Shown here: in pieces, positions 1 to 64,000 of the stretch
Layout of the letters: every line of letters begins with the position of its first letter
Position numbering within the stretch: position 1 is the stretch's first letter
DNA from: an uncultured Nitrososphaerales archaeon
GTDB taxonomy: Archaea > Thermoproteota > Nitrososphaeria > Nitrososphaerales > Nitrososphaeraceae
Direction of reading: 5' to 3'
Assembly (NCBI GenBank): GCA_963695855.1
Contig: CAVOHZ010000010.1
Span: forward strand, 224,001 to 288,000
Length of the DNA stretch: 64,000 nucleotides
The notes under the pieces: model-generated
What the model was told of the DNA's origin: nothing
The model's database searches: none
Seen by the model: the letters and a program-made list of their open reading frames with translations, nothing else
Translations under genes and position numbers: made by a program

Positions 1-1109
1 TATTACTAGTTCTAAAAAAGTTAAATCCTGGAACTGATATTTATCGATAGTTGTTTTCACGGAGATTCCGTAATCTGGGACCTGGGATTATTACAGGTGC
101 TGCCGATGATGACCCATCTGGAATAGCAACTTATTCCCAAGCAGGAGCTCAATTTGGACTTGGTTTAGTTTGGACTCCTATTTTCTTTCTTCCATTGTTA
201 TTTGCCATCCAGGAAATATGTGCCAGGATAGGTTTGGTTTCCGGTACTGGTATTATTTCATTAATGAAAAAAACGTATCCTAAAAGACTAATTTATCCAT
301 TAATATCTTTGCTATCTATCGCAAATACCATTAATTTAGGTGCAGATTTAAACGCTATAGGCGTTTCGGCAAATCTCATAACACCCGTGATACCGACATT
401 TTTCTTTACTTTGTCATTTACTTTGTTTGTTTTGATTTCAGAAATTTTTATTTCTTATTTGCGGTATGTTAAAATATTAAAGTATCTTACATTATCCTTA
501 TTTTGTTATTTTATAACAGCCATTATTGTTGGAGGTAATTGGAATCAAGTCATTCTGTCGACTATTACTCCCAATATTGAATTAAATAGAGTTCATAATG
601 ATGTTTGTGGCATTATGCGGAACAACTTTATCTCCATATCTTTTCTTTTGGCAAACCTCTGAGGAAGCAGAAGAAGATGTAGTTCATAAAAAAATAAAAG
701 AAATTGGCAGAGGAAAACCAAAAATTTCCAAGCAAGAGATAAAAGCAATGAGAAAGGATATCTTTGTAGGAATGGTATTTGCAGTTTTCATTATGTGGTC
801 AATTATAGTTACCGCGGCAGGTAGTCTTAACATTCATGATATTACAGATATTCAAACAGCACACGAAGCAGCACAGGCACTAGAACCCCTAGTGCAAACG
901 TTCCCTAATTCCGGCTTTATTGCGAAAATTATATTTGCAATAGGAATAATTGGAACAGGATTATTAGCTATACCTGTTTTAGCAAGTTCGACTGCTTATG
1001 CATTTTCTGATACTTTTGGATGGAAAGAAGGATTAAGTAAGAAGTTTAAGCAGGCAAAATCGTTCTACCTTACCATTGTGATTTCTACAATTATTGGTTT
1101 GCTTCTTAA

Positions 1110-3149
1110 TGGTTTGTTGCATGATTCACTACTGCTAATCTATTTAGCTAACCTGTTATATTCATATTATGTGTTAAACTGGAGACAATATAATCAATCT
1201 CTTGTTAAGCGTGGAGAAATTATGCTTGGATTTGATATTATAGATAATTGGGATAATGAATTGAAAGAAATGAACAAAGGTAAAGTTGGAGAACCATATC
1301 ACTATCCCAACTCATTTCTCTTATTACTTGGATATGCAAGAGTGTATTTTCATCTTCCATTCAGGCAGACTGAAGGTATAGTAAGAGCTCATGCTGAAAA
1401 TAAAATCCCATCAATTCCTGACTATAGTACTATAGATAGGAGAATAAACAAACTGTGGTTTGTTGCATAACTCGTTTAACCAATCGTTCTCATTATTATA
1501 TAATTGATAATTATGTAACAGTTATACTTTGAAACCAGTTATACAACGATGCTTTCAACATTATCTCTCTTATCATGTTCTCTAACCTGATAGCAGTAAC
1601 ATATTCACCAAACATTCTCTTCATAGAGGAAAAAACAGATTCTACCATCCATCTTTGTCCATAGCGTACACTATCTTTCCATTCTTGCAAATCATTCTTC
1701 TGCATTTTCACCATCTTGTTTCTAAGGTAATGATTGGTCTTTCTGCATCTAGAATTCTTTCTTACCTTTATTGCTGGTTGTATGCCTTTAAATGATAGAA
1801 ACTGAAAGATCTTGTTGCTATCATAGGAACCATCCATGATAGCAGTATCTATTACCTTATTCTGTTTTATTGCTATATAATCAACCAATTTTGGAAGTAC
1901 TTTTACATCATGTACTTCTTCACTAGTAACATCTAATGATAGAATTCTCTTCTTTTTTATATCGACTGCTAAAGGTATCTTTAGATATCCTCTTTTTACA
2001 TTCCACTTGTGTCTAATCCATTCACCCCCTCTTAGATACCTTTATACCGGTAGAATCAATTGCAATAACAAAATTATCATCATGCAAGTTAGATTTGGTT
2101 ATATCATCAGAAATCTTGATATCCAGTCTATTTATTCTTCTGCTAATGTTACTATAATCTGGAATTGATGGCAAAGTGTTTGAAGCATGTTCTCTAACTA
2201 CTCCTTCAGTTTGTCTGTAAGGTAAGTGAAAATATGCTCTCATGTATCCCAATAACTTGACAAATGAATCTGGATATACGAATTTCCTACCTTCCTTTTC
2301 CTTATTCATCTTCTCTAGTTCAGTATTCCAGTTATCTATAACATCAAAATCCAGTAATACCTCACCACGTTTAACAAGAGATTCGTTGTAATTTCTCCAG
2401 TTCACATAATATGACTAGAATTGGTTAGCTAAATGTGTTGAAAAGAACAAGTTGTGCAACAAGGCACAAACTGGATATTCATGTTAACAACAACAAATTA
2501 GGAGGTAATGATGTTATTATAGCAATTGATTCTACAGGAATAAAGATAACAAATAGAGGAGAGTGGATGCGTCATAAGTGGCACTGTAAAAGTAGGAAAG
2601 GATACCTCAAGATTCATGTAGCAGTAGATATAAGCGGTAGAAAAAAGAATGAGAAGAAAGCAAAGATTCTATCTCTAAACGTTACTACAGAAAAAGTACA
2701 TGATTCAAAAGTATTACCTATACTGGTACATGATATAGTCAGAAAACAGAATATCGATGTAAATACTGTGATAGCAGATGGTTCATACGATAACAACAAG
2801 ATATTCCAATTTCTTTCATTCAACAATATTAAACCAGCAATAAAGGTAAGAAAGAATGCTAGAATCAGAAATGACAATCACTATAAAAGAAATCTTGCAG
2901 CAGTGGAACAGAAAACTGATTTTAATAAATGGAAGAATAGCGTTAGCTATGGCAAGAGATGGGTTGTAGAATCTGTTTTTTCCTCTATGAAGAGAATGTT
3001 TGGTGAATATGTTACTGCTATCAGGTTAGAGAACATGATAAAAGAGATAATGTTGAAAGCATCATTATACAATTTGTTTATATCCACAACATAAAAGACT
3101 ACAACCAGAGAATTATTATCAATAAATTAATGAATCATGCAACAGAGCA
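1110..3149 (+). mobile_element. IS5-family element, transposase interrupted by a related IS
   Basis: Imperfect TIRs tggtttgttgcatgattca / tgaatcatgcaacagagca; 8-bp TSD cttcttaa (1102-1109, 3150-3157); DDE motifs IDSTG, ADGSYD, RWVVES. Confidence 0.92.
1456..2466 (-). mobile_element. IS5-family element nested in the outer IS5, transposase frameshifted near 2030
   Basis: TIRs tggtttgttgcataac / gttgtgcaacaaggca; TSD (a)caaactg on both sides; ORFs 2022-2405 and 1511-1888 are the two halves of one transposase. Confidence 0.92.
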
Positions 3150-4022
3150 CTTCTTAATTTCAGTGGAATGGAACCGATAAAAGCATTGATATATGCTGCT
3201 ATAATAAATGGAGTAATTTCTATTCCTATACTAGTTATCATAATGAAAATATCAAATGATAAAAAATTACTTGGTCAAAATGTAAATGGAAAAATTTCTA
3301 ATACTATTGGTGTCATAACTATAATTATAATGACAATTCCAGTTATTTTTATGATATTAACATCAATTTAATTATATTCTGGAATTTCTTCGATTGTCTT
3401 CAAATCATCTAGATATTTGGAATATTATTGAAAAAGATATTTGGAATATTATTGAAAACAAGACATTCGCATTCTCCCTTTTCTGGCAAAATAATATCTT
3501 CTGTAATATCCTAATTTGGTTTTCTTATGTTATCAGAGAGGAACCAAGATATTCCTTTCCACATTTTTTAAAATTATACACTAAAATTTTTTTGTGAAGT
3601 CTACCTATATTTCCCAAGAATAAAGGTGTTACTCCTAGGCTGGATTTTGATTCTTCATATTCTGTTATATATGCAAAAGCATAACCTCCTGCACCTAATA
3701 GCTTCTTCGAAATCTTCACTTCTGTGCAAATGTATTAACTATTCATAAATAATAAATTGTAAGATTAACCTTTAAGTGAATAATTATCCAAATACGAGAT
3801 AGTAATAGAAAATTTACACAAAAGATTTTGTTATGACTTCTGATGACAGTTTTAATAAAGTCATAATACTTGCTCAATATTTCGATAATTCACTGTTGTG
3901 CACTTTAAATAATTTTTTTATCTTTTATTTTAATCATTAAAAAATTACTTACCAGAAGTTATTACCATTAGTTGAATAAGTTATTCTAGAATCAAAGAAA
4001 AAAAATATTTAAGAGGAAAAAT

Positions 4023-4853
4023 TTAAGGACTAGTCTTCATCGTGAACGAACCTTTGATTGGAGCTTCTACTGGTTTATAGTCAACTGATACTACTTCTAC
4101 ACTTATTGGATAAGAAGAACCCTTTTTAAAATCTGATTGGACATGATATGCTCCTGTACTGCTAAAATCTGGTCCATGAGAAAAGGTTTCATTACCCATG
4201 CCAGAAACTAACTCTAGAGGAAGTGACTCACCCGAGGTAGTGAATAGCTTGGATAATAATGTTTTATTATTATTTTCACCTTCACTAATAGTTACATTGT
4301 AAGTAATTGGAGTATTTCTGTCTAATGGAACTGTCTTTGGACTGATATCCATTAATACGCGTGGATTACTCGAAATATCCCATATGGCACCTGAGCCTAA
4401 AGCTATATCAAAACTCCCACCAGTAAATAAGGCATCGCTTACAGATACTGTAGCCACTCTCCATGGATGAATAATACAATGATATAGGAATTCACCAGGT
4501 TGTCTAAATGTATATTGAAAGAATGAGTTAGCTGTAGCCGGCATTATGCCTGAATTAAAGACCGAACCTTCATCGGCAGCTCCTGGTTGTCCACTCGTTA
4601 CTGTATGAGGTTGTTCGAAGTCATTGTTAAACCAGCCTACAGTAGTACCCGCAGGTACGGCTATTTGTGGAGGATAATAATGATATATGTTCTCTTTTTG
4701 AGCAGCACCAGGAACTATGCTCACTGCATAAGTAGCACCAATATTTTGTAATGTAGCCATACTGCCACGTTGAGCAAAGATTTCAGTAGCCGATATTTGT
4801 ATTGTTAGAGCTAACACTATTGGCAATAACAAAATAATATATTTAGTTGCCAT
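4023..4853 (-). CDS. Secreted cupredoxin-domain protein with C-terminal beta domain (HPWR variant, paralog 1)
   Basis: Signal peptide; PHTVT and YHCIIHPWR type-1 copper motifs; paralogs at 46349 and 61902. Confidence 0.85.
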   Translation of the reverse strand: MATKYIILLLPIVLALTIQISATEIFAQRGSMATLQNIGATYAVSIVPGAAQKENIYHYYPPQIAVPAGTTVGWFNNDFEQPHTVTSGQPGAADEGSVFNSGIMPATANSFFQYTFRQPGEFLYHCIIHPWRVATVSVSDALFTGGSFDIALGSGAIWDISSNPRVLMDISPKTVPLDRNTPITYNVTISEGENNNKTLLSKLFTTSGESLPLELVSGMGNETFSHGPDFSSTGAYHVQSDFKKGSSYPISVEVVSVDYKPVEAPIKGSFTMKTSP

Positions 4854-5045
4854 ACCAATTACTCACAGGATATAGGATTTAAGCATATCTATAAAGTTTC
4901 GATTTTTAATAAGCTTATTAATTATTTAACTGGTTATCATTATGGAAAAATAACAACTGATGACAACTTTTATAAATTAATATGTTTATCATAAGTTTTG
5001 ATTGTAATGCTTTTTTTATGTATCCCTGTCTTGCACTAATTACTA

Positions 5046-6111
5046 TACTTCCTAACATTAATTCATAGACCTTAACATGTACTTTACAATATCCAGATTG
5101 AATCTTGTAGTTCTATAATAACAACAAATATTGTGTTTTAGATCTGCAAACATGGTATAATAAGTAGAGAGCATATGATACTTTCCCTGTCTCCAGCATT
5201 CTTCTACTGCATTAAACTCTGGACAACCAACTGGAAAATATTCCACTCTGATGGTATCCTTATTTGCATCAAGAAATCTTCTGGTAATTTTGGAACAGTG
5301 AGGAGTTGCTCTATCAACAAATATGACTATTTTACCAAATCTTTCTTTCTGTACGTGTTTTAGGTAGTCAATAAACGTCTTGCTGTTAAATCCATCGTAT
5401 TGTTTGAATAATTGTTTACCATCCATTGATAGACAGCCAAAGACAATTGTTCTTTTACGAGAACCTGTTACAGTTACTATTGGTCTTTTTTCTGCGGAAA
5501 TCCATTTCTTTCTTTTAAAAATATAATCATAAACAAATATTGATTCATCCTGTACCAGAATATTACAACCTGATTTTAAACTGAATAGAATCTGTTTTAC
5601 TCTTTTTTAAATTTCTTTTTCTCCTTTGCTGAGGCAGTATTTACAAATCTTTTCTGTGGTACTTTAGACTTGAAGCCCGACTTGTGTAATAATCTGTAAA
5701 TATGTACTTCATGGTATCTTACTCCAGTTTTCTTGTAAATAAGATCCATTACCTGTCTGAAATCCCATCCTGTATTACTATCTGCTAATTCTTTTCTTAT
5801 CTTTACCATTACATCTTTTGATACATCTGGCGGTCTACCAGTTTTTGCTTTGTTTTTTAACCCTTCCAGTCCATTGTCATTATATCTCTTGTACCACTTG
5901 TATGCCCACGCTCTACATCTATGCAATTCTTTTGCTACATTTACGATATGTTGATTGTCTTCTACTATACGTCTAACAAGAAGTATTCTTTCTTTTACAT
6001 CTGGATTGGATTCTTCTTTGTATACCTTATCTAATTTAGTAAAATGCAAATGTAATATGTATCAAAAGACCGTTAGCTAAAAATGTATCTACGATGTTTG
6101 GTTAGTTAGTA
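5046..6111 (-). mobile_element. IS630-family element with two-ORF (frameshift) transposase
   Basis: HTH ORF 5597-6049 ending at an A-rich slippery site; DDE ORF with PEFNAVEECW; TA TSD at 5044-5045 and 6112-6113; the empty site is seen in the inverted duplicate near 46157. Confidence 0.92.
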
Positions 6112-6318
6112 TACCATAGCTCAAGTAGATAACCTATTCTGGGAATATTATGCAGGAGGTTAGAAGAAATATAATTATTCACTACTTAAGAGAGTAGAAC
6201 TATTCCTTGGTTTTGATGCTATTAATAACTTTTTTAATATTGTTGCCCGCTATAACAAATACTATTAATCTACATGCAGATTTAAACGCTATAGACGTTT
6301 CAAAAAAGAGATTTAATA

Positions 6319-8847
6319 TTACATTTTTACCAATCTATAAAAGATCCATTTTGTTATTTCAGCCATAAGTACATACGCTAGTACAATTATTCCTATACTC
6401 AGATAGAATGTTAACGGGATAACAACAAATCCAAATATTGCACCAATAGGAGTAAGTGGAATAGCAAGTACAAAAATATTAACTATTAAAGTTGTAATTA
6501 ACAAAAATTTTCCAGGGGTACTTCTGATTAATGGTTTTTTACTTCTGATAATTAAAACTACAAGTGAAGCCGAAATAACGGATTCCATAAACCATGTTGT
6601 TCTAAATTGTTCTATGTTTGCGTGTAAAATATTTAGGATTACAATAAAGGTCAGAAAATCAAAAATAGTACTTAAAAAACCAAATACAAGCATGAATTTA
6701 CGAATAAATTTAAGATCCCAATGCCTGGGAACTTCTAATATTTCTTTGTCTACATTATCTGTGGATATTGTCATTTCTGGAAAATCTGTCATCAAGTTGG
6801 TAAGAAGTATCTGTTTTGGTAAAAGTGGAAGGAATGTTAGAAATAACGATACACCAGCCATACTAAACATATTTCCGAAATTAGCACTCGTTGCCATGAA
6901 AACATACTTCATTGTATTTGCAAAGGTTCTACGTCCTTCCATTATCCCATCTACCAAAACGTTAATGTTTTTTTCAAGCAAGATAATGTCTGCTGTTTCT
7001 TTGAGGACGTCAGCAGATTTATCAACAGAGATTCCAACGTCTGCTGAATGAATCGCGGCTGCATCATTTACTCCATCACCTAGATAACCTACTACATCAC
7101 CGGATTTCTTTAATGCCAAAATTATTTGTTCCTTTTGAGCAGGTTCAATTTCTGCGAAGATGTTCACTTTGCTCACTTTTCTTGTTAGTGATTCAGGCGT
7201 CATATGTGAGATCTCTGAACCTGTCAAGATTTCAGATTTTGATATTAGGCCAACCTGTTCACCAAGGTGAGAAGTAACATAAACATTGTCTCCACTAATT
7301 ATTTTTAGTGAAACTTTTAATTTTTTAAGTTTTTTTATGGATTCTATTATACCTGGTTTTATTGGATCAAAGAATACTAGAAATCCCAAAAAAATCAAGT
7401 CTCTTTCATAATCTTTATTAATTATTGAAGTATTCATATCATTACGATAGGCCAGACCAATTACTCGAAAACCTTGCAAACTTAATTCTTGAAATTGATT
7501 TTGCAATGCATTTTTAAGAACAGCTAATTCTATTATTTTTTCACCAGTAACTTCTGCTTTAGAACATATATCAAGGATATTTTTTACAGCACCTTTTGTT
7601 ATCATTATATTTGCAGCATTTTTGTAAGATACCAAAACGCTTATTCGTTTACGAACATAATCGTAAGGAACTTCATCTAACTTTTTATATGCATATAAAT
7701 CGAATCGTTTGTAACTTCTTATCGCATCATCAATTGGATTTATAAAACCACTTTCAAATGACGAATTGAGATAGGCATACAAAAGAACTTTGTCGTTTAC
7801 TCTTCCTTCTGTATCCAGAGCAAATTTAAGGTTGATATTTCCTTCTGTTAAAGTACCTGTTTTATCGGAGCATAATATGTTCATGCTTCCAAGATTTTCT
7901 ATAGATATCAATCTTTTTACAATGACCTTTTTTAAAGCCATTTGTTTTGCGCCATGAGACAAATTAATACTAATAATTGCAGGAAGAAGTTGCGGAGTCA
8001 GGCCGATAGACAAGGCAAGGGCAAAAAGAAATGAATCCAATACAGGACGTTCAAAGTAGACATTAATCAAGAAAATGGATGAAACCAACAATATGGTAAC
8101 TTCAACCAAAAGGAAACTAAATTTTCTTACTCCGTGTTCGAATTCTGTTTCAGGTGGCTTTGTTTTGATGTGTTGAGAAATTTTACCTATTTCAGATCTT
8201 TTGCCAGTATTTACAACTACTGCGTTTACAATCCCGCTAACAATTTGTGTATCCATAAAAACACAATTTGTTCTTTTATGCAATGGTGTTTCTAGAGGTA
8301 ATATTTCTTGTGACTTTTCAACTGGATAACTTTCCCCCGTAAGTGTTGACTCATTAACAAAAAGATCCTTAGATTCAACAATAATGCAATCTGCAGGTAT
8401 TCCACTCCCTGCATTAAGAACAACCAAATCTCCAGGTACAATTTGCCTAGTAGAGATAGTTAATTTGTTTCCATCTCGTATTACACTAGTCTTTAATTGT
8501 ACCATTTCTAATAATTTTTTTATTATATTGGATGCCCTTCTTTCTTGTAAAAATCCAAGTACAGTACTTATGAATATAATGATGAAAATTATTATTGCAT
8601 CGTTAAAATTTCCAAGAAACAGTGATAAGCCTGTAGCAAATATTAATAACAAGATGATAGAATTTTTAAATTGAGACAATAACAAACGAAATGTTCCTGT
8701 TTTATTATTTGAATCAATGATATTTGGACCGTAAATTTCTAGTCTAGACAGGGCCTCTCCTGAACTCAATCCATTACTACCAGTTTCAAGATTGTCGAAA
8801 ATCTCGTTTGTTGTTAATGACCAGAATTTATCTTCGATTTTATGCAT
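6319..8847 (-). CDS. mgtA: Mg2+-transporting P-type ATPase (P3B)
   Basis: LTGES, DKTGTLT, GDGVND motifs; MgtA-type ATSANFGNMFS and TTWFMES segments. Confidence 0.88.
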   Translation of the reverse strand: MHKIEDKFWSLTTNEIFDNLETGSNGLSSGEALSRLEIYGPNIIDSNNKTGTFRLLLSQFKNSIILLLIFATGLSLFLGNFNDAIIIFIIIFISTVLGFLQERRASNIIKKLLEMVQLKTSVIRDGNKLTISTRQIVPGDLVVLNAGSGIPADCIIVESKDLFVNESTLTGESYPVEKSQEILPLETPLHKRTNCVFMDTQIVSGIVNAVVVNTGKRSEIGKISQHIKTKPPETEFEHGVRKFSFLLVEVTILLVSSIFLINVYFERPVLDSFLFALALSIGLTPQLLPAIISINLSHGAKQMALKKVIVKRLISIENLGSMNILCSDKTGTLTEGNINLKFALDTEGRVNDKVLLYAYLNSSFESGFINPIDDAIRSYKRFDLYAYKKLDEVPYDYVRKRISVLVSYKNAANIMITKGAVKNILDICSKAEVTGEKIIELAVLKNALQNQFQELSLQGFRVIGLAYRNDMNTSIINKDYERDLIFLGFLVFFDPIKPGIIESIKKLKKLKVSLKIISGDNVYVTSHLGEQVGLISKSEILTGSEISHMTPESLTRKVSKVNIFAEIEPAQKEQIILALKKSGDVVGYLGDGVNDAAAIHSADVGISVDKSADVLKETADIILLEKNINVLVDGIMEGRRTFANTMKYVFMATSANFGNMFSMAGVSLFLTFLPLLPKQILLTNLMTDFPEMTISTDNVDKEILEVPRHWDLKFIRKFMLVFGFLSTIFDFLTFIVILNILHANIEQFRTTWFMESVISASLVVLIIRSKKPLIRSTPGKFLLITTLIVNIFVLAIPLTPIGAIFGFVVIPLTFYLSIGIIVLAYVLMAEITKWIFYRLVKM

Positions 8848-9123
8848 TAGGTAAGAATATATTATAATTGATCTCTTTTAAGATAATCGATAGAGTCTAA
8901 CGGATATTATAATATTAAAATCTCATAGAAAACTTCTCCAAATTATCGATGCCACTATTTTTCCATCTTCTTTTGATTTTTCCAAACAATATTGATGACA
9001 TAAACATGTTATTTCTAGAATTATATGAGATTCGAGGTTATATTGATCTCATTATTGTTTTGAATTAGGCATTTTCATTTTATTTTTACAAAATATATAT
9101 TATTATTAATTCTATTACATGTA

Positions 9124-9588
9124 TTGTCTCGTGAGAATAATGGATTTAAGAGGATACTTGTTCTTGTAGACGGATCAAAATATTCGATAAATGCATTGGA
9201 ATATGCTAGTACAGTATCTAAAGAATATGATTCTGAATTAATAGCATTATACGTTGTACCATCCATAATTAGATATGATGATCTGTTTTTAAGTAAGAGA
9301 AAATACGAAGATATCCCTGCATTCAAAGATATAATTGAACTCTCATACATAGAATCTCATAATTGGTTAAATGAATTAAAAGAAAAAAGTGGTGTTAAAC
9401 TAACAACTGATGTCATTATTGCTAAGAAATCCGTTGTTTCTGAAATAATAGAATATTCAGAACGCAGCAATATAGATTTAATAATTATGGGTACAAGAGG
9501 AAGAACAGGATTGAAAAAATTACTTTTGGGAAGTACAGCTGAAGGGGTTATAACATATGCACATTGTCCTGTATTAGTAGTTAGATAA
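9124..9588 (+). CDS. Universal stress protein
   Basis: ILVLVDGS...MGTRGRTGLKKLLLGSTAEGV...HCPVLVV. Confidence 0.93.
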   Translation: MSRENNGFKRILVLVDGSKYSINALEYASTVSKEYDSELIALYVVPSIIRYDDLFLSKRKYEDIPAFKDIIELSYIESHNWLNELKEKSGVKLTTDVIIAKKSVVSEIIEYSERSNIDLIIMGTRGRTGLKKLLLGSTAEGVITYAHCPVLVVR

Positions 9589-9765
9589 AATTTATGGTAA
9601 AATTGAAATCGTAACTTCTGTCCCTTAACAGTATGCAGATCTAGACAAAATCATTTCGCTCCTAATTAGAAAATTTTGGATCTATTTAATTGAGGAAATA
9701 TTATTACTTTAAGTAGTTTACGTTTCTAAAGTGTCCATTTAGGTACGTACAGGTTATCAAGTGGG

Positions 9766-10770
9766 TTAAAAATATTGTATGTAACCTCTAGCAAGATTAA
9801 AATGTAACATGGCCTCTTTCTCGTGAAAGGTTTTCTCGTGGTTTAAAACTTCATTCGCACGGAAAAGAGAGACCTTGCCTCTAACACAAGCCTTATAACA
9901 CATTATAAAAAAAATCATTTTCCTTGTAATATCGTCCCTGCTTTTTTTTATATAATAATGGATAAAATGGTCACGTAGATCTATACGTTGATGAAAATCA
10001 AAGTCCATGGCAAGGTGTGAAATATCCTCTATGACATCAGCGTATCGTAAAGAATCATTAAATTCTATTCTATCATAAAGATAAATTTTACCACCTACAA
10101 TAAATATATTTTTTAAATATAGATCACCATGAATATCACGAATTCTGGTTTCTTTTATACGTTGATCAAATAAATCAATATTTTTTTCAACAAATGAGTC
10201 CAATTTATATTCAAATATTGGATCTAATTTTATAAGTTGAGAAAGGGTTTTGAAATTTTCATTAATTTTCTTTTTTATAAATTTAGGTCTACCAAATCTA
10301 GAAATATTTTCACTTGTTGTGGCACTGTTATGAAATTTTATAAGTATTTTCGTTAAATACTCTACAGTTTTAATATCTATTTTTCGATACCGAAGTAAAT
10401 TATCCATTCTAAATTTTTGTGGAATTTCTATCATTTTAACAGCGTATTCTATAGGTATTCCGCTGTCTCTAAGATTTACTATTTTATAAATATCATTGTC
10501 ATTAACAATTTTTACTACTTTCTGATACATGCTACCACAAAGGGGTTTATTTAACAAAATTTCCTTGTTACAAAATTTTTTTCTAAGATATAATTTTGAG
10601 AAGTCCAGAATTTGACCAAATTTTACATTTTTCTTTATCTTGTAAGCATAAGAACCTGTTAAAATAACCCAAGAAATATGAGTTTCTAGTATTTTTATCC
10701 TTGATACTTTATGGGGATATGATTTTTTACTTCCTAACTGTAAGATAATATTCTGTTGGTCAGTCTGCAT
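9766..10770 (-). CDS. Aminoglycoside-phosphotransferase-like kinase (COG2187/Rv2004c N-terminal domain) without the P-loop domain
   Basis: ETHISWVILTGSYAYKIKK, HGDLYLKNI, DRIEFN, YKACVRGKV motifs. Confidence 0.85.
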   Translation of the reverse strand: MQTDQQNIILQLGSKKSYPHKVSRIKILETHISWVILTGSYAYKIKKNVKFGQILDFSKLYLRKKFCNKEILLNKPLCGSMYQKVVKIVNDNDIYKIVNLRDSGIPIEYAVKMIEIPQKFRMDNLLRYRKIDIKTVEYLTKILIKFHNSATTSENISRFGRPKFIKKKINENFKTLSQLIKLDPIFEYKLDSFVEKNIDLFDQRIKETRIRDIHGDLYLKNIFIVGGKIYLYDRIEFNDSLRYADVIEDISHLAMDFDFHQRIDLRDHFIHYYIKKSRDDITRKMIFFIMCYKACVRGKVSLFRANEVLNHEKTFHEKEAMLHFNLARGYIQYF

Positions 10771-10965
10771 AGTTTAGCATCGCCTTTGGAATAGCTTCAT
10801 TGTACTTGTTAGATTTATTTATTTTAATAGTTATATGAATTCTCTACAGATTCATAAATTATTGTAATATTATTTTCGATTAAGGAAATTTATTATTATA
10901 AAAGTTAAGGCATTATAACAAATACTTCGAAAATATTAAAAGACATCTACTACAAACAAAATATA

Positions 10966-11532
10966 TTGAGGATGATACGACAATTTTTTTTATTTATTGG
11001 TATTGCAATTTTGCTCACTTTAATTTTATTTATTGATAAACAATATGTTTTTGGCCATCTGAATGGAACCAGAATACAAGAATTGATTGATAAGAAAAAT
11101 GATATTAAGCTTTTATTTACGTATGAACCAGAAAAGCCAATAATTGATACTTTTACAAAACTTTCCTTTAGTGTTCAGGATTTAGAAGGAAATCATATTG
11201 AGAATTATAAAGCATATGTTGTCGTAACAAATGGAGTACGACTTTTCAAATTTCAAAATATATCTGTTCCTGATGGAGATTTTGATGTAGAATATATTTT
11301 CCCAGATGACGGAACACATCAAGTAATAACAAGAATTGATACGAATTCTAGCATCACATGGGCATCATTTAGAGTATTTGTTCCACATCAGGCACCTCCA
11401 AGTATTTTGAATCCATTTCCGCTTGCACCTAATGGAAAATATAGTTTAGAAATAATAGTAAGTATCGTACTTGCAATAGTAATTCCAATAATAGCAGTAA
11501 TATCATTGATTATTATGATTAAGAAACGTTGA
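10966..11532 (+). CDS. Membrane-anchored secreted protein with probable Ig-like domain
   Basis: N-terminal signal, beta-rich core (FPDDGTHQV), C-terminal TM helix followed by KKR. Confidence 0.7.
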   Translation: MRMIRQFFLFIGIAILLTLILFIDKQYVFGHLNGTRIQELIDKKNDIKLLFTYEPEKPIIDTFTKLSFSVQDLEGNHIENYKAYVVVTNGVRLFKFQNISVPDGDFDVEYIFPDDGTHQVITRIDTNSSITWASFRVFVPHQAPPSILNPFPLAPNGKYSLEIIVSIVLAIVIPIIAVISLIIMIKKR

Positions 11533-11924
11533 TAAAAATTTGAATTAATTAATTGTAAAACATTGAAGGTAGCGGACTTTGGTTCCATCTTGTTAATTCT
11601 TTATTTTTTGCAAATCGATTTTATAAAAGCCTATAGCGCCTGTTCCCCTTGTCGTAAAAGAGAGAACTTGTTCATGAAACGTTGATTTCCATCTTCAAAT
11701 TAAAGCTAAATAATACTCCCGCTAGTATCTTCTATATTTGCTAAAAAATATTTGTTCTTTATGGCCTTCCATCACCCTCTTACTTATTTTGGCAACGTAT
11801 TGGGTCTGTTTGGGCATGACTTTTTGACAAGCGTCGATTAAAATTATATCATACTGCAATATACTCTGATCCGATCTTTTATCATAGATCTGTCGTATTT
11901 GGTTGTAAAGGAAACGATATTTAG

Positions 11925-13601
11925 ATGGTACCCATTATTAATTTTGAATCAAGAATGAGAAAAAAGATTGTCGATGCTACTGTTTCTCTTTCAGAAATTA
12001 AAGACAATAGTGTAGTAGCAATTTCTGGTTTCAATATGGCTATTACGCCAGAATACTTAATTTTGGAATCGTACAGAAAATATGTGGAGGAAGGACATCC
12101 TAATAATATATTTATTATATCAGATGCGTTGCCGGCTATTCCCGGCAGGGGGATAGATAAAATTGCCGAGCCCCTTTATAATGATCGCAACCAAAAGTTT
12201 CTACGGGGAATATTGATGCCTTTTTTGGGTTTTTCTCCATGGCTTCAAAAGATGGTACACGAAGACAGGATCGAATATTATGGCTGGCCAATAGGGATTA
12301 CGGCCTATTGGTTTAGAGAGATCGCATCTGGAAGACCAGGACTTTTAACAAAAATCGGTATAGACACATTTTTGGATCCAAGAAGAGAGGGAGCTGCATT
12401 AAATGAACTTGGTAAGAAAAACGCATCCTGCAAAGTTAGTGTTTTAGATATTGATGGAGCAGAATGGCTGTTATATCAAGCTCCAAAACCTAATTGTTGT
12501 TTTATAAGAGCAACAACGTCTGATGAAACAGGTAATTTGTCAATGGAAGATGAGGGCATAAGAGGAACCATCCTTAGTATTGCACAAGCTACTAAAGCAA
12601 GTCCACATCAAGGAACTGTTATTGCACAAGTAAAATGGATCACCCGATCGGGCTCAATTAATCCAAGGGATGTTGATGTACCGGGTCCATTGGTTGATTA
12701 TGTTATAGTATCTCCAAAACAATATCACTGGCAGAGCGGAAATATTGAATTTGATCCTAGAATATCATATAAAATACTTCCCTCATTAACAGATACATTA
12801 TTTGATGGTCTTCCCAAGGTATCTATGAAAGCACACCAAAAAGTGATAGCAAGAAGAGTCATCTTAGAATTAGTAAGATTACTAGAAGAAAAAAATGCTC
12901 CAGTATTAGTTAACTTGGGAATAGGCATACCTGCTTTCGTTTCTTCTATAGCAGCTGAAGAGGAGGTATCGGAATTTATTATAACCGTACTTGAATCTGG
13001 TCAATGGGGTGGACTTGCTCTTTCAGGAAATGACTTTGGATTGGCAATCAGTCCATTTGCACTTTCAACTATTCCAGATGTATTTTCCAACTTTGAGGGT
13101 GGGATAATAGATGCTGCATCTCTTGGTTTTCTACAAATAGATAAGGAAGGTAATGTTAACCCATCCATTCTTCCTAATAAGATATTTGGGCCCGGAGGAT
13201 TTCCTGTTATTGCAGGGGGGGCACCTAGGACTTTCTTTGCTGGGTCTTTCACAGCAGGAAAAAGCAATATTATACTTTCAAACAACACTATAAAAATCGA
13301 AAACGATGGAGGAACATCGAAGTTCGTTGAAAAAGTCTATAGGATAGTATTTAGTGGGAAGCAAGCGGCTAAATATGGTCATATAATTCGCTATATAACT
13401 GAAAGAGCAGTCTTCAGGTTAACAGATCGTGGAATAGTTCTTGATGAAATTGCTCCTAAAATCGACATAGATAAAGAGGTATTAGCAAAAATGGATTTTT
13501 TACCTATAATAAGTTCTAATCTCAGGACAATGGATGAAAGAATTTTTGACGAATCAAAGATGAATATAAAAGAAGAAGTAGTTCGAATATTTAAAAAGTG
13601 A
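11925..13601 (+). CDS. Family I acyl-CoA:acetate/propionate CoA-transferase (fused alpha-beta, YdiF/Pct type)
   Basis: GRPGLLTKIGIDTFLDP, VNLGIGIP, catalytic ESG, GNVN, YITERAVF. Confidence 0.9.
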   Translation: MVPIINFESRMRKKIVDATVSLSEIKDNSVVAISGFNMAITPEYLILESYRKYVEEGHPNNIFIISDALPAIPGRGIDKIAEPLYNDRNQKFLRGILMPFLGFSPWLQKMVHEDRIEYYGWPIGITAYWFREIASGRPGLLTKIGIDTFLDPRREGAALNELGKKNASCKVSVLDIDGAEWLLYQAPKPNCCFIRATTSDETGNLSMEDEGIRGTILSIAQATKASPHQGTVIAQVKWITRSGSINPRDVDVPGPLVDYVIVSPKQYHWQSGNIEFDPRISYKILPSLTDTLFDGLPKVSMKAHQKVIARRVILELVRLLEEKNAPVLVNLGIGIPAFVSSIAAEEEVSEFIITVLESGQWGGLALSGNDFGLAISPFALSTIPDVFSNFEGGIIDAASLGFLQIDKEGNVNPSILPNKIFGPGGFPVIAGGAPRTFFAGSFTAGKSNIILSNNTIKIENDGGTSKFVEKVYRIVFSGKQAAKYGHIIRYITERAVFRLTDRGIVLDEIAPKIDIDKEVLAKMDFLPIISSNLRTMDERIFDESKMNIKEEVVRIFKK

Positions 13602-13628
13602 CTGATCAGAATTCAAATTTGATCCTCA
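13578..13628 (+). repeat. 51-bp direct repeat, copy 1 (3' end of CoA-transferase gene)
   Basis: 48/51 identical to 20219-20269. Confidence 0.9.
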
Positions 13629-13681
13629 AAAAGAGGTGCAACACCATCGAAACCATGTGAATTACTTCTTCTCTATGTTCT

Positions 13682-13838
13682 TCTTCTCTAATTCTGTATT
13701 CCAGTTATCTATAACATCAAAATCCAGTAATACCTCGCCACGTTTAACAAGAGACTTGTTGTAATTTCTCCAGTTCACATAATATGACCAGAATTGGTTA
13801 GCTAAATGTGTTGGGAAGAACGACTCGTGCAACAACGC
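13682..13838 (-). mobile_element. IS5-family end fragment
   Basis: Near-identical to about 2309-2465 including the TIR. Confidence 0.85.
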
Positions 13839-13868
13839 TAATATATAAGGAGATTAGTAACCTATAAC

Positions 13869-14180
13869 ATGGCACAAAGACCAGTAGCACAGAAAGTAAT
13901 AGCAAAGAAAGGAATAAAAAAAGCAGTATTAAGAAAAGCAGTAAGAAAAGCATTAGGAAAGAAAGCAGTAAGAAAAGCAATATTAACAAAAGGTTTGGCA
14001 GGGAAGGGATTGAGAAAAGCAGCAGCACGTAAGGGATTGAGAAAAGCAGTATTAAGGAAAGCTATATTAAGAAAAGCAGTAAGGAAAGCTATATTAAGAA
14101 AAGCAGTAGGAAAAGCAATATTAAGAAACGTACTAGCACAGAAAAAAATAAGAAATACATTAGCAAAACAAGTCATATAA
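13869..14180 (+). CDS. Extremely basic Lys/Arg/Ala-rich repeat protein (histone H1-like composition)
   Basis: 103 aa, about 36 K+R and no D/E, (R/K)KA(V/I)L repeats, TATA-like box about 25 bp upstream of the ATG. Confidence 0.7.
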   Translation: MAQRPVAQKVIAKKGIKKAVLRKAVRKALGKKAVRKAILTKGLAGKGLRKAAARKGLRKAVLRKAILRKAVRKAILRKAVGKAILRNVLAQKKIRNTLAKQVI

Positions 14181-14529
14181 AAAGGAAGACCAACTTCAAC
14201 AAATTCAATGACATGATGCGAATGAATTTGGTTTGAGGTTAGTATAACATTACGTCGATATCTCAGATACAATTATCTAGTTATTTTTTTTATTACACCT
14301 TTTAAGATATCTACAGACGTTAACAATTACAAAAAGAGATGACTACAGACCTCTTCCTTACGAACAAGCCGATTATCAGTTTTCAAATTTACTATTTTCG
14401 ATAATCATATAAGAGAATTCTAATTTGTCCCTTTAGGTCCACTGACCAATTGGGATTAAATACTAATTCGTACAATAGAATAGACAGTAGTAGTTGTGAT
14501 ATCAACTCAGACAACAAGAAAAAGGAGAG

Positions 14530-14990
14530 GAAAAAACTAGTAGGCCAGTAAACCTATCTACAACTGTAAAAAAAATAGACCGAATATCAAGTAAGGAGAA
14601 CCAATTATTTGTAAGAAACTATCATGAATTCATGAAATCGTGTCAAGTGTCCGAACGTCATCTAAATAACAATCTAAAAGTGATGCTTTCCTTCAACAAT
14701 TACTTAGATTCAGATTCAGAAAATCAAGTTAAATTCTCAGATATCAAAAGTAGTGAAATAATTTTAAGATATCTTGAAACCAAGAGAAAACAAAAAGAAG
14801 ACGACCCCGACCAGAAATGGATATCAACTTGGAATCATTATTTCCATAGAATAAAGCATTTTTTTAGATGGTATTATAATTCTAGATATAGGATACTAAA
14901 TAAAAGGAGTTATGATGATAAAAGAAACCAACTATCAAGGTAACCACATTTATGAACCTGAAAATCAAAACAGTTGGAAAATACCTGAAT
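14530..14990 (+). pseudogene. N-terminal remnant of a tyrosine recombinase/integrase
   Basis: DPDQKWISTWNHYFHRIKHFFRW resembles the core-binding domain of thaumarchaeal integrases; no catalytic domain follows. Confidence 0.6.
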
Positions 14991-15419
14991 TCTTACAAAA
15001 AATTAACCAACTAACAAAAAGATATGAGATTGTAGAATGAGACATATATTAGACTTTGTAACAAATAATTCAACAAATCCTTTTCATAATTGATTTAACT
15101 AATAAAAATTAGCAATTATAAATCACAATAAATATTCACTAATCCAATTCACTGATTTAATTTATTAAAACTATGTCACCAAGTGTAGCTAAGAACTTCA
15201 ATTATAATTTAACTGTCTAATATTGGTGTGCACAAGTCAGGAGTATTTACCTTTGGATTCTTGATAAGTTTATTGATAATGTTAGCAGCACTGCCTGTTC
15301 TTAACCATCAGAATAGTTTTTCAAATACAGCAATGGTTCACGAATATGACAAATATTGGTAAATACTAGATAGTAGATAGATGAAAAAATTAAATTGTAA
15401 GATATTCGAACGTTAATTA

Positions 15420-16907
15420 TTGAAAACTGCAATTGCTGCTATTCTTTTTCTTTCTTTTATAGTATGTTTTACTTTTTTGTATTCTGTTGTATATGGATTT
15501 TCTCCTAAATTGAAAACTGAACTATTCACCAATAAAATAGAAAATTATATATATTATGGTATAAATGACGGTTACAATAATAACACTCTAAAAGATTTAG
15601 ATAAAAATATCAATTTAGATAGAGTATATGTAACAAGTAATGGTACTCATCTTGAAATAAAATTATTATTTAATGATTTTCTAGACAGACTTAAGAATAT
15701 ATTATTAAACAATAATACTGTTCCACAGAATCTTTTTATTAATATATTTATCGATTCTGATGATGATGAAACAACAGGATTCTTAGGTTATAATTATAAA
15801 TATTTGTTAACTCATAATATTTCAAATTCTTATAATGATAACAATTTAACTTCTGCTAAAAAAAATTTTACTCAAGATAGTATTCATAATAATTTAAAAC
15901 AAGATGAGATTCGTGAAATAATAGCAAGAACATTAAATTCTAAAGAAATACTTGAGAAACTTGACTGGGTAATAAAGGGATATGAACTCTTAGACTATGA
16001 CTTTCAACCATTATTCTTTTCTTCCAAAGTTAATGATAAATCTCTATCAGCCATTCCAGATGGCTTTAAGGTTACTTTAGACCTGAATCAAATAGGCTAT
16101 CCTTCAAATTATGCTCTTTTGGTTGAAGTTGGAAGGAAATTAGAAGACTACATGTTTTCCAATGTTTTTGGAAAAGTACATGTACCACGTCCAAATCTAA
16201 TTTTAGAGGATAAAAAAATAGATATTGCCAATGGTAAGAACTCGGTCGTTCTGCACTTTAATAGTACCGGTCTATATAATTTAAATGTGAAGGCGGAATT
16301 ACTGAACAATAGTAATTCTGATGATAATTTAGTACTTAATTTTAGTCAAGGAAATCAATTTAATCTATTAAGCGAAAAAGGTGTATTACCTATAGATGTT
16401 ATAGTTGATTCTAATTATAAACAAAAAAATCTTGTTGTTCCTCTCAATATGTCTTATAGTGTTGTAGGTGAAAATGATCTTACAGAATCGGGTTTTAATA
16501 ATTCACTAACCAAGGAAAATATATACAATAAAATACTTTACTTGAATCTTAACCTTATTAATGAAAGGAATCGTTTAATTAACTTTGACGAAATTCCTCC
16601 CCAATATATTGCAGTATTTCTTGGGGCTGTATTCACCTTTTTTATTCCATCTATTGTTAGGGTGACCAAGGAATATTTTCAAAAACGAACTGCCAACAAG
16701 TACCTAAACAATATTCTTAAAGAACAAAATTTGTCAGATAATCCTGCTGATATTTCTATTAAAAATATAATGAGTATTTCAAGGATCTTAAAACATGAAT
16801 TTATTAAAGGAAAGATAACCAAGGAAGGATATGAAATATTAAAAGAAAACATATCTGATGTTCTAAAAGATTTAGTATCTAAAAAAACTAGTAGTAGTGA
16901 TAAATAG
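15420..16907 (+). CDS. Asn-rich secreted/membrane-anchored hypothetical protein
   Basis: 495-aa ORF, signal peptide, acidic FIDSDDDETTG loop, C-terminal TM helix. Confidence 0.75.
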   Translation: MKTAIAAILFLSFIVCFTFLYSVVYGFSPKLKTELFTNKIENYIYYGINDGYNNNTLKDLDKNINLDRVYVTSNGTHLEIKLLFNDFLDRLKNILLNNNTVPQNLFINIFIDSDDDETTGFLGYNYKYLLTHNISNSYNDNNLTSAKKNFTQDSIHNNLKQDEIREIIARTLNSKEILEKLDWVIKGYELLDYDFQPLFFSSKVNDKSLSAIPDGFKVTLDLNQIGYPSNYALLVEVGRKLEDYMFSNVFGKVHVPRPNLILEDKKIDIANGKNSVVLHFNSTGLYNLNVKAELLNNSNSDDNLVLNFSQGNQFNLLSEKGVLPIDVIVDSNYKQKNLVVPLNMSYSVVGENDLTESGFNNSLTKENIYNKILYLNLNLINERNRLINFDEIPPQYIAVFLGAVFTFFIPSIVRVTKEYFQKRTANKYLNNILKEQNLSDNPADISIKNIMSISRILKHEFIKGKITKEGYEILKENISDVLKDLVSKKTSSSDK

Positions 16908-17115
16908 TATGAAAAAGATGCGATTAGATAAGGATATAGTTGTAATTATTTCTCCTTATCTATCATGTCCTGTTCCCACCGTTGCAGTAGTTTTTAATTT
17001 AAGTTGTAATCTTCTTTTATTAATAGAGGATATTTATATATAAAAAATAAACCAAATATTTTCGTCAGCATAATAAGATTTCATAGGAACTCTTATTAAG
17101 GAATTTTTGTATATT

Positions 17116-18150
17116 AGATCGTTTGCGTAATTAGATAAAATCTATTATATATCTTGATGATGCCTTATATTGCTATCATCTTCTGTTGTGTATTATTCGA
17201 TAATTTACTAAACCAGAAACAATATCTGACATTGTATCGTATCTTTTCAATCTGTTTCTGTATTTGTTTCCCATAATACTAAATTTCTTTATTCTACATA
17301 TAGTATGTTCTACTATTACTCTCTGTCTACGATGTCTTTTGTTGTACATTTTCTCTTTTTCTGTAAGGTCAATATTACGTTTCTTCTTTACAGGTAATAC
17401 TGCTTTGATATCTGGAAAATCTTTTTCTACTCCAATATAACCAAGATCAAAATAGTTTTTTACATCTTTTGGTGTTGTCGGATGAACATCTTTGTATACT
17501 GTATAGTCATGCTCTCTTCCTTCTTCATGGTTTGATTTATGTAATATTTCTCCTTTTTTGTTTACCATATACTGTGTCTTTACAGTATGTTTTTTCTTTT
17601 TTCCAGAATAGTACTCTTTTCTTCTTGTTTTGTCTGTAGGTACTGGAATTTCCTGTTCTGTTGAATCTATAAATGCTTTAAATCCTGGAAAATACAGTTC
17701 TACTTCATCTACTGTTCTTAATCTTCTTGTTACGTTGTATATTTTTTGAGGTAGTGGAATACAACTTTTTACTATAGGTTCCATATATCTTACATCTCTA
17801 TGTACATTGCTCTGATCCAGATCAAACAAAAATCCTGTTAATGCATTGGTTATGTATAGTTTATAGTACACAAGAAGCATAACAAATCTATCTCTTGTTG
17901 TATGTTTGAAATGTCTTCCAGCTCCTAAATTTCTTTTTCTCTTTCTTTTTGATAGACGTTTTATCTCATATTTTGGATATTTTGATTCTACTTGCTTACA
18001 AATAGAATCAAACTCAGATAATTCCAATCCTGTAAAGGATCTAAACAATAACGGTTTTTTAGATAAACTATCATAATTGAGCAAATTTATGAGAAATTAG
18101 TATAGAAATGAGGAATATAGCTGTAAGCTTTCTAATTATGCAATAGATCT
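17116..18150 (-). mobile_element. IS5-family (ISL2-like) element with apparently intact transposase 17176-18084
   Basis: TIRs agatcgtttgcgtaattaga / tctaattatgcaatagatct; 3-bp TSD att; IDSTE, YSGKKK, DLGY, RVIVEH motifs. Confidence 0.92.
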
Positions 18151-18761
18151 ATTCTACTAATCACATCGTTCTATCGCAAAGTGAACTAATTTTATTTTAT
18201 TAATCAATTGTTTTTATAGAGAAGGTATTATTGTATAATATTATTACTCTATGAGACTAATTGATAGAATTGTTTCTAGTTGCAGTAAATATCTAAAGAA
18301 GAATATAAATTCGCCAAAATCCTTAATCGTGCTTGTTTTTTCATTTTTTTCAATTATCTTTGTCGTATATTTGGTGGAATCTGTTTTAGTTCACTATTTA
18401 CTCAAATATATATTCTAAAGAATAATACCATGTTCATATTGCATAAATTAAAATTTTTATAGTATTATTTTTTTAAAATTTTTATACCTATATATTATTA
18501 TTCATGAATTGTGTCATTTGTTTTTGTCGTTTTTTGCATCAAAAAAGGCCGTTAATTCTTTTGATAGTTGGTCACAAAATATACGTAAAATCTCGAATTC
18601 AACATGAGTTAGCTTTTAGCAATATGAAATTTATTTATTGTCTTCCAAATGGTACATTAAATGGTTCGATGTCTGAGTTGATGATAATTTAAAACAAGTA
18701 AAGACAGATAAAAAGTTTGGAGCTTTCGACGTTAGTATATTTCCCTACAAGTGTCCCAAGC

Positions 18762-19001
18762 TTAAAGGACTTGCCAAAAATTAGGATCTTGATAATATTT
18801 GTAGGCAGTTTCCGCCCTTTCTTTAGTAATTTTCGCATTGATTATGTCTTTATTATCAGCCTGCGTATTAGCTTCATCAAGCAGTCTGCTAATCTCGTCC
18901 AAGAATTTTTGTCTAACTTCAGCTTCATTGTTTCTTTTAATTTCAGTAATTTTCCGATCCAAATCACTTATCTTTTGTTTAATTCCATCTTCGGTGGACA
19001 T
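18762..19001 (-). CDS. Small coiled-coil hypothetical protein
   Basis: ATG start, protein-like charged helical composition. Confidence 0.55.
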   Translation of the reverse strand: MSTEDGIKQKISDLDRKITEIKRNNEAEVRQKFLDEISRLLDEANTQADNKDIINAKITKERAETAYKYYQDPNFWQVL

Positions 19002-19056
19002 GAGCGACGTAGTAGCATTAACTTATTTAAAGGTATTATAAATTAAGATTATTAGT

Positions 19057-20109
19057 TGTTGTACTTACATAGATCGGTAACAGATTCACTTACCAACATG
19101 GGTAACACTTTTTAGCTGCTTGATTTTCTTGTTACCATTATGATTATTTAATCTTCCTTTCCTAAGAAACATTTCAGATGGTGTGTGACCATTGATGCCA
19201 CCATGTTCTCTTTCTTCATTGTATGATTTTACAAACATGGAATACATTCTCTTTCCATCTTCTACATTAGGAATATTTTCTACTGCTAAAAATTCGTTTT
19301 TTACTATCTTGTTATATGCTTCTATCTTTCCCTGTAGTTGCGGATATCTGGCAGGTATGGATTTATCTTTAATGTTATTACGTTGTAGAAAACGTCTGAA
19401 TATTCTGGATGTAAACTGTTTACCATTATCATGCATTACCTTTTCTGGTTTCCCATTCTCTACAATATAGTCTTCTAGTACATGCAATACATCTATGCTT
19501 CTTTTTCTTTCAGACCAGTCACTTGATACCTTTCTTGAACAATCGTCTTCACAACTGATAAAATAGTTCTTTTGAGCACAATTTTCTAGATAAAAAGGAC
19601 CTAAAATATCCATCTGTACCATTTGATTGGGTTTTTTCATTGCAAACCTATTCCATTTTCTTTTATTCCTTATCTTGCATTCCAGGATATTCAGACCATG
19701 TCTTTTCAATATCTTGTATATGATTCTTGTACTTAGTGACATCTCCTCTAGTCTTTTTAACCTGAATCTGATCCGGTTACATCCAAATCTTTTTGTTATA
19801 CGTAAATCCAATATTTCTTCTTCTATCTCTTTTGTTATTTTTGCAGGTTGTATATTGTGTGGTTTTCTACTTCTATCATGTAGACCATTTATTCCATACT
19901 TTAGGTACCTGTTCCTCCACTTGTAGTATATCTTTCTGGATATTTGATATCTAGTACAAATATCAGTTACCGTATCTCCAGTCCATTCTTTTTCATGAAT
20001 TAAATTATATCTTGTTTGTATTTCTATTTTTTATACACTTCCTAGCAGAACTAGAAAGTGTTACCCATGTCAGTAAATGAAATTGTAACCTATGTTAGCA
20101 AGTACAACA
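19057..20109 (-). mobile_element. IS481-family element
   Basis: tgttgtactt / aagtacaaca ends; 6-bp near-TSD attagt/attaat; QMDILG, HDNGKQF, GKIEAYN motifs; the frame is open up to about 20030, where an A6 run puts the likely GTG start out of frame. Confidence 0.9.
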
Positions 20110-20122
20110 ATTAATAATACTA

Positions 20123-20230
20123 ATGCCAGAAATGTCTAAAGATGAAGTTAGAAATTTTCTTTTAAAATGAACTTTTACAGGGAAACTTGGAACTATTAAC
20201 AAAAATGGGACACCACATGTAGTTCCAGTA
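20123..20230 (+). pseudogene. 5' fragment of a PPOX/F420-dependent oxidoreductase gene
   Basis: Reads MPEMSKDEVRNFLLK*TFTGKLGTINKNGTPHVVPV and then runs into the 51-bp repeat. Confidence 0.7.
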
Positions 20231-20269
20231 TTTAAAAAGTGACTGATGAGAATTCAAATTTGATCCTCA
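20219..20269 (+). repeat. 51-bp direct repeat, copy 2
   Basis: 48/51 identical to 13578-13628. Confidence 0.9.
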
Positions 20270-20343
20270 TTTACATCTTTCATTTATTTTGATTCTCATG
20301 ATTAACAAATCATTCTTAATTTTGTTAAACATACCTGTATTTT

Positions 20344-21006
20344 TTATACATACAGGAATTTTGAGAACCATTGTAAAGCCAACTTAGAAACTTCCTCTAG
20401 CGTTCCAGGCTCTTCAAAAAGATGTGTCGCCGTAGGAACAATTATCAATTTTTTATCTTTCACTTCTTTAAGATTTTCGAATGCATCTTTATTTAATTTT
20501 ATAACTTCAATATCTTTTTCTCCGACTAGTAAGAGCGTTGGTGCTTTTACCTTGAAAAGTGCATCATTTGCCAGATCCGGTCGCCCGCCTCTTGAAACAA
20601 TAGCTTTAATATTCTTATTATCTGCTGCAGCCACCAGAGCTGCAGCAGCACCGGTACTTGCACCAAAATATCCGATTTTTAAATTTCTTGAACTGGGATT
20701 TTCTTTAATCCATTTCGTCGCATCATTCAATCTATCAGCCAAAAGTTTGATATCAAATCTCAAATGACCACTCCACATCTCTTCATGCTCTTCTTCTTTC
20801 GTAAGGAGATCAAACAAAAGTGTTGCAATATTACCATCTTGCAATGTTTGTGCTACATGTTTATTTCTTGGACTGAATCTACTACTTCCACTACCATGAA
20901 CAAAGAGAACTATTCCACTTGCCTCATCCGGAATTGAAAGATCGCCTTCGAGTACTTTCGAACCAGAAGTAAAAGACACACTATTAATAGTAGATTTTTT
21001 GGTCAT
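20344..21006 (-). CDS. Dienelactone-hydrolase-family alpha/beta hydrolase
   Basis: HGSGSSRFSPRN, GYFGASTG, SRGGRPDLA, HLFEEPG. Confidence 0.9.
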   Translation of the reverse strand: MTKKSTINSVSFTSGSKVLEGDLSIPDEASGIVLFVHGSGSSRFSPRNKHVAQTLQDGNIATLLFDLLTKEEEHEEMWSGHLRFDIKLLADRLNDATKWIKENPSSRNLKIGYFGASTGAAAALVAAADNKNIKAIVSRGGRPDLANDALFKVKAPTLLLVGEKDIEVIKLNKDAFENLKEVKDKKLIIVPTATHLFEEPGTLEEVSKLALQWFSKFLYV

Positions 21007-21288
21007 CTTCCTTCGACCAAACTAAGGCCTATTTTATTAGAAGGTTTTTGATTTGTGAAAAATGACATGACTTTATTATTTTTATTTTTTCCGCCTAGGT
21101 TCATTAATATAAATAATGTGTTCATGCCAAGTATAACATTTTATTATAATATTAAGACTATGCAATTAATTGTACACTGGTAATAAATTCATTTTATTTA
21201 GTTTATTTTATTTTCTGTCATTGAATCATATTGGTCATAAGTAATACAGGTAAAGTGAAAATAAATAAATAACGAAAATTTCTAATAC

Positions 21289-23577
21289 TTGATACTAAAT
21301 TTAAATAAATTGAGAATATTTATTTCTGGAACAATACAAGGTGTAGGTTTTAGACCTTTTGTCTATAGAATTGCAAATGAATCTCATCTTTACGGGTATA
21401 TACAGAATAAAGGAGATGGCATTGTGGAGATCTGCGTTCAAGGAAGCCAGAAAAATATTGACATTTTCATGAGAAAAATTAAGAATGAGAAGCCTGTCCT
21501 TGCACATTATGAAGATATTGATATTAGGGATTTTGAAGAGGATAAAAAATACAATGATTTTATCATAATCGAAAGTTCCAATACAAGATCAAAAACAGGT
21601 TCTTCAATCCATCCGGATATTTCAATATGTAAAATGTGCACGTTAGATTTTTTTCAAAATAAAAGAAGATATCAGTATCCATTCATCTCATGTACCGAAT
21701 GTGGTCCAAAATTTACCACATTGAGAAATTTTCCTTACGACAGAACCAATACAACAATGTCAGATTTTCCAATCTGTAAAGAATGCAAATCTGAATATAA
21801 TGACCCAAATAACAGGTTATTTCATTATGAACTAATATCTTGTACAGAATGTGGACCAAAATTTTCTATTGTTGATAACAAAGGTCATATCATCAATACC
21901 ACTGATCCCATAGCACTTTCAGCTGAATTAGTTACGGAAGGTAATATAATAGCAGTAAAGGGTCTTGGAGGTTTTCACATCATAACATCATCCACAAACT
22001 CCGATCCAATAATGAAATTGCGTAATAAAAAAGACAGAAAAAATAAACCTTTTGCGATCATGGGCAAAGATGTTGAATCGATAAAATCATTTGCTTGCCT
22101 AAACGAATTAGAAGAAAAAATACTAACTTCCATAACAAAACCTATTGTTCTATTAGACAAGAGTAATAATTATTTCCTTTCTCCTTTCATTTCACCGAAT
22201 CTCCACAATATTGGTGTTATGCTTCCCTATATGGGGTTACATATAATATTATTCAAATTCATAGAGGAGCCTGCTTTGGTTGTGACCAGTGGAAACGAAA
22301 GTGGTAATCCGATAATAAAAGATAACAAACAAGCTCTTAAATCTTTAGGAAATTATGTAGATTATCTTCTGGTTCATAATAGAGAAATATTTTCGAGATG
22401 CGATGACTCGATTATTAAAATGATAGAAGATACCCCCGTACTATTAAGGAGATCCAGAGGATTCGTTCCATCAAAGATCTCTTTTACTAAAAGTATTCCA
22501 GATTGTATTCTAGCACTGGGTGGAGAAAAGAACGTAACATTATCTATAATATCCAATGAAGACTGTTTCATTTCACAGCATATTGGAGACCTTTATAATG
22601 CAGATTCTTATTTATTTTTTAAGAATACAATTGAACAAATGATGAAATTTCTAAATTTGAAACCCTCTTTTTTTGCGTGTGATTTACACCCTTCTATGTT
22701 GACAACAAAATTAGCTTATAATTTAGCTCAGAATGAATCTAACGTCTTCCAAGTACAACATCATCACTCCCACATAGCCGCTCTAATGGCAGAACACAAC
22801 ATACAGGATATTATAGGAGTAGTATGTGATGGAATTGGATATGGTCTAGATGGAAATCTATGGGGAGGAGAAATATTCAAATGCGAAAATGTAACAAACA
22901 TACAACGAATAGGACATTTAAGTGAGCAACCCATGATAGGAGGAGATTTGGCGACACTAAATCCGTTAAGAATGGCCGCTGGAATACTATTTGGCAAGGT
23001 TGATGGTTTTGAAGATTTTCTATATTCAAATTTAATACGGTTCCAATATGGACATAAAGAAATAGAATCTATCATTAACAATCTACAATCTGATTCCTAC
23101 CCCAAAACCACCAGTACAGGCAGGATACTCGATGCAATATCATCTTTACTTGGAATTTGTTATAAAAGAACTTATGAAGGAGAACCTGCAATATCACTAG
23201 AATCAAGTTCAATAAATGGCAAAGATATTTTCATGGAGCCAGAAATATCAGGAAATATTTTAGATACTACATATTTACTAAAATATATATACGAAAACAG
23301 AGATAGGCTTTCTCGAAAAGATATTGGCTATTCTGCTCATGCCTATCTCGCAAAAGGCTTAGCAGAAATTGCTGGAGAAAATGCACTGTCCACAGGGATT
23401 GAAGTTGTTGGGTTTTCAGGAGGAGTTGCACATAATAAAATTTTTACAAAAATCCTAAAAGAAGAGATTGAGAAGAGGGGGATCAGATTCCTGCTACAGC
23501 AAAAAATTCCACCTGGAGATGGAGGACTTTCTGTAGGTCAAGCTTATTATACTATGAATAAAATTCTAAATAAATGA
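21289..23577 (+). CDS. hypF: Carbamoyltransferase HypF
   Basis: QGVGFRPF acylphosphatase domain, two Zn fingers, KGLGGFH, DLHP, QHHHSH, PPGDGGLSVGQ. Confidence 0.97.
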   Translation: MILNLNKLRIFISGTIQGVGFRPFVYRIANESHLYGYIQNKGDGIVEICVQGSQKNIDIFMRKIKNEKPVLAHYEDIDIRDFEEDKKYNDFIIIESSNTRSKTGSSIHPDISICKMCTLDFFQNKRRYQYPFISCTECGPKFTTLRNFPYDRTNTTMSDFPICKECKSEYNDPNNRLFHYELISCTECGPKFSIVDNKGHIINTTDPIALSAELVTEGNIIAVKGLGGFHIITSSTNSDPIMKLRNKKDRKNKPFAIMGKDVESIKSFACLNELEEKILTSITKPIVLLDKSNNYFLSPFISPNLHNIGVMLPYMGLHIILFKFIEEPALVVTSGNESGNPIIKDNKQALKSLGNYVDYLLVHNREIFSRCDDSIIKMIEDTPVLLRRSRGFVPSKISFTKSIPDCILALGGEKNVTLSIISNEDCFISQHIGDLYNADSYLFFKNTIEQMMKFLNLKPSFFACDLHPSMLTTKLAYNLAQNESNVFQVQHHHSHIAALMAEHNIQDIIGVVCDGIGYGLDGNLWGGEIFKCENVTNIQRIGHLSEQPMIGGDLATLNPLRMAAGILFGKVDGFEDFLYSNLIRFQYGHKEIESIINNLQSDSYPKTTSTGRILDAISSLLGICYKRTYEGEPAISLESSSINGKDIFMEPEISGNILDTTYLLKYIYENRDRLSRKDIGYSAHAYLAKGLAEIAGENALSTGIEVVGFSGGVAHNKIFTKILKEEIEKRGIRFLLQQKIPPGDGGLSVGQAYYTMNKILNK

Positions 23578-24753
23578 GGCCGGGTCATAATTATTCCATT
23601 TTCATAACGAATAGAGATAGTTTATTGGTGTATGATGTTTTGGTGAAAAACTATCATTCAATCCAACAAACTAGCACAGAAAAGATCTACATCTATTCTA
23701 ATTAGTATTTTGTATTTGATTGGTTTGATTAGTTGGCCACATAATAATAGAGGAGGAGGAGGGCGTGGTAGACCATATGTCTATCCTCCTACTGTTATAC
23801 TACGATGTTTTATAGTACGTATCTGGTTTAGATTGGATTAGAACAGAGCATTATATGAGTACCTCGCAATGGACCTATCATATAACAGAAAGGTAATAAT
23901 GAAGGGATGTGGACTATCCAGAATACCAAGCAGAAGAACATTTGATAGACACCTTGTCACACTATCTGATGATATCAAAAACAGGATTACTACAATGGGT
24001 GAACTTTTTGTTCGTCATAAAATAATAGATACATCTATTCTCGCAGCAGACAGTACCCTTATCAACGCTAGAGGATATGTCTGGCACAAATCATCTATGG
24101 AAGAGGGAGTAGTACCGCATTCTGGTATTGATACAGATGCAATATGGAGATTCAGCGATACAAAGGAGGGTTGTATATTTGGATACAAATTGCATTTGAT
24201 ATCAAGTACTGGTGGTTCTATCATTGTACCTTTGGCAGCAGATTTTACAACTGCTAACATACCTGATAATGAAATGTACAGTATATTGACAGGAAGTCTA
24301 CCTGTTACAAAAATTAAAAGAACATTATTCATGTCTGCAGATCCTGGATACGATGATGATGAGTTGTATGATCTCGGTACAGATATGGGATTTAGATTGG
24401 TATATCCAGTAAAGAGATATAAAAATACACATGCTGATAGGATAAAACTGATAGAATTTTATGAATCAAATGTTGGACAGGCTGTCTATTCCTTGAGAAG
24501 TATATCAATTGAACTGTTCATAGGTCATATCAAATCGGTATTCAGGATAGATCCATTGCCTTTAAGAGGCTATACCAAGGTTTGTGCATAAGTACTGTTG
24601 TCAGTACTACTATATCAAATACTTGTATACTACAACTGTAAAATTAACAAAGCTAATCCAAGAGCAATCAAATACATGCTAGGAACATAAAGATTGACTA
24701 TATCTATATTATTAACATTTCAATACCAGTTTATTGAATTATGACCCAGCCTC
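23576..24753 (+). mobile_element. DDE (IS4/IS5-superfamily-like) IS with nonsense-disrupted transposase
   Basis: TIRs gaggccgggtcataatt / aattatgacccagcctc; paralogous to 52496-53673; internal stops; no TSD. Confidence 0.88.
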
Positions 24754-24772
24754 AGATATTTAGTAAATATAT

Positions 24773-25240
24773 TCATCTCACAATTAAAACTGGACAATGA
24801 GAATAAGTCGCAACTTGAGATGCTGTGCTACCTAATAATAATCTTTTAAGACCTGTTCTTCCTCTAGTACCTATTACTATTAGATCTATTCTTTGTTTTT
24901 CTGCATAATCTACTATTTTTGGACCTATCGAAGAAGATACAATTATATCAGTTTTAATATCAATTTCTTTATCCTTTTCATATTCTTTGGATATTTTTCT
25001 AACTGAATCAAACCATTCGTTTACTTCTTTTTTTTTCTTTTCAATTAATTTATTTGTATCTTCAGGTCGTTCTGTCGCAAAAGGATGTAGAGATAGATCA
25101 AGTTCAGTCGGATGTAAAATATTTAATATAATTAATTGAGCGTCATGTTGAATAGATAATATTATTCCAAATTTAGCTGCATCCATTGAAAATTTCGAAC
25201 CATCTATAGGGACTAATATCTTTGATAATTTTTCCTTCAT
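24773..25240 (-). CDS. Universal stress protein
   Basis: ILVPIDGS...GTRGRTGLKRLLLGSTASQV...HCPVLIVR. Confidence 0.93.
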   Translation of the reverse strand: MKEKLSKILVPIDGSKFSMDAAKFGIILSIQHDAQLIILNILHPTELDLSLHPFATERPEDTNKLIEKKKKEVNEWFDSVRKISKEYEKDKEIDIKTDIIVSSSIGPKIVDYAEKQRIDLIVIGTRGRTGLKRLLLGSTASQVATYSHCPVLIVR

Positions 25241-25289
25241 GAATTCTTTTCACGGTTTTATATAATATAAGGTAATACTTTCTAATTCT

Positions 25290-25324
25290 CTCTTATTGAC
25301 AAATGTTTCAGTCAAGCTTAAAGC
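25290..25324. repeat. 35-bp sequence repeated at 55619-55653, containing TTGAC-N10-GTCAA
   Basis: ctcttattgacaaatgtttcagtcaagcttaaagc is identical at both sites. Confidence 0.85.
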
Positions 25325-25370
25325 TATACCAACTATCTTGTTTTCTAATTATCAATTTTAGTAAGCAAAA

Positions 25371-26105
25371 ATACCAATTAAGATAAATATGCTTACCCAC
25401 CTCTAACCAAGTAATTTCTCATATTCAGATTAAATCCTTTTGTTCTAAAATATGTAAATATTTAATTATGAAATCTGTAAATGACTGATAGTATTGTAGG
25501 ACAGGCAGATCGTTTTTGGCTATATTCCAGCATTCCTCAAGTACCATAAATTCTGGAGATGCTGTTGGAAGATATACAGGAATCAGATACTGTTTATGTT
25601 TGTCAAAATATTGCAGTACCTTTTTTGATTTATAGTGTTGTTTTGCTTTATCCAAAATGTATAACATTTTGGAAACTTTCTGTGTATCTGTTTTAGATAA
25701 TCCAGAAATGTATTTTCATCAAACCAGTCATATTGCCTAAACAGTTGTTTTCCTTCTAAACTTGTGGCACCAAATCAAACTGACTCCTGATGAGATCCAT
25801 TAATCCTTACTACTGGTCTTTCATCTTTTCTTATCCAGACTCTTCTTACAAGAGAGTCAAAGAAAAAGAATGATTCATCCATAGATACTACTGTGAACTC
25901 TTTCTGGAGAGTATCCAATATCTTTCTGGCTCTTTTTTAAAACGTTCTTTCTCTTCTTTTGATGCTGTATTTACATATGTATTTCTAAGTACCTTCTGCT
26001 TGAATCCACACATATCCATGAGTCGGTATATGTAAGTGTAATGGTATGTGATTTCACTCTTTTTCACAATTAGATCTTCAACCTGTTTTGTAGGCCAGCC
26101 CTATT
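25371..26105 (-). mobile_element. Degraded IS630-family element
   Basis: YLPTASPEFMVLEECWNIAK; multiple frameshifts; related to 50280-50820. Confidence 0.85.
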
Positions 26106-26208
26106 TGCTGGATGATAAACCTCAAAAGATCTTGTCTTTTAATTTGATAATTAATCTGTTCGTAATCTGTTGATTAGTATGTTAATAGGACTAATTATTG
26201 ATTGTTAA

Positions 26209-26744
26209 CTAAGGATTTCTGAAAGTTTCTCGACTTTCATTAAGCTCAATTTGTCCAATACACGGATCATATAATTTATTGAAATTTGAAGACGAACTTA
26301 TTGTTCTTATTGCTGCAAATGCTCTAATAACCGTATTTGGAAAAATATCCTTCAACTTATTAGCTGCACCCATTATTGTAGCTTCTCGTGTAATAACATC
26401 ATCAACCAAGAGAATTTCTTTTAGTTTTGGTAAAGTTCCTATGATTTCTAGTGAACCATAATGTTGAGATGTCTTGGGTCTATTGGAGGCAGTACTCGTT
26501 GCAGATTTAGGCAGTGGTTTACCACGTTTAGGACACTCTAAGACTTCTTTTGCAAGTCCTTATGAACAAGAGATTTTGCCAGACGTTCAGGAACCCATAA
26601 TGGTTTTGGATTAATTAAAGGACTGCTTGGAATCGGAAGATCCGTTAAGCAACTATTAGGAATGGGAATCAATGTAGTGTTATTAATAAAGAAACTAGAA
26701 AATGGAAAAGATTTGCAATGAAAAAACCAAATCAAATGGTACAT
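26209..26744 (-). pseudogene. Frameshifted phosphoribosyltransferase-fold gene
   Basis: Joined frames give LWVPERLAKSL...PLPKSA...ILLVDDVITREATIMGAANKL, a PRPP-binding-loop-like motif. Confidence 0.65.
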
Positions 26745-26855
26745 ATAGATATTTTAGGTCCATTTTACTTTGAGAATTCTACTCAAAAAAAATAACTGAT
26801 TTTTTACTTTATCTATAATCTTTATAGGCAAGATTTTCCTATCATTTCTAGGCTT

Positions 26856-27170
26856 ATGTGTTTGGCTTTTCCTGGCAAGATAACTGAAATAGTAGGAGAT
26901 TTTGCCAAGATAGATTTTGGTGGAGGTACTATGAGAAATAATATTAATATTTCCTACGTCGATGGTCAAGTGGGAGATTATGTTCTTATTCATGCAGGAT
27001 ATGCAATCCAAGTGTTGGATCTGGAGGAGGCTGAAAATATATTGAAATACTGGGTAGACAATACATCCTGGAAGTGCAATCAGTGTGAAATAATAAATGA
27101 ATGTTTCACAGGAAATTTGGTTAAAGAAGTAAAACAGATTAAACATAATAAATTGGGTTCAGAATCATGA
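26856..27170 (+). CDS. hypC: Hydrogenase chaperone HypC with Cys-containing C-terminal extension
   Basis: MCLAFPGKI, VGDYVLIHAGYAI. Confidence 0.95.
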   Translation: MCLAFPGKITEIVGDFAKIDFGGGTMRNNINISYVDGQVGDYVLIHAGYAIQVLDLEEAENILKYWVDNTSWKCNQCEIINECFTGNLVKEVKQIKHNKLGSES

Positions 27171-28276
27171 TTCTAGAAAAATACAAAGATCCCGATTTAG
27201 CAAAGAACATTACTGAAAAGATCCATGAATATGCCGATTTGATAGAAGAGAATCTGCTTTTTATGCATGTTTGTGGATCTCATGAATGGACAATATCACA
27301 CTACGGTATAAGGTCTTTGATTCCTAAAAATATAGAGATAAGACCTGGACCGGGCTGTCCTGTTTGTATTACTCCAGCTGAGGATATAGACAATGCCGTA
27401 AAACTCGGTTTAGAGGGAAAAACGATTTTAGTATATGGAGATATGTCAAGATCGAAAGGATCTAAAGGAAAAAGCCTTTTAGATATAAGGGTACTTGGTG
27501 CTAAGATCAGGATAATATACAGCATACAGGAAGCCATATTATTAGCAAGAAATGACCCATCAGAAGACTTTGTCTTTTTCGGAGTAGGATTTGATACCAC
27601 GGCACCTCCGACGGCATTTGAGATATTGAAAGGTTTACCGCCGAATCTTGCTATTATTAATTCTTATAGATATATGCCTCCAATAGTTGGAGCAGTTATA
27701 AAATCTTCTGTACTAGGTGTCGATGCAGTATTAAATCCGGGACATTCATCCACAATAACTGGAATGAAACCTTATTACAGATATTTTCTAGAAACTAGAA
27801 AACCTCAAGTCTTTTGTGGATTTGAACCTATTGATATTTTATTGGGAATTCTCATCCTATTAAAACAAATAAAAGATGGAAAGGCGAAACTAGAAAATGA
27901 ATATCAAAGGTCAGTCACATGGGAAGGAAATAAAAATGCTCAGAAAAAACTTGAAGATGTCTTTGACCTGGACACAGGATATATAAGAGGAGTAGCAAAC
28001 ATTCCAGAATGCGGTTTTACCTTTAAGGAAAAATATAAGGATGTTGATGCATATGCCAGATATGGTTTATCAAAGCAAACAAATAATGAACATTTTGTAG
28101 CGGGAGCTCGATGCGGTGAAGTGATTTTAGGTCTTTGTGAACCTACTGAATGTCCGCTATATATGAAAGAGTGCACTAAACAGACACCTAAAGGGCCTAC
28201 AATGATTTCTCTCGAAGGGACATGTAGAATATGGGCTGAACATAATCTGATTAAATCTATAAAAAAACTTTCGTAA
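27167..28276 (+). CDS. hypD: Hydrogenase maturation protein HypD
   Basis: HVCGSHE, GPGCPVC, GFEP, C-terminal Fe-S cysteines. Confidence 0.96.
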   Translation: MILEKYKDPDLAKNITEKIHEYADLIEENLLFMHVCGSHEWTISHYGIRSLIPKNIEIRPGPGCPVCITPAEDIDNAVKLGLEGKTILVYGDMSRSKGSKGKSLLDIRVLGAKIRIIYSIQEAILLARNDPSEDFVFFGVGFDTTAPPTAFEILKGLPPNLAIINSYRYMPPIVGAVIKSSVLGVDAVLNPGHSSTITGMKPYYRYFLETRKPQVFCGFEPIDILLGILILLKQIKDGKAKLENEYQRSVTWEGNKNAQKKLEDVFDLDTGYIRGVANIPECGFTFKEKYKDVDAYARYGLSKQTNNEHFVAGARCGEVILGLCEPTECPLYMKECTKQTPKGPTMISLEGTCRIWAEHNLIKSIKKLS

Positions 28277-28295
28277 TATTCAATATTGATCTCTT

Positions 28296-29078
28296 ATGGC
28301 TTTTTTTATAGGAAATAGTTTTTGTAAACTCTGTCAAAAGGATGAAGAACAACTTGAAAATGAATTATTTTACAGCACAAAGGGACTAATTAATAAGGGT
28401 TATTCGATAATTAAAAATACACTAAATAGTGCACGACTCCCAAATTATGACGACTTTTTCGTAACATATTTTAAAAATAATATATGGAATTCAGATATCA
28501 AAGTACTAAAAATAAATATAAAAGATTGTTCTAATAATCATGAAAATCCCACAAACGGTGTTGAGGTTGATAAAGGCGAAATTTTGCTACATACAAAAAT
28601 ATATCAAGCTCGTCCGGATGTCAATGCTATTTGTCATACAAGGAATCCATATTCGATAATTTTAGAGAATGATACTTTCAAAAGAGTACATGGAGAAGCT
28701 ACATTGATCTTAGGTGACATCCCAATAATAGATATTGAAAATTTTTCTGATGAAAATAGAACTAGGAGCTTTATAGAAAAAATAGTTCAATCAACAATAG
28801 GAGAGCCCCTAAGACCGATAAGAACCGTAATCTTATCAAACAATAGCGTTTTGGCTCTTGGTTCCTGCATACATGAAGCAAGAGCATTTACAGAAATACT
28901 GGAAGAATGTGCCAGATTTTACATGATATCTAAAATTTTTGGGGGACCGCTAAATCTGCTTACACTTGATCAATTGAGAGGTTTGGGATCGAGATATGCA
29001 AGAGCCATAAAATTTGGAGGAAGACAAATAATGTCTAATGCGAATCATCCAGACGATCAGATTAATAAAAATTTTTGA
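28296..29078 (+). CDS. Divergent class II aldolase/adducin-family protein
   Basis: EILLHTKIYQARPDVNAICHTRNPY; Zn-ligand His residues partly replaced. Confidence 0.75.
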   Translation: MAFFIGNSFCKLCQKDEEQLENELFYSTKGLINKGYSIIKNTLNSARLPNYDDFFVTYFKNNIWNSDIKVLKINIKDCSNNHENPTNGVEVDKGEILLHTKIYQARPDVNAICHTRNPYSIILENDTFKRVHGEATLILGDIPIIDIENFSDENRTRSFIEKIVQSTIGEPLRPIRTVILSNNSVLALGSCIHEARAFTEILEECARFYMISKIFGGPLNLLTLDQLRGLGSRYARAIKFGGRQIMSNANHPDDQINKNF

Positions 29079-29482
29079 AAATGACGCTAAAAAAAATTCT
29101 AGTTTTTGGTAATCCTTTGGTTAGAAGGGACAGTATACCTCTAAAATTAATAGATAATCTTAGAAATGAATTTCCTAATATAGAATTCAAAGAATTTGAT
29201 TCAATTGAAGAGATACAAAATGAAGGGGATACCCTTTACATTCTGGATTCGGTAGAAAAAATAAAAAAAGTGATGGTAATAACCGATTTAGATCAATTGG
29301 CTACAGACAAAATATATTCGGTACATGATTTTGATTTAGCTATCAACCTCAAGATCCTAAAGAAAATAGGTGTGATAAAAAAGATAATTATTCTTGGCGT
29401 GCCCATGAATATTACGCATAGTCAGGCATTACAAGAGATTAGAGAAAAAATTATATCCATTTCAATCTCAAAAAATGACTAG
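29075..29482 (+). CDS. Hydrogenase maturation endopeptidase-like protein (HycI/HyaD fold)
   Basis: ILVFGNPLVRRDS, YILDSV, SVHDFDL motifs; adjacent to a large subunit that has a cleavable tail. Confidence 0.8.
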   Translation: MKMTLKKILVFGNPLVRRDSIPLKLIDNLRNEFPNIEFKEFDSIEEIQNEGDTLYILDSVEKIKKVMVITDLDQLATDKIYSVHDFDLAINLKILKKIGVIKKIIILGVPMNITHSQALQEIREKIISISISKND

Positions 29483-30728
29483 CACAGCTCATACACGGAT
29501 CGTATGCCCTTATTATTTTTTCAAGCTCATGATAAATAAAATGTTTATCTTTGTCTAAAATGCTAGGTAAAAGATTTTTTATATCATTTTCCATCTTAAT
29601 TTGATTTTGTGCTGTTGGTATTATAAAGTTGGCAAATTGTACTTTTCCTTCTCTGTTAAGTTCAACCATATGATACAATGTACCACGAGGAGCCTCTATT
29701 ACTCCAACTCCTTTACCTTCTCCTGTTTTAACTTCTGGTGCTGGCTCCTGGTTAAATTCATTTTCTTCAAGAATTTGAATTGTGTGATCTATACAATGTA
29801 AAATTTCAATAGATTGTGCAAGATTATTATGATAAATATTGTTTGATGGAAAGATTTTAAGGATTTCAGATAAATCTTTCTTTGAATCATTATGAATAGA
29901 TTCTTTATTCAAGTTCAACCTAGCCAAAGCTCCTACCATGTATTCTTTGGTCCTGAATCTAAATCCAGTAGCCTGAGAGTATGGTATAATAATTCTTTCT
30001 AGGTGATTCCAATATTCATCCTTTTTTATTTTCATTCCATCTGAAGAAGCGATTTCACCTTCCAAAAAACTAAAATCGTCTGTAACTAAAGATACGAAAG
30101 TGGATTCTCTACTAAGGTCAAAATTGCATTCATAAAATATTTTTATGAGTTCAAGAACCGTATCTCTAGTTTCTTTAAATTGTGACAATACTTCTTTCAA
30201 ATTTTCTTTTGAGGGTAGATGAGAAAACTGTCCAACCTTTTCAAATGTTGGGTGAACAGCCCTGCCAGCAACTATTTTCGAAAGATTATTTCCAAGACTC
30301 TTTACACTGAAACCTTGTTTAATTAGATAATTTTTTGAATCGTCAAAATCAAATACTGAATCGGTGTTAAAGACATCAGGAAGACAGAAGAAGTACAAAT
30401 GTAAAGCGTGATCCCTTATCATCATCCCATATACAGATAACTTTCTTAATAATTCGGTTTGTTTTGTTGGTGTGATTTGGAGACATTTTTCAATTGATTC
30501 AATGCTACAAGTTAAGTGTGCTATGCTACATGTACCACATATCCTAGAAACAAATTGTGGAACACTAGAAAAATGTCTATTTCGTACTGCTTGTGTATAA
30601 AATCTTTTATTTTCATTTATCTTTAATTTGACATCTTCTACTTTACCATTCCTAATTTTTACTTCAATGTCTGCATGACCTTCTGTTTTGCTTATTTGTT
30701 CTATATTGATATCGAAACTATCATGCAT
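29451..30728 (-). CDS. [NiFe] hydrogenase large subunit, group 3b-related
   Basis: L1 SRICGTCSIAH, L2 AYDPCMSCASH plus a 7-aa tail, EGH, EAPRGTLYH, PTAQN. Confidence 0.93.
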   Translation of the reverse strand: MHDSFDINIEQISKTEGHADIEVKIRNGKVEDVKLKINENKRFYTQAVRNRHFSSVPQFVSRICGTCSIAHLTCSIESIEKCLQITPTKQTELLRKLSVYGMMIRDHALHLYFFCLPDVFNTDSVFDFDDSKNYLIKQGFSVKSLGNNLSKIVAGRAVHPTFEKVGQFSHLPSKENLKEVLSQFKETRDTVLELIKIFYECNFDLSRESTFVSLVTDDFSFLEGEIASSDGMKIKKDEYWNHLERIIIPYSQATGFRFRTKEYMVGALARLNLNKESIHNDSKKDLSEILKIFPSNNIYHNNLAQSIEILHCIDHTIQILEENEFNQEPAPEVKTGEGKGVGVIEAPRGTLYHMVELNREGKVQFANFIIPTAQNQIKMENDIKNLLPSILDKDKHFIYHELEKIIRAYDPCMSCASHFLRLKWI

Positions 30729-31200
30729 TTACAAGACCAAATTCCTTTAGATAACTATCTAATTTTGATAAAAATAATTTTTCATCCATTGGACATCCTG
30801 GAATGAAATCATCAACATTTACAAATTCTGAAATAGGCGATACTTTGCTTCTATTTCCAAACTTGACTAAAATAGGGGAAATCTCATTTTTTGTTGATTC
30901 ATCAAAGAAATTTCTTTGATTAGCTGGACTTCCTGAACACGCACAACTCCCTATTGCGATTAATTTTTTTGAATTCTTCCTTATCTCTTTAAGAAATTCA
31001 AGCTCTTTGTCACTTGAAATTGCTCCTTCTACAAAAGCCAAATCTAAATCAGTAAAATCGTTTTTCCCTTTTAAAGTTCTAAAATATTTAAATTCCAATA
31101 GATCTTTCCACTTGACAAAATTATCATTCATTAATTCAATGAATACTATCGTACTGTCTTCACAACATGTAAATGAAAACCAGCCAGTTTTGAGTTTCAT
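30721..31200 (-). CDS. Short [NiFe] hydrogenase small subunit (proximal Fe-S domain only)
   Basis: Likely start MKLKTGWF at 31200; FTCCEDS, VEGAI, GSCACSG, PGCP; ends about 22 aa after PGCP. Confidence 0.9.
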   Translation of the reverse strand: MKLKTGWFSFTCCEDSTIVFIELMNDNFVKWKDLLEFKYFRTLKGKNDFTDLDLAFVEGAISSDKELEFLKEIRKNSKKLIAIGSCACSGSPANQRNFFDESTKNEISPILVKFGNRSKVSPISEFVNVDDFIPGCPMDEKLFLSKLDSYLKEFGLVNA

Positions 31201-31263
31201 TGACACACTAGCAATAAAGATATCGTATTTAAAATAGTTCACCTTTTTGATTACCAATTTTTA

Positions 31264-32166
31264 GAGCCTATCCCAAAAATAGATAGGAATATAGCTCATT
31301 GGTTTCTTATCATATCTGATAATGCTTAATAAAAAGTCTGTTAGTAGAACAATTATACGTATTCCAGATGACCTATGGTATGAAATTGAAGATATTTTAC
31401 CAGATGAGAAACCGGAGAACACCATAGGTCGTCCAATTGTTCCATACAGAAAAGTCCTTGATGGAATAATGTTTATACTAAGAACTGGATGTCAGTGGAA
31501 AATGTTACCCGAAGAATATGGTTCTGGTTCAACATGTCATAGAAGATTTCAAGAATGGGTACAATCAGATATATTTGATAGAATCTGGACAAGATTGCTA
31601 CAAATATATGATTTAACGAAGGGAATCAAATGGAACTGGCAATCACTTGACAGCATCTCTATAAAGTCACCTTTAGGGGGGCGAGGACAGGCCATAATCC
31701 TACTGACAGAAGCAAATTAGGCAGCAAAAGACATATTCTTACAGATAAAGATGGTAGTGTTCCTCTCTCTACTGTTATAACATCTGCGAATACTCACGAT
31801 GTTACTGTTGCAATTGATACAGTTGATAACATTGTAATCAAAAGACCATCATTATTATCCAAACCAAAGCATAACCAAATGAAACAGAATCTGTGTCTTG
31901 ATAAAGCATATCATTCCAAAGAAGTAGAACAAGAAATTATCAAGAGGTGATACATCCCACATATACGACACAGAAGAAGAAGAAAGAATATCTTCTACAA
32001 AACATCCCTCAAGAAGATGGGGTGTAAAAAGAACTAAATTCATGGCACAATAGATTGAGGAAGTTATTTACAAGATATGAAAAGAAGGATGATGAGAACT
32101 ATCTAGGTCTTGTACAATTAGCAAATAGCATAATTCTTTACAGGAGGATAATTTTGGGATAGGCTC
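31264..32166 (+). mobile_element. IS5-family (IS427-like, two-ORF) element, degraded second ORF
   Basis: TIRs gagcctatcccaaaa / ttttgggataggctc; TSD tta; LRTGCQW motif; frameshift at ttagggggg. Confidence 0.92.
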
Positions 32167-32329
32167 TTATTTTAACCTATTGGCCTTGAAAATTATATTA
32201 GAACATTTTATTATTTGGATTACGTTAGTTATTTTATCAATTTATAAAAATCGAATATCATAAATCTTCATAACAAAAAATTATTTTTTTCCAAAGAAAT
32301 TTGAAACAGTTCTAAATACTATAAATATA

Positions 32330-33385
32330 ATGGAAAAAAAGAGAATAAGTCTTGCACACGGTGCAGGAGGTGTGCTTATGAATAACTTGATTAAAAACCA
32401 AATCTTGAAATACTTTAGTTTAAACCATCATGAAGTTTCATTAAATGCTCTAGACGATGCGGGTATAACTGAAGGTATTGTTTTTACTACAGATTCGTAT
32501 ACAGTGAAACCTATTTTTTTTCCTGGAGGCAATATTGGCGTAATGTCGGTTGCGGGAACCGTAAACGATATTGCAGTAATGGGTGGAGAACCATTAGTAC
32601 TATCATGCAGTATGATAATTGAAGAAGGCTTCTCAATTGAGGATTTAGATCTAATTATGAAGAGTATTCAAGAAACATGCATCAAAGCTGACGTGGATAT
32701 CATTACAGGAGATACCAAGGTTCTAGAAAGAAATGCTTTGGATAAACTAATTATCAATACTTCTGGTGTCGGTAAAAAAAGTCAATATTTAGAAAAAAAT
32801 CTAAAAATTGTAAAAAGATACAAACCTAACTTTAATTCAGATTGGTTACTTGATTCAAATATTGAGAAGGGCGACAAAATAATAATTTCAGGAACACTAG
32901 GTGATCATGGGGTTGCTATAATGTCTGCAAGAAACGATTATGGTCTAGAGAGTCAAGTTGAATCAGATGTTGCACCATTAAACAATTTAATTAAAAAAGC
33001 ACTTAATGTAGGAGGTATAGTGAGCATAAAGGATCCCACGCGTGGAGGACTCGCAAATCTTCTAAATGAATGGTCAGAAAAATCAAAAACTGGTTTTATA
33101 ATTCTTGAAAAGGAGATCCCCGTTAAAGAAAGCGTAAGAAGTGCCTTAGGATTTCTTGGACTTGATGTGTTAGAAATAGGAAATGAAGGAAAAATTTGTC
33201 TAGCGGCAATACCGGAAAAAGCAGATGAAGTACTTGGTGCCCTGAGAGAAGCACCAGAAGGTAAAGATGCGATGATAATTGGAGAGGCAACAGATGAATT
33301 TGACTTACCGATCTTGCAAACTCAGATAGGTGGTAAGAGAATCCTTGCAAAACCTGCAGGAGATCCTATCCCCAGAATATGCTAG
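32330..33385 (+). CDS. hypE: Carbamoyl dehydratase HypE
   Basis: LAHGAGG, TTDSY, GTVND, GDTKV, DPTRGG, C-terminal PRIC. Confidence 0.97.
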   Translation: MEKKRISLAHGAGGVLMNNLIKNQILKYFSLNHHEVSLNALDDAGITEGIVFTTDSYTVKPIFFPGGNIGVMSVAGTVNDIAVMGGEPLVLSCSMIIEEGFSIEDLDLIMKSIQETCIKADVDIITGDTKVLERNALDKLIINTSGVGKKSQYLEKNLKIVKRYKPNFNSDWLLDSNIEKGDKIIISGTLGDHGVAIMSARNDYGLESQVESDVAPLNNLIKKALNVGGIVSIKDPTRGGLANLLNEWSEKSKTGFIILEKEIPVKESVRSALGFLGLDVLEIGNEGKICLAAIPEKADEVLGALREAPEGKDAMIIGEATDEFDLPILQTQIGGKRILAKPAGDPIPRIC

Positions 33386-33395
33386 GTGATATTGT

Positions 33396-33665
33396 ATGTT
33401 CAGAGGAATTGAAGGCCGTGTCAACAAAAAATTAATTTGTAAAATTTGTGGATATATCGAATATAATTTGCCAAAACATCACGAAATCCCCATGAGATGG
33501 ATTACAAGTGGTAGTTTTAATAAAGAAGAACTTTTAAAATGTCAAAAATGTGAGTATTCAATACCAATCTTAATACATTGTAATGTGTCAATGTTTTATT
33601 CTGAAGGTGATTATCTTGATTTACCTGAATTTACAAAAAAAGATTATCAAGATATAGACAAATAA
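33396..33665 (+). CDS. Small tandem CxxC...H(H/C) metal-binding protein
   Basis: CKIC..PKHHEIPM and CQKC..LIHCNVSM repeats; 10 bp downstream of hypE. Confidence 0.7.
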   Translation: MFRGIEGRVNKKLICKICGYIEYNLPKHHEIPMRWITSGSFNKEELLKCQKCEYSIPILIHCNVSMFYSEGDYLDLPEFTKKDYQDIDK

Positions 33666-33666
33666 A

Positions 33667-34038
33667 GTGATTATGTTGTCATTTTTTTGGCATTTAAAAT
33701 TTGCTGTTATTATGTTTGAGATTGCTAAATCTGAATTGAGTAAAAATAATTATGTAGTAGCTAACGCAGTCATTAAAACTTTTACAGAGATAATAGATGC
33801 CTATTTATCCATGGCCAATATTACCATTGATGAAGCAAGTCTAGATGGTTGGAAAGAAAGAATCCAATGGATGAGTGAAAATAATCATGAATTATTAAAT
33901 GAATGGAAAATGGTAAATTCTCTTTGTTTTGAGATGAATCAAGAAAAATATGGCAACAACGTTGCAATAAAATTAATGGAAATAGTTCAAAATAGACTAA
34001 ATAAGATTGGATCAGATGACTACCGGGATTACTTTTAA
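33667..34038 (+). CDS. Helical hypothetical protein (possibly HEPN-like)
   Basis: Operonic spacing; all-alpha pattern; fold guess only. Confidence 0.55.
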   Translation: MIMLSFFWHLKFAVIMFEIAKSELSKNNYVVANAVIKTFTEIIDAYLSMANITIDEASLDGWKERIQWMSENNHELLNEWKMVNSLCFEMNQEKYGNNVAIKLMEIVQNRLNKIGSDDYRDYF

Positions 34039-34048
34039 ATTGATTGAT

Positions 34049-34720
34049 CTAATTCGTCAACTTTTTAACGACAAGGCATTTTGCCCATTCCTCGCATAAA
34101 TCAACTGCAAATCTTGCTTCATGAACGCATCTGCCAACACCTATAACTCCATGATTCAATAATATCATTACTCCAAATGGAACTACACAGTCAAATTTAC
34201 TTGCCTTACCCACGAGATTTCCTAATCCCTTAGAACCAAGTTGTTTGTACTCTACTATCAAGTGATTATCATGTAATACTTTTGGAAAAGCGATCGATGG
34301 TGTTTCTGCTAATTTCCATATACCTTCATGATCTATATTTACTAGTTTGGAAGACAGAAAATATCCTGATGTATAAGGATTATGAACGTGACATACTGCA
34401 TTAATATCTGGTCTGTTTTTATAGATTTCAGTGTGAAAAGGAACTTCGATGGTTGGTTTAAGGTTTCCCTTCAAAACATTTCCATCCAAGTCTATTAATA
34501 ATAGATCGTCTGAAGTTATATGTGATCTTGGATATCCGGATGGCGTGATCCAAATTTGATTATTTGATTTTGAACGAAAACTATGATTTCCACCACCAAC
34601 CGAAACCAATCCATGGGAAAAAAAATACTTTATACTAGATATTAATTCATTTTTAAAGATATGTTCGTCATATACTTTACAAATATCACAAAACATCTTC
34701 ATTCGTAATACATCATTCAC
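34049..34720 (-). CDS. Class II aldolase/adducin-family protein
   Basis: GGNHS, ITPSG, PTIEVPFH, HVH, NHG Zn motifs intact. Confidence 0.9.
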   Translation of the reverse strand: MNDVLRMKMFCDICKVYDEHIFKNELISSIKYFFSHGLVSVGGGNHSFRSKSNNQIWITPSGYPRSHITSDDLLLIDLDGNVLKGNLKPTIEVPFHTEIYKNRPDINAVCHVHNPYTSGYFLSSKLVNIDHEGIWKLAETPSIAFPKVLHDNHLIVEYKQLGSKGLGNLVGKASKFDCVVPFGVMILLNHGVIGVGRCVHEARFAVDLCEEWAKCLVVKKLTN

Positions 34721-34876
34721 TTAAATTTAACTTGAATGTTAAGAAAGATGGGTATTCCTAAAATTAAATAATGATATATGTGAGATTGTTATGTTTGCAA
34801 AAAGGAATTAGGGACATTCACTCAAAAAATTTCGTATAAGGATTTTCTTGAAGGAAGAATTCCAATACCTAATGGA

Positions 34877-35236
34877 ATGCCAGAAGATCATGTTGTTTGT
34901 AAATCGTGCTATGATGAAATAGAAAAATCCAACAAACCAGAAATAAAAGAAGCGGAAAATGAGCTAAGCATAATTACAAGGAAACTTCTAGCAAGAACTC
35001 TAGAATACAAAAAACAATGGGATAAAAATGGCATAATTCAATTCAAAAATGAAAGAATAGCAATACTACAGAGGCGTTATGGAGCACAAGTTGAATTTAT
35101 CATAGCGTTTGATTATTTCACTACACAATGCTACGAATTGAAGGCAATAGATGAAGATAAGACCGGAGACACTCATGGTCTTTTAGGTGGCGTTAATTCT
35201 TATTTCTATTTTCAGAAGAAAGACTCTATAAAATAA
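34877..35236 (+). CDS. Hypothetical protein with Zn-finger-like N-terminus
   Basis: CKSC motif; the frame extends upstream to a CYVC motif near 34787 without a clean start. Confidence 0.55.
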   Translation: MPEDHVVCKSCYDEIEKSNKPEIKEAENELSIITRKLLARTLEYKKQWDKNGIIQFKNERIAILQRRYGAQVEFIIAFDYFTTQCYELKAIDEDKTGDTHGLLGGVNSYFYFQKKDSIK

Positions 35237-35422
35237 TTGTCTGGTAATATAAGTCGAAACTACATCTAATATATCTTAATGTTGACTTAATTACAAAAAG
35301 GTATGCTTGAATGCCATATTTTATGATTATGATATTTTGTAAAAATATTTAAACTCATATGCTTTTGACAAAATAGAAACTAGTTAATAGTAAACCTGAT
35401 TTAATTAAAATATAATTTAACG

Positions 35423-35869
35423 ATGAAGTTAAATGTCATCTGCTACATAGTTACGAATATTCAAATGAGTAGTGATCAAAGTTATGATAAAATTAAACAT
35501 TTAGTAGAGATCGAGGATGACATATTTGCAGTTTTTACTGTCAATTCCAGAGGAGAGTCGAACACGTTGACTATTGCTAAAAATACTGAGTTTGAAAAAA
35601 GTGCCATTGAAAATATATTTAATAATTTTAAGAGCATACTTAAGCAAGATGATAAGATAGACATTACTACCAATAATATTAGTGATTTATTAGGTAAACT
35701 AAAATGGAAAGTTCTTGAGTATGAAAAAATACGAATATTGCACATTGCTGACAAAAATAAAATTGTGGTTGTCCTGATAAAAAATAATACTAGTTTGCAT
35801 GAAACAGTAGATAATATACTTGGTTATTATTATGAGGAAGAAGACGAGATTCCAAAAAGTTTGTTTTGA
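35423..35869 (+). CDS. Hypothetical protein (roadblock-like pattern)
   Basis: 148-aa ORF with globular composition. Confidence 0.6.
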   Translation: MKLNVICYIVTNIQMSSDQSYDKIKHLVEIEDDIFAVFTVNSRGESNTLTIAKNTEFEKSAIENIFNNFKSILKQDDKIDITTNNISDLLGKLKWKVLEYEKIRILHIADKNKIVVVLIKNNTSLHETVDNILGYYYEEEDEIPKSLF

Positions 35870-35973
35870 TGATATTGTATAGCAGATTAATCTTAGGATC
35901 AATCCAACTTGAATTCCAAAATTGAATAATTTAACTTTTATAATGTCATCTGATTTTCATAACCTTAATCATT

Positions 35974-37185
35974 ATGGCAATAGGCACTGAATCTTCAATA
36001 TTTATTCATGTAATCATTTCACTATCACTATTACTATTTACATCAAAATTATTTGCAGAACTTTTTCATAAGATTAAATTGCCAATAGTATTGGGTGAAC
36101 TTTTAGCTGGTATTGTAATAGGCCCTTATGCCTTGGGCGGATTGCCACTATTTAATGGAGAGCCATTAGTTATTCTTGATGAAACAATAAAACACATTGG
36201 TGAGCTGGCTGCAGTTGTTATACTTTTTGTAGCTGGATTGGAAATCACTCCAAGAGAATTTCTTCGAGGAGGTGTAAGCTCGTTTACAATAGGTGCGCTA
36301 GGTGTAATTGTACCTTTTTTCGTAGGTTATTTTGTATTTTCTTTGTATGGATTAGAAGCACTTGAAACACTTTTAATTGCTACAGCATTGACCGCCACTA
36401 GTATAGCAATATCTATTCAGGTCTTGACATCTTTAGGAAAGATGCAAACTAAAGAAGCAAGACTAATTCTAGGTGCTGCCATCGTAGATGATATTTTAGC
36501 AATAGCAGTTTTATCAGTAGTTCTTACGATGGTACAAACAGGTAATACAACACCGGATATAATGGAAATCACATTTCTAATTTTGAAAATTCTGGGATTA
36601 TTTGTAGCGTTGCTGGTAGGTGCGATTTTAATTGTTCCAAGAATACTTCATAGAGAAAGATTATGGAAATCTCAGGGAAGTATAGAAGGAATTACAACTG
36701 CAATATTTTTTGGAGGTGCTGGAATTGCTGCTCTTGTAGGACTTTCTCCTATCGTGGGGGCTTTTGCAATTGGAATGGCAGTTGCTAGTACCCGTTTAAT
36801 AAAGCAGGTAGAAGAATATGTTCATAAACTACAGATTATTTTTGCTCCTTTATTTTTCGCTATAATCGGAGCACAAGTAGATTTAAGAGGAGTTAATCTT
36901 GAAGTGTTATTAATTGCAGGAATACTTGTTTCTATCGCTATAGCCACTAAGATTCTTGGTTGTGGTTTGCCATCACTAATTTTTCTTAAGGAAAAAAGTA
37001 AAGCTATGAGAGTTGGCATAGGAATGGTATCTAGAGGTGAGGTCGGTTTAATTGTAGCAGGAGTTGGTGCAACATCAGGAGTATTATCTGGTGATGTATA
37101 TACTGCTATCATAGTTATGGTGGCAGTGACAACAATAATAACACCGATATGGCTTAAGAAAGCTTATCAAAAAGAATTAGAATGA
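35974..37185 (+). CDS. CPA2-family cation/proton antiporter
   Basis: GELLAGIVIGP, TATS, AAIVDD, RGEVG motifs; about 12 TM segments. Confidence 0.93.
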   Translation: MAIGTESSIFIHVIISLSLLLFTSKLFAELFHKIKLPIVLGELLAGIVIGPYALGGLPLFNGEPLVILDETIKHIGELAAVVILFVAGLEITPREFLRGGVSSFTIGALGVIVPFFVGYFVFSLYGLEALETLLIATALTATSIAISIQVLTSLGKMQTKEARLILGAAIVDDILAIAVLSVVLTMVQTGNTTPDIMEITFLILKILGLFVALLVGAILIVPRILHRERLWKSQGSIEGITTAIFFGGAGIAALVGLSPIVGAFAIGMAVASTRLIKQVEEYVHKLQIIFAPLFFAIIGAQVDLRGVNLEVLLIAGILVSIAIATKILGCGLPSLIFLKEKSKAMRVGIGMVSRGEVGLIVAGVGATSGVLSGDVYTAIIVMVAVTTIITPIWLKKAYQKELE

Positions 37186-37402
37186 GTGTGTGTTAAATCT
37201 TTGTGCAATTATATTTGTTGCCTCCAGAGCATGTTTAAGTGAATATACTTTTGATAAGGATTTCAGGAATTCATATGTAATTTACTTATGTTTTTTGTTC
37301 TATTCAATAGTTATCAAAGTTACAAAAGATATCTTCAAATATTGCATATACGATTAGTATGATACCGATAAAATTTGTTTTATAGTTTTCGATTCTTTCT
37401 AA

Positions 37403-37768
37403 TTGAAAGAAGAGGGACAGAGGAAGAATAAATTAATGTCAGTATTACCTGAAACAAACAATAGCATCAATGATGATTTTGCTCTATTTGAAATTAAAAA
37501 TAACAACGTAGAAGAGGGTATAGAGTGTTTTACTCATTGGCTATCAGTTAAAGACGGAAATTGTGATGAAGAAGGCAGAAGGAATATGCAGTTAAGCCTG
37601 ACCACATCTGAAAAGGAGAAGAACAAAATTTTACTTCATGATAACCTTAACGATTTAGATATTGAGGTTGTTTTTACTGATGGTGTCCCATTATGTACCT
37701 TATGCCACACAGATGATTGCGCGCATACAGGTTTTGCTATATGTGCAAAACTAACTCTTCTTGATTAA
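37403..37768 (+). CDS. Hypothetical protein with C-terminal CxxC-x4-CxH motif
   Basis: CTLCHTDDCAH. Confidence 0.55.
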   Translation: MKEEGQRKNKLMSVLPETNNSINDDFALFEIKNNNVEEGIECFTHWLSVKDGNCDEEGRRNMQLSLTTSEKEKNKILLHDNLNDLDIEVVFTDGVPLCTLCHTDDCAHTGFAICAKLTLLD

Positions 37769-37944
37769 ATAAAATATTTATTATGTGTTATTAGTAACTA
37801 CCTCGAAAACTTAATATCATAAATTGGTCATATAATATATATCCCTCAAATCATTTTGGGGTCATAAAAGTGAACGTCTATATATATCTGTCAACTATCT
37901 GGATGTTCACATATTTAATAAATTAGCTTGTAAATAATTTCTTA

Positions 37945-38168
37945 ATTCATCATATGGTTTTAACAAAGAATACACACCCACTAGTCTATATACTAGGTAA
38001 TTAATATAATGAAAAACGCCCTAAATGGTAAAATAAAGTCCATATATGACTTATTTGACAAAATCCGTTATATATATGGCGTATTTATAAAGGGGCGAAA
38101 ATGTATATATAAAATAAATTATATTTACATATATAAAAATACGAATTTGAATAGAATTTATCATACTT
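37945..38168. repeat. Non-coding upstream region duplicated in inverted orientation at about 48015-48243
   Basis: Shared blocks such as gaaaaacgccctaaatg and aagtccatatatgacttatttgacaaaat. Confidence 0.88.
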
Positions 38169-38242
38169 TGCCTTTTCTAAAGAATATAAACATCAAGGGA
38201 ATAGAATAATAAAGATATAACCATTGGAATATCTAATAAGTT

Positions 38243-38824
38243 ATGAAACAGAAATTGAGTTTCACATATCTACTATTAACCCTCTCGGGAATATTTCTTT
38301 TGGGATTAGTATTATCTACAACACCTTTTGAAACTAATAATAATGTATTTTCTCAGATGGAAATGACTGGGAAAGATATGATTAAGAATGGTTCAACAGC
38401 AACGCAAACTGGTCAACAAATGAAAGGAATGGACATGGGACAGCAAATGAAAGGAATGGACATGGGACAGCAAATGAAAGGAATGGACATGGGACAGCAA
38501 ATGAAAGGAATGGACATGGCAGAAATGATGAAGACGATGCCTCCACATTATTCGAAATCCACTTACCATCTAATAAGTTCTGTTAAGGGAATGCAGATTT
38601 CAGGACTCGATATAGTAAATGATAAAGAATTACTGGTTAAAATTAAAAGTGATTCATCTGATCCAGTTAACCAAACTCTTACATTAGTAGGAGGGGGAGG
38701 AGATTTAGCTGGTTCTGTATCTGTAAAAGCAGGATGGAAAGAAAATAGTGAAGTAAATCTTAAGTTACAAGGCAGCGGATCACTTTTCAATCTAGAAGGT
38801 GTACATTTACATCTATTCCCCTAA
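38243..38824 (+). CDS. Secreted Met-rich protein with 4x GQQMKGMDM repeat
   Basis: Signal peptide; 27-bp tandem repeat at 38411-38518; C-terminal HLHLFP. Confidence 0.85.
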   Translation: MKQKLSFTYLLLTLSGIFLLGLVLSTTPFETNNNVFSQMEMTGKDMIKNGSTATQTGQQMKGMDMGQQMKGMDMGQQMKGMDMGQQMKGMDMAEMMKTMPPHYSKSTYHLISSVKGMQISGLDIVNDKELLVKIKSDSSDPVNQTLTLVGGGGDLAGSVSVKAGWKENSEVNLKLQGSGSLFNLEGVHLHLFP

Positions 38825-38976
38825 CTAAATAAACAAAGTATATTTTCATCTAGCTCATCCTAAATTTTTTTCTTTATTTTTAAATATTTTTCTAAATTCT
38901 ACTTTGGTAATGATTATCAATCAAAAGCAAAATAATTAAAAATATGGTCTTTTCTTAAATGTTAAATAATATATAA

Positions 38977-40365
38977 TTAATGACCACTATGTTCAGTACC
39001 TTGAAATACCATAAATTCATGTATTGCATCAAGTAATTGTTTATCTTTAGTTTCAAGTATTAATGTTGAGCCATTATTTATTTCATTTATACTATATTTT
39101 ATAAAGTTCTTTTTTTGGGTCATTATTTTAGTACCTGGAACATCTTGTGCATGTATATAGAAAGGCTTTGTAAAGTTTCCTGATGAGAATTCCTTTTGAA
39201 TAACAGAGATATGATTTTTGATTGCTTTTATTGTCTCTACATCACTATTATTTAATGCAGTTATCAATATTTCACCTCCTGTCGGAGTGGACTTGAACTG
39301 ATGTGATATTTTGGTTTGATTAAAGCCCATAACCATAGCCCCTCTTTCTAGCATTGATATGGATGCTGCTGATTGGTTATTGGTACCGTGCGCAGTAACG
39401 GTTGTTGAGTTTGTTACTACGATCACTTGACCTACCATCCAGGGATGAATAGTACAATAGTAATCGTAAGTTCCCTCTTTGCCGAATAGGTGCGAAAAAG
39501 ATTGACCTCCTGAAAGTATGCCGGAATCAAATCTTAAGGCAGTATCTATACCTAAAGATAAGGGACTTTGCGTTACGGTATGTAGATTACCATCATTGTT
39601 GGTCCATACTACCATCTGATCTTCTTTAAGATATATAGGATTTGGTTGAAAAGCATCAGTTGTACGTGATGATGCTCCTAAAACTATTGATGCATATATT
39701 ATGTTATCACCATCAGCAGTTATTTGATTATTTCTTGGCATAGAAAAATTACTCTTAGAACTTTCTTGCTGCTGTCCACCCTCCATCATCATATGATGAT
39801 GTTTGCGATCCATCATAGGTGGTTGTTGTCCTCCCATCATCATTCCTGGATTCATCATACATGGCATCATACCCATCATAGTCTGATTTCCCATCATCAT
39901 CGGTGCCATCAACATACAAGGCATTGTCATACCTTGTCCCATTCCCATCATCGGTCCCATCATCGGTCCCATCATCGGTCCCATCATCGGTCCCATCATC
40001 GGTCCCATCATCGGTCCCATCATAGGTGGTTGTTGTCCTCCCATCATCATTCCTGGATTCATCATACAGGGCATCATACCCATCATAGTCTGATTTCCCA
40101 TCATCATCGGTGCCATCAACATACAAGGCATTGTCTTATCATGTCCCATTCCCATCATCGGTCCTATCATCATACCAGTTTGATTCATGGGTTGCATCAT
40201 CATTGGACCCATCATTCCTGTTTGGCTCATTTGCTTCATCATCATATTTTGATTTGGATTTTGGGGAAAAGCCATGCTAGTATGGATAGAAAAATTCATT
40301 GTAGAAACAGTTAGAATTGCGGCAATTGCTATAGAAAACAGAAATAGTTTATTCATTAAAAACAA
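38977..40365 (-). CDS. Secreted fusion: Met-rich region + canonical cupredoxin + His-containing C-terminal domain
   Basis: GPMM repeats; HTVT and YYCTIHPWM; C-terminal domain ending FQGTEHSGH. Confidence 0.88.
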   Translation of the reverse strand: MFLMNKLFLFSIAIAAILTVSTMNFSIHTSMAFPQNPNQNMMMKQMSQTGMMGPMMMQPMNQTGMMIGPMMGMGHDKTMPCMLMAPMMMGNQTMMGMMPCMMNPGMMMGGQQPPMMGPMMGPMMGPMMGPMMGPMMGPMMGMGQGMTMPCMLMAPMMMGNQTMMGMMPCMMNPGMMMGGQQPPMMDRKHHHMMMEGGQQQESSKSNFSMPRNNQITADGDNIIYASIVLGASSRTTDAFQPNPIYLKEDQMVVWTNNDGNLHTVTQSPLSLGIDTALRFDSGILSGGQSFSHLFGKEGTYDYYCTIHPWMVGQVIVVTNSTTVTAHGTNNQSAASISMLERGAMVMGFNQTKISHQFKSTPTGGEILITALNNSDVETIKAIKNHISVIQKEFSSGNFTKPFYIHAQDVPGTKIMTQKKNFIKYSINEINNGSTLILETKDKQLLDAIHEFMVFQGTEHSGH

Positions 40366-40519
40366 TAACGAATGGAACTATTTACGTTTTTATTTTTCTG
40401 TTGAATTATAATTATCTACCAATTAATAACAAATTAAAAGCATTTTGAATTATATTAACTACTGAAAAAATCATATAGGATATACAAATCTATTTTTTTA
40501 ATTCTACATAAATTTATAC

Positions 40520-40745
40520 AGTTGTACTTTTTTGCATCTGAAACATACATTGTATTCACCATTGGAAAAAAGCCTGATTGAAAGAGTAATGCGATATTTT
40601 AAGGATAAAACTGAGAGTTTTTATGATTACTATCCTTGTATAAACAAAAAGAAAAATATAATTGTGATCTAAAAAATGTATACAATTAGATAAGATTGTT
40701 CATCTATTTGTATAATATAGCAATTAGAAATAAAATACCATTTAT
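40520..40745 (+). mobile_element. IS6-like transposase remnant
   Basis: Reads HTLYSPLEKSLIERVMRYFKDKTESFYDYYPC. Confidence 0.6.
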
Positions 40746-40930
40746 CAGAGCACACAATATCAAATACTTTGCTTGGATAATCAGTCAGATTATGATTTAT
40801 CAAAATCATCATATTTTTTTTTGATTCTAAATGTGATGGTAGTCAAAGTCAAAGATACATTCATCATACTTATTTTTTTCAAATAAATATTATGTTAGTG
40901 TGTGTACCAACGAACACAAACTAATCCAAA

Positions 40931-41569
40931 TTGTATAAATACGAGAATTTAAAAACTAAATTAATGATAAGGTATTACGTATATACTGCATTCATTTTGA
41001 GTGTTTTAGGGGTTTCTTTAGCCTTGATAGCAGGAGAAATAGAATTTGATACAAAAGTATTTGCACAGCCACAACCACCAGAAACATCTCCTAATGCAAC
41101 AAACCCAGTAATCAAAGCAGGTCCATTAACCGCCGTCAGACACATATTTGATGACCCTACTTTAAGAGTATTCCATTATTGTACTCCTCATCATAAGATA
41201 ATGGCTGTATGTTCATTATTTGATACTAATCAAAAGAATGCTACTTTAATAGGAATAGAATATATGCTAACACCAGAAGATTATAAGAAACTTCCAGAAA
41301 GAGAAAAACCATACTGGCATTACCATGTAACAGAATTTGCTCCTAATAGGGCTGATCCAAAGTTCCCTTACTTATCGGCAGAAGATGAGAAAAAAGTATT
41401 AAAATTGATAGCGGATTCATATGGTAAAGTGATTCTAGCTTGGGATCCCAATGATGAATTACCTGCATTCCCACCACAGGTTCCTATAGTCCAACATCCT
41501 GATATGGTCAATAAATCAGCAACACCTAATACTCATATTGGAAGCTTTAATCAGACACTAGATTACTAA
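40931..41569 (+). CDS. Secreted DUF1264/OBAP-family protein
   Basis: HYC...CSLFD...LIGIEY...LPEREKPYWHYH...YGK motif series. Confidence 0.8.
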   Translation: MYKYENLKTKLMIRYYVYTAFILSVLGVSLALIAGEIEFDTKVFAQPQPPETSPNATNPVIKAGPLTAVRHIFDDPTLRVFHYCTPHHKIMAVCSLFDTNQKNATLIGIEYMLTPEDYKKLPEREKPYWHYHVTEFAPNRADPKFPYLSAEDEKKVLKLIADSYGKVILAWDPNDELPAFPPQVPIVQHPDMVNKSATPNTHIGSFNQTLDY

Positions 41570-41768
41570 AGCAAATTAATAAAAAATAATTAATCCATAT
41601 CCTTTTTTTCCATAATTATGATTATATATCTATGAAGTAGATATCAACTATATACTCTTCAGCAAACGTACAGCGACAAATTTAAACTGATATTATAAAT
41701 AACTGCCAAGCAAAGAAAAAAGGGTTTGAAATCTTTAAATATATTTAGAGTAATGTTTATCAAATCAA

Positions 41769-42083
41769 ATGAAATTTCTTTTTTCTGAATTTCTTTTGTC
41801 GATTTTCATTATTTTCATAATGGTTTTATTCTCTAATAGCCAATTTTTGACTCTTATTACAGCATTTTCACAAGGCGATGATAATAGAAGGGGAGGAGGG
41901 TTTGGAATACAAGAAAGAGAACGTGCTAGAATACATGCACAGAATGATTCTCAAATTTTTAGTAATGATTTAACCCGTATAATTCTAATTTTAACAATAA
42001 TTGTTATTATTGGTGTTAGCTTATATGCTTTATACAAAATTTATTTGATCAAAAGAAAATCAAAACAATCTAAACTAAAATAA
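41769..42083 (+). CDS. Small membrane protein
   Basis: Signal peptide plus one TM helix and a basic tail. Confidence 0.65.
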   Translation: MKFLFSEFLLSIFIIFIMVLFSNSQFLTLITAFSQGDDNRRGGGFGIQERERARIHAQNDSQIFSNDLTRIILILTIIVIIGVSLYALYKIYLIKRKSKQSKLK

Positions 42084-42104
42084 TAATAACAATGGTTTAT
42101 TTAG

Positions 42105-42632
42105 ATGATAAAAAAAATTTATTTTATTTTTAATAATAACATACTCCTGATACTGTTATTATCAATTTTATTTTTGTTATCTATTCAATTTTCTTATGCC
42201 GATAATAATAGAAGTTTATTGCATAACAATGCAGAATTATTAGGATGGATTTCTATTAGTTGTGGATTAATTGCTAATCTTCCATTCATTTTATATGTAC
42301 GTGTAAAGAAACTCTCAGTCAAAAGATTAGGTGGAGGAGATAGTTTAACTCGAAATCTTGCTCTAGAACATACACCAATAATTAATTTTCATACTGCTTT
42401 GAATCTAATAGGATTTTTTACAGGAATATTTCATGGAATATTGTTAGTACGTGGAATAGATTTTATTTCTATATCTTTAGCAATTGTCATAACAATACTT
42501 ACTGTTAGTGGTATTTTACTAAGATTTGCAAAATTAAGAATTATCAATCAATTTAATAGAATAATACATACGCATATTATTTTATCAGCTTTGCTTGTAA
42601 TTTTGATAATTCTACATGTATCACTTTCATAG
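42105..42632 (+). CDS. Multi-TM protein with paired His residues (ferric-reductase/cytochrome b-like)
   Basis: FH-x13-HG and H-x-H...LHV in predicted TM helices. Confidence 0.6.
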   Translation: MIKKIYFIFNNNILLILLLSILFLLSIQFSYADNNRSLLHNNAELLGWISISCGLIANLPFILYVRVKKLSVKRLGGGDSLTRNLALEHTPIINFHTALNLIGFFTGIFHGILLVRGIDFISISLAIVITILTVSGILLRFAKLRIINQFNRIIHTHIILSALLVILIILHVSLS

Positions 42633-43171
42633 TATGAAGGGTAATGATTTAAAAGAAGAGTATCTTTTACTTTTTATATTTATAACTGCTTTTGTTATCA
42701 TGTTATTGAACATAATAATTAGACAGACAATGATAAAATAATAATATATTTGTTTGATATTGTTAATAAATCTGATAATAAATAGGCTATGTCAATTCCT
42801 CGATTGATATTTAATTAAGAATGATAAGATTGGTTGTTTGTATGACACAAGGAATAGAAGATTCAAAACAAGACTATCAGTAAGAAAGAATTTCTATATG
42901 TGAGATAGATTATTTGATATGTTTCTAATTGACGCTGTATATATCTCTTCCTTTCATTAACTGTCTTTATAGAATTAATAATAAGATTTTCTCTTTTAAT
43001 ATAGTAAAAAGAATTTCTACAATTTATCAATTAGCAAATTTCTTGATAGTCGATCTTGAAAAAGATATTAGCGTTCTACTAGATGCGATAATGGAAGGAC
43101 GGGCTCTGTAGGTGAAATGTTCGACAGAGCTAACATTCAAGAAGAAAGCCACTACCAATACTCTTGCAAAT

Positions 43172-44200
43172 ATGTATGCGGCATTAGATTTAGGACAGAA
43201 AAACATTCAGGCAGTATTGAAAAATAAAGATGGTAAGATTATAAAGGAAAATAAAATACAGCGTAATACCAAAACAATACTAGAATTTCTTGATAATAGT
43301 AACAAGAATCATAATAATATTGATATTGTAATGGAGTCTGGTTACAACTATCAATATCTATATGATCTTTTACAAGATGAAGGTTATAATGTAAAAGTAG
43401 CACATCCACTAATGGTCAAGGCAATAGCATATGCTAAAGTCAAGACAGATAAAGTAGATGCTAGAATATTAGCAGATCTACTAAGAATGGATATGATACC
43501 AGAATGTTATATACCTAATAAAGATATAAGAAATTTACGAGATCTAGTTAGACGCAGATACTATTTTGTCAGTATTCGAACAATGTTCAAAAACAAAGCA
43601 CATGTTGAGATGAGTAAAAGATGGTTAGATGCTAATGTGACTAATAATATAACAACAACAATGATTAAAAATGATCCATTTTCTAAAAAAGGAAAATGTC
43701 ATTTACGTTCACTGGGAATACATGCATTAGATGATTGCCTTGATACCATAGATTTTCTAGATAGAAAAATAAAAGAGTTGGATACAGAAATAAAGAAATT
43801 GGCAATAGAAGATAAATACTCTAAACATCTTATGACAATTCCAGGTATATCTTACTATGCAGCTCTTCTAATATCAAGCGAGATAGCAGATATTAACAGG
43901 TTTCCAGACTATGAACATCTGTGTTCTTATGCTAGATTAGTACCTGGTACATATCAATCTGGAAATACATCATTCTCAAAAACAGACAAAAAACAAGGGA
44001 GCAAAATGCTAAACTGGATTATGGTACAGTGTACTCATACACATGTACGTTATTGCCAATCATCGATAACAGTACATTACAACAAGATAAAGAATAGAAA
44101 GAGAAATAACAAAATTGCTATAATTGCAGCAGCAAGAAAATTAATGCGTGTGATATATGTTATGCTAAAGGAAGATCGTCCCTTTAGACTGGATGAATAA
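43172..44200 (+). CDS. IS110-family DEDD recombinase
   Basis: LDLG, MESG, KTDKVDA, TIPGI, YQSG, AAARKL; likely start at MYAALD. Confidence 0.95.
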   Translation: MYAALDLGQKNIQAVLKNKDGKIIKENKIQRNTKTILEFLDNSNKNHNNIDIVMESGYNYQYLYDLLQDEGYNVKVAHPLMVKAIAYAKVKTDKVDARILADLLRMDMIPECYIPNKDIRNLRDLVRRRYYFVSIRTMFKNKAHVEMSKRWLDANVTNNITTTMIKNDPFSKKGKCHLRSLGIHALDDCLDTIDFLDRKIKELDTEIKKLAIEDKYSKHLMTIPGISYYAALLISSEIADINRFPDYEHLCSYARLVPGTYQSGNTSFSKTDKKQGSKMLNWIMVQCTHTHVRYCQSSITVHYNKIKNRKRNNKIAIIAAARKLMRVIYVMLKEDRPFRLDE

Positions 44201-44210
44201 TAATATAGTA

Positions 44211-44350
44211 TAGGACCTCTTGGTTTCTTGCATCGTCATATTGTTATTATTATATGATAAGTATGATGGATGCCATCTGTAGGTTAGGTCTGGCTACTAC
44301 TAGCGCAAAGCCACGGTGCACTATTGGTGCGTATGGGAGAATGCTATTAT
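44211..44350 (+). ncRNA. Predicted bridge/seek RNA
   Basis: Stem gacct/aggtc encloses guides tggtttct and tctgtag around an inner hairpin; the second stem-loop carries atgggag matching the element end. Boundaries approximate. Confidence 0.78.
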
Positions 44351-44432
44351 TCATCAGTTAATCATATTAGGAACGAGTATTATATGAACATGGGAGAAAC
44401 CATCATAGCTAGCAACATTCTACCATTAATTA

Positions 44433-45344
44433 TTGAACAAACAACAATCAAAATATGTTAGATTAGCAGATCAACTATTACGTATTCTCAAACATTGCAG
44501 AATTCCATTATATTTGCATAGAAAGAGCAACCACATTTACACAGTATGGCAACACATAGTACTTGTTACAATAAGAAGACAGTATGAAGGTAAGAGTTAT
44601 CGAATGTTTACAGACTGGCTTGTTGAAGCATACTATTTGAGATTGTTTTTACAACTATCCAAAATACCACATTATACAACATTACAGAAATTCACAGATA
44701 GAATCAATGTAGTGATGCTTGGAAAGATAATCTCATCTTTTATCTTATTCACAAGAACAAGACGCATATTTACTGGCATAGATTTGACTGGATTCAAAAT
44801 AACACATGCATCAGAGTACTATACTAGCAGAGCAAAACTACGAAGGAAGAAATATGCTAAATTGTCAATTGGCGCAGATGTATTACAACAAATCGTCTGT
44901 TCTATAAAGATAAGGCGAGCTCCAACAAGACATGATAACATAGATTTTAGACCAGTGACAACAAGAATATCAAAAATAAAACCATTATCGGTAGTTGTTG
45001 CAGATAAAGCATATGATAGTGAGGATAATCATGTACTAGTTAGAGAGAAACTAAACGGATTCAGTGTTATACCATCAAGATATGAAAAAGATGTACCAAT
45101 ATGGAAAACTCGTGGCAAATACAGAAAAGAAATGAAACGTGGCTATTCAAAGATTCTGTACAATCAACGTAACAAAGATGAAACTATTGTATTAGTCATA
45201 AAAAGATTGTTTGGAGAACATATATCATCCAGATTAATACGAATGCAGAACAGAGAATTGACTTTCAGATGTATTACATACAATCTTCATAGGATGCTAA
45301 ATTTAATTATTATTAAATGGATTCTACAGAGCCGAAGGACGTAG
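44433..45344 (+). CDS. IS5-family transposase
   Basis: IDLTGF, ADKAYDSE, YNQRNKDET motifs. Confidence 0.9.
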   Translation: MNKQQSKYVRLADQLLRILKHCRIPLYLHRKSNHIYTVWQHIVLVTIRRQYEGKSYRMFTDWLVEAYYLRLFLQLSKIPHYTTLQKFTDRINVVMLGKIISSFILFTRTRRIFTGIDLTGFKITHASEYYTSRAKLRRKKYAKLSIGADVLQQIVCSIKIRRAPTRHDNIDFRPVTTRISKIKPLSVVVADKAYDSEDNHVLVREKLNGFSVIPSRYEKDVPIWKTRGKYRKEMKRGYSKILYNQRNKDETIVLVIKRLFGEHISSRLIRMQNRELTFRCITYNLHRMLNLIIIKWILQSRRT

Positions 45345-46348
45345 AACCTTAAATACGATGAAGTATGTTTTCATGGCAACAAGTGCTAATTTCGGAAATA
45401 TGTTTAGTATGGCTGGTGTATCGTTATTTCTGACATTCCTTCCCCTTTTGCCAAAACAGATACTTCTTACCAACTTGATGACAGACTTTCCAGAAATGAC
45501 AATATCAACAGATAATGTAGATAAAGAAATATTAGAAGTTCCCAGGCATTGGGATCTTAAATTTATTCGTAAATTCATGCTTGTATTTGGTTTTTTAAGT
45601 ACTATTTTTGATTTTCTGACCTTTATTGTACTACTAAATATTTTACACGCAAACATAGAACAATTTAGAACGACATGGTTTATGGAATCAGTTATTTCGG
45701 CTTCACTCGTAGTTTTAATTATCAGAAGTAAAAAACCATTAATGAAAAGTACTCCTGGAAAATTTTTGTTAATTACAACTTTAATAGTTAATATTTTTGT
45801 ACTTGCTATTCCTCTTACTCCTATTGGCCCAATATTTGGATTTGTTGTTATCCCGTTAACATTCTATCTTAGTATAGGAATAATTGTGCTAACGTATGTA
45901 GTTATGGCTGAAGTAATAAAGTGGATCTTTTATAGATTGGTAAAAATGTAATATTAAATCTCTTTTTTGAAACGTCTATAGCGTTTAAATCTGCATGTAG
46001 ATTAATGGTATTTGTTATAGCGGGCAACAATATTAAAAAAGTCATTAATAGCATCAAAACCAAGCAATAGTTCTACTCTCTTAAGTAGTGAATAATTATA
46101 TTTCTTCTAACCTCCTGCATAATATTCCCACAATAGGTTATCCACTTGAGCTATGGTAGTAATTAGTGCAAGACAGGAATAGATAAAAAAAGTATTACAA
46201 TCAAAACTTACGATAAACATATTAATTTATAAAAATTGTCATCAGTTGTTATTTTTCCATAATGATAACCAGTTAAATAATTAATAAGCTTATTAAAAAT
46301 CGAAACTTTATAGATATGCTTAAATCCTAGATCCTGTGAGCAACTGGT

Positions 46349-47170
46349 ATGGCAACTAAATATATTATTTTGTTATTGCCAATAGTGCTAGCTCTAACAA
46401 TACAAATATCAAATACGGAAATCCTTGCACAAACTGGTGGTTTGTCTAATATAGGATCCCCTGATTATGCAGTAAACATAGTTCCAGGTGCCTCTCTAAA
46501 AGAAAATATATTTCATTATTACCCTCCAAAAATTGCAATTCCTGTAGACACTACTGTGAATTGGCTTAATGGAGATGTCGGACAACCACACACAGTAACC
46601 AGTGGACAACCTGGCGCTGCGGATAAAGGTTCGGTATTTAATTCAGGTGTTATGCCCGCCTTCCCTGTCAGAACCTTTCAATTCACTTTCACACAACCTG
46701 GTGAATATCCATATCACTGTATTATTCATCCATGGAGGGTTGCGGTAGTATCTGTAAGTGATATGCTTTTCTCCGGTAAGAGTTTTGATATTGGTATAGG
46801 ATCAGGTGCCATATGGGATATTTCCACTAACCCACGAGTATTACTGGACATTAGCCCAAAGACTGTGCCATTAGACAGAGTTACTCATGTTACCTACAAT
46901 GTAACTATCAAGGATGGCGCAAATAACGCAACATTGCTTTCTAAGCTTTTCACTACAGCTGGTGAATCGCTTCCAGTAGAGTTAGTTTCTGGCATAGGTA
47001 ATGAAAGCATTTCTTATGGACCAGATTTTAGCAGTACAGGAGCTTATCATGTTCAATCAGATTTTAAAAAGGGTTCTTCTTATCCAATAAGTGTAGAAAT
47101 AGTATCAGTTGACTATAAACCAGTACAAGCTCCAATCAAAGCTTCATTCACGATGAAGACTAGTCCTTAA
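46349..47170 (+). CDS. Secreted cupredoxin-domain protein (HPWR variant, paralog 2)
   Basis: PHTVT, YHCIIHPWR; close paralog of 4023-4853. Confidence 0.85.
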   Translation: MATKYIILLLPIVLALTIQISNTEILAQTGGLSNIGSPDYAVNIVPGASLKENIFHYYPPKIAIPVDTTVNWLNGDVGQPHTVTSGQPGAADKGSVFNSGVMPAFPVRTFQFTFTQPGEYPYHCIIHPWRVAVVSVSDMLFSGKSFDIGIGSGAIWDISTNPRVLLDISPKTVPLDRVTHVTYNVTIKDGANNATLLSKLFTTAGESLPVELVSGIGNESISYGPDFSSTGAYHVQSDFKKGSSYPISVEIVSVDYKPVQAPIKASFTMKTSP

Positions 47171-47361
47171 ATTTTTTCCCACCTAATATTTTTTTCTTTA
47201 AGTTTATAATTACTAATTCAAATAATAGTAATAACTTCTGGTAAGTAATTTTTAATAATAAAATCTTATTAGAAAATATAGGCTAATTGGTATAGATTAC
47301 TTGACTGTTATATCAAAAATGAAAGAAAGGGTATTATTAGGATTGGGATCATTAAAAATAA

Positions 47362-47862
47362 TTGAGTTTAGAATCAATATCTATTTCTAACTGTATGACT
47401 AGAAATGTAAAAACAATTAGCTCAACAGAACAATTATTCAACGCATGTAAAATAATGAAAGATAACTACATAGGATGTGTTGTAGTAGTAGATGAATCTC
47501 ATAGTAACAATCCTATTGGAATAATAACAGAAAGAGACATTGTAAATAATTTATCTTCTCAAGATGCCAATTTACAAATATACTTAAAAGAGATAATGAG
47601 TAAACCTATAGTTACCATTCAAGAAACACATTCTTTAATAGATGCATTACAAACTATGGATAAAAATAACTTTCGTAGGCTGCCTATAACCAATAAGGAA
47701 GGCAAATTAGTAGGTATAGTAACTGATAAAGATATATTTAAAACAATTATCAAGAATAAGGATTTGATATCTGATCTTTACAACAATAAGAATTTTCAAT
47801 TTTCTCAATCTGCACTAGAAGAATATAGAGAACATCTTTTTGAAAATATCTTTCGTCCGTAA
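47362..47862 (+). CDS. Tandem CBS-domain protein
   Basis: GIITERD, FRRLP, GIVTDKD. Confidence 0.92.
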   Translation: MSLESISISNCMTRNVKTISSTEQLFNACKIMKDNYIGCVVVVDESHSNNPIGIITERDIVNNLSSQDANLQIYLKEIMSKPIVTIQETHSLIDALQTMDKNNFRRLPITNKEGKLVGIVTDKDIFKTIIKNKDLISDLYNNKNFQFSQSALEEYREHLFENIFRP

Positions 47863-48246
47863 CAACTTTAGTTACTATTAATTAGGTAATTATAATAAGA
47901 TTAAATATAGAGTTATATATTTGAAATTCAATTTCTGTTTCATAACTTATTAGATATTCCAATGTTTATATCTTTATTATTCTATTAACTTGATGTTTAT
48001 ATTCTTTATAAAAACCATAGTATCATAAATTCTATTCAAATTTGTTTTTTTATATATGTACATATAATTTATTTTATATATACATTTTCGGCCCTTTATA
48101 ATTACGCCATATATATAACGTATTTTGTCAAATAAGTCATATATGGACTTAATTTCAACATTTAGGGCGTTTTTCAGTATATCAACTAATTAGTTTAAAT
48201 ACTAGTGGGTGTATATTCTTTATTTAAACCAAATGATGAATAAAAC

Positions 48247-48756
48247 GATTAACCTTTAAGTGAATAATTATCCAAATACGAGATAGTAATAGAAAAACGA
48301 GATACTAATAGAAAATTTACACAAAAGATTTTGTTATGGCTTCTGATGGCAGTTTTGATAAAGTCATAATACTTGCTCAATATTTCGATAATTCACTGTT
48401 GTGCACTTTAAATAATTTTTTTATGTTTTATTTTAATCATTGAAAAATTACTTACCAGAAGTTATTACTATTATTTGAATTAGTAATTATAAACTTAAAG
48501 AAAAAAATATTAGGTGGGAAAAAATTTAAGGACTAGTCTTCATCGTGAATGAAGCTTTGATTGGAGCTTGTACTGGTTTATAGTCAACTGATACTATTTC
48601 TACACTTATTGGATAAGAAGAACCCTTTTTAAAATCTGATTGAACATGATAAGCTCCTGTACTGCTAAAATCTGGTCCATAAGAAATGCTTTCATTACCT
48701 ATGCCAGAAACTAACTCTACTGGAAGCGATTCACCTGAGGTAGTGAATAGCTTAGA
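48247..48756 (-). repeat. Third partial copy of the cupredoxin 3' end and downstream DNA
   Basis: Direct match to 3763-4250; 48443-48756 is an inverted near-identical copy of about 46946-47256. Confidence 0.92.
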
Positions 48757-48758
48757 GA

Positions 48759-48900
48759 ATGGTTTATGGGATAAAATCGGAAGAAAATTCTATTTATGAG
48801 GCTGCGAAAAAGAAAGGAATTGAATTCAAAAAAATTGATTGTAAAGATCTTATTATTGATTTAAATGCCTCTTCAGAAGATTATATAACTCAAACAATAA
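48759..48900 (+). pseudogene. N-terminal fragment of a LysX/RimK-family ligase
   Basis: EENSIYEAAKKKGIEFKKIDCKDLIIDLN, then fused to IS481 sequence. Confidence 0.6.
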
Positions 48901-48909
48901 GCCAAGAAA

Positions 48910-49300
48910 TTAAAAAACTAAATAAAATGGTACAGATGGTTTTTTAGGACCATTTTATATAGAGAATTCTGCTCAAAAAAACTATTTTATCAGTTGTGAA
49001 GAAGATGATTGTTTAAGGAAAACGTCAAGTGATTGGTCTCGAAGAAAGAAAAGAAGTGTATATGTATTGCAGGTACTAGAAAAAGACTATATTGTAGAGA
49101 AGGGTAAGCCTGAAAAGGTAATGCATGATAATGGTAAACAATTCACATTTAAAATATTCAAGCATTTTCTGAAAAGGAACAAGATAAAGGATAATAAACC
49201 AATTCCAAATAGATATTCACAACTACAATACAAGAAAAAATTGAACCATATACAAACAAGATAGTAAAAAATGAATTTTTAGCCGTCGAAAATTATCTCA
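48910..49300 (+). mobile_element. IS481 transposase remnant
   Basis: GKPEKVMHDNGKQF; similar to 19086-19640; frameshifted. Confidence 0.85.
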
Positions 49301-49390
49301 AGTCTTGAATAATAGTGTTTAACTTTTGTCAATCATTTAAGAAATAATTTTAATTGGTAATTGGAACTAAATAAAATTGAGTGGATACTC

Positions 49391-49990
49391 TTATATCATT
49401 TCTCTTGATTTTGTACCTTTTCTATAATATATCAATAGAAAACCTACTCCTCCTGATATTATCCCTAAAAGTAAAATAATAATTGCAGTAGAAATAGGTT
49501 CAATGAAAGGAGCTAATATTTGATGTGCTTGTCCACCGTTAAATCCTTGTCCTCCAACATTTTCAGGAAGCATTGCTGCTCCACCTATATACCCCGCATA
49601 CATTAACATACCCATTGTAGATGTTGTTCCAATATTCATAAGTAAAAGATGTATCCAAGCTAATAGTTTAGTTAGCTGCTTATTATAGGGCTTTGCTAGA
49701 ATTCTTTCAAGATAATAGTAGAACAGAGCAGAAACCGCAACCCCCATTACTCCAACAACTATGTACATAATATAACCAAAAGTAAACCAGGTTCCTGCAC
49801 CCCCAGCTGCAATTACTCTTGAAATTTCTGGTTTTAGAAAAGATATTTGACTAAAAACAAGAAAAAGTGTTAATCCAACGATGATTGCTCCTTGAATAAT
49901 GGCAGCACAGATAAATCGATTAGTCCATGTTATAGATAAATGGTTATTATGACAGTTAGTGTCATCATTACTTTCTCCTTCTGAATTCAT
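49391..49990 (-). CDS. 4-TM membrane protein
   Basis: Four hydrophobic segments; WIHLLLMNIG motif. Confidence 0.75.
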   Translation of the reverse strand: MNSEGESNDDTNCHNNHLSITWTNRFICAAIIQGAIIVGLTLFLVFSQISFLKPEISRVIAAGGAGTWFTFGYIMYIVVGVMGVAVSALFYYYLERILAKPYNKQLTKLLAWIHLLLMNIGTTSTMGMLMYAGYIGGAAMLPENVGGQGFNGGQAHQILAPFIEPISTAIIILLLGIISGGVGFLLIYYRKGTKSREMI

Positions 49991-50279
49991 TTTTTCCTTT
50001 TATTATACACATTAACTTACAAGATAGAAATAGATTGTGGTTTGTAGGATGCCATTGCTTTAACAAAATAAATTAATTTTTTCAATTGCATCATATCTTT
50101 TACATAGGACAATTAGTTTATCATAGTGATATTGAGCACTAAAACTCTGTCCATTTAACTTACGACGGGCCAGTAGTTTTCTCAGATCCATCTCCTAGAG
50201 ATATATTTCTTAGTTAAGTTAATTAGATGATTCATCAACAGATCCAATCATATACTGGATAGTTTACACCACCAGCAGG

Positions 50280-50820
50280 CAGGGTTCACAGTAATATCTA
50301 CAGATGAATCATTTTTCTTCTATGACTTTCTTGTAAGAAGAGTCTGGATAAGAAAAGATGAAGACCAGTTGTAAGAATTACAGGGTCCCATCAGGAATCC
50401 ATCTTATTTGGTGCTACAAGTTTAGAAGGAAATCAGTTATTCAGGCAGTATGACTGGTTTGATGAAAATACCTCTTTAGATTACCTAAAAACAGATACGC
50501 AGAAAATTTCCAAAATGTTATCTGTTTCTTGATAAGGCAAAACAACATTACAGATCGAAAAAGGTACTACAATATTTTGCTGACAATAGAGATAGTTTGA
50601 TTCCAGTTTATCTTCCAACAGCATCTCCTGAATTTATGGTACTGCAAGAGATATGGCATATAGCCAAAAAAGATCTGCTTGTTCTACAACAATACTATTC
50701 ATGCTTTACCAATTTCAGAAATAAAATATCTAAATATTTTAGAACAAAAAGATTCAATCTGGATATGAAAAATTACCTAGTTAGAGGTGAGTAAGTAAGC
50801 ATATTTATCTTAATTGGTAT
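50280..50820 (+). mobile_element. IS630 remnant
   Basis: TDESFF, YLPTASPEFMVLQEIW; end matches 25371-25410. Confidence 0.85.
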
Positions 50821-51104
50821 AAGTATGAAAATTAATAATGTAATAGCAATTCAATAATCAATATTAGCGACAAGATTACTTAACTAGATTTTCAAGTTTT
50901 AATCGATAATATTAATAAAATTTTTACTTTCTGTCATATTTTTAATTGGAGATTCTAGAGATTTAATCTATGAGGTTTGTTCTTACTTGTTTTTATTACC
51001 AATAGGTAACATATCTCCATTGCTCAATAAAATCTCACACTTTTATTTTTTATAAATCTATATTGAATAGATTGTTTGGATACGAAGAAAAAAATGGAAT
51101 ATAA

Positions 51105-51599
51105 TCAAGGTTTATAAATAGTATCAAAAATCCGATCCCGAAATTGTTCCAAAATAGAATACGAAGGTTCAAACTCTTTACTGTCATAATAATCAGACAA
51201 CAAGTCTTTATTACTCAGAATGGCTTTAATTATATCTTTATCAGTAATTATTCCAATTAGTTTTTGTTCATTATTAATTACTGGTAGTCTTCTAAAGTTA
51301 TGTGAATGCATAATTTGTAATGCCTCTATTAACGAATTAGAATCTTTAATTGTAATTAGTGGAGAAGTCATTATCTTTTGTGCTTGTAATTGTAAAGTAT
51401 CTTCTTTTTGCGCAATACAGTATACTATATCTCGTTCTGTGATTATTCCAACAGGATCATCAGATTCATTTACTACTATAAGACTGCCGATATTGTTATT
51501 TTTCATAATTTGGCATATTTGGAATAATGGTCTTGTTAATTGACTTGTCTTCACATTACTTGACATAAAATTCGAAATATTGGTACTTTTTAAGCTCAA
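51105..51599 (-). CDS. Tandem CBS-domain protein
   Basis: Paralog of 47362-47862; TTG start at 51599 inferred by alignment. Confidence 0.9.
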   Translation of the reverse strand: MSLKSTNISNFMSSNVKTSQLTRPLFQICQIMKNNNIGSLIVVNESDDPVGIITERDIVYCIAQKEDTLQLQAQKIMTSPLITIKDSNSLIEALQIMHSHNFRRLPVINNEQKLIGIITDKDIIKAILSNKDLLSDYYDSKEFEPSYSILEQFRDRIFDTIYKP

Positions 51600-51660
51600 G
51601 ATGGATATATTATAGAAGAATACTTCTACATATCTCTTTTCTTTTTTAATCAATTTATTA

Positions 51661-51770
51661 CCTGAATCTGATCCGGTTACATCCAAATCTTTTTGTTATA
51701 CGTAAATCCAGAATTTGTTGTTATATCTCATTTGTTACTTTATGACATTGTATATTGTGTGGTCTTCTAC
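51661..51770 (-). mobile_element. IS481 fragment
   Basis: About 50 bp identical to 19761-19810, then diverging. Confidence 0.8.
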
Positions 51771-52495
51771 TTCACTTCTTATCATCTCTTTATAAGTTAA
51801 TTGTTCTGTTTTTATTAATTTTATTTCTTCATCCTTTTGGAGCATTAATTGCTGAAATATTTTTCTTGCATCCTGTAATTCCTTATCCTTATAATCCTTG
51901 GGATAGGCTTTTAGAATAAAAATTTGTTGTTTATTTTATCATGTAATTTAACATGATAAAATATTATATTATATTATGTCTGTGGAATAAATAGATAGAT
52001 AGATAGATAGAAATACTATTATTTTTGTATTTGTTGTATTTTTTCTAGATATTCACAAATATGTTTCTTGCTGGTCTGCACTTCCAAATATTCTCCCTTT
52101 GAGGGATGCCAATATATTGGAATATTGCAGCCATAGCACGATCTAACGTTCATTTTGTTTTACTTCACTTCTTAGTATAATTAATAACATTTCTATTTTT
52201 TAAAATATTGCTATATAATATAGATAGTATCAATAGTTCTATCTTTCTATTTTCTCATGATATTATAACAATTTAAAAAAATATTTTTATAAATTTATAA
52301 ATCTATTACTCTAGCGATATTGTCAATATAAAATCAAAATTTTCAATAATTCCGGAGTAGAAGGGGGTAGAAATGATCACCTTCTTCGTTCCGGAGTCCT
52401 GGTAAGTCGTTGAAGGATGTAAATTCAATTACGATAAAGTGGTTTATCTTTATTTATAATAGAAAACCTTTACGGGTATATTGATCTAAATAATT

Positions 52496-53673
52496 GAGAG
52501 TGGGTCATAATTCATTAAACGAATATTGTAATGTTAACAATAGTATATACTCAATCCTTATGTTCCTAACATGTATTTGATTGCTCTGGGATTATCCTTG
52601 TTGGTTTTACAGTTGTAGTATACAAGAATCTGGTATAGCAAAACTGATAGTAGTACTATAGCACAACCCTTGGCGTATCCTCGTACAGGTAATGGATCTA
52701 TCCTGAACGCGGATTTGATATGTTGTATCAACGGCTCAATTGATATACTTCTCAAGGAATAGATAGCCTGTCCAATATTCGATTCATAAAATTCAACTAA
52801 TTTTATCCGGTCAGCAGATGTATTTTCATATCTTTTTACTGGACACACCAATTGAAATCCCATATCTGTACTGAGATCATATAATTTATGATCATCGTAT
52901 CCAGGATCTGCAGACATGAATAATGTTCTTTTTATAATCCTAAAAGGAATACTTGCTGTCAACATACTGTATATTTGATTGTCAGGTATGTTGGCAGTTG
53001 TAAAATCTGCTGCCAAAGGTACAATGATAGAACCAGTACTAGAAGATATCATATGTAATTTGTATCCAAATATCCAACCTTTTGTATGACTGAATCCCCA
53101 CATTGCATCAGTATCAATACCGGAACGTGGTACTACTTTTTTCTTTATAGATGATTTATGCCAGACATGACCTTTAGCCTTTACAAGTGTACTGTCTGTT
53201 GAAAGAACAGATGGATCGATTATTTTATCGTGAACAAAAATATCACTCATTATAGTTATTCTGTTTTTAATATCATTGGATATTGTGACAAGGCGTCTAT
53301 CAAATGTTCTTCTGCTAGGTACTCTGTATAGCCCACATACTTTCATTACCTTTTTGTTATACGATAGATCCATTGCAAGGTATTCATGCAATGCTCTGTT
53401 AGAATCCAATCTAAACCAAATACGTACTATAAAGCATCTCAAGATAACAGTAGGAGAATAGACATATGGTCTACCACGTCCCCCTCCTCCTCCTCTATTA
53501 TTTTTATGTGGCCAACGAATCAAACCAATCAAATACAAAATACTAATTAGAATAGATGTTGATCTTTTCTGCTGTGCTAGTTTGTTGGTTTGGATGATAA
53601 TTACACCAAAACATCATACACCAATAAACTAGCTTTATTCGTTATGAAAATGGAATAATTATGACCCAGCCTC
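52496..53673 (-). mobile_element. DDE (IS4/IS5-superfamily-like) IS with transposase 52558-53538
   Basis: TIRs gagagtgggtcataatt / aattatgacccagcctc; perfect 8-bp TSD aaataatt; DST, GYKLH, ADPGYD, SIEP motifs. Confidence 0.93.
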
Positions 53674-54414
53674 AAATAATTACATTAGCATATGCGTGTT
53701 ACTAATTGACTGCTATTCAACACAGTAATCGTGTCTGTTGAAAACCCGACGGAGCCCAGTTATCCGATCGTCCAATCGAGTAATGACCGTCTGAGATTCG
53801 ATAACCCATGTGAAATTCCTCATGATTTCCACCGAACCGGATCATAAGTTATTATAAACGGTAACAGATTACAATATAATAATATATTTTGTCAAATTGA
53901 TTTAAATATCTTCTTTTTTAAACATTTCTGCTAATGTAAATTCATACATTGATCAAACCTCTTTACTTCAATTTTTACTAAAATATCAATTAATGTTCTT
54001 CTTATAGTGGATATTTCGGAATGATAAAATATTACAAGATTAGATAATGTTCCTTCTAACCTCAGATATATTAAATTCACATTTAACAATCTAATGAGCA
54101 ATACTAACAACAGAATGATAGTATTTGCCTCTATACTGGGAGCAATACTAGCAACAGGGGGTGGTCACTTCCGAATTTTGGTGTGAATGTATATATAATG
54201 GTAAAGTCATATAATCTCGTCATAAAATTATTGTACGATTTGTAAAATATTTCTAAAGAAAGTTACATTAGAGAAGAGAGTCCTAAAAAGGTCAGGCGTG
54301 TGAAATTTTGGAGAAATAATCCTGATATCTTACAGAGTTTCATGTTTTTAATAAATATACGTTCCTTTCGAATAAGGGAGACTTTCGCATAAAGGAGAAC
54401 CTGAACAGTAAAAA

Positions 54415-55605
54415 ATGAGATTCGTAGGTTCAAAGGGGATTAGATTTTCAGAGACGAACAGAAAGTGTTGTATCTGCTTTATTGATGTTGTAGATTCAAC
54501 AAAAAATACTTTGAAATTTACTGATTTAAACTATACAAGAAAATATTACTCGACATTTATTAACTCTATATATGAAATAGTAAAAAAGTATAATGCAAAG
54601 GTTGTAAAAAACATTGGCGATTCATTACTATTTTATTTCCCTGAGACTGCTGATAGTATAAATATTTCAAGGTTTGGAAAGGCATTAGAATGCGGTTTGG
54701 AAATTCTTGAAAATCGTCAAAATGTTAATGATAAATTATCAGATGAAAACTTTCCACCATTTAACTATAGGATAAGCATGGATTACGGACCGGTTGAAAT
54801 GGCCTTATCAGGCGAGTACAATCAATTAGATATTTTTGGATCCGCAGTAAACCTATGTGCCAAAATTAATATTCTATCTAACCCAAATGAATTAGTAATA
54901 GGAGACAATTTCTATAGAATCCTAAATGCTTATTCACCTATTGTCGAAAAGCATTACTTGTTTAATTTTTCTAAAGATTTTACTGTTTTAAATGGTTGTG
55001 AAACTTGTTCTCAAAAGAATGTATGCAAATTGTTTCGTGTAGCAGGAGAGTATATGAGTTTAGAGGATACAAAATATTCATGTTATATTATTAAAAGAAA
55101 ATATCCAAAAAATTTATCCTATAAAAATCAATATATTTCCAAATTAAATAATACAAGAGGTCCTGAATTTTCTATTCTTGATGGTCAGAAAGATCAGGTT
55201 GAATATGAGAAAGAATATAGAGATTATAATAATATAAAAAAAATTATTCTGGTTGATGATAATCCTGAAGTTTTATACACTTTGGAATCATTTTTGACTG
55301 AATTTAAGTACAATATTAATTCCTTTACAGATTACACACAGGCATTACAATACATGAGATCAAATCCATTCTATGATAATCTTTTGATAATAACAGATAT
55401 TGTATTAAAAAAAGAGAATGGATTGCAGTTTTATCTACAGGCCAAAACTATTGATCCAACTATAAAATTTCTTTTTATTACTGGATATGATATTGTAGAT
55501 GAGGTAATATCCGTAATCCCTGGTCTGAATAAGGGTTACATAGTTAGAAAACCTATAGAAAAAAATACGTTTGTGAATAAGGTAAATTCACTACTACCTA
55601 TCTAG
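54415..55605 (+). CDS. Class III nucleotidyl cyclase fused to a C-terminal receiver domain
   Basis: FIDVVDST, KNIGDSL, DIFGSAVNLCAK; receiver LVDD, ITD, ITG, KP. Confidence 0.9.
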   Translation: MRFVGSKGIRFSETNRKCCICFIDVVDSTKNTLKFTDLNYTRKYYSTFINSIYEIVKKYNAKVVKNIGDSLLFYFPETADSINISRFGKALECGLEILENRQNVNDKLSDENFPPFNYRISMDYGPVEMALSGEYNQLDIFGSAVNLCAKINILSNPNELVIGDNFYRILNAYSPIVEKHYLFNFSKDFTVLNGCETCSQKNVCKLFRVAGEYMSLEDTKYSCYIIKRKYPKNLSYKNQYISKLNNTRGPEFSILDGQKDQVEYEKEYRDYNNIKKIILVDDNPEVLYTLESFLTEFKYNINSFTDYTQALQYMRSNPFYDNLLIITDIVLKKENGLQFYLQAKTIDPTIKFLFITGYDIVDEVISVIPGLNKGYIVRKPIEKNTFVNKVNSLLPI

Positions 55606-55884
55606 TATTTTACATTCGCTCTTATTGACAAATGTTTCAGTCAAGCTTAAAGCCATATAATACATTTCAAAGATGTCTTTACTTTAACCACATCTCTTCC
55701 TGAATGTAACTTTAATAATCTAGCATCTTCTAAATACTGTAATCAATGTGGTTCAAAACTTATTGATCTTACCTAAATAAATCCACATCGACTAATTGAC
55801 TTTGGGCTTATTGCACCCATGAAATTGGTTCTCTAAAATAGTTAATACATAGAAATTCACTTGTGTTTGTTGAAAATATATTAA

Positions 55885-56572
55885 GAGCCTATCCCAAAAT
55901 ATCCTCCTGTAGATAATAATGCTATTAGCCAATAGTACAAGACCTAGATAGTTCTCCTCATCCTTCTTTTCATATCTTGTAAATAACTTCCTCAATCTAT
56001 TGTGCCATGAATTTGTTCTCTCTACAACCCATCTTCTTGAGGGATGTTTTGTAGAAAATATTCTTTCTTTTTCTCTTCTGTGTCGTATATGCGGTATGTA
56101 TCCCCTTTTGACCATTTCTTGTTCTACTTCGTTGGAATGATATGCTTTATCAAGACACAGATTTTGTTTCCTCTGGTTATGCTTTACTTTCTTTGGGAGA
56201 TGATGATGGTCTTTTGATTACAATGTTATCAACTGTATCAATTGCAACAGTAACATCGTGAGTATTCGCAGATGTTATAACAGTAGAGGGAGGAATACCA
56301 TCTTTATCTGTAAGAATATGTCTTTTGCTGCCTAATTTGCTTCTGTCAGTAGGATTATGGCCTGTCCTCGCCCCCCTAAAGGTGACTTTATAGAGATGCT
56401 GTCAAGTGATTGCCATTTCCATTTTCATCTGGTAAAATATTTTTAATTTCATACCATAGGTCATCTGGAATACGTATAATTGTTCTAACATATTTTTTAC
56501 TCTTACTCAAACATTATCACATATGATAGGAAACCAACGAGCTATATTCCTATCTATTTTTGGGATAGGCTC
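55885..56572 (-). mobile_element. Internally deleted IS5-family element (same type as 31264-32166)
   Basis: Both TIRs intact, TSD taa, most of ORF A missing. Confidence 0.9.
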
Positions 56573-56687
56573 TAAATTTATTATACATTAAACACATATA
56601 TAAAAAGAGTTTTGTACAACTAAACAATCAAAAACTTTGCTTATATTATTGAGCTAAAAATAAAAAAATAAAAGAAATGATGATTGA

Positions 56688-57200
56688 TTATTTTGCTAGG
56701 TTCTCCAGATGTCCTAAAACCACTCCATATCCTATGTCTTCTACCAGGTTATAAGCTCCTCTGTAATCAAAGAGATTCTGAAGCATGAGCAATCCTGATT
56801 GTACTTCAATTACATCTTCAGAATTTGTATTTTTTAGTTCTGGAATCAATCCAACAAAGATCGTTTGTGCAGTTTTCAGGTGGTCTCTAGCGACCTGATA
56901 TTCTTTCTGATCAACTAATTTTCCTTCACCCACTCCCTTTATCTTTTCTACGAGTGTGAGGTTAACTGCTACAGGAGTATGTTCACCCTCAACGTACTGG
57001 GCTCCCATAGCCTTGGCATACGATTGTAGTGCTTGATCAACGTGTGTTGATGCTTCCTGAACTGACTTCTTGACATCATCCTGTCCATATGCATTCGGAC
57101 TTGATAAAGCAGAGTAGCCAGAAAAAATGGCTATTGACAATGATAGCATCAACAAACTAAAGAAAATTACTTCTTCCTTTTGTATAGTTATTCGCTTCAT
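56688..57200 (-). CDS. Secreted helical-bundle hypothetical protein
   Basis: Signal peptide and amphipathic helices. Confidence 0.75.
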   Translation of the reverse strand: MKRITIQKEEVIFFSLLMLSLSIAIFSGYSALSSPNAYGQDDVKKSVQEASTHVDQALQSYAKAMGAQYVEGEHTPVAVNLTLVEKIKGVGEGKLVDQKEYQVARDHLKTAQTIFVGLIPELKNTNSEDVIEVQSGLLMLQNLFDYRGAYNLVEDIGYGVVLGHLENLAK

Positions 57201-57371
57201 TGTAGCTATGTTTAATACATCATTTTATAAAGAGTGAGCGTACAATAAATTACACTGCAACAAGTATCAGTATATTTCTCATTCAATAGATAAGACTAAT
57301 AATAACAGAAATAGGCCAATTTTTTGTTATTATTACCCGTTGTTTATTTATAATTCAAATCAAAAAAAAAA

Positions 57372-57816
57372 TTATTTTTGAGGTACTACTGTCATTTTTC
57401 CTTTTATGTTTAAGGGATCAGGTACTAGAATAGAAAGGATAATCTCCAGGTGATAGATTAAATGATAGATATTCGGAAAACGATCCAGGCATAATCATCT
57501 TTGTGTCGAATATTTTACCTGCCATTTGGTCATCTGGACTTGCACCATTTGTAAACGAATGATCTTTCGTTGAATTATTCAAGATCAATACCTCCTCTCC
57601 CTGCTTGATTGTAAATTCAGATGGCTTAAAGAGTACATTTCCGCTTTTATCTTCATTGATATGGAGAACTACAGCGATCGGAGAAGCATCTGGGCTGGTG
57701 TCAGGCGTATGTATCTGACCATCTATAGATTGTACTGCAAATGAATTTACGCTAAAGGTTAACAAGGCTAAAAGAGCTGACAAAATTATGGTGTTTGAAA
57801 TTATTTTTTTAGTCAT
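57372..57816 (-). pseudogene. Cupredoxin-fold protein lacking Cys/His/Met ligands, with a 1-nt frameshift near 57420
   Basis: FKPSEFTIKQGE, DHSFT, PGDYPFYSST; removing one base continues DPLNIKGKMTVVPQK*. Confidence 0.7.
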
Positions 57817-58232
57817 TTTCTTATTAACAATATATTATTTGATACCAATATTTCATTTTTTTCTTTTTTATCTTGATTTTACTGTTATAATAATAAAATA
57901 AAATATTATTTTATTTTATTTTTCTTTTTTTTTTTGATTTAGATTAATTAATTCATTAACTAATCTAATATACTAGCAATATTTGTTAATGACTACGTAA
58001 ATAGCAATCCAGTTTTCGATCAAAAAAGCAACATTCAATGATGTACCAACTATTTACCCCGACATGCAGAAGAGACGTTACAAAAATTTAAATTTAATTT
58101 ATAGGACTTACAGACTGAGTTGGATACAGACAATAAAGAAATAAACACGGAGGAGATAAGAAGTATATTGAAAGCGATGGAGTATTTATGTGACGAACTT
58201 GACGACTTACCTTTATTGATGGATAAATCGAA

Positions 58233-58427
58233 ATGAGTATGCCATTAATATGTTCTATTGCGGAATGCGCACGTCCTGGGAGTATCTCTACATTTATTGT
58301 TGCAGACATAAAAGACGGAAATCTTGGAAGACAGAATGTAAGAGTTACATTCTGTGAGTATCATAGGGAGATTGCATTCTCACAACAACAATGTCCATCA
58401 CCATCACCAGAAGAACAGAAGAAATGA
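58233..58427 (+). CDS. Small Cys/His (Zn-finger-like) protein
   Basis: CSIAEC...FCEYH. Confidence 0.45.
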   Translation: MSMPLICSIAECARPGSISTFIVADIKDGNLGRQNVRVTFCEYHREIAFSQQQCPSPSPEEQKK

Positions 58428-58862
58428 GTCAAAGTAATATTTATCCAAAAAACTGTAGGTATGGTTGTAATACAAGGATTTACTGCAATACTGCAGAAAA
58501 ATACATACTTTGAAGTACTTGGACAAAAGAAGCATGTTTGTCCGAATAGAACTAACAACAAAGTAGCTTTTACTACTCCTAGTAGTACTACAACATATTA
58601 TAGTAAAAAACCTGGAATCCTAAACCAAAAATGTCAATTCCTTTGAGTTCTTGCAGGGTAGTGTTGCAAGTGTACAGAGACAGTAGACACAGAATCTTTA
58701 TTTATATTAATTTTATATTTTAATAAGGAATAAGATTTAATAGCATTATGAATGAAAAAAGAAGACTTGTATATTCAACTTTTTTCAGTTAATTTAGTAT
58801 TTTAGAAACAATACAGTTTGGAATTATAATGTTATACGGTAAGATAACCATCTTTTTATATT

Positions 58863-59606
58863 ATGCTTGATTTTGTCAATTTAATGAATATCAATTTTAA
58901 TAGCAAAAATAACAGATACTACATTCTTTTGTTTATGGTATCTGTATTTAGTACAATAGTTTTTCTTGCTAGTTATAATGACGTTCAATCGGTATTTGCA
59001 AATCCTCAAGTTATGGACCCAAATCAGATGCAGACAATGATGAAACAGATGAATAAAACTGGTATGATGATGGGACCGGTGATGGGACCGGTGATGGGAC
59101 CAATGATGACAGGGCAGCAATGGCCTATGATGGGACCGATGATGGGACCGATGATGGGACAACAACCGCCTATGATGGGACCGATGATGGGACCGATGAT
59201 GGGACAACAACCGCCTATGATGGGACCGATGATGGGACAACAACCGCCTATGATGGGACCGATGATGGGACAACAACCGCCTATGATGGGACCGATGATG
59301 GGACAACAACCGCCTATGATGGGACCGATGATGGGACAACAACCGCCTATGATGGGACCGATGATGGGAATGGGACAAGGTATGACAATGCCCTGTATGA
59401 TGATGGCACCGATGATGATGGGAAATCAGACTATGATGGGTATGATGCCATGTATGATGAATCCAGGAATGATGATGGGAGGACAACAAGCGCCTATGAT
59501 GGGACAGATGATGATGATGGACCCAAACCAGATGCAGACAATGATGAAACAGATGAATAAAACTGGTATGATGATGGCACCGATGATGGGAGCGACTAAT
59601 AAATAA
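58863..59606 (+). CDS. Secreted low-complexity Met-rich repeat protein
   Basis: Signal peptide followed by GPMM and GQQPPMMGPMM repeats; about 80 Met in 247 aa. Confidence 0.85.
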   Translation: MLDFVNLMNINFNSKNNRYYILLFMVSVFSTIVFLASYNDVQSVFANPQVMDPNQMQTMMKQMNKTGMMMGPVMGPVMGPMMTGQQWPMMGPMMGPMMGQQPPMMGPMMGPMMGQQPPMMGPMMGQQPPMMGPMMGQQPPMMGPMMGQQPPMMGPMMGQQPPMMGPMMGMGQGMTMPCMMMAPMMMGNQTMMGMMPCMMNPGMMMGGQQAPMMGQMMMMDPNQMQTMMKQMNKTGMMMAPMMGATNK

Positions 59607-60221
59607 GTAATTTCATTTTTTTTATTTTTTACCAATCATAAATAGTTAAATTTTTAATTTTTCTAGCAGTGCCATTTTCAATAAATTTTTCTGAGAATTT
59701 AAATAAACATCCCTTATTTATTTATCATTGAATCTTTAAAGAATGAAAATGGAAATTTATATTGTCGTAATAATTGAAATTACCAATAATCAAATTAGAA
59801 AAAGATAACCTTGAACATTTTTAATACAAATAATGAAATTGTGTTAACTTGTAAAAAAAACTAATTTCTTGACAACGATAAAGCACATCAATTTGAATTT
59901 GCCATATATGGGAATTGACATATTCGGTATTTAGCTTTTTATTAGGAAATCAGAAGTCTTCTCAGGACCTGTGTCATTGATTTCAGCTTTAATCTTGAAT
60001 TGTTATGAGTTCAACAGACACTTGATTCATCAATAACAATCACTCCCTTAGAATCTACAATTAATAACGGCAATAATACAACAACAGTAAGAGAACAGAC
60101 AACAACGATAGGACCTGTTGCCTCTTTATAATAAATTTTTAAGCATATTGGTGAAGTAAATGCAAGACAGATAAAAAAAGTAAATTTACAATTAAAAAGA
60201 TGATTATATAGGACAGCTTGT

Positions 60222-61349
60222 TTACATACCACCGCCACCGTTCATTGACATACCACCACCACCACCACCGTTCATTGACATATTCATTGAATTAGAACCC
60301 ATCATAGAACCAGTATTGGTAGCATTTTTAGAGGGAGAAAGAGTGAATGTCATTTCGTTTTTCACATTTTGATTATTTTTACTAATACTAGTACCATCAT
60401 CATTCTGTACTATTTTCTGAGCAATATTCAGAATATCAGGTTTTGTTAACATGACATGAACTATGTCTTTAGAGGAATTTGTTCTATCTACCATTATTGA
60501 TTTAGGAGACAAATCAATATTATTGATAGTACCTGTATATCCGTTGGCAGCTAAAGGACTAGGATTTGGAATGGATAATTCCTCGTGAACATAAACACTC
60601 ACTTTTTTTAACCTATCAAGATTCCAATCAAAAGGCATTCCAAATTTTAATTCATTATTAGGAGAATCATAGTTGAAATTATTTAATTCGTCATAATATG
60701 AAATTGCTTGTATTGGATAAGATGTTCCATTAATTTCAATATTCTTATCTATTGAATAACCTACACTAAGCCAGCCTTCATACACAGGCTGTTTATCTGT
60801 TGGAAGCATGGTTGTGTCAAAATCAAGTGTTACTATAGTGACAATAAAGTGATATAGCCCTCCCTCGGCAAATATTGGACCTGTTGCAGATACAAGATGT
60901 TCCATATCGCCAGTATAAGCTGCCATAATAGGGTCTTGTTCCCCATATATTATAATGTGATCAGCACTAGAAGGTTTCATCTGTATTCCTAGATTGCCTG
61001 TATGAGAATGAAAAGTATCTAATAATAGACGCTTTCCACTTTTTTCAATCTCTATTAGATATGTTACATGGTTTATACTTTTATTAGTAGCTTTATCATC
61101 TAGTTTGAATTGAATTAAAGGATTTTGACCACCTTTTAAAGTCTCTGTTGTAACTACAGGAGGCCACATCTTTATCAAAAGTGAAAGGTCCCTTCCACCC
61201 ACGGATGCTGATAATTCTTCCATAAACAAACCATCTCCAAATATGGGAATAAATGGAAATGAGCTAGTAACAAATAGCAGAGGAAGAATAGCAAATAAAA
61301 TAGAGATTATAAATCTATTAGTTTTCATAATGGTAGTAATAATAATCAT
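60222..61349 (-). CDS. Secreted thaumarchaeal protein (PEFG-CTERM-associated family) ending in a Met/Gly tail
   Basis: DGLFMEEL, FHSH, GGLYHF, SYYD, MPFDW, VHEE motifs; family recalled, not searched. Confidence 0.7.
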   Translation of the reverse strand: MIIITTIMKTNRFIISILFAILPLLFVTSSFPFIPIFGDGLFMEELSASVGGRDLSLLIKMWPPVVTTETLKGGQNPLIQFKLDDKATNKSINHVTYLIEIEKSGKRLLLDTFHSHTGNLGIQMKPSSADHIIIYGEQDPIMAAYTGDMEHLVSATGPIFAEGGLYHFIVTIVTLDFDTTMLPTDKQPVYEGWLSVGYSIDKNIEINGTSYPIQAISYYDELNNFNYDSPNNELKFGMPFDWNLDRLKKVSVYVHEELSIPNPSPLAANGYTGTINNIDLSPKSIMVDRTNSSKDIVHVMLTKPDILNIAQKIVQNDDGTSISKNNQNVKNEMTFTLSPSKNATNTGSMMGSNSMNMSMNGGGGGGMSMNGGGGM

Positions 61350-61901
61350 TTATAGTATTATAATATTATTGTTATAGAACCTTGTCAAATCCTCGGTTTA
61401 TCTATATTTGATATTTGAAATAAATGTGTCAAAAGTAGATTGATATTATTTATTACAAATGCAAACAGTTGAAGCTGGGCCATAATTCGGTTAGTAAAAG
61501 CTCAATAAATAATCGATAAAAAGTTTATTCTAATTCTGTCTTTATAAGTTTATTCTAATTCTGTCTTTATGTATGATAATTGCAGGATTGTAGTACTAAG
61601 CAAACAAGAAAAGAGACAGAACAAAAAAACATCATTGTATAACCAGTTTCAGACTATTGCTATCAAATGAGTTCTATTATTAGAAAATTAAATCCATAGG
61701 CCAAAGATATAAAATTCAAAATAGATAGATTTACTGAAACATTTTTGAATGAGCTATTATCTCTGGTATTTCTATTGTCATGTATTCCTTACATTTTTGG
61801 TTGTCTAGAGTAATTTATAAAAAAACCAACGAATTTTTGTTTGCATTCTGTTAGTTAGTGTTGCAAGGTACTCATAATTTTTAAATAGCACTATAAGTAG
61901 C

Positions 61902-62732
61902 GTGTTATTAATGTTACATAATTTTGTTTCAGTAGTTGTTGTTGCATCAATCTTTCTAGTTACTATAGTAGCCTCTAATCAGGTATCTGCACAACCTGTA
62001 AGTATCTTACAACAGAATAATAATGCAATCTATGCAGTAAGCATAGTTCCTGGTGCAGCACAAAAAAATAATACTTATCATTACTATCCACCCGTTATTG
62101 CTGTACCTCAGGGAACGACTGTTGGTTGGTTCAACAGCGATTATGGACAGCCGCATACTGTAACTAGCGGTGCAATAGGTGATGCTGATTCTGGTTCTCT
62201 ATTTAACTCTGGTATTATGCCTGCAACTGCTAATTCATTCTTTCAATATACATTTTCAAAAACTGGAGATATTCTGTACCACTGTGAAATTCATCCATGG
62301 CGAGTAGGAAAGGTCTCTACAAATAACGTATATGAAACAGGACATTATTTCCAAATTTCTTATGGTGCAGGGGCTTCATGGGATTTAACAAAGGATCCTA
62401 GGTCACTTATGATTATCAAACCAAGTACTGTTCCCCTAGATAAAAAAACTGCAATTTCCTATAATATTACTATCCAAGATAGCGAAGATAAAAGATTATT
62501 CTCAAATAACTATAATACAATCGGGGATAGTCTTCCGATAGAATTTATCTCTGGTGGAAATGAAACGAGTTCATATGGTCCAGATTTTAGTAGTACAGGT
62601 GCATATCATGTCCTAGCAGGATTTCTAGAGAACGATAAAGCCTATAAAATGACAGCTGAGATTAGTTCTATAAATTACCAACAACCAGATTCTAGAATAA
62701 TAGACGAGTTTATTTTTAAAACCGTTTCTTAA
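61902..62732 (+). CDS. Secreted cupredoxin-domain protein (HPWR variant, paralog 3)
   Basis: PHTVT, YHCEIHPWR, GPDFSSTGAYHV. Confidence 0.85.
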   Translation: MLLMLHNFVSVVVVASIFLVTIVASNQVSAQPVSILQQNNNAIYAVSIVPGAAQKNNTYHYYPPVIAVPQGTTVGWFNSDYGQPHTVTSGAIGDADSGSLFNSGIMPATANSFFQYTFSKTGDILYHCEIHPWRVGKVSTNNVYETGHYFQISYGAGASWDLTKDPRSLMIIKPSTVPLDKKTAISYNITIQDSEDKRLFSNNYNTIGDSLPIEFISGGNETSSYGPDFSSTGAYHVLAGFLENDKAYKMTAEISSINYQQPDSRIIDEFIFKTVS

Positions 62733-62843
62733 TATTTTTATTTTATCTATCTATATCGTTGGTCATATCATTTCTTCTGCAAAATAATACAATCACGTTA
62801 AGATATTTTTAAATGTTCTACATGCTAATTAGTTATTTTCAAA

Positions 62844-63140
62844 TCAGTTATTTTTCAAATCATCCTCAATTTGACAAAATTGTTCTAATACTGATTTAAG
62901 ATTTTCGATTATTTCCTGTCTTATTATATTTGGGAAAGTAAGATTATCCGAATCTTGAAGACTCTCATCTCTTGAACAGAAAACATCAAGATTGACTTTC
63001 TCTTTTTAAAAGTTCATCATAAGTAAAACTTTTGAATCTTTCCGTTTCCTTTCTCTTGTGTCTGTTTTCAGGGTTATAACATTTTATGAAATCTTTCAAA
63101 ACTTCATATTGAGTGCCAATCTTCAGAGTAAATTTTTATC
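62844..63140 (-). pseudogene. hsdM: C-terminal remnant of a type I restriction-modification methyltransferase
   Basis: DFIKCYNPENRHKRKETERFKSFTYDEL...KVNLDVF...DESLQDSDNL...QEIIENLKSVLEQF across frameshifts. Confidence 0.7.
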
Positions 63141-63364
63141 TTTTTGTAAATTATTCTTTATTGTTGTAACAAGAGACAAAGATGTTGATTGGTTCCATAC
63201 GATAAAAAAATGACTATCTCTTGGTTAATTAAATGATATTAGACGCCTTCAAAATATTGGGCATTTCATTTAATGTAAACAGATACATATTGTATAAAAT
63301 TAGAAGTGCCATAGTAGCCTAACTGCAGCGATTTGAATTTGTCATATACGGTGCCTTGTTGAAT

Positions 63365-64000
63365 ACATGTAAAAGTCTTTTCCTGTTATCTATTCTCTTA
63401 TCCAACTGGCTAACCCCTTGTTGTGCGTGACCTGTCTTACTAGGATAAGGTCTTGCTTGTTGAATGGGGATATGTGTAAGCTGCTGTATATGTGAGCCAT
63501 AAAGAGCTCTGATAGATGTTTGCAGCTTTGTCTGGCTAGTTGGTTGGTTGGTTGGTATACTGATACTAGTATCATAATAAAAAAAAGGAGGTGAAAAAGA
63601 GAATAGAAGAAAAAATAATAGAATCAAGAAAAGATGATAGTTACTATATTGCGGTAGACATTGGAAAGAAAAACTGTGTTGTATGTATAACAGATAAGGA
63701 TGGTTCCATAATAGAAGAAACAAAATATGATAATACTCTACAAGAAGCAGAAAGATTTGCTTCTCATTTGGATAAAAAGTATAGCAACAGAAAATGTCAT
63801 GCTGTTTGTGAATCAACAGCGAATATGTGGTTAAAGACATACGAAGCATTTGAGAAATATGGTATAGATGTTAAACTGGCTAATCCTCTGAAGACCAAGG
63901 CAATAGCAGAAGCAAGGATAAAAACAGATAAACTAGATGCTAGAATATTAGCACATTTACTACGATCTAATTTGATTGCAGAATCATATATTGCTCCAGA
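63365..64000 (+). mobile_element. IS110-family element with 5' non-coding end; recombinase from GTG 63591 runs off the window
   Basis: IAVDIGK, VCEST, ANP, KTDKLDARILA; GGAG directly before the start. Confidence 0.9.
63402..63543 (+). ncRNA. Predicted bridge RNA
   Basis: Outer stem ccaactggct/ggctagttgg; two arms (cccc/gggg and aagctgc/gcagctt), each with an internal loop; guide cttgttgaat equals the left flank 63355-63364. Confidence 0.75.

Follow-up and report, generated by a model that had tools for sequence, protein, structure and literature searches.

We analysed a 64,000-nucleotide stretch of DNA from an uncultured Nitrososphaerales archaeon (the window) and found one insertion sequence (IS) lodged in the end of another, unrelated one. 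An element of the IS110 family splits the left terminal inverted repeat (TIR) of a host IS of the IS5 family, which is itself framed by a target-site duplication. The features of this nested pair are as follows.

43094–43101, + strand: left target-site duplication of the host IS, gaaggacg, the same 8 bp as at 45334–45341
43102–43111, + strand: outermost 10 bp of the left TIR of the host IS, GGCTCTGTAG, with left half-site TCTGT and core AG (43110–43111)
43112–44396, + strand: IS110-family element with IS1111 layout, 1285 bp, delimited by genome BLASTN and the junctions shared by its copies
43117–43122, + strand: left sub-terminal inverted repeat ATGTTC, partner of GAACAT at 44386–44391
43144–43152, + strand: left-end box GAAAGCCAC, within the 5' leader and ~20 nt before the start codon
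43172–44200, + strand: recombinase gene, ATG at 43172, 342 aa, coding for DEDD RuvC-like and Tnp domains, the latter with the SG serine
44386–44396, + strand: right sub-terminal repeat GAACAT, followed by the 3-bp extension GGG and the AG core
44397–45333, + strand: remainder of the host IS5-family element, comprising the inner left TIR AAACCAT with half-site AAACCA, an open reading frame (ORF) and the right TIR
45334–45341, + strand: right target-site duplication of the host IS, gaaggacg

The left junction of the IS110 element reads ggctctgtag/gtgaaatg, with 43112 as the first base, and the right junction reads catgggag/aaaccatc, with 44396 as the last. Because the AG core stands at both junctions, bounds of 43110–44394 are equivalent. 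The core is single in empty sites and present at both junctions of filled ones, there is no longer target-site duplication, and every copy of the element lies in one orientation. Its non-coding ends differ in length, with 60 nt upstream of the gene (43112–43171) versus 196 nt downstream (44201–44396). On the left, the terminal extension (AG)GTGAA precedes ATGTTC and spans 7 bp with the core counted on that side. The sub-terminal repeat is perfect over its 6 bp; relatives keep an imperfect ATGnTCG/CGACAT, and their right ends are CGACATGGGAG. An initial annotation of the window, made from sequence alone, had called the element IS1111-type, and the long downstream non-coding region, the order of the guides described below and the 7-bp and 3-bp extensions all fit, with a repeat of only 6 bp.

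Profile searches support placing 43112–44396 in the IS110 family of DEDD/Ser recombinases. The protein matches PF01548 (85.3 bits, 4.9e-24, cut-off 29), PF02371 (66.5 bits, 2.8e-18, cut-off 21.3) and the NCBIfam model NF033542, 'IS110 family RNA-guided transposase' (218.3 bits, cut-off 140). Aligned with 20 relatives, residues D6, E55, D93, P258, Q262 and S263 are invariant, and D96 and G264 nearly so. The recombinase also remotely matches the solved IS621 and ISCro4 recombinases (E ~4e-13), with its KTDKVDAR and QSG aligning to KTDTVDAR and ESG of IS621. The archaeal small-subunit rRNA (SSU) model finds a full-length match in the genome, and all 24 related loci from species genomes lie in Nitrososphaerota-lineage or unclassified archaeal metagenome-assembled genomes, in keeping with the annotation of the recombinase as archaeal.

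The host element is an IS5-family IS by its DDE transposase, its TIRs and its target-site duplication. Its transposase ORF begins at 44433, stops just past the end of the IS, and matches PF01609 and NF033579 (transpos_IS5_2, 146.7 bits, cut-off 140). The TIRs are 17 bp long, the right one at 45317–45333. BLASTN recovered seven copies of this IS in the genome, at 74–100% identity. Uninterrupted copies carry the unbroken left TIR GGCTCTGTAGAAACCATCATAGC, and three other copies read by eye have direct repeats of their own of 8, 8 and 7–8 bp. As had been proposed, deleting 43112–44396 rebuilds such a TIR: the joined sequence, GGCTCTGTAGAAACCAT, matches the reverse complement of 45317–45333, GGCTCTGTAGAATCCAT, at 16/17 positions.

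A conserved 3' RNA and its putative guide strands

Downstream of the recombinase gene, we identified two modules of a putative seek/bridge RNA, followed by an A/T-rich box near the right tip.

44213–44291, + strand: target-binding module of the putative RNA, with an outer stem (GGACCU/AGGUCU) and an inner hairpin (GCAUC...GAUGC at 44230–44273) separated by an internal loop
44221–44228, + strand: putative right-target guide UGGUUUCU, complementary to top strand AG+AAACCA
44276–44284, + strand: putative left-target guide UCUGU-AG, then GU, same as the top strand
44292–44344, + strand: second module, with hairpin A GGCU...AGCC at 44292–44312, linker ACGGU, hairpin B GCAC...GUGC at 44318–44330 and a single-stranded stretch
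44333–44341, + strand: putative donor (right-end) guide AUGGG-AG, then AA, identical to the right end at 44390–44396
44360–44371, + strand: A/T-rich box AATCATATTAGG, a possible archaeal TATA box lying 25–36 nt inside the right tip

The stem proposed at the outset is present in the sequence, with gacct at 44214–44218 and aggtc at 44286–44290. We built a covariance model, R1, from seven relatives with this element left out, and it recovered the 3' end of the element full length at 44208–44408 (55.2 bits, E 6.7e-12). Genome-wide, R1 found only three full copies of the element and a 5'-truncated copy on contig C3. The target-binding module aligns to the model over its full length, and both of its stems show compensatory changes. 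Protein searches returned at least 833 relatives at E<=1e-20, and 73 RNAs were found. Across the 73 R1 matches (70 distinct rows), 93.3% of stem cells are paired versus 86.6% after shuffling (0/500), although in this test and in the guide tests below kinship alone may let related rows exceed shuffles. Changes on both sides occur in 12 of the 17 stem pairs, and slid controls pair at 15–50%.

Folding energies were less telling. An 83-nt module (44211–44293) folds with the proposed outer stem at z = -2.66, with 2/200 shuffles as good, whereas the 202-nt 3' end taken as a whole shows no unusual stability (z = -0.23) and its minimum-energy fold lacks that stem. Support for the RNA structure therefore comes from comparative evidence and not from thermodynamics. 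An Rfam scan of 42900–45500 at E<=10 gave no match, and an exact 20-mer of the element's right end had none in metagenome contigs. Together, the model and the stems suggest that the 3' non-coding end encodes a conserved structured seek/bridge RNA, which by analogy with its family would be transcribed and processed.

The two strands of the first internal loop carry the words on which the first reading of this locus was built. The word tggtttct (44221–44228) is the reverse complement of AGAAACCA, and tctgtag lies at 44276–44282. The left-target guide has the sequence of the top strand, so its expected partner is the bottom strand. The GU that comes next, a candidate handshake dinucleotide, repeats the two bases with which the element's left end begins. 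Jointly the loop strands match the filled site as the 13-bp target TCTGT-AG-AAACCA, where all three full copies sit. Both guide words with a 30–60-nt spacer occur once in the window, against 0.01 expected (100 shuffles).

We then compared the loops with the flanks of each relative. The 5'-loop columns pair with the core and right flank at 81.8%, against 62.6 +/- 1.3% when shuffled (0/500), and their covariation score is 0.344 against 0.108 (0/500). Slid registers reached at most 58% pairing and a score of at most 0.203. Right-flank positions +1 to +4 pair with the guide in 60, 65, 63 and 59 of 68 rows, and a smaller set gave 68.2% versus 56.8% (0/500); the registers of both sets were fixed after inspection of the core columns. 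The 3' loop equals the left flank plus AG over at least six contiguous bases, core included, in 19 of 23 loci read by eye, matching left-flank words as varied as TCTGT, TCAGT, AATT, GGAAC, TTGAC, TTAAC, GGTTA, ATTAT and TTTACT. All relatives read keep one guide order, with the complement of the top strand 5' of the top-strand match. Some loci fit less well. L052 and L054 share the RNA of L042 and match their flanks by eye over 3–4 bases on the right and 4–6 on the left, and L047 and L049 have a poor left-flank match to the guide. In a MAFFT-based alignment, guide–flank covariation was no better than in the +1-slid register. The alignment had misplaced this element and three other rows, which makes the result equivocal, and covariance-model alignments were used instead. 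The joint covariation of stems, and of loop strands with flanks across the clade, points to RNA guidance of the recombinase, as the initial annotation had supposed.

The second module appears to serve the donor side. Compensatory changes are found in 3/4 pairs of hairpin B and almost none in hairpin A. The single-stranded stretch after hairpin B holds the right-end guide, and the earlier observation that atgggag (44333–44339) repeats the element's last bases (44390–44396) extends to relatives: in L044, L049, L071, L072 and L133, AUAGGAG accompanies right ends of CTAGGAG/CATAGGAG. After the guide comes AA, the same dinucleotide with which the right flank opens. The second donor guide, unclear from the start, was still not found; a by-eye search for a left-end guide to AG+GTGAA..., in the element and in relatives with the left-end variants AA, AC, AT and GG, yielded CAC/GTG at most. 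The letters of the left-end box do recur in the RNA at 44307–44314 (AAAGCCAC), and the box is conserved as AAAGCCAC in 14/16 left ends and in the RNA alignments. The A/T-rich box aligns with a conserved AAAuaUAauAA of the model consensus and stands out in RNAs of 55–60% G+C. It is a candidate TATA box, and might act as an outward or junction promoter.

The TIR could instead be read by protein–DNA contacts alone, with the 3' structure acting as a terminator, a regulatory RNA or end-binding DNA. We consider this highly improbable. Relatives with close recombinases and nearly identical stems, such as L071 and L072 or L022 and L045, sit in different targets, and it is their two loop strands that vary; the pairing statistics of the 5' loop with the right flank and the experimental demonstration of RNA guidance in the IS110/IS1111 family (PMC11187229; PMC11208160) also count against contacts alone. 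Such contacts could be made at the sub-terminal repeats and at conserved ends (GTGnnATGnTCG and CGACATGGGAG), all of which resemble protein sites. They would also suit the missing left-end guide and the shortness of the guide words, whose reliable pairing covers only the core and four right-flank bases.

Insertion into IS5-family ends within and beyond the genome

The three full copies of the IS110 element in the genome are 100% identical across 1285 bp by BLASTN. All three are flanked by ggctctgtag on the left and aaaccatcatagc on the right, that is, 10 bp inside an IS5-family left TIR. The host IS copies that carry them are 100, 85.7 and 85.4% identical to the window's copy and also differ mutually, and the outer flanks differ among the three. 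Identical inserts in diverged hosts with different outer flanks are thus separate insertions and not copies of a composite. Elsewhere in the genome, the exact 13-mer target occurs in only two places, both of them left TIRs of unoccupied host copies; with the three filled sites, 3/5 exact sites are occupied. Of the seven host copies, the six closest have a right TIR that reads TCTGTAGAATCCA (three) or TGTGTAGAAACCA (three), one mismatch from the target, and neither genome BLASTN nor the RNA model search placed the element at any of these six. The genome also contains decayed fragments of related elements.

The initial annotation raised the question whether the flanks of all genomic copies are this TIR. 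They are for the three full copies and not for the truncated copy on C3, whose right flank is AAACC followed by unrelated DNA, with no detectable IS5 copy there. Specificity for the TIR position is therefore not absolute.

Similar insertions appeared in other samples. Metagenome contig L069, whose recombinase is 95% identical in amino acid sequence, has the same junctions with another flank and a diverged host IS. A ~95% variant with ggctctgtag and a further different outer flank was found on a contig from a soil RNA library. L070, at 70% amino acid identity, occupies the homologous TIR position of a diverged IS5 homologue (~75% alike by eye). There the TIR reads GGCTCAGTAG/AAACCAAC, the adjoining flank is CTCAGTAG, and the guide is UCAGUAG, not UCUGUAG, so that the T-to-A change of the TIR is mirrored in the guide.

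We weighed whether duplication or movement of an IS5 + IS110 composite, with incidental matches between the 3' end and the TIR, could have produced these junctions, and give that account very little credence. It would explain why all copies share a host IS family and an orientation, and a relative in genome G014 offers a possible precedent. A gap of 11 bp appears to separate that relative from the end of a degraded IS5-like element, whose matching inverted repeat was not found in G014. The left flank of the relative has two occurrences, each next to one of its two copies, which share > 300 bp of flank found nowhere else in that genome. TIR targeting by this relative is therefore unproven. Within the genome studied here, a travelling composite is at odds with perfectly identical inserts in hosts that have diverged to ~85% identity, and beyond it with the finding of the same junction in L069 and also in L070, where the guide has changed to compensate. 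Guide–flank covariation across 70 distinct RNAs tells against it as well.

A model for RNA-guided insertion and its significance

In our reading, the locus very probably holds an active or very recently active IS110 IS of IS1111 layout, RNA-guided to an IS5 TIR in a Nitrososphaerota archaeon. The 5' strand of the first-module loop, UGGUUUCU, would pair with the target top strand AG-AAACCA, and the 3' strand, UCUGUAG, with the bottom strand of TCTGT-AG. The two strands would jointly specify TCTGT-AG-AAACCA, the left TIR of the resident IS5-family IS, while AUGGGAG of the second module would read the element's own right end. The RNA-bound DEDD/Ser recombinase would then recombine the target with a circular right-end/AG/left-end junction, the strand exchange taking place at the AG core. 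This would leave the IS110 element inserted 10 bp into the IS5 end, with its orientation fixed. The split TIR may immobilise the host IS, as the initial annotation supposed. A circular intermediate and serine/RuvC chemistry are expected from the family; neither a circle junction nor an empty-site joint was seen in assembled contigs of public runs.

That silence, together with the decayed related fragments and the filling of only 3/5 exact target sites, is what one might expect of a dead relic with a recognisable structure that is no longer mobile, a view we find barely plausible given that three identical copies in diverged hosts keep the 342-aa frame open and the catalytic residues conserved, and that near-identical copies occur in other samples.

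A bolder extension of RNA-guided insertion is that the Nitrososphaerota clade is a long-standing hyperparasite of one IS5 lineage. We regard this as unlikely, and set out its three parts as possibilities. First, guides could track IS5-end changes over at least 30% recombinase divergence. Second, the RNA could read the right end only, with the left end carrying the RNA's 11-nt box GAAAGCCACAG in the mRNA leader, where it could be a decoy for autoregulation or a new form of left-end recognition. Third, the A/T box could fire as a TATA box across the circle junction and, once integrated, into the host IS5 transposase gene. If true, the guest would control the host IS rather than merely disable it.

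Judged by sequence comparison, this element of a soil archaeon appears to use a mechanism of a known kind in a lineage where it is new, the Nitrososphaerota, and shows clear natural re-programming. It would extend RNA-guided IS110/IS1111 recombination to a large archaeal clade. Full-text literature searches listed no description of a Nitrososphaerota IS110 element or of an IS110-type insertion into archaeal IS5 ends; the supplementary tables of bridge-RNA and seekRNA papers may list such cases. A series of guides re-programmed in nature, short, strongly covarying and built round an AG core, offers raw material for bridge-recombinase engineering. The locus is also a clean case in which one IS lands on the end of another and the guide appears to co-evolve with that end. 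Such co-evolution bears on how mobile elements limit or exploit one another in archaea of the ammonia-oxidising type.

Comparison with known systems

Among bacterial elements of the IS110/IS1111 type, IS4321 and IS5075 target the inverted repeats of Tn21. The element described here resembles these Tn3-TIR inserters in taking one fixed position and orientation inside the TIR of another mobile element. Their host is a Tn3-family transposon, whereas here the setting is archaeal and the host an IS5-family IS. As compared here, it also differs from them in an association that has lasted while the recombinase diverged by ~30%, the guide following changes in the TIR. Among the matches listed, the best plasmid-borne homologues are 35.0–36.8% identical and annotated only as 'IS110 family'.

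Other archaeal elements offer two further comparisons. Haloarchaeal elements of the ISHvo9 type, among the best matches listed in the plasmid collection, are also archaeal IS110 members and, compared by protein, form a distant lineage (33.9–35.9% identity over 85–87% of the query). For 'Hvo9', four locations gave no clear target consensus in the account of PMC11187229. Closer to hand is a sister subfamily in the same archaeal family (L023–L026, 37–42% identical), with a 3' RNA, two internal loops and an AC core; model R1 had no match to it. Its loop strands match its own flanks and its own right end in the same arrangement as in our element: the 5' strand complements the core and right flank, the 3' strand equals the left flank and core, and the donor 3' strand equals the right end. 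It differs in its AC core and in having two modules that are both simple loops closed by a GAGG...CCUC hairpin. None of the L023–L026 targets looked at was an IS end.

With IS621 and ISCro4, the element shares two domains, one DEDD RuvC-like and the other a Tnp domain containing the SG serine (Durrant et al. 2024, PMC11208160; Hiraizumi et al. 2026, PMC13626964). Its loop strands would read both target strands round a 2-nt core, as in their bridge RNA (PMC11208160). A separate segment likewise appears to read the element's own end, and the post-core dinucleotides match the partner DNA in a handshake-like manner. In contrast to IS621 and ISCro4, to which the similarity is remote, the element has its RNA 3' of the gene, a reversed guide order, an AG core and no visible left-end guide. 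Its donor part is a two-hairpin junction and not a simple internal loop, as in many IS1111 members (PMC11208160).

The closest correspondence is with ISEc11, ISKpn4, ISPst6 and ISPa11, whose seekRNAs were described by Siddiquee et al. 2024 (PMC11187229). IS1111 elements have the longer non-coding region downstream, extensions of 7 bp on the left and 3 bp on the right, and repeats usually of 11–13 bp (PMC11187229), elsewhere given as sub-terminal repeats of 7–17 bp (PMC11208160). Our element has the same downstream non-coding region and the same extensions. Its 342-aa transposase falls within the 330–350 aa of IS1111 and contains the xL-P----SG motif (PMC11187229). It departs from ISEc11-type elements (PMC11187229) in its 6-bp repeat, against the usual 11–13 bp, in its archaeal host and in an RNA that no Rfam model matches. 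As in seekRNAs, the top-strand complement lies 5' of the bottom-strand match, the two overlapping at the insertion point, and close relatives appear to have been naturally re-programmed here as they have among ISEc11-type elements (PMC11187229).

An IS110-family element inside the end of an IS5-family element

The initial annotation described an RNA-guided IS110/IS1111 recombinase with guides aimed at the terminal inverted repeat (TIR) of a resident IS, and the words and coordinates it gave were all correct against the sequence. Excising the inner element restores GGCTCTGTAGAAACCAT, a 16/17 match to the host IS right end.

Features of the locus (window positions)
43094-45341: host IS, IS5 family, including the 8-bp duplication gaaggacg on both flanks
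43112-44396: inner element, 1285 bp, 10 bp in from the left terminus of the host IS
60 nt: left end of the inner element
43172-44200: recombinase ORF, 342 aa
196 nt: 3' non-coding end of the inner element
43144-43152 and 44307-44316: copies of an 11-nt box, also present in the left ends and RNAs of related loci L022, L040-L060 and L070-L076

We set the recombinase start at ATG 43172, as in relatives; the longest listed ORF begins at the element's first base. The protein carries PF01548 and PF02371 and, with 218 bits, clears the 140-bit cut-off of NF033542 ('IS110 family RNA-guided transposase'). Its KTDxVDAR and SG motifs line up in a remote alignment to the solved IS621 and ISCro4 (E about 4e-13), and across 20 aligned relatives D6, E55, D93, P258, Q262 and S263 are invariant, with D96 and G264 nearly so. 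Judged by sequence, the downstream non-coding region, guide order, 7/3-bp extensions, 342-aa length and xL-P----SG motif fit the IS1111 group, for which the 6-bp sub-terminal repeat is short.

The host transposase matches PF01609 and NF033579 (146.7 bits, cut-off 140); its frame is intact, downstream of the guest and co-oriented with it. The host IS has split a P-type ATPase gene remnant (PF00689 match at 45358-45951), and by eye, deleting it with one repeat copy rejoins the frame AIMEGR-RTLNTMKYVF. That remnant (42929-43101 and 45342-45951) is of the MgtA-like cation type and comprises the C-terminal part only; the ORFs upstream of it encode small membrane proteins unrelated to it.

Insertion sites within and beyond the genome

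The genome (G000) spans 3.55 Mb in 11 contigs at about 31% G+C, with a full-length match to the archaeal SSU model (1490.8 bits). BLASTN recovered three copies of the element, 100% identical across 1285 bp, and in all three the junctions read ggctctgtag on the left and aaaccatcatagc on the right, with unrelated outer flanks. The host IS has seven copies (74-100% identity); those carrying the guests are 100, 85.7 and 85.4% identical to the window's host IS, and the two 85% copies differ from one another within their first 40 bp. Identical guests in diverged hosts indicate that the insertions were separate and recent. The exact 13-mer target, TCTGTAGAAACCA, occurs in only two further genomic places, both left ends of unoccupied host copies, so three of five exact sites are filled. 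Among host copies, the six closest each differ from the 13-mer by one mismatch at their right end, and a whole-genome search with BLASTN and R1, a covariance model of the 3' RNA, found no element at any of these six right ends. One-mismatch sites number 18 in the genome, versus 6 for a reversed control word.

The three full copies are all flanked by the TIR; a 5'-truncated one (L015, G000:C3:39413-39742) lies where no IS5 copy was detectable. This fragment is 94% identical, with its RNA intact and one right-end change; its right flank starts with AAACC and runs on into unrelated DNA, and it speaks against strict site specificity. A decayed relic (L149, G000:C2:54954-55285, about 80% identical) has a TIR-word-like left flank ending in TCTCAGTAG.

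The same target is occupied elsewhere. Metagenome contig L069 (95% amino acid identity) shares both junctions, with another outer flank and a host IS that has diverged. L070, from a G+C-richer organism (70% amino acid identity), is inserted between GGCTCAGTAG and AAACCAAC, and the DNA on its right shows homology to the coding region of the host IS. The 3' strand of its loop is CATCAGTAG, versus CATCTGTAG in the window's element; the guide has changed along with the TIR. Soil RNA-library contigs, which are evidence of presence and not of transcription, hold a roughly 95% variant including ggctctgtag with yet another outer flank, and one spans the right junction into the host IS.

A conserved 3' RNA whose loops track the flanks

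Database searches returned 833 recombinase relatives at E<=1e-20. Those named are IS110 family transposases of Nitrososphaerales/Nitrososphaerota archaea plus one Spirochaetia MAG, and all 24 species-genome loci recovered are titled Nitrososphaerota-lineage or unclassified archaeal MAGs. Within the window's taxonomic family, a cut-off of E<=1e-40 leaves matches in 13 of 101 genomes. The best plasmid-borne homologues, at most 36% identical, are Rhizobium elements and haloarchaeal ISHvo9-type elements.

The proposed structured RNA was borne out by R1, which was trained on seven relatives, this element excluded, and comprises four helices: two stems in module 1 (the target-binding part), one outer and one inner, plus hairpins A and B. 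R1 matched 44208-44408 at full length (55.2 bits, E 6.7e-12), found nothing else in the genome beyond the three copies and the C3 fragment, and gave 73 matches across 80 sources. The matches make up 70 distinct rows, in which pairing held for 93.3% of stem cells versus 86.6% when shuffled (0/500) and 15-50% in slid controls, and both sides changed in 12 of 17 stem pairs; covariation was almost nil in hairpin A. All of these values lean towards R1, the alignment having been fitted to it. The stability of the whole 3' end is ordinary (z = -0.23); the outer stem proposed in the annotation forms in the fold of the 83-nt first module (z = -2.66). An Rfam scan around the element matched no family. 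A conserved A/T-rich patch (44360-44371, R1 about 120-131), in RNAs that otherwise have 55-60% G+C, is set back 25-36 nt from the right tip, a position that would suit an archaeal TATA box driving transcription through the circle junction or into the host IS.

In the window, the two guide words stand 30-60 nt apart at a single place, versus 0.01 expected. Guide-flank pairs lie outside the R1 model. In the 73-match alignment, the 5' loop strand paired with the core AG plus right flank in 81.8% of cells versus 62.6 +/- 1.3 shuffled (0/500), with a covariation score of 0.344 versus 0.108 (0/500); slid registers reached at most 58% and 0.203. The register was chosen after locating the invariant core columns, and eight pairs carry the result, two of the ten named columns being insert columns. 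Right-flank pairing at +1 to +4 held in 60, 65, 63 and 59 of 68 rows, and at +5 and +6 in 40 and 39 of 66. A smaller 24-match set gave 68.2% versus 56.8% (0/500); the first test, on a MAFFT-based alignment, was equivocal.

The 3' loop strand is identical, not complementary, to the left flank plus AG and was accordingly scored by eye only: in 19 of 23 loci, six or more bases matched without a break, core included; L047, L049 and L052 were weak and L079 degenerate. Close pairs differ exactly in guides and flanks (TTGAC and AACC in L071 versus TTAAC and AGCCTA in L072; L022 and L045 likewise). L042, L052 and L054 have one RNA in common, with unequal flank matches. In module 2, the donor part, AUGGGAG equals the element's right end, as the annotation had read it; where relatives carry AUAGGAG instead, the right end is CTAGGAG or CATAGGAG.

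Taken together, the reading of an RNA-guided IS aimed at another IS's end is supported. The target loop would read TCTGT-AG-AAACCA on both strands and the donor segment the element's right end, with strand exchange at AG; transcription, RNA processing, a circular intermediate and the chemistry would follow the family (PMC11187229, PMC11208160).

Relatives and known systems

Two side features concern RNA organization. Of the two copies of the 11-nt box (consensus GAAAGCCACAG), one closely precedes the recombinase start codon, within the left-end leader, and the other lies between hairpins A and B of the RNA. They are identical, not complementary, and may be bound by one protein in both places (autoregulation) or serve an unusual mode of left-end recognition. 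In L052 (2485-2997, an uncultured archaeon MAG) the RNA module stands three times in tandem after one recombinase gene (R1 152-162 bits each), and L131 has two R1 matches. The tandem modules recall ISPpu9, whose downstream small-RNA module is reported to move separately (PMC12288879).

A sister subfamily, 37-45% identical (L023-L026 and L033, in G023, G055, G015, G020 and G014), has a 3' RNA built as two neat internal-loop modules with an AC core, its loop strands matching its own flanks and right end. R1 did not detect it; it has its own shared box, AAAG..ACGGTAG, one change in which is mirrored in L026. The window's final bases (63639-64000; gene G000:C10:287639-288637) hold the beginning of a further IS110-family gene, with 36% identity to the recombinase described here; an inverted twin follows about 1.4 kb on (G000:C10:290017-291015). 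A third element has two nearly identical copies (L006, L007; G000:C8:48610-49617 and C10:929531-930538), with non-coding regions of about 220 nt on each side of the gene and shared sequence starting GCTCTGACG. L022 and L039 (G014), 55-63% relatives with guides AAUUAG and UUGUUGUCU, sit 11 bp before the point at which two left contexts that otherwise agree diverge, and have a degraded IS5_2-like ORF fragment (E 2.6e-5) upstream; they may be a further, unproven case of IS-end targeting.

No left-end guide was found in the element's RNA. Donor nucleotides lie within a multiloop in many IS1111 RNAs (PMC11208160), and for ISEc11 an 82-nt RNA with target matches only is enough (PMC11187229), so on these accounts its absence does not set the element apart from its family. 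Each core copy is followed by two bases: GU in the target loop, the left end's first two, and AA in the donor segment, the right flank's first two; by eye, the first of the donor-segment pair agrees in 7 of 9 relatives. These dinucleotides resemble the 'handshake guides' described for IS621 (PMC13626964). One preprint (10.1101/2024.06.21.599552) puts the number of archaeal IS110 recombinases at 662 and infers that they entered archaea by several transfers, so on that count archaeal members as such are not new. The element adds a new archaeal representative to a known kind and is an unusually clear case of an IS targeting another IS's end.

Follow-up and report, generated by a model that had tools for sequence, protein, structure and literature searches.

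The stretch of DNA analysed (hereafter, the window) comprises 64,000 nucleotides and corresponds to G000:C10:224001-288000. The right edge of the window is occupied by the left 639 bp of an IS110-family element (positions 63362..64000, plus strand), the remaining 823 bp of which lie past the window end. Using the genome sequence beyond the window, the bounds of the element were determined from its two full copies and from empty sites, and its length was found to be 1462 bp (C10:287362-288823, copy A). The second copy (copy B) is inverted and located at C10:289831-291292. It has zero mismatches to copy A within the element, and the three mismatches revealed by the alignment of both copies are all in the flanks. 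The two full copies lie about 1 kb apart in opposite orientations, one in each terminal repeat of a single IS5 copy; a third copy, 86% identical and truncated, was found on contig 8. The non-coding ends of the element are 229 nt (left, RNA-carrying) and 117 nt (right) long. A 12-bp subterminal inverted repeat, ATGTAAAAGTCT, is located near the left end (63367..63378, plus strand), and its partner, AGACTTTTACAT, is separated from the right end by 3 bp. Taking TG as part of the element, the left extension, TGAATAC, has 7 bp; the right extension, AGA, has 3 bp.

Next to the left non-coding end, the element contains a gene encoding a DEDD transposase with a GTG start codon. The first 136 of its 371 codons are in the window (63591..64000, plus strand), and the frame continues beyond it and is intact in copies A and B. 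Pfam analysis of the full 371-aa protein revealed the domains DEDD_Tnp_IS110 (3.1e-27) and Transposase_20 (1.4e-24), and the NCBIfam model NF033542, 'IS110 family RNA-guided transposase', was matched with 250.5 bits at a cut-off of 140. The protein was aligned to the IS621 recombinase structure 8wt6 (E 3.4e-12, 49.7 bits), and the residues D23, E74, D113, D116 and S280 fell on the IS621 motifs IDTAK, IEATG, KTDTVDA and ESGSS. The catalytic residues of the IS621 recombinase, namely D, E, D, D and a Ser of the C-terminal domain, are named in PMC11208158. The transposases of ISEc45 (23.9% identity, 90 bits) and IS4321 (22% identity, 74 bits, E 1e-11) gave weak matches to that of the element. A tblastn search against plasmids found identities of 20-36%, the top match being a haloarchaeal plasmid copy with 36.1%. 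By its DEDD_Tnp_IS110 and Transposase_20 domains, its catalytic residues and its structured guide RNA, the element is a member of the IS110 family in the broad sense.

The element is inserted in a terminal inverted repeat of an IS5-family element. The left half of the target, TGCCTTGT (63352..63359, plus strand), is the outer tip of the disrupted repeat, and the left copy of the core dinucleotide TG follows it (63360..63361, plus strand); the insertion point is 8 bp inside the repeat. The right copy of TG is at window-equivalent positions 64824-64825, where the sequence reads ...CTTTTACATAGA, TG, CCCAACTCATTTTGCCTAACACATTTAGC and then enters the IS5-family transposase gene. With the element in parentheses, the junctions of copy A are GGTGCCTTGT-TG-(AATACATG...ACATAGA)-TG-CCCAACTC and those of copy B are CTAGTTTGT-TG-(...)-TG-CATAACTCG. 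Of the 37 IS5-like termini listed in the genome, most uninterrupted ones read TGCCTTGT-TG-CACAACTYGTTC. The target is CCTTGT-TG-CACAAC, and the uninterrupted termini elsewhere, mostly TGCCTTGT-TG-CACAAC, bear out the first-pass annotation of this DNA, which had placed the insertion in an IS5-type repeat. That annotation had also pointed out that the flank TGCCTTGTTG recurs at the other end of the window; it is indeed found on the minus strand at 2466-2457, in an uninterrupted IS5-like terminus, where it is followed by CACAACTTGTTC. The complete unoccupied target TGCCTTGT-TG-CACAAC extends over 2451..2466 of the minus strand and belongs to the terminus of another IS5-like copy.

TG was assigned as the core since it is the only sequence common to the empty site and both junctions. 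The empty sites and both junctions leave no place for a core AT, which had been proposed before, and this candidate was rejected. Accordingly, the right junction predicted from the window, TGATAG-AT-AACAA, was correct in ATAGAT and in the presence of an IS5-family gene after it, and incorrect in the core and in the register of the right flank; the actual junction is ACATAGA-TG-CCCAAC, with C(A/C)CAAC as the right flank. The opposite outcome, a right end unlike the prediction with no insertion sequence after it, was not what the genome sequence past the window contained. At the right junctions of 13 relatives, ACATAGA is followed by TG in 11 and by AG in the other two. These two, L029 and L031, have TG at the left junction, as would be expected if the donor and target cores differ at the first base.

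The IS5-family element of approximately 1 kb between the two IS110 copies contains a 253-codon transposase frame (NF033579, 231.4 bits; Pfam DDE_Tnp_1). In the region C10:288880-289000, beyond the window, the match of this sandwiched frame to its profile (289 positions) does not begin until position 48, and an in-frame TAG precedes it closely; the gene may consist of two frames or be broken. No direct repeat representing a target-site duplication of the IS5-like element was evident beside its outer tips, the exact ends being approximate. The sequence CCTTGTTGCACAAC occurs in 17 exact copies in the genome against 0.009 expected from composition. No IS110 copy was found beside any of these 17 sites among the listed IS5-like termini, and the three occupied sites in the genome are variant repeats. 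The empty exact targets fit low or past activity of the element.

Left flanks reading TGC-N-N-TGTTG were found in 13 of 17 cases. An IS5-family transposase match was located within about 250 nt past the right end in 8 of the 13 copies with a readable right flank (A, B, L011, L012, L028, L029, L030 and L032, from several genomes), and the same query found none beside the right end in L013, L031, L034, L036 and L041. Another IS110 element is present in the window at 43102-44576 (C10:267102-268576). Its protein is 35% identical, and it has three identical genomic copies with differing left flanks. This element seems to be located at the end of a repeated element, since its right side adjoins a repeat that occurs at about eight places, some of them without IS110. 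The suggestion of the first-pass annotation that targeting of one insertion sequence by another recurs in this genome is upheld for the lineage studied by these IS5-family neighbours and agrees with the repeat beside the other IS110 element, as a behaviour that is already documented in bacteria.

In order to find relatives, the N-terminal part of the protein was searched against 101 genomes of the family, and matches at E <= 1e-20 were found in 16 of them, G000 included. A scan of contigs gave 19 loci. Among genomes sampled from the class, 15 of 151 matched at E <= 0.001 (a count made with stricter filters that includes G000 and the unpublished G230), all of them in two families; none of the 67 genomes that represented the remaining ten families of the class gave a match. 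Two short contigs in a Gemmatimonadales bin, L035 and L044, carry the archaeal element at 89-91% protein identity and are probably mis-binned. A second IS110 lineage is present in G000 in five copies, some of them frameshifted (C10:929537, C8:48616, C8:375077, C10:168715 and C8:490327), with a protein identity of about 41%. It has similar upstream non-coding sequence, and its relatives elsewhere match the RNA model described next.

Sixteen 5' ends of the relatives were aligned well, and their consensus consists of an outer stem and two arms; a covariance model (R1) was built from them. The structured core of the putative bridge RNA occupies 63400..63544 of the plus strand according to the RNAalifold consensus, and R1 scores it at 173.1 bits. 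The outer stem pairs 63402-63410 with 63535-63543, arm 1 extends over 63414-63469 and arm 2 over 63479-63527, all on the plus strand. In the consensus of the 16 sequences, the unpaired part of arm 1 comprises 11 nt in the 5' strand and 14 alignment columns, equal to 13 nt, in the 3' strand. An outer stem with two looped arms had been drawn previously, and the same shape was obtained when 63362-63590 was folded alone. The elements marked in it, ttgttgt at 63418-63424, tgtat at 63485-63489, tgatagat at 63510-63517 and the two copies of CTTGTTGAAT, all lie where that annotation had put them. A (TTGG)n run at 63539-63556, just past the outer stem, is longer in copies A and B than in all 15 aligned relatives.

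The repeated 10-mer and the two-arm fold might also be due to chance or to an ordinary 5' UTR, with the protein alone choosing the target. CTTGTTGAAT is found twice in the window (63355-63364 and 63456-63465) against a chance expectation of 0.32, and its repetition alone is weakly significant, since 4 of 100 window shuffles give two or more matches. The energy of the single-sequence fold is ordinary (z = -1.47), with 16 of 200 shuffles folding as well or better, and Rfam analysis of 63200-63700 identified no family, the best E-value being 0.085, far under the gathering score. The relatives point the other way. In an alignment of 30 homologous sequences, which was fitted to the covariance model and so leans towards the structure, 95.2% of the pairing cells were compatible with pairing; shuffled alignments gave 79.1%, and the observed value was reached by 0 of 500. 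In the same 30 sequences, changes on both sides with pairing kept were found at 20 of 26 base pairs, slid controls reaching at most 46.6%, and compensatory changes are present in all five helices. R1 also detects the same RNA upstream of transposases with only 39-53% identity, both in Nitrosopumilus-type genomes and in the second lineage, which is also found in G000. Together with the covariation of the loops and the flanks across lineages with unrelated targets (see below), this leaves the chance explanation with next to no probability. Degenerate remnants of the RNA were found at C10:895850-895992, C10:1289811-1289921 and C6:12631-12750, with R1 scores of 61.5, 30.2 and 29.4 bits; no transposase was found beside these three using the protein of the element as a query.

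Arm 1 contains sequences corresponding to both halves of the target. The putative right-target guide, GUUGUGCG (63420..63427, plus strand), is located on the 5' side of the arm and complements the top strand TG-CACAAC, the first core base forming a T.G wobble. The putative left-target guide is on the 3' side (63456..63465, plus strand) and has the sense of the left flank and the core: CUUGU and UG at 63456-63462, followed by AAU at 63463-63465. The first-pass annotation had taken ttgttgt as the guide on the 5' side. The region was the right one, and the true guide GUUGUGCG is shifted by 2 nt, into what the single-sequence fold draws as a stem. The 10-nt identity between the left flank and the loop, on which that annotation was based, turned out to be composite: 7 nt are the left-target guide with the core and the last three (AAU) correspond to the element's own first bases. 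The identity is 10 nt rather than 7 because this extension also matches the beginning of the element.

Comparison of the relatives revealed that the left flank is identical to the 3' side of arm 1 in different elements, namely CTTGT-TG/CUUGUUG in copy A, TGTGT-TG/UGUGUUG in L011, TCTGT-TG/UCUGUUG in L012 and L029 and TTTGT-TG/UUUGUUG in L028, L031, L035 and L038. The right flank corresponds, as reverse complement, to an 8-nt stretch on the 5' side of arm 1, with a single base between this stretch and the inner stem. The pairs of guide and flank are GUUGUGCG/TG-CACAAC for the canonical repeat, GUUGCGCG/TG-CGCAAC in L030, AUCAUGCA/TG-CATGAT in L012 and GUUAUGCA/TG-CATAGC in L011. Covariation of loops and flanks was seen in both of the ammonia-oxidising archaeal families that gave matches, and elements with unrelated targets behave in the same way. 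In L040, the left guide ACUUCUGAA equals the left flank ACTTC-TG-AA, and the reverse complement of the right guide TGGGAAGA equals the right flank TG-GGAAGA (6/6). In L022, GGCUCUGAC and TGTTAACT fit the left flank GGCTC-TG-AC and the right flank TG-TTAACT, the right one with 6/6. What appeared to be the first bases of the second G000 lineage really belong to the target, since every copy is located after GGCTC-TG and the relatives have the guide GGCUCUGAC. The right flank is matched at 5/6 positions in L037 and 4/6 in L042, and the fits in L029 (5/8) and L034 (4/8) are poor. The Nitrosopumilus relative L037 (2250-2350 and about 3600-3700) is inserted exactly between (TTG)n and (TGTGGT)n microsatellites, and its guides match both. 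The occupied sites in G000 themselves pair with the right-target guide at 6/8 Watson-Crick positions in copy A (7 with wobble) and 6/8 in copy B (8 with wobble); the canonical site fits better.

Permutation of guides and flanks was used to evaluate these matches. Right-flank positions were matched in 59 of 72 cases (12 elements, six positions each) against 43.0 +/- 3.5 after permutation, with 0 of 20000 permutations as high. For the left flank, 45 of 51 positions were matched (17 elements, three variable positions) against 36.9 +/- 2.1, with 3 of 20000 as high. L033 was left out as it represents the same locus as L011, and the significance of both tests is overstated, since they ignore relatedness among the elements.

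The guides of arm 1 could alternatively be read in the order known for IS621, with CCUUGUUG on the 5' side as the left-target guide and the right-target guide on the 3' side. In copy A, CCUUGUUG (63416-63423) equals the left flank with the core, CCTTGT-TG, at 8/8 positions, and IS621 and ISEc21, which likewise have an upstream RNA, carry the left-target guide on the 5' side in the available text of PMC11208160 and PMC11187229. This match is a by-product of the nearly palindromic target (TTGTTG / CAACAA). Where the target is different, the two orders can be told apart: the 5' side AUCAUGCA of L012 fits TG-CATGAT while the left flank reads GCTCTGT, the 5' side UCUUCCCA of L040 fits TG-GGAAGA, and the 3' side tracks the left flank in 17 elements. 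The IS621 guide order was rejected, as the 5' side of the relatives tracks the right flank and not the left one, and we regard it as highly improbable for this element.

Arm 2 is related to the ends of the element itself in a similar manner. The putative right-donor guide, UGUAUAUG (63485..63492, plus strand), is located on the 5' side. Its UGUAU is complementary to the ATACA found at the left end of the element, and both core positions form wobble pairs only. The putative left-donor guide, AUAGA and UG (63512..63518, plus strand), is located on the 3' side and has the sense of the right end (...ACATAGA-TG) with the core. The pair UGUAU/ATACA of the element's lineage is replaced by UGUC/GACA in the G055 lineage. 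L040 and L042 carry GUGUUCG, which is complementary to TG-AACAC with a T.G wobble at the first position of the core, and the second lineage has the guide AUGGAUG with the right end ...CATGGA-TG. The right-donor guide pairs over only 4-5 nt in two lineages. Directly after the core, the 3' guide of arm 1 continues with AA in elements that themselves begin with AA and with AC in those that begin with AC; half-matches are present in L039 and in the second RNA of L043. Handshake guides are described for IS621 (PMC11208158), and the AAU after the core in arm 1 can be viewed as acting like one. The 3-nt extension of arm 2 (UUU) did not match the target.

The domains, the structure of the RNA and the covariation of the guides and flanks agree with the first-pass annotation in that this is an IS110 element with a readable two-arm bridge RNA. 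Added to the observed boundaries and empty sites and to the covariation within the RNA, they make it very probable that we are dealing with an RNA-guided IS110-family element with a readable bridge (seek) RNA, inserted at a TG core into an IS5 inverted repeat. According to this model, the 229-nt upstream end would encode a bridge RNA, presumably expressed, in which each arm consists of a stem, an internal loop and a stem-loop. Arm 1 would read the target, its 5' side complementing the core and the right half and its 3' side having the sense of the left half and the core. Once strands have been exchanged, the AA(U) behind the arm 1 guide may base-pair with the beginning of the donor, if the exchange proceeds in this order. 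Arm 2 would read the joined ends of the element in a putative circular intermediate, with UGUAUAUG against TG-AATACA and AUAGA-UG corresponding to the right end with the core. A TATA-like sequence, TTTTACATA, in the right subterminal repeat could, speculatively, give rise to a promoter once the ends are joined in the circle. The element would have entered the terminal inverted repeat of the IS5-family element by recombination at the TG core. A second insertion into the other repeat would have produced the identical inverted copy 1 kb off and split both IS5 ends. The second copy is inverted because the target repeat itself is inverted.

A less favourable view sees in the element a dead relic, with guides that reflect a past specificity and two copies that result from duplication of the locus or gene conversion. 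The 17 unoccupied exact targets, the truncated third copy and the existence of degenerate RNA remnants are in line with it, and so is the lack of transcript evidence for the RNA. One DNA run and three metatranscriptome runs were compared, all as contigs, and none of the 24 listed runs was evident pure-culture RNA. The joint of the right and left ends expected in a circle was not seen in the contigs of these four runs. The metatranscriptome contigs match only the transposase gene of relatives, mostly at less than 95% similarity, and none spans positions 58-290 of the compared stretch, which makes them uninformative on expression. On the other hand, copies A and B have intact 371-codon frames and are mutually identical, which points to recent events. 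In addition, the copies occupy corresponding positions in the two inverted repeats, one in each, and are oriented as expected, which is in keeping with two site- and orientation-specific insertions. The relic is considered unlikely, and the guided element may still be active.

The known mechanism is unchanged by this element. Its value is that bridge-RNA guides could be read from raw archaeal sequence, with a reading that predicts the unseen right junction, and that natural archaeal pairs of guide and target with clean covariation are added. In addition, it provides an archaeal example in which one insertion sequence inactivates both ends of another. The upstream RNA combined with ends and guide order of the IS1111 type, for which no description was found in the available text, bears on the kinship of the two IS110 subgroups. 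The number of archaeal IS110 recombinases was put at 662 in a study of IS110 evolution (10.1101/2024.06.21.599552), the main text of which contains neither 'Nitroso' nor 'Thaumarch'. In the literature on IS110 and Thaumarchaeota and on bridge RNA and archaea or IS1111, no description of this clade was found in the available text; archaeal elements of this sort may already be included in the tables that supplement PMC11208160 and PMC11187229.

Insertion into the inverted repeats of other elements is known for bacterial IS4321 and IS5075 (Tn21 family) and IS1383 (IS1384), according to references in the available text of PMC11208160. As with these, insertion is into the terminal inverted repeat of a different transposable element and has a fixed orientation, so that both repeats are open to attack, in inverted orientation. 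It differs from them in its host, an ammonia-oxidising archaeon, and in its victim, an IS5-family element.

A comparison with IS621 (Durrant et al. 2024, PMC11208160; Hiraizumi et al. 2024, PMC11208158), based on the available text, revealed the same DEDD and Ser recombinase, an RNA located upstream in the left end, two internal-loop arms with the target arm before the donor arm, a 2-nt core in every guide and a handshake-like 2-nt extension matching non-cognate DNA. Unlike IS621, the element has the reversed guide order in each loop (top-strand complement on the 5' side, bottom-strand complement on the 3' side), a core TG instead of CT, 12-bp subterminal repeats, an outer stem around both arms, an archaeal host and low protein similarity. 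It thus lacks the features of the narrow, IS621-like IS110 group, in which the guide order is opposite in both arms and repeats are absent or 2-3 bp long.

The IS1111-type elements, as far as the available text of Siddiquee et al. 2024 (PMC11187229) describes them, have subterminal repeats of 11-13 bp with extensions of 7 and 3 bp, and their non-coding region usually lies downstream, ISMtsp17 being an upstream exception. Their seekRNAs have the top-strand complement first, and IS110-type RNAs are the opposite. Like ISEc11, ISKpn4 and ISPa11, the element has subterminal repeats (12 bp), a 7-bp left and a 3-bp right extension, this guide order and specificity for both site and orientation; unlike them, it has its long non-coding region upstream of the transposase gene, not downstream. 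By the criteria of that paper, the element combines IS1111-type ends and guide order with an upstream RNA, a combination that is unusual, not unprecedented. Read on the opposite DNA strand, the layout would be that of IS621 with the cassette of RNA and transposase inverted relative to the crossover site. These characteristics allow us to propose, tentatively and at somewhat less than even probability, that the elements form a distinct clade, seen among the sampled genomes only in the two ammonia-oxidising archaeal families with matches, in which IS1111-type ends and guide order are mixed with an IS621-like upstream RNA and an outer stem, that this clade could represent an intermediate stage of the relocation that has been proposed for the bridge RNA, from one end of the element to the other, and that one of its lineages is specialised on IS5 inverted repeats.
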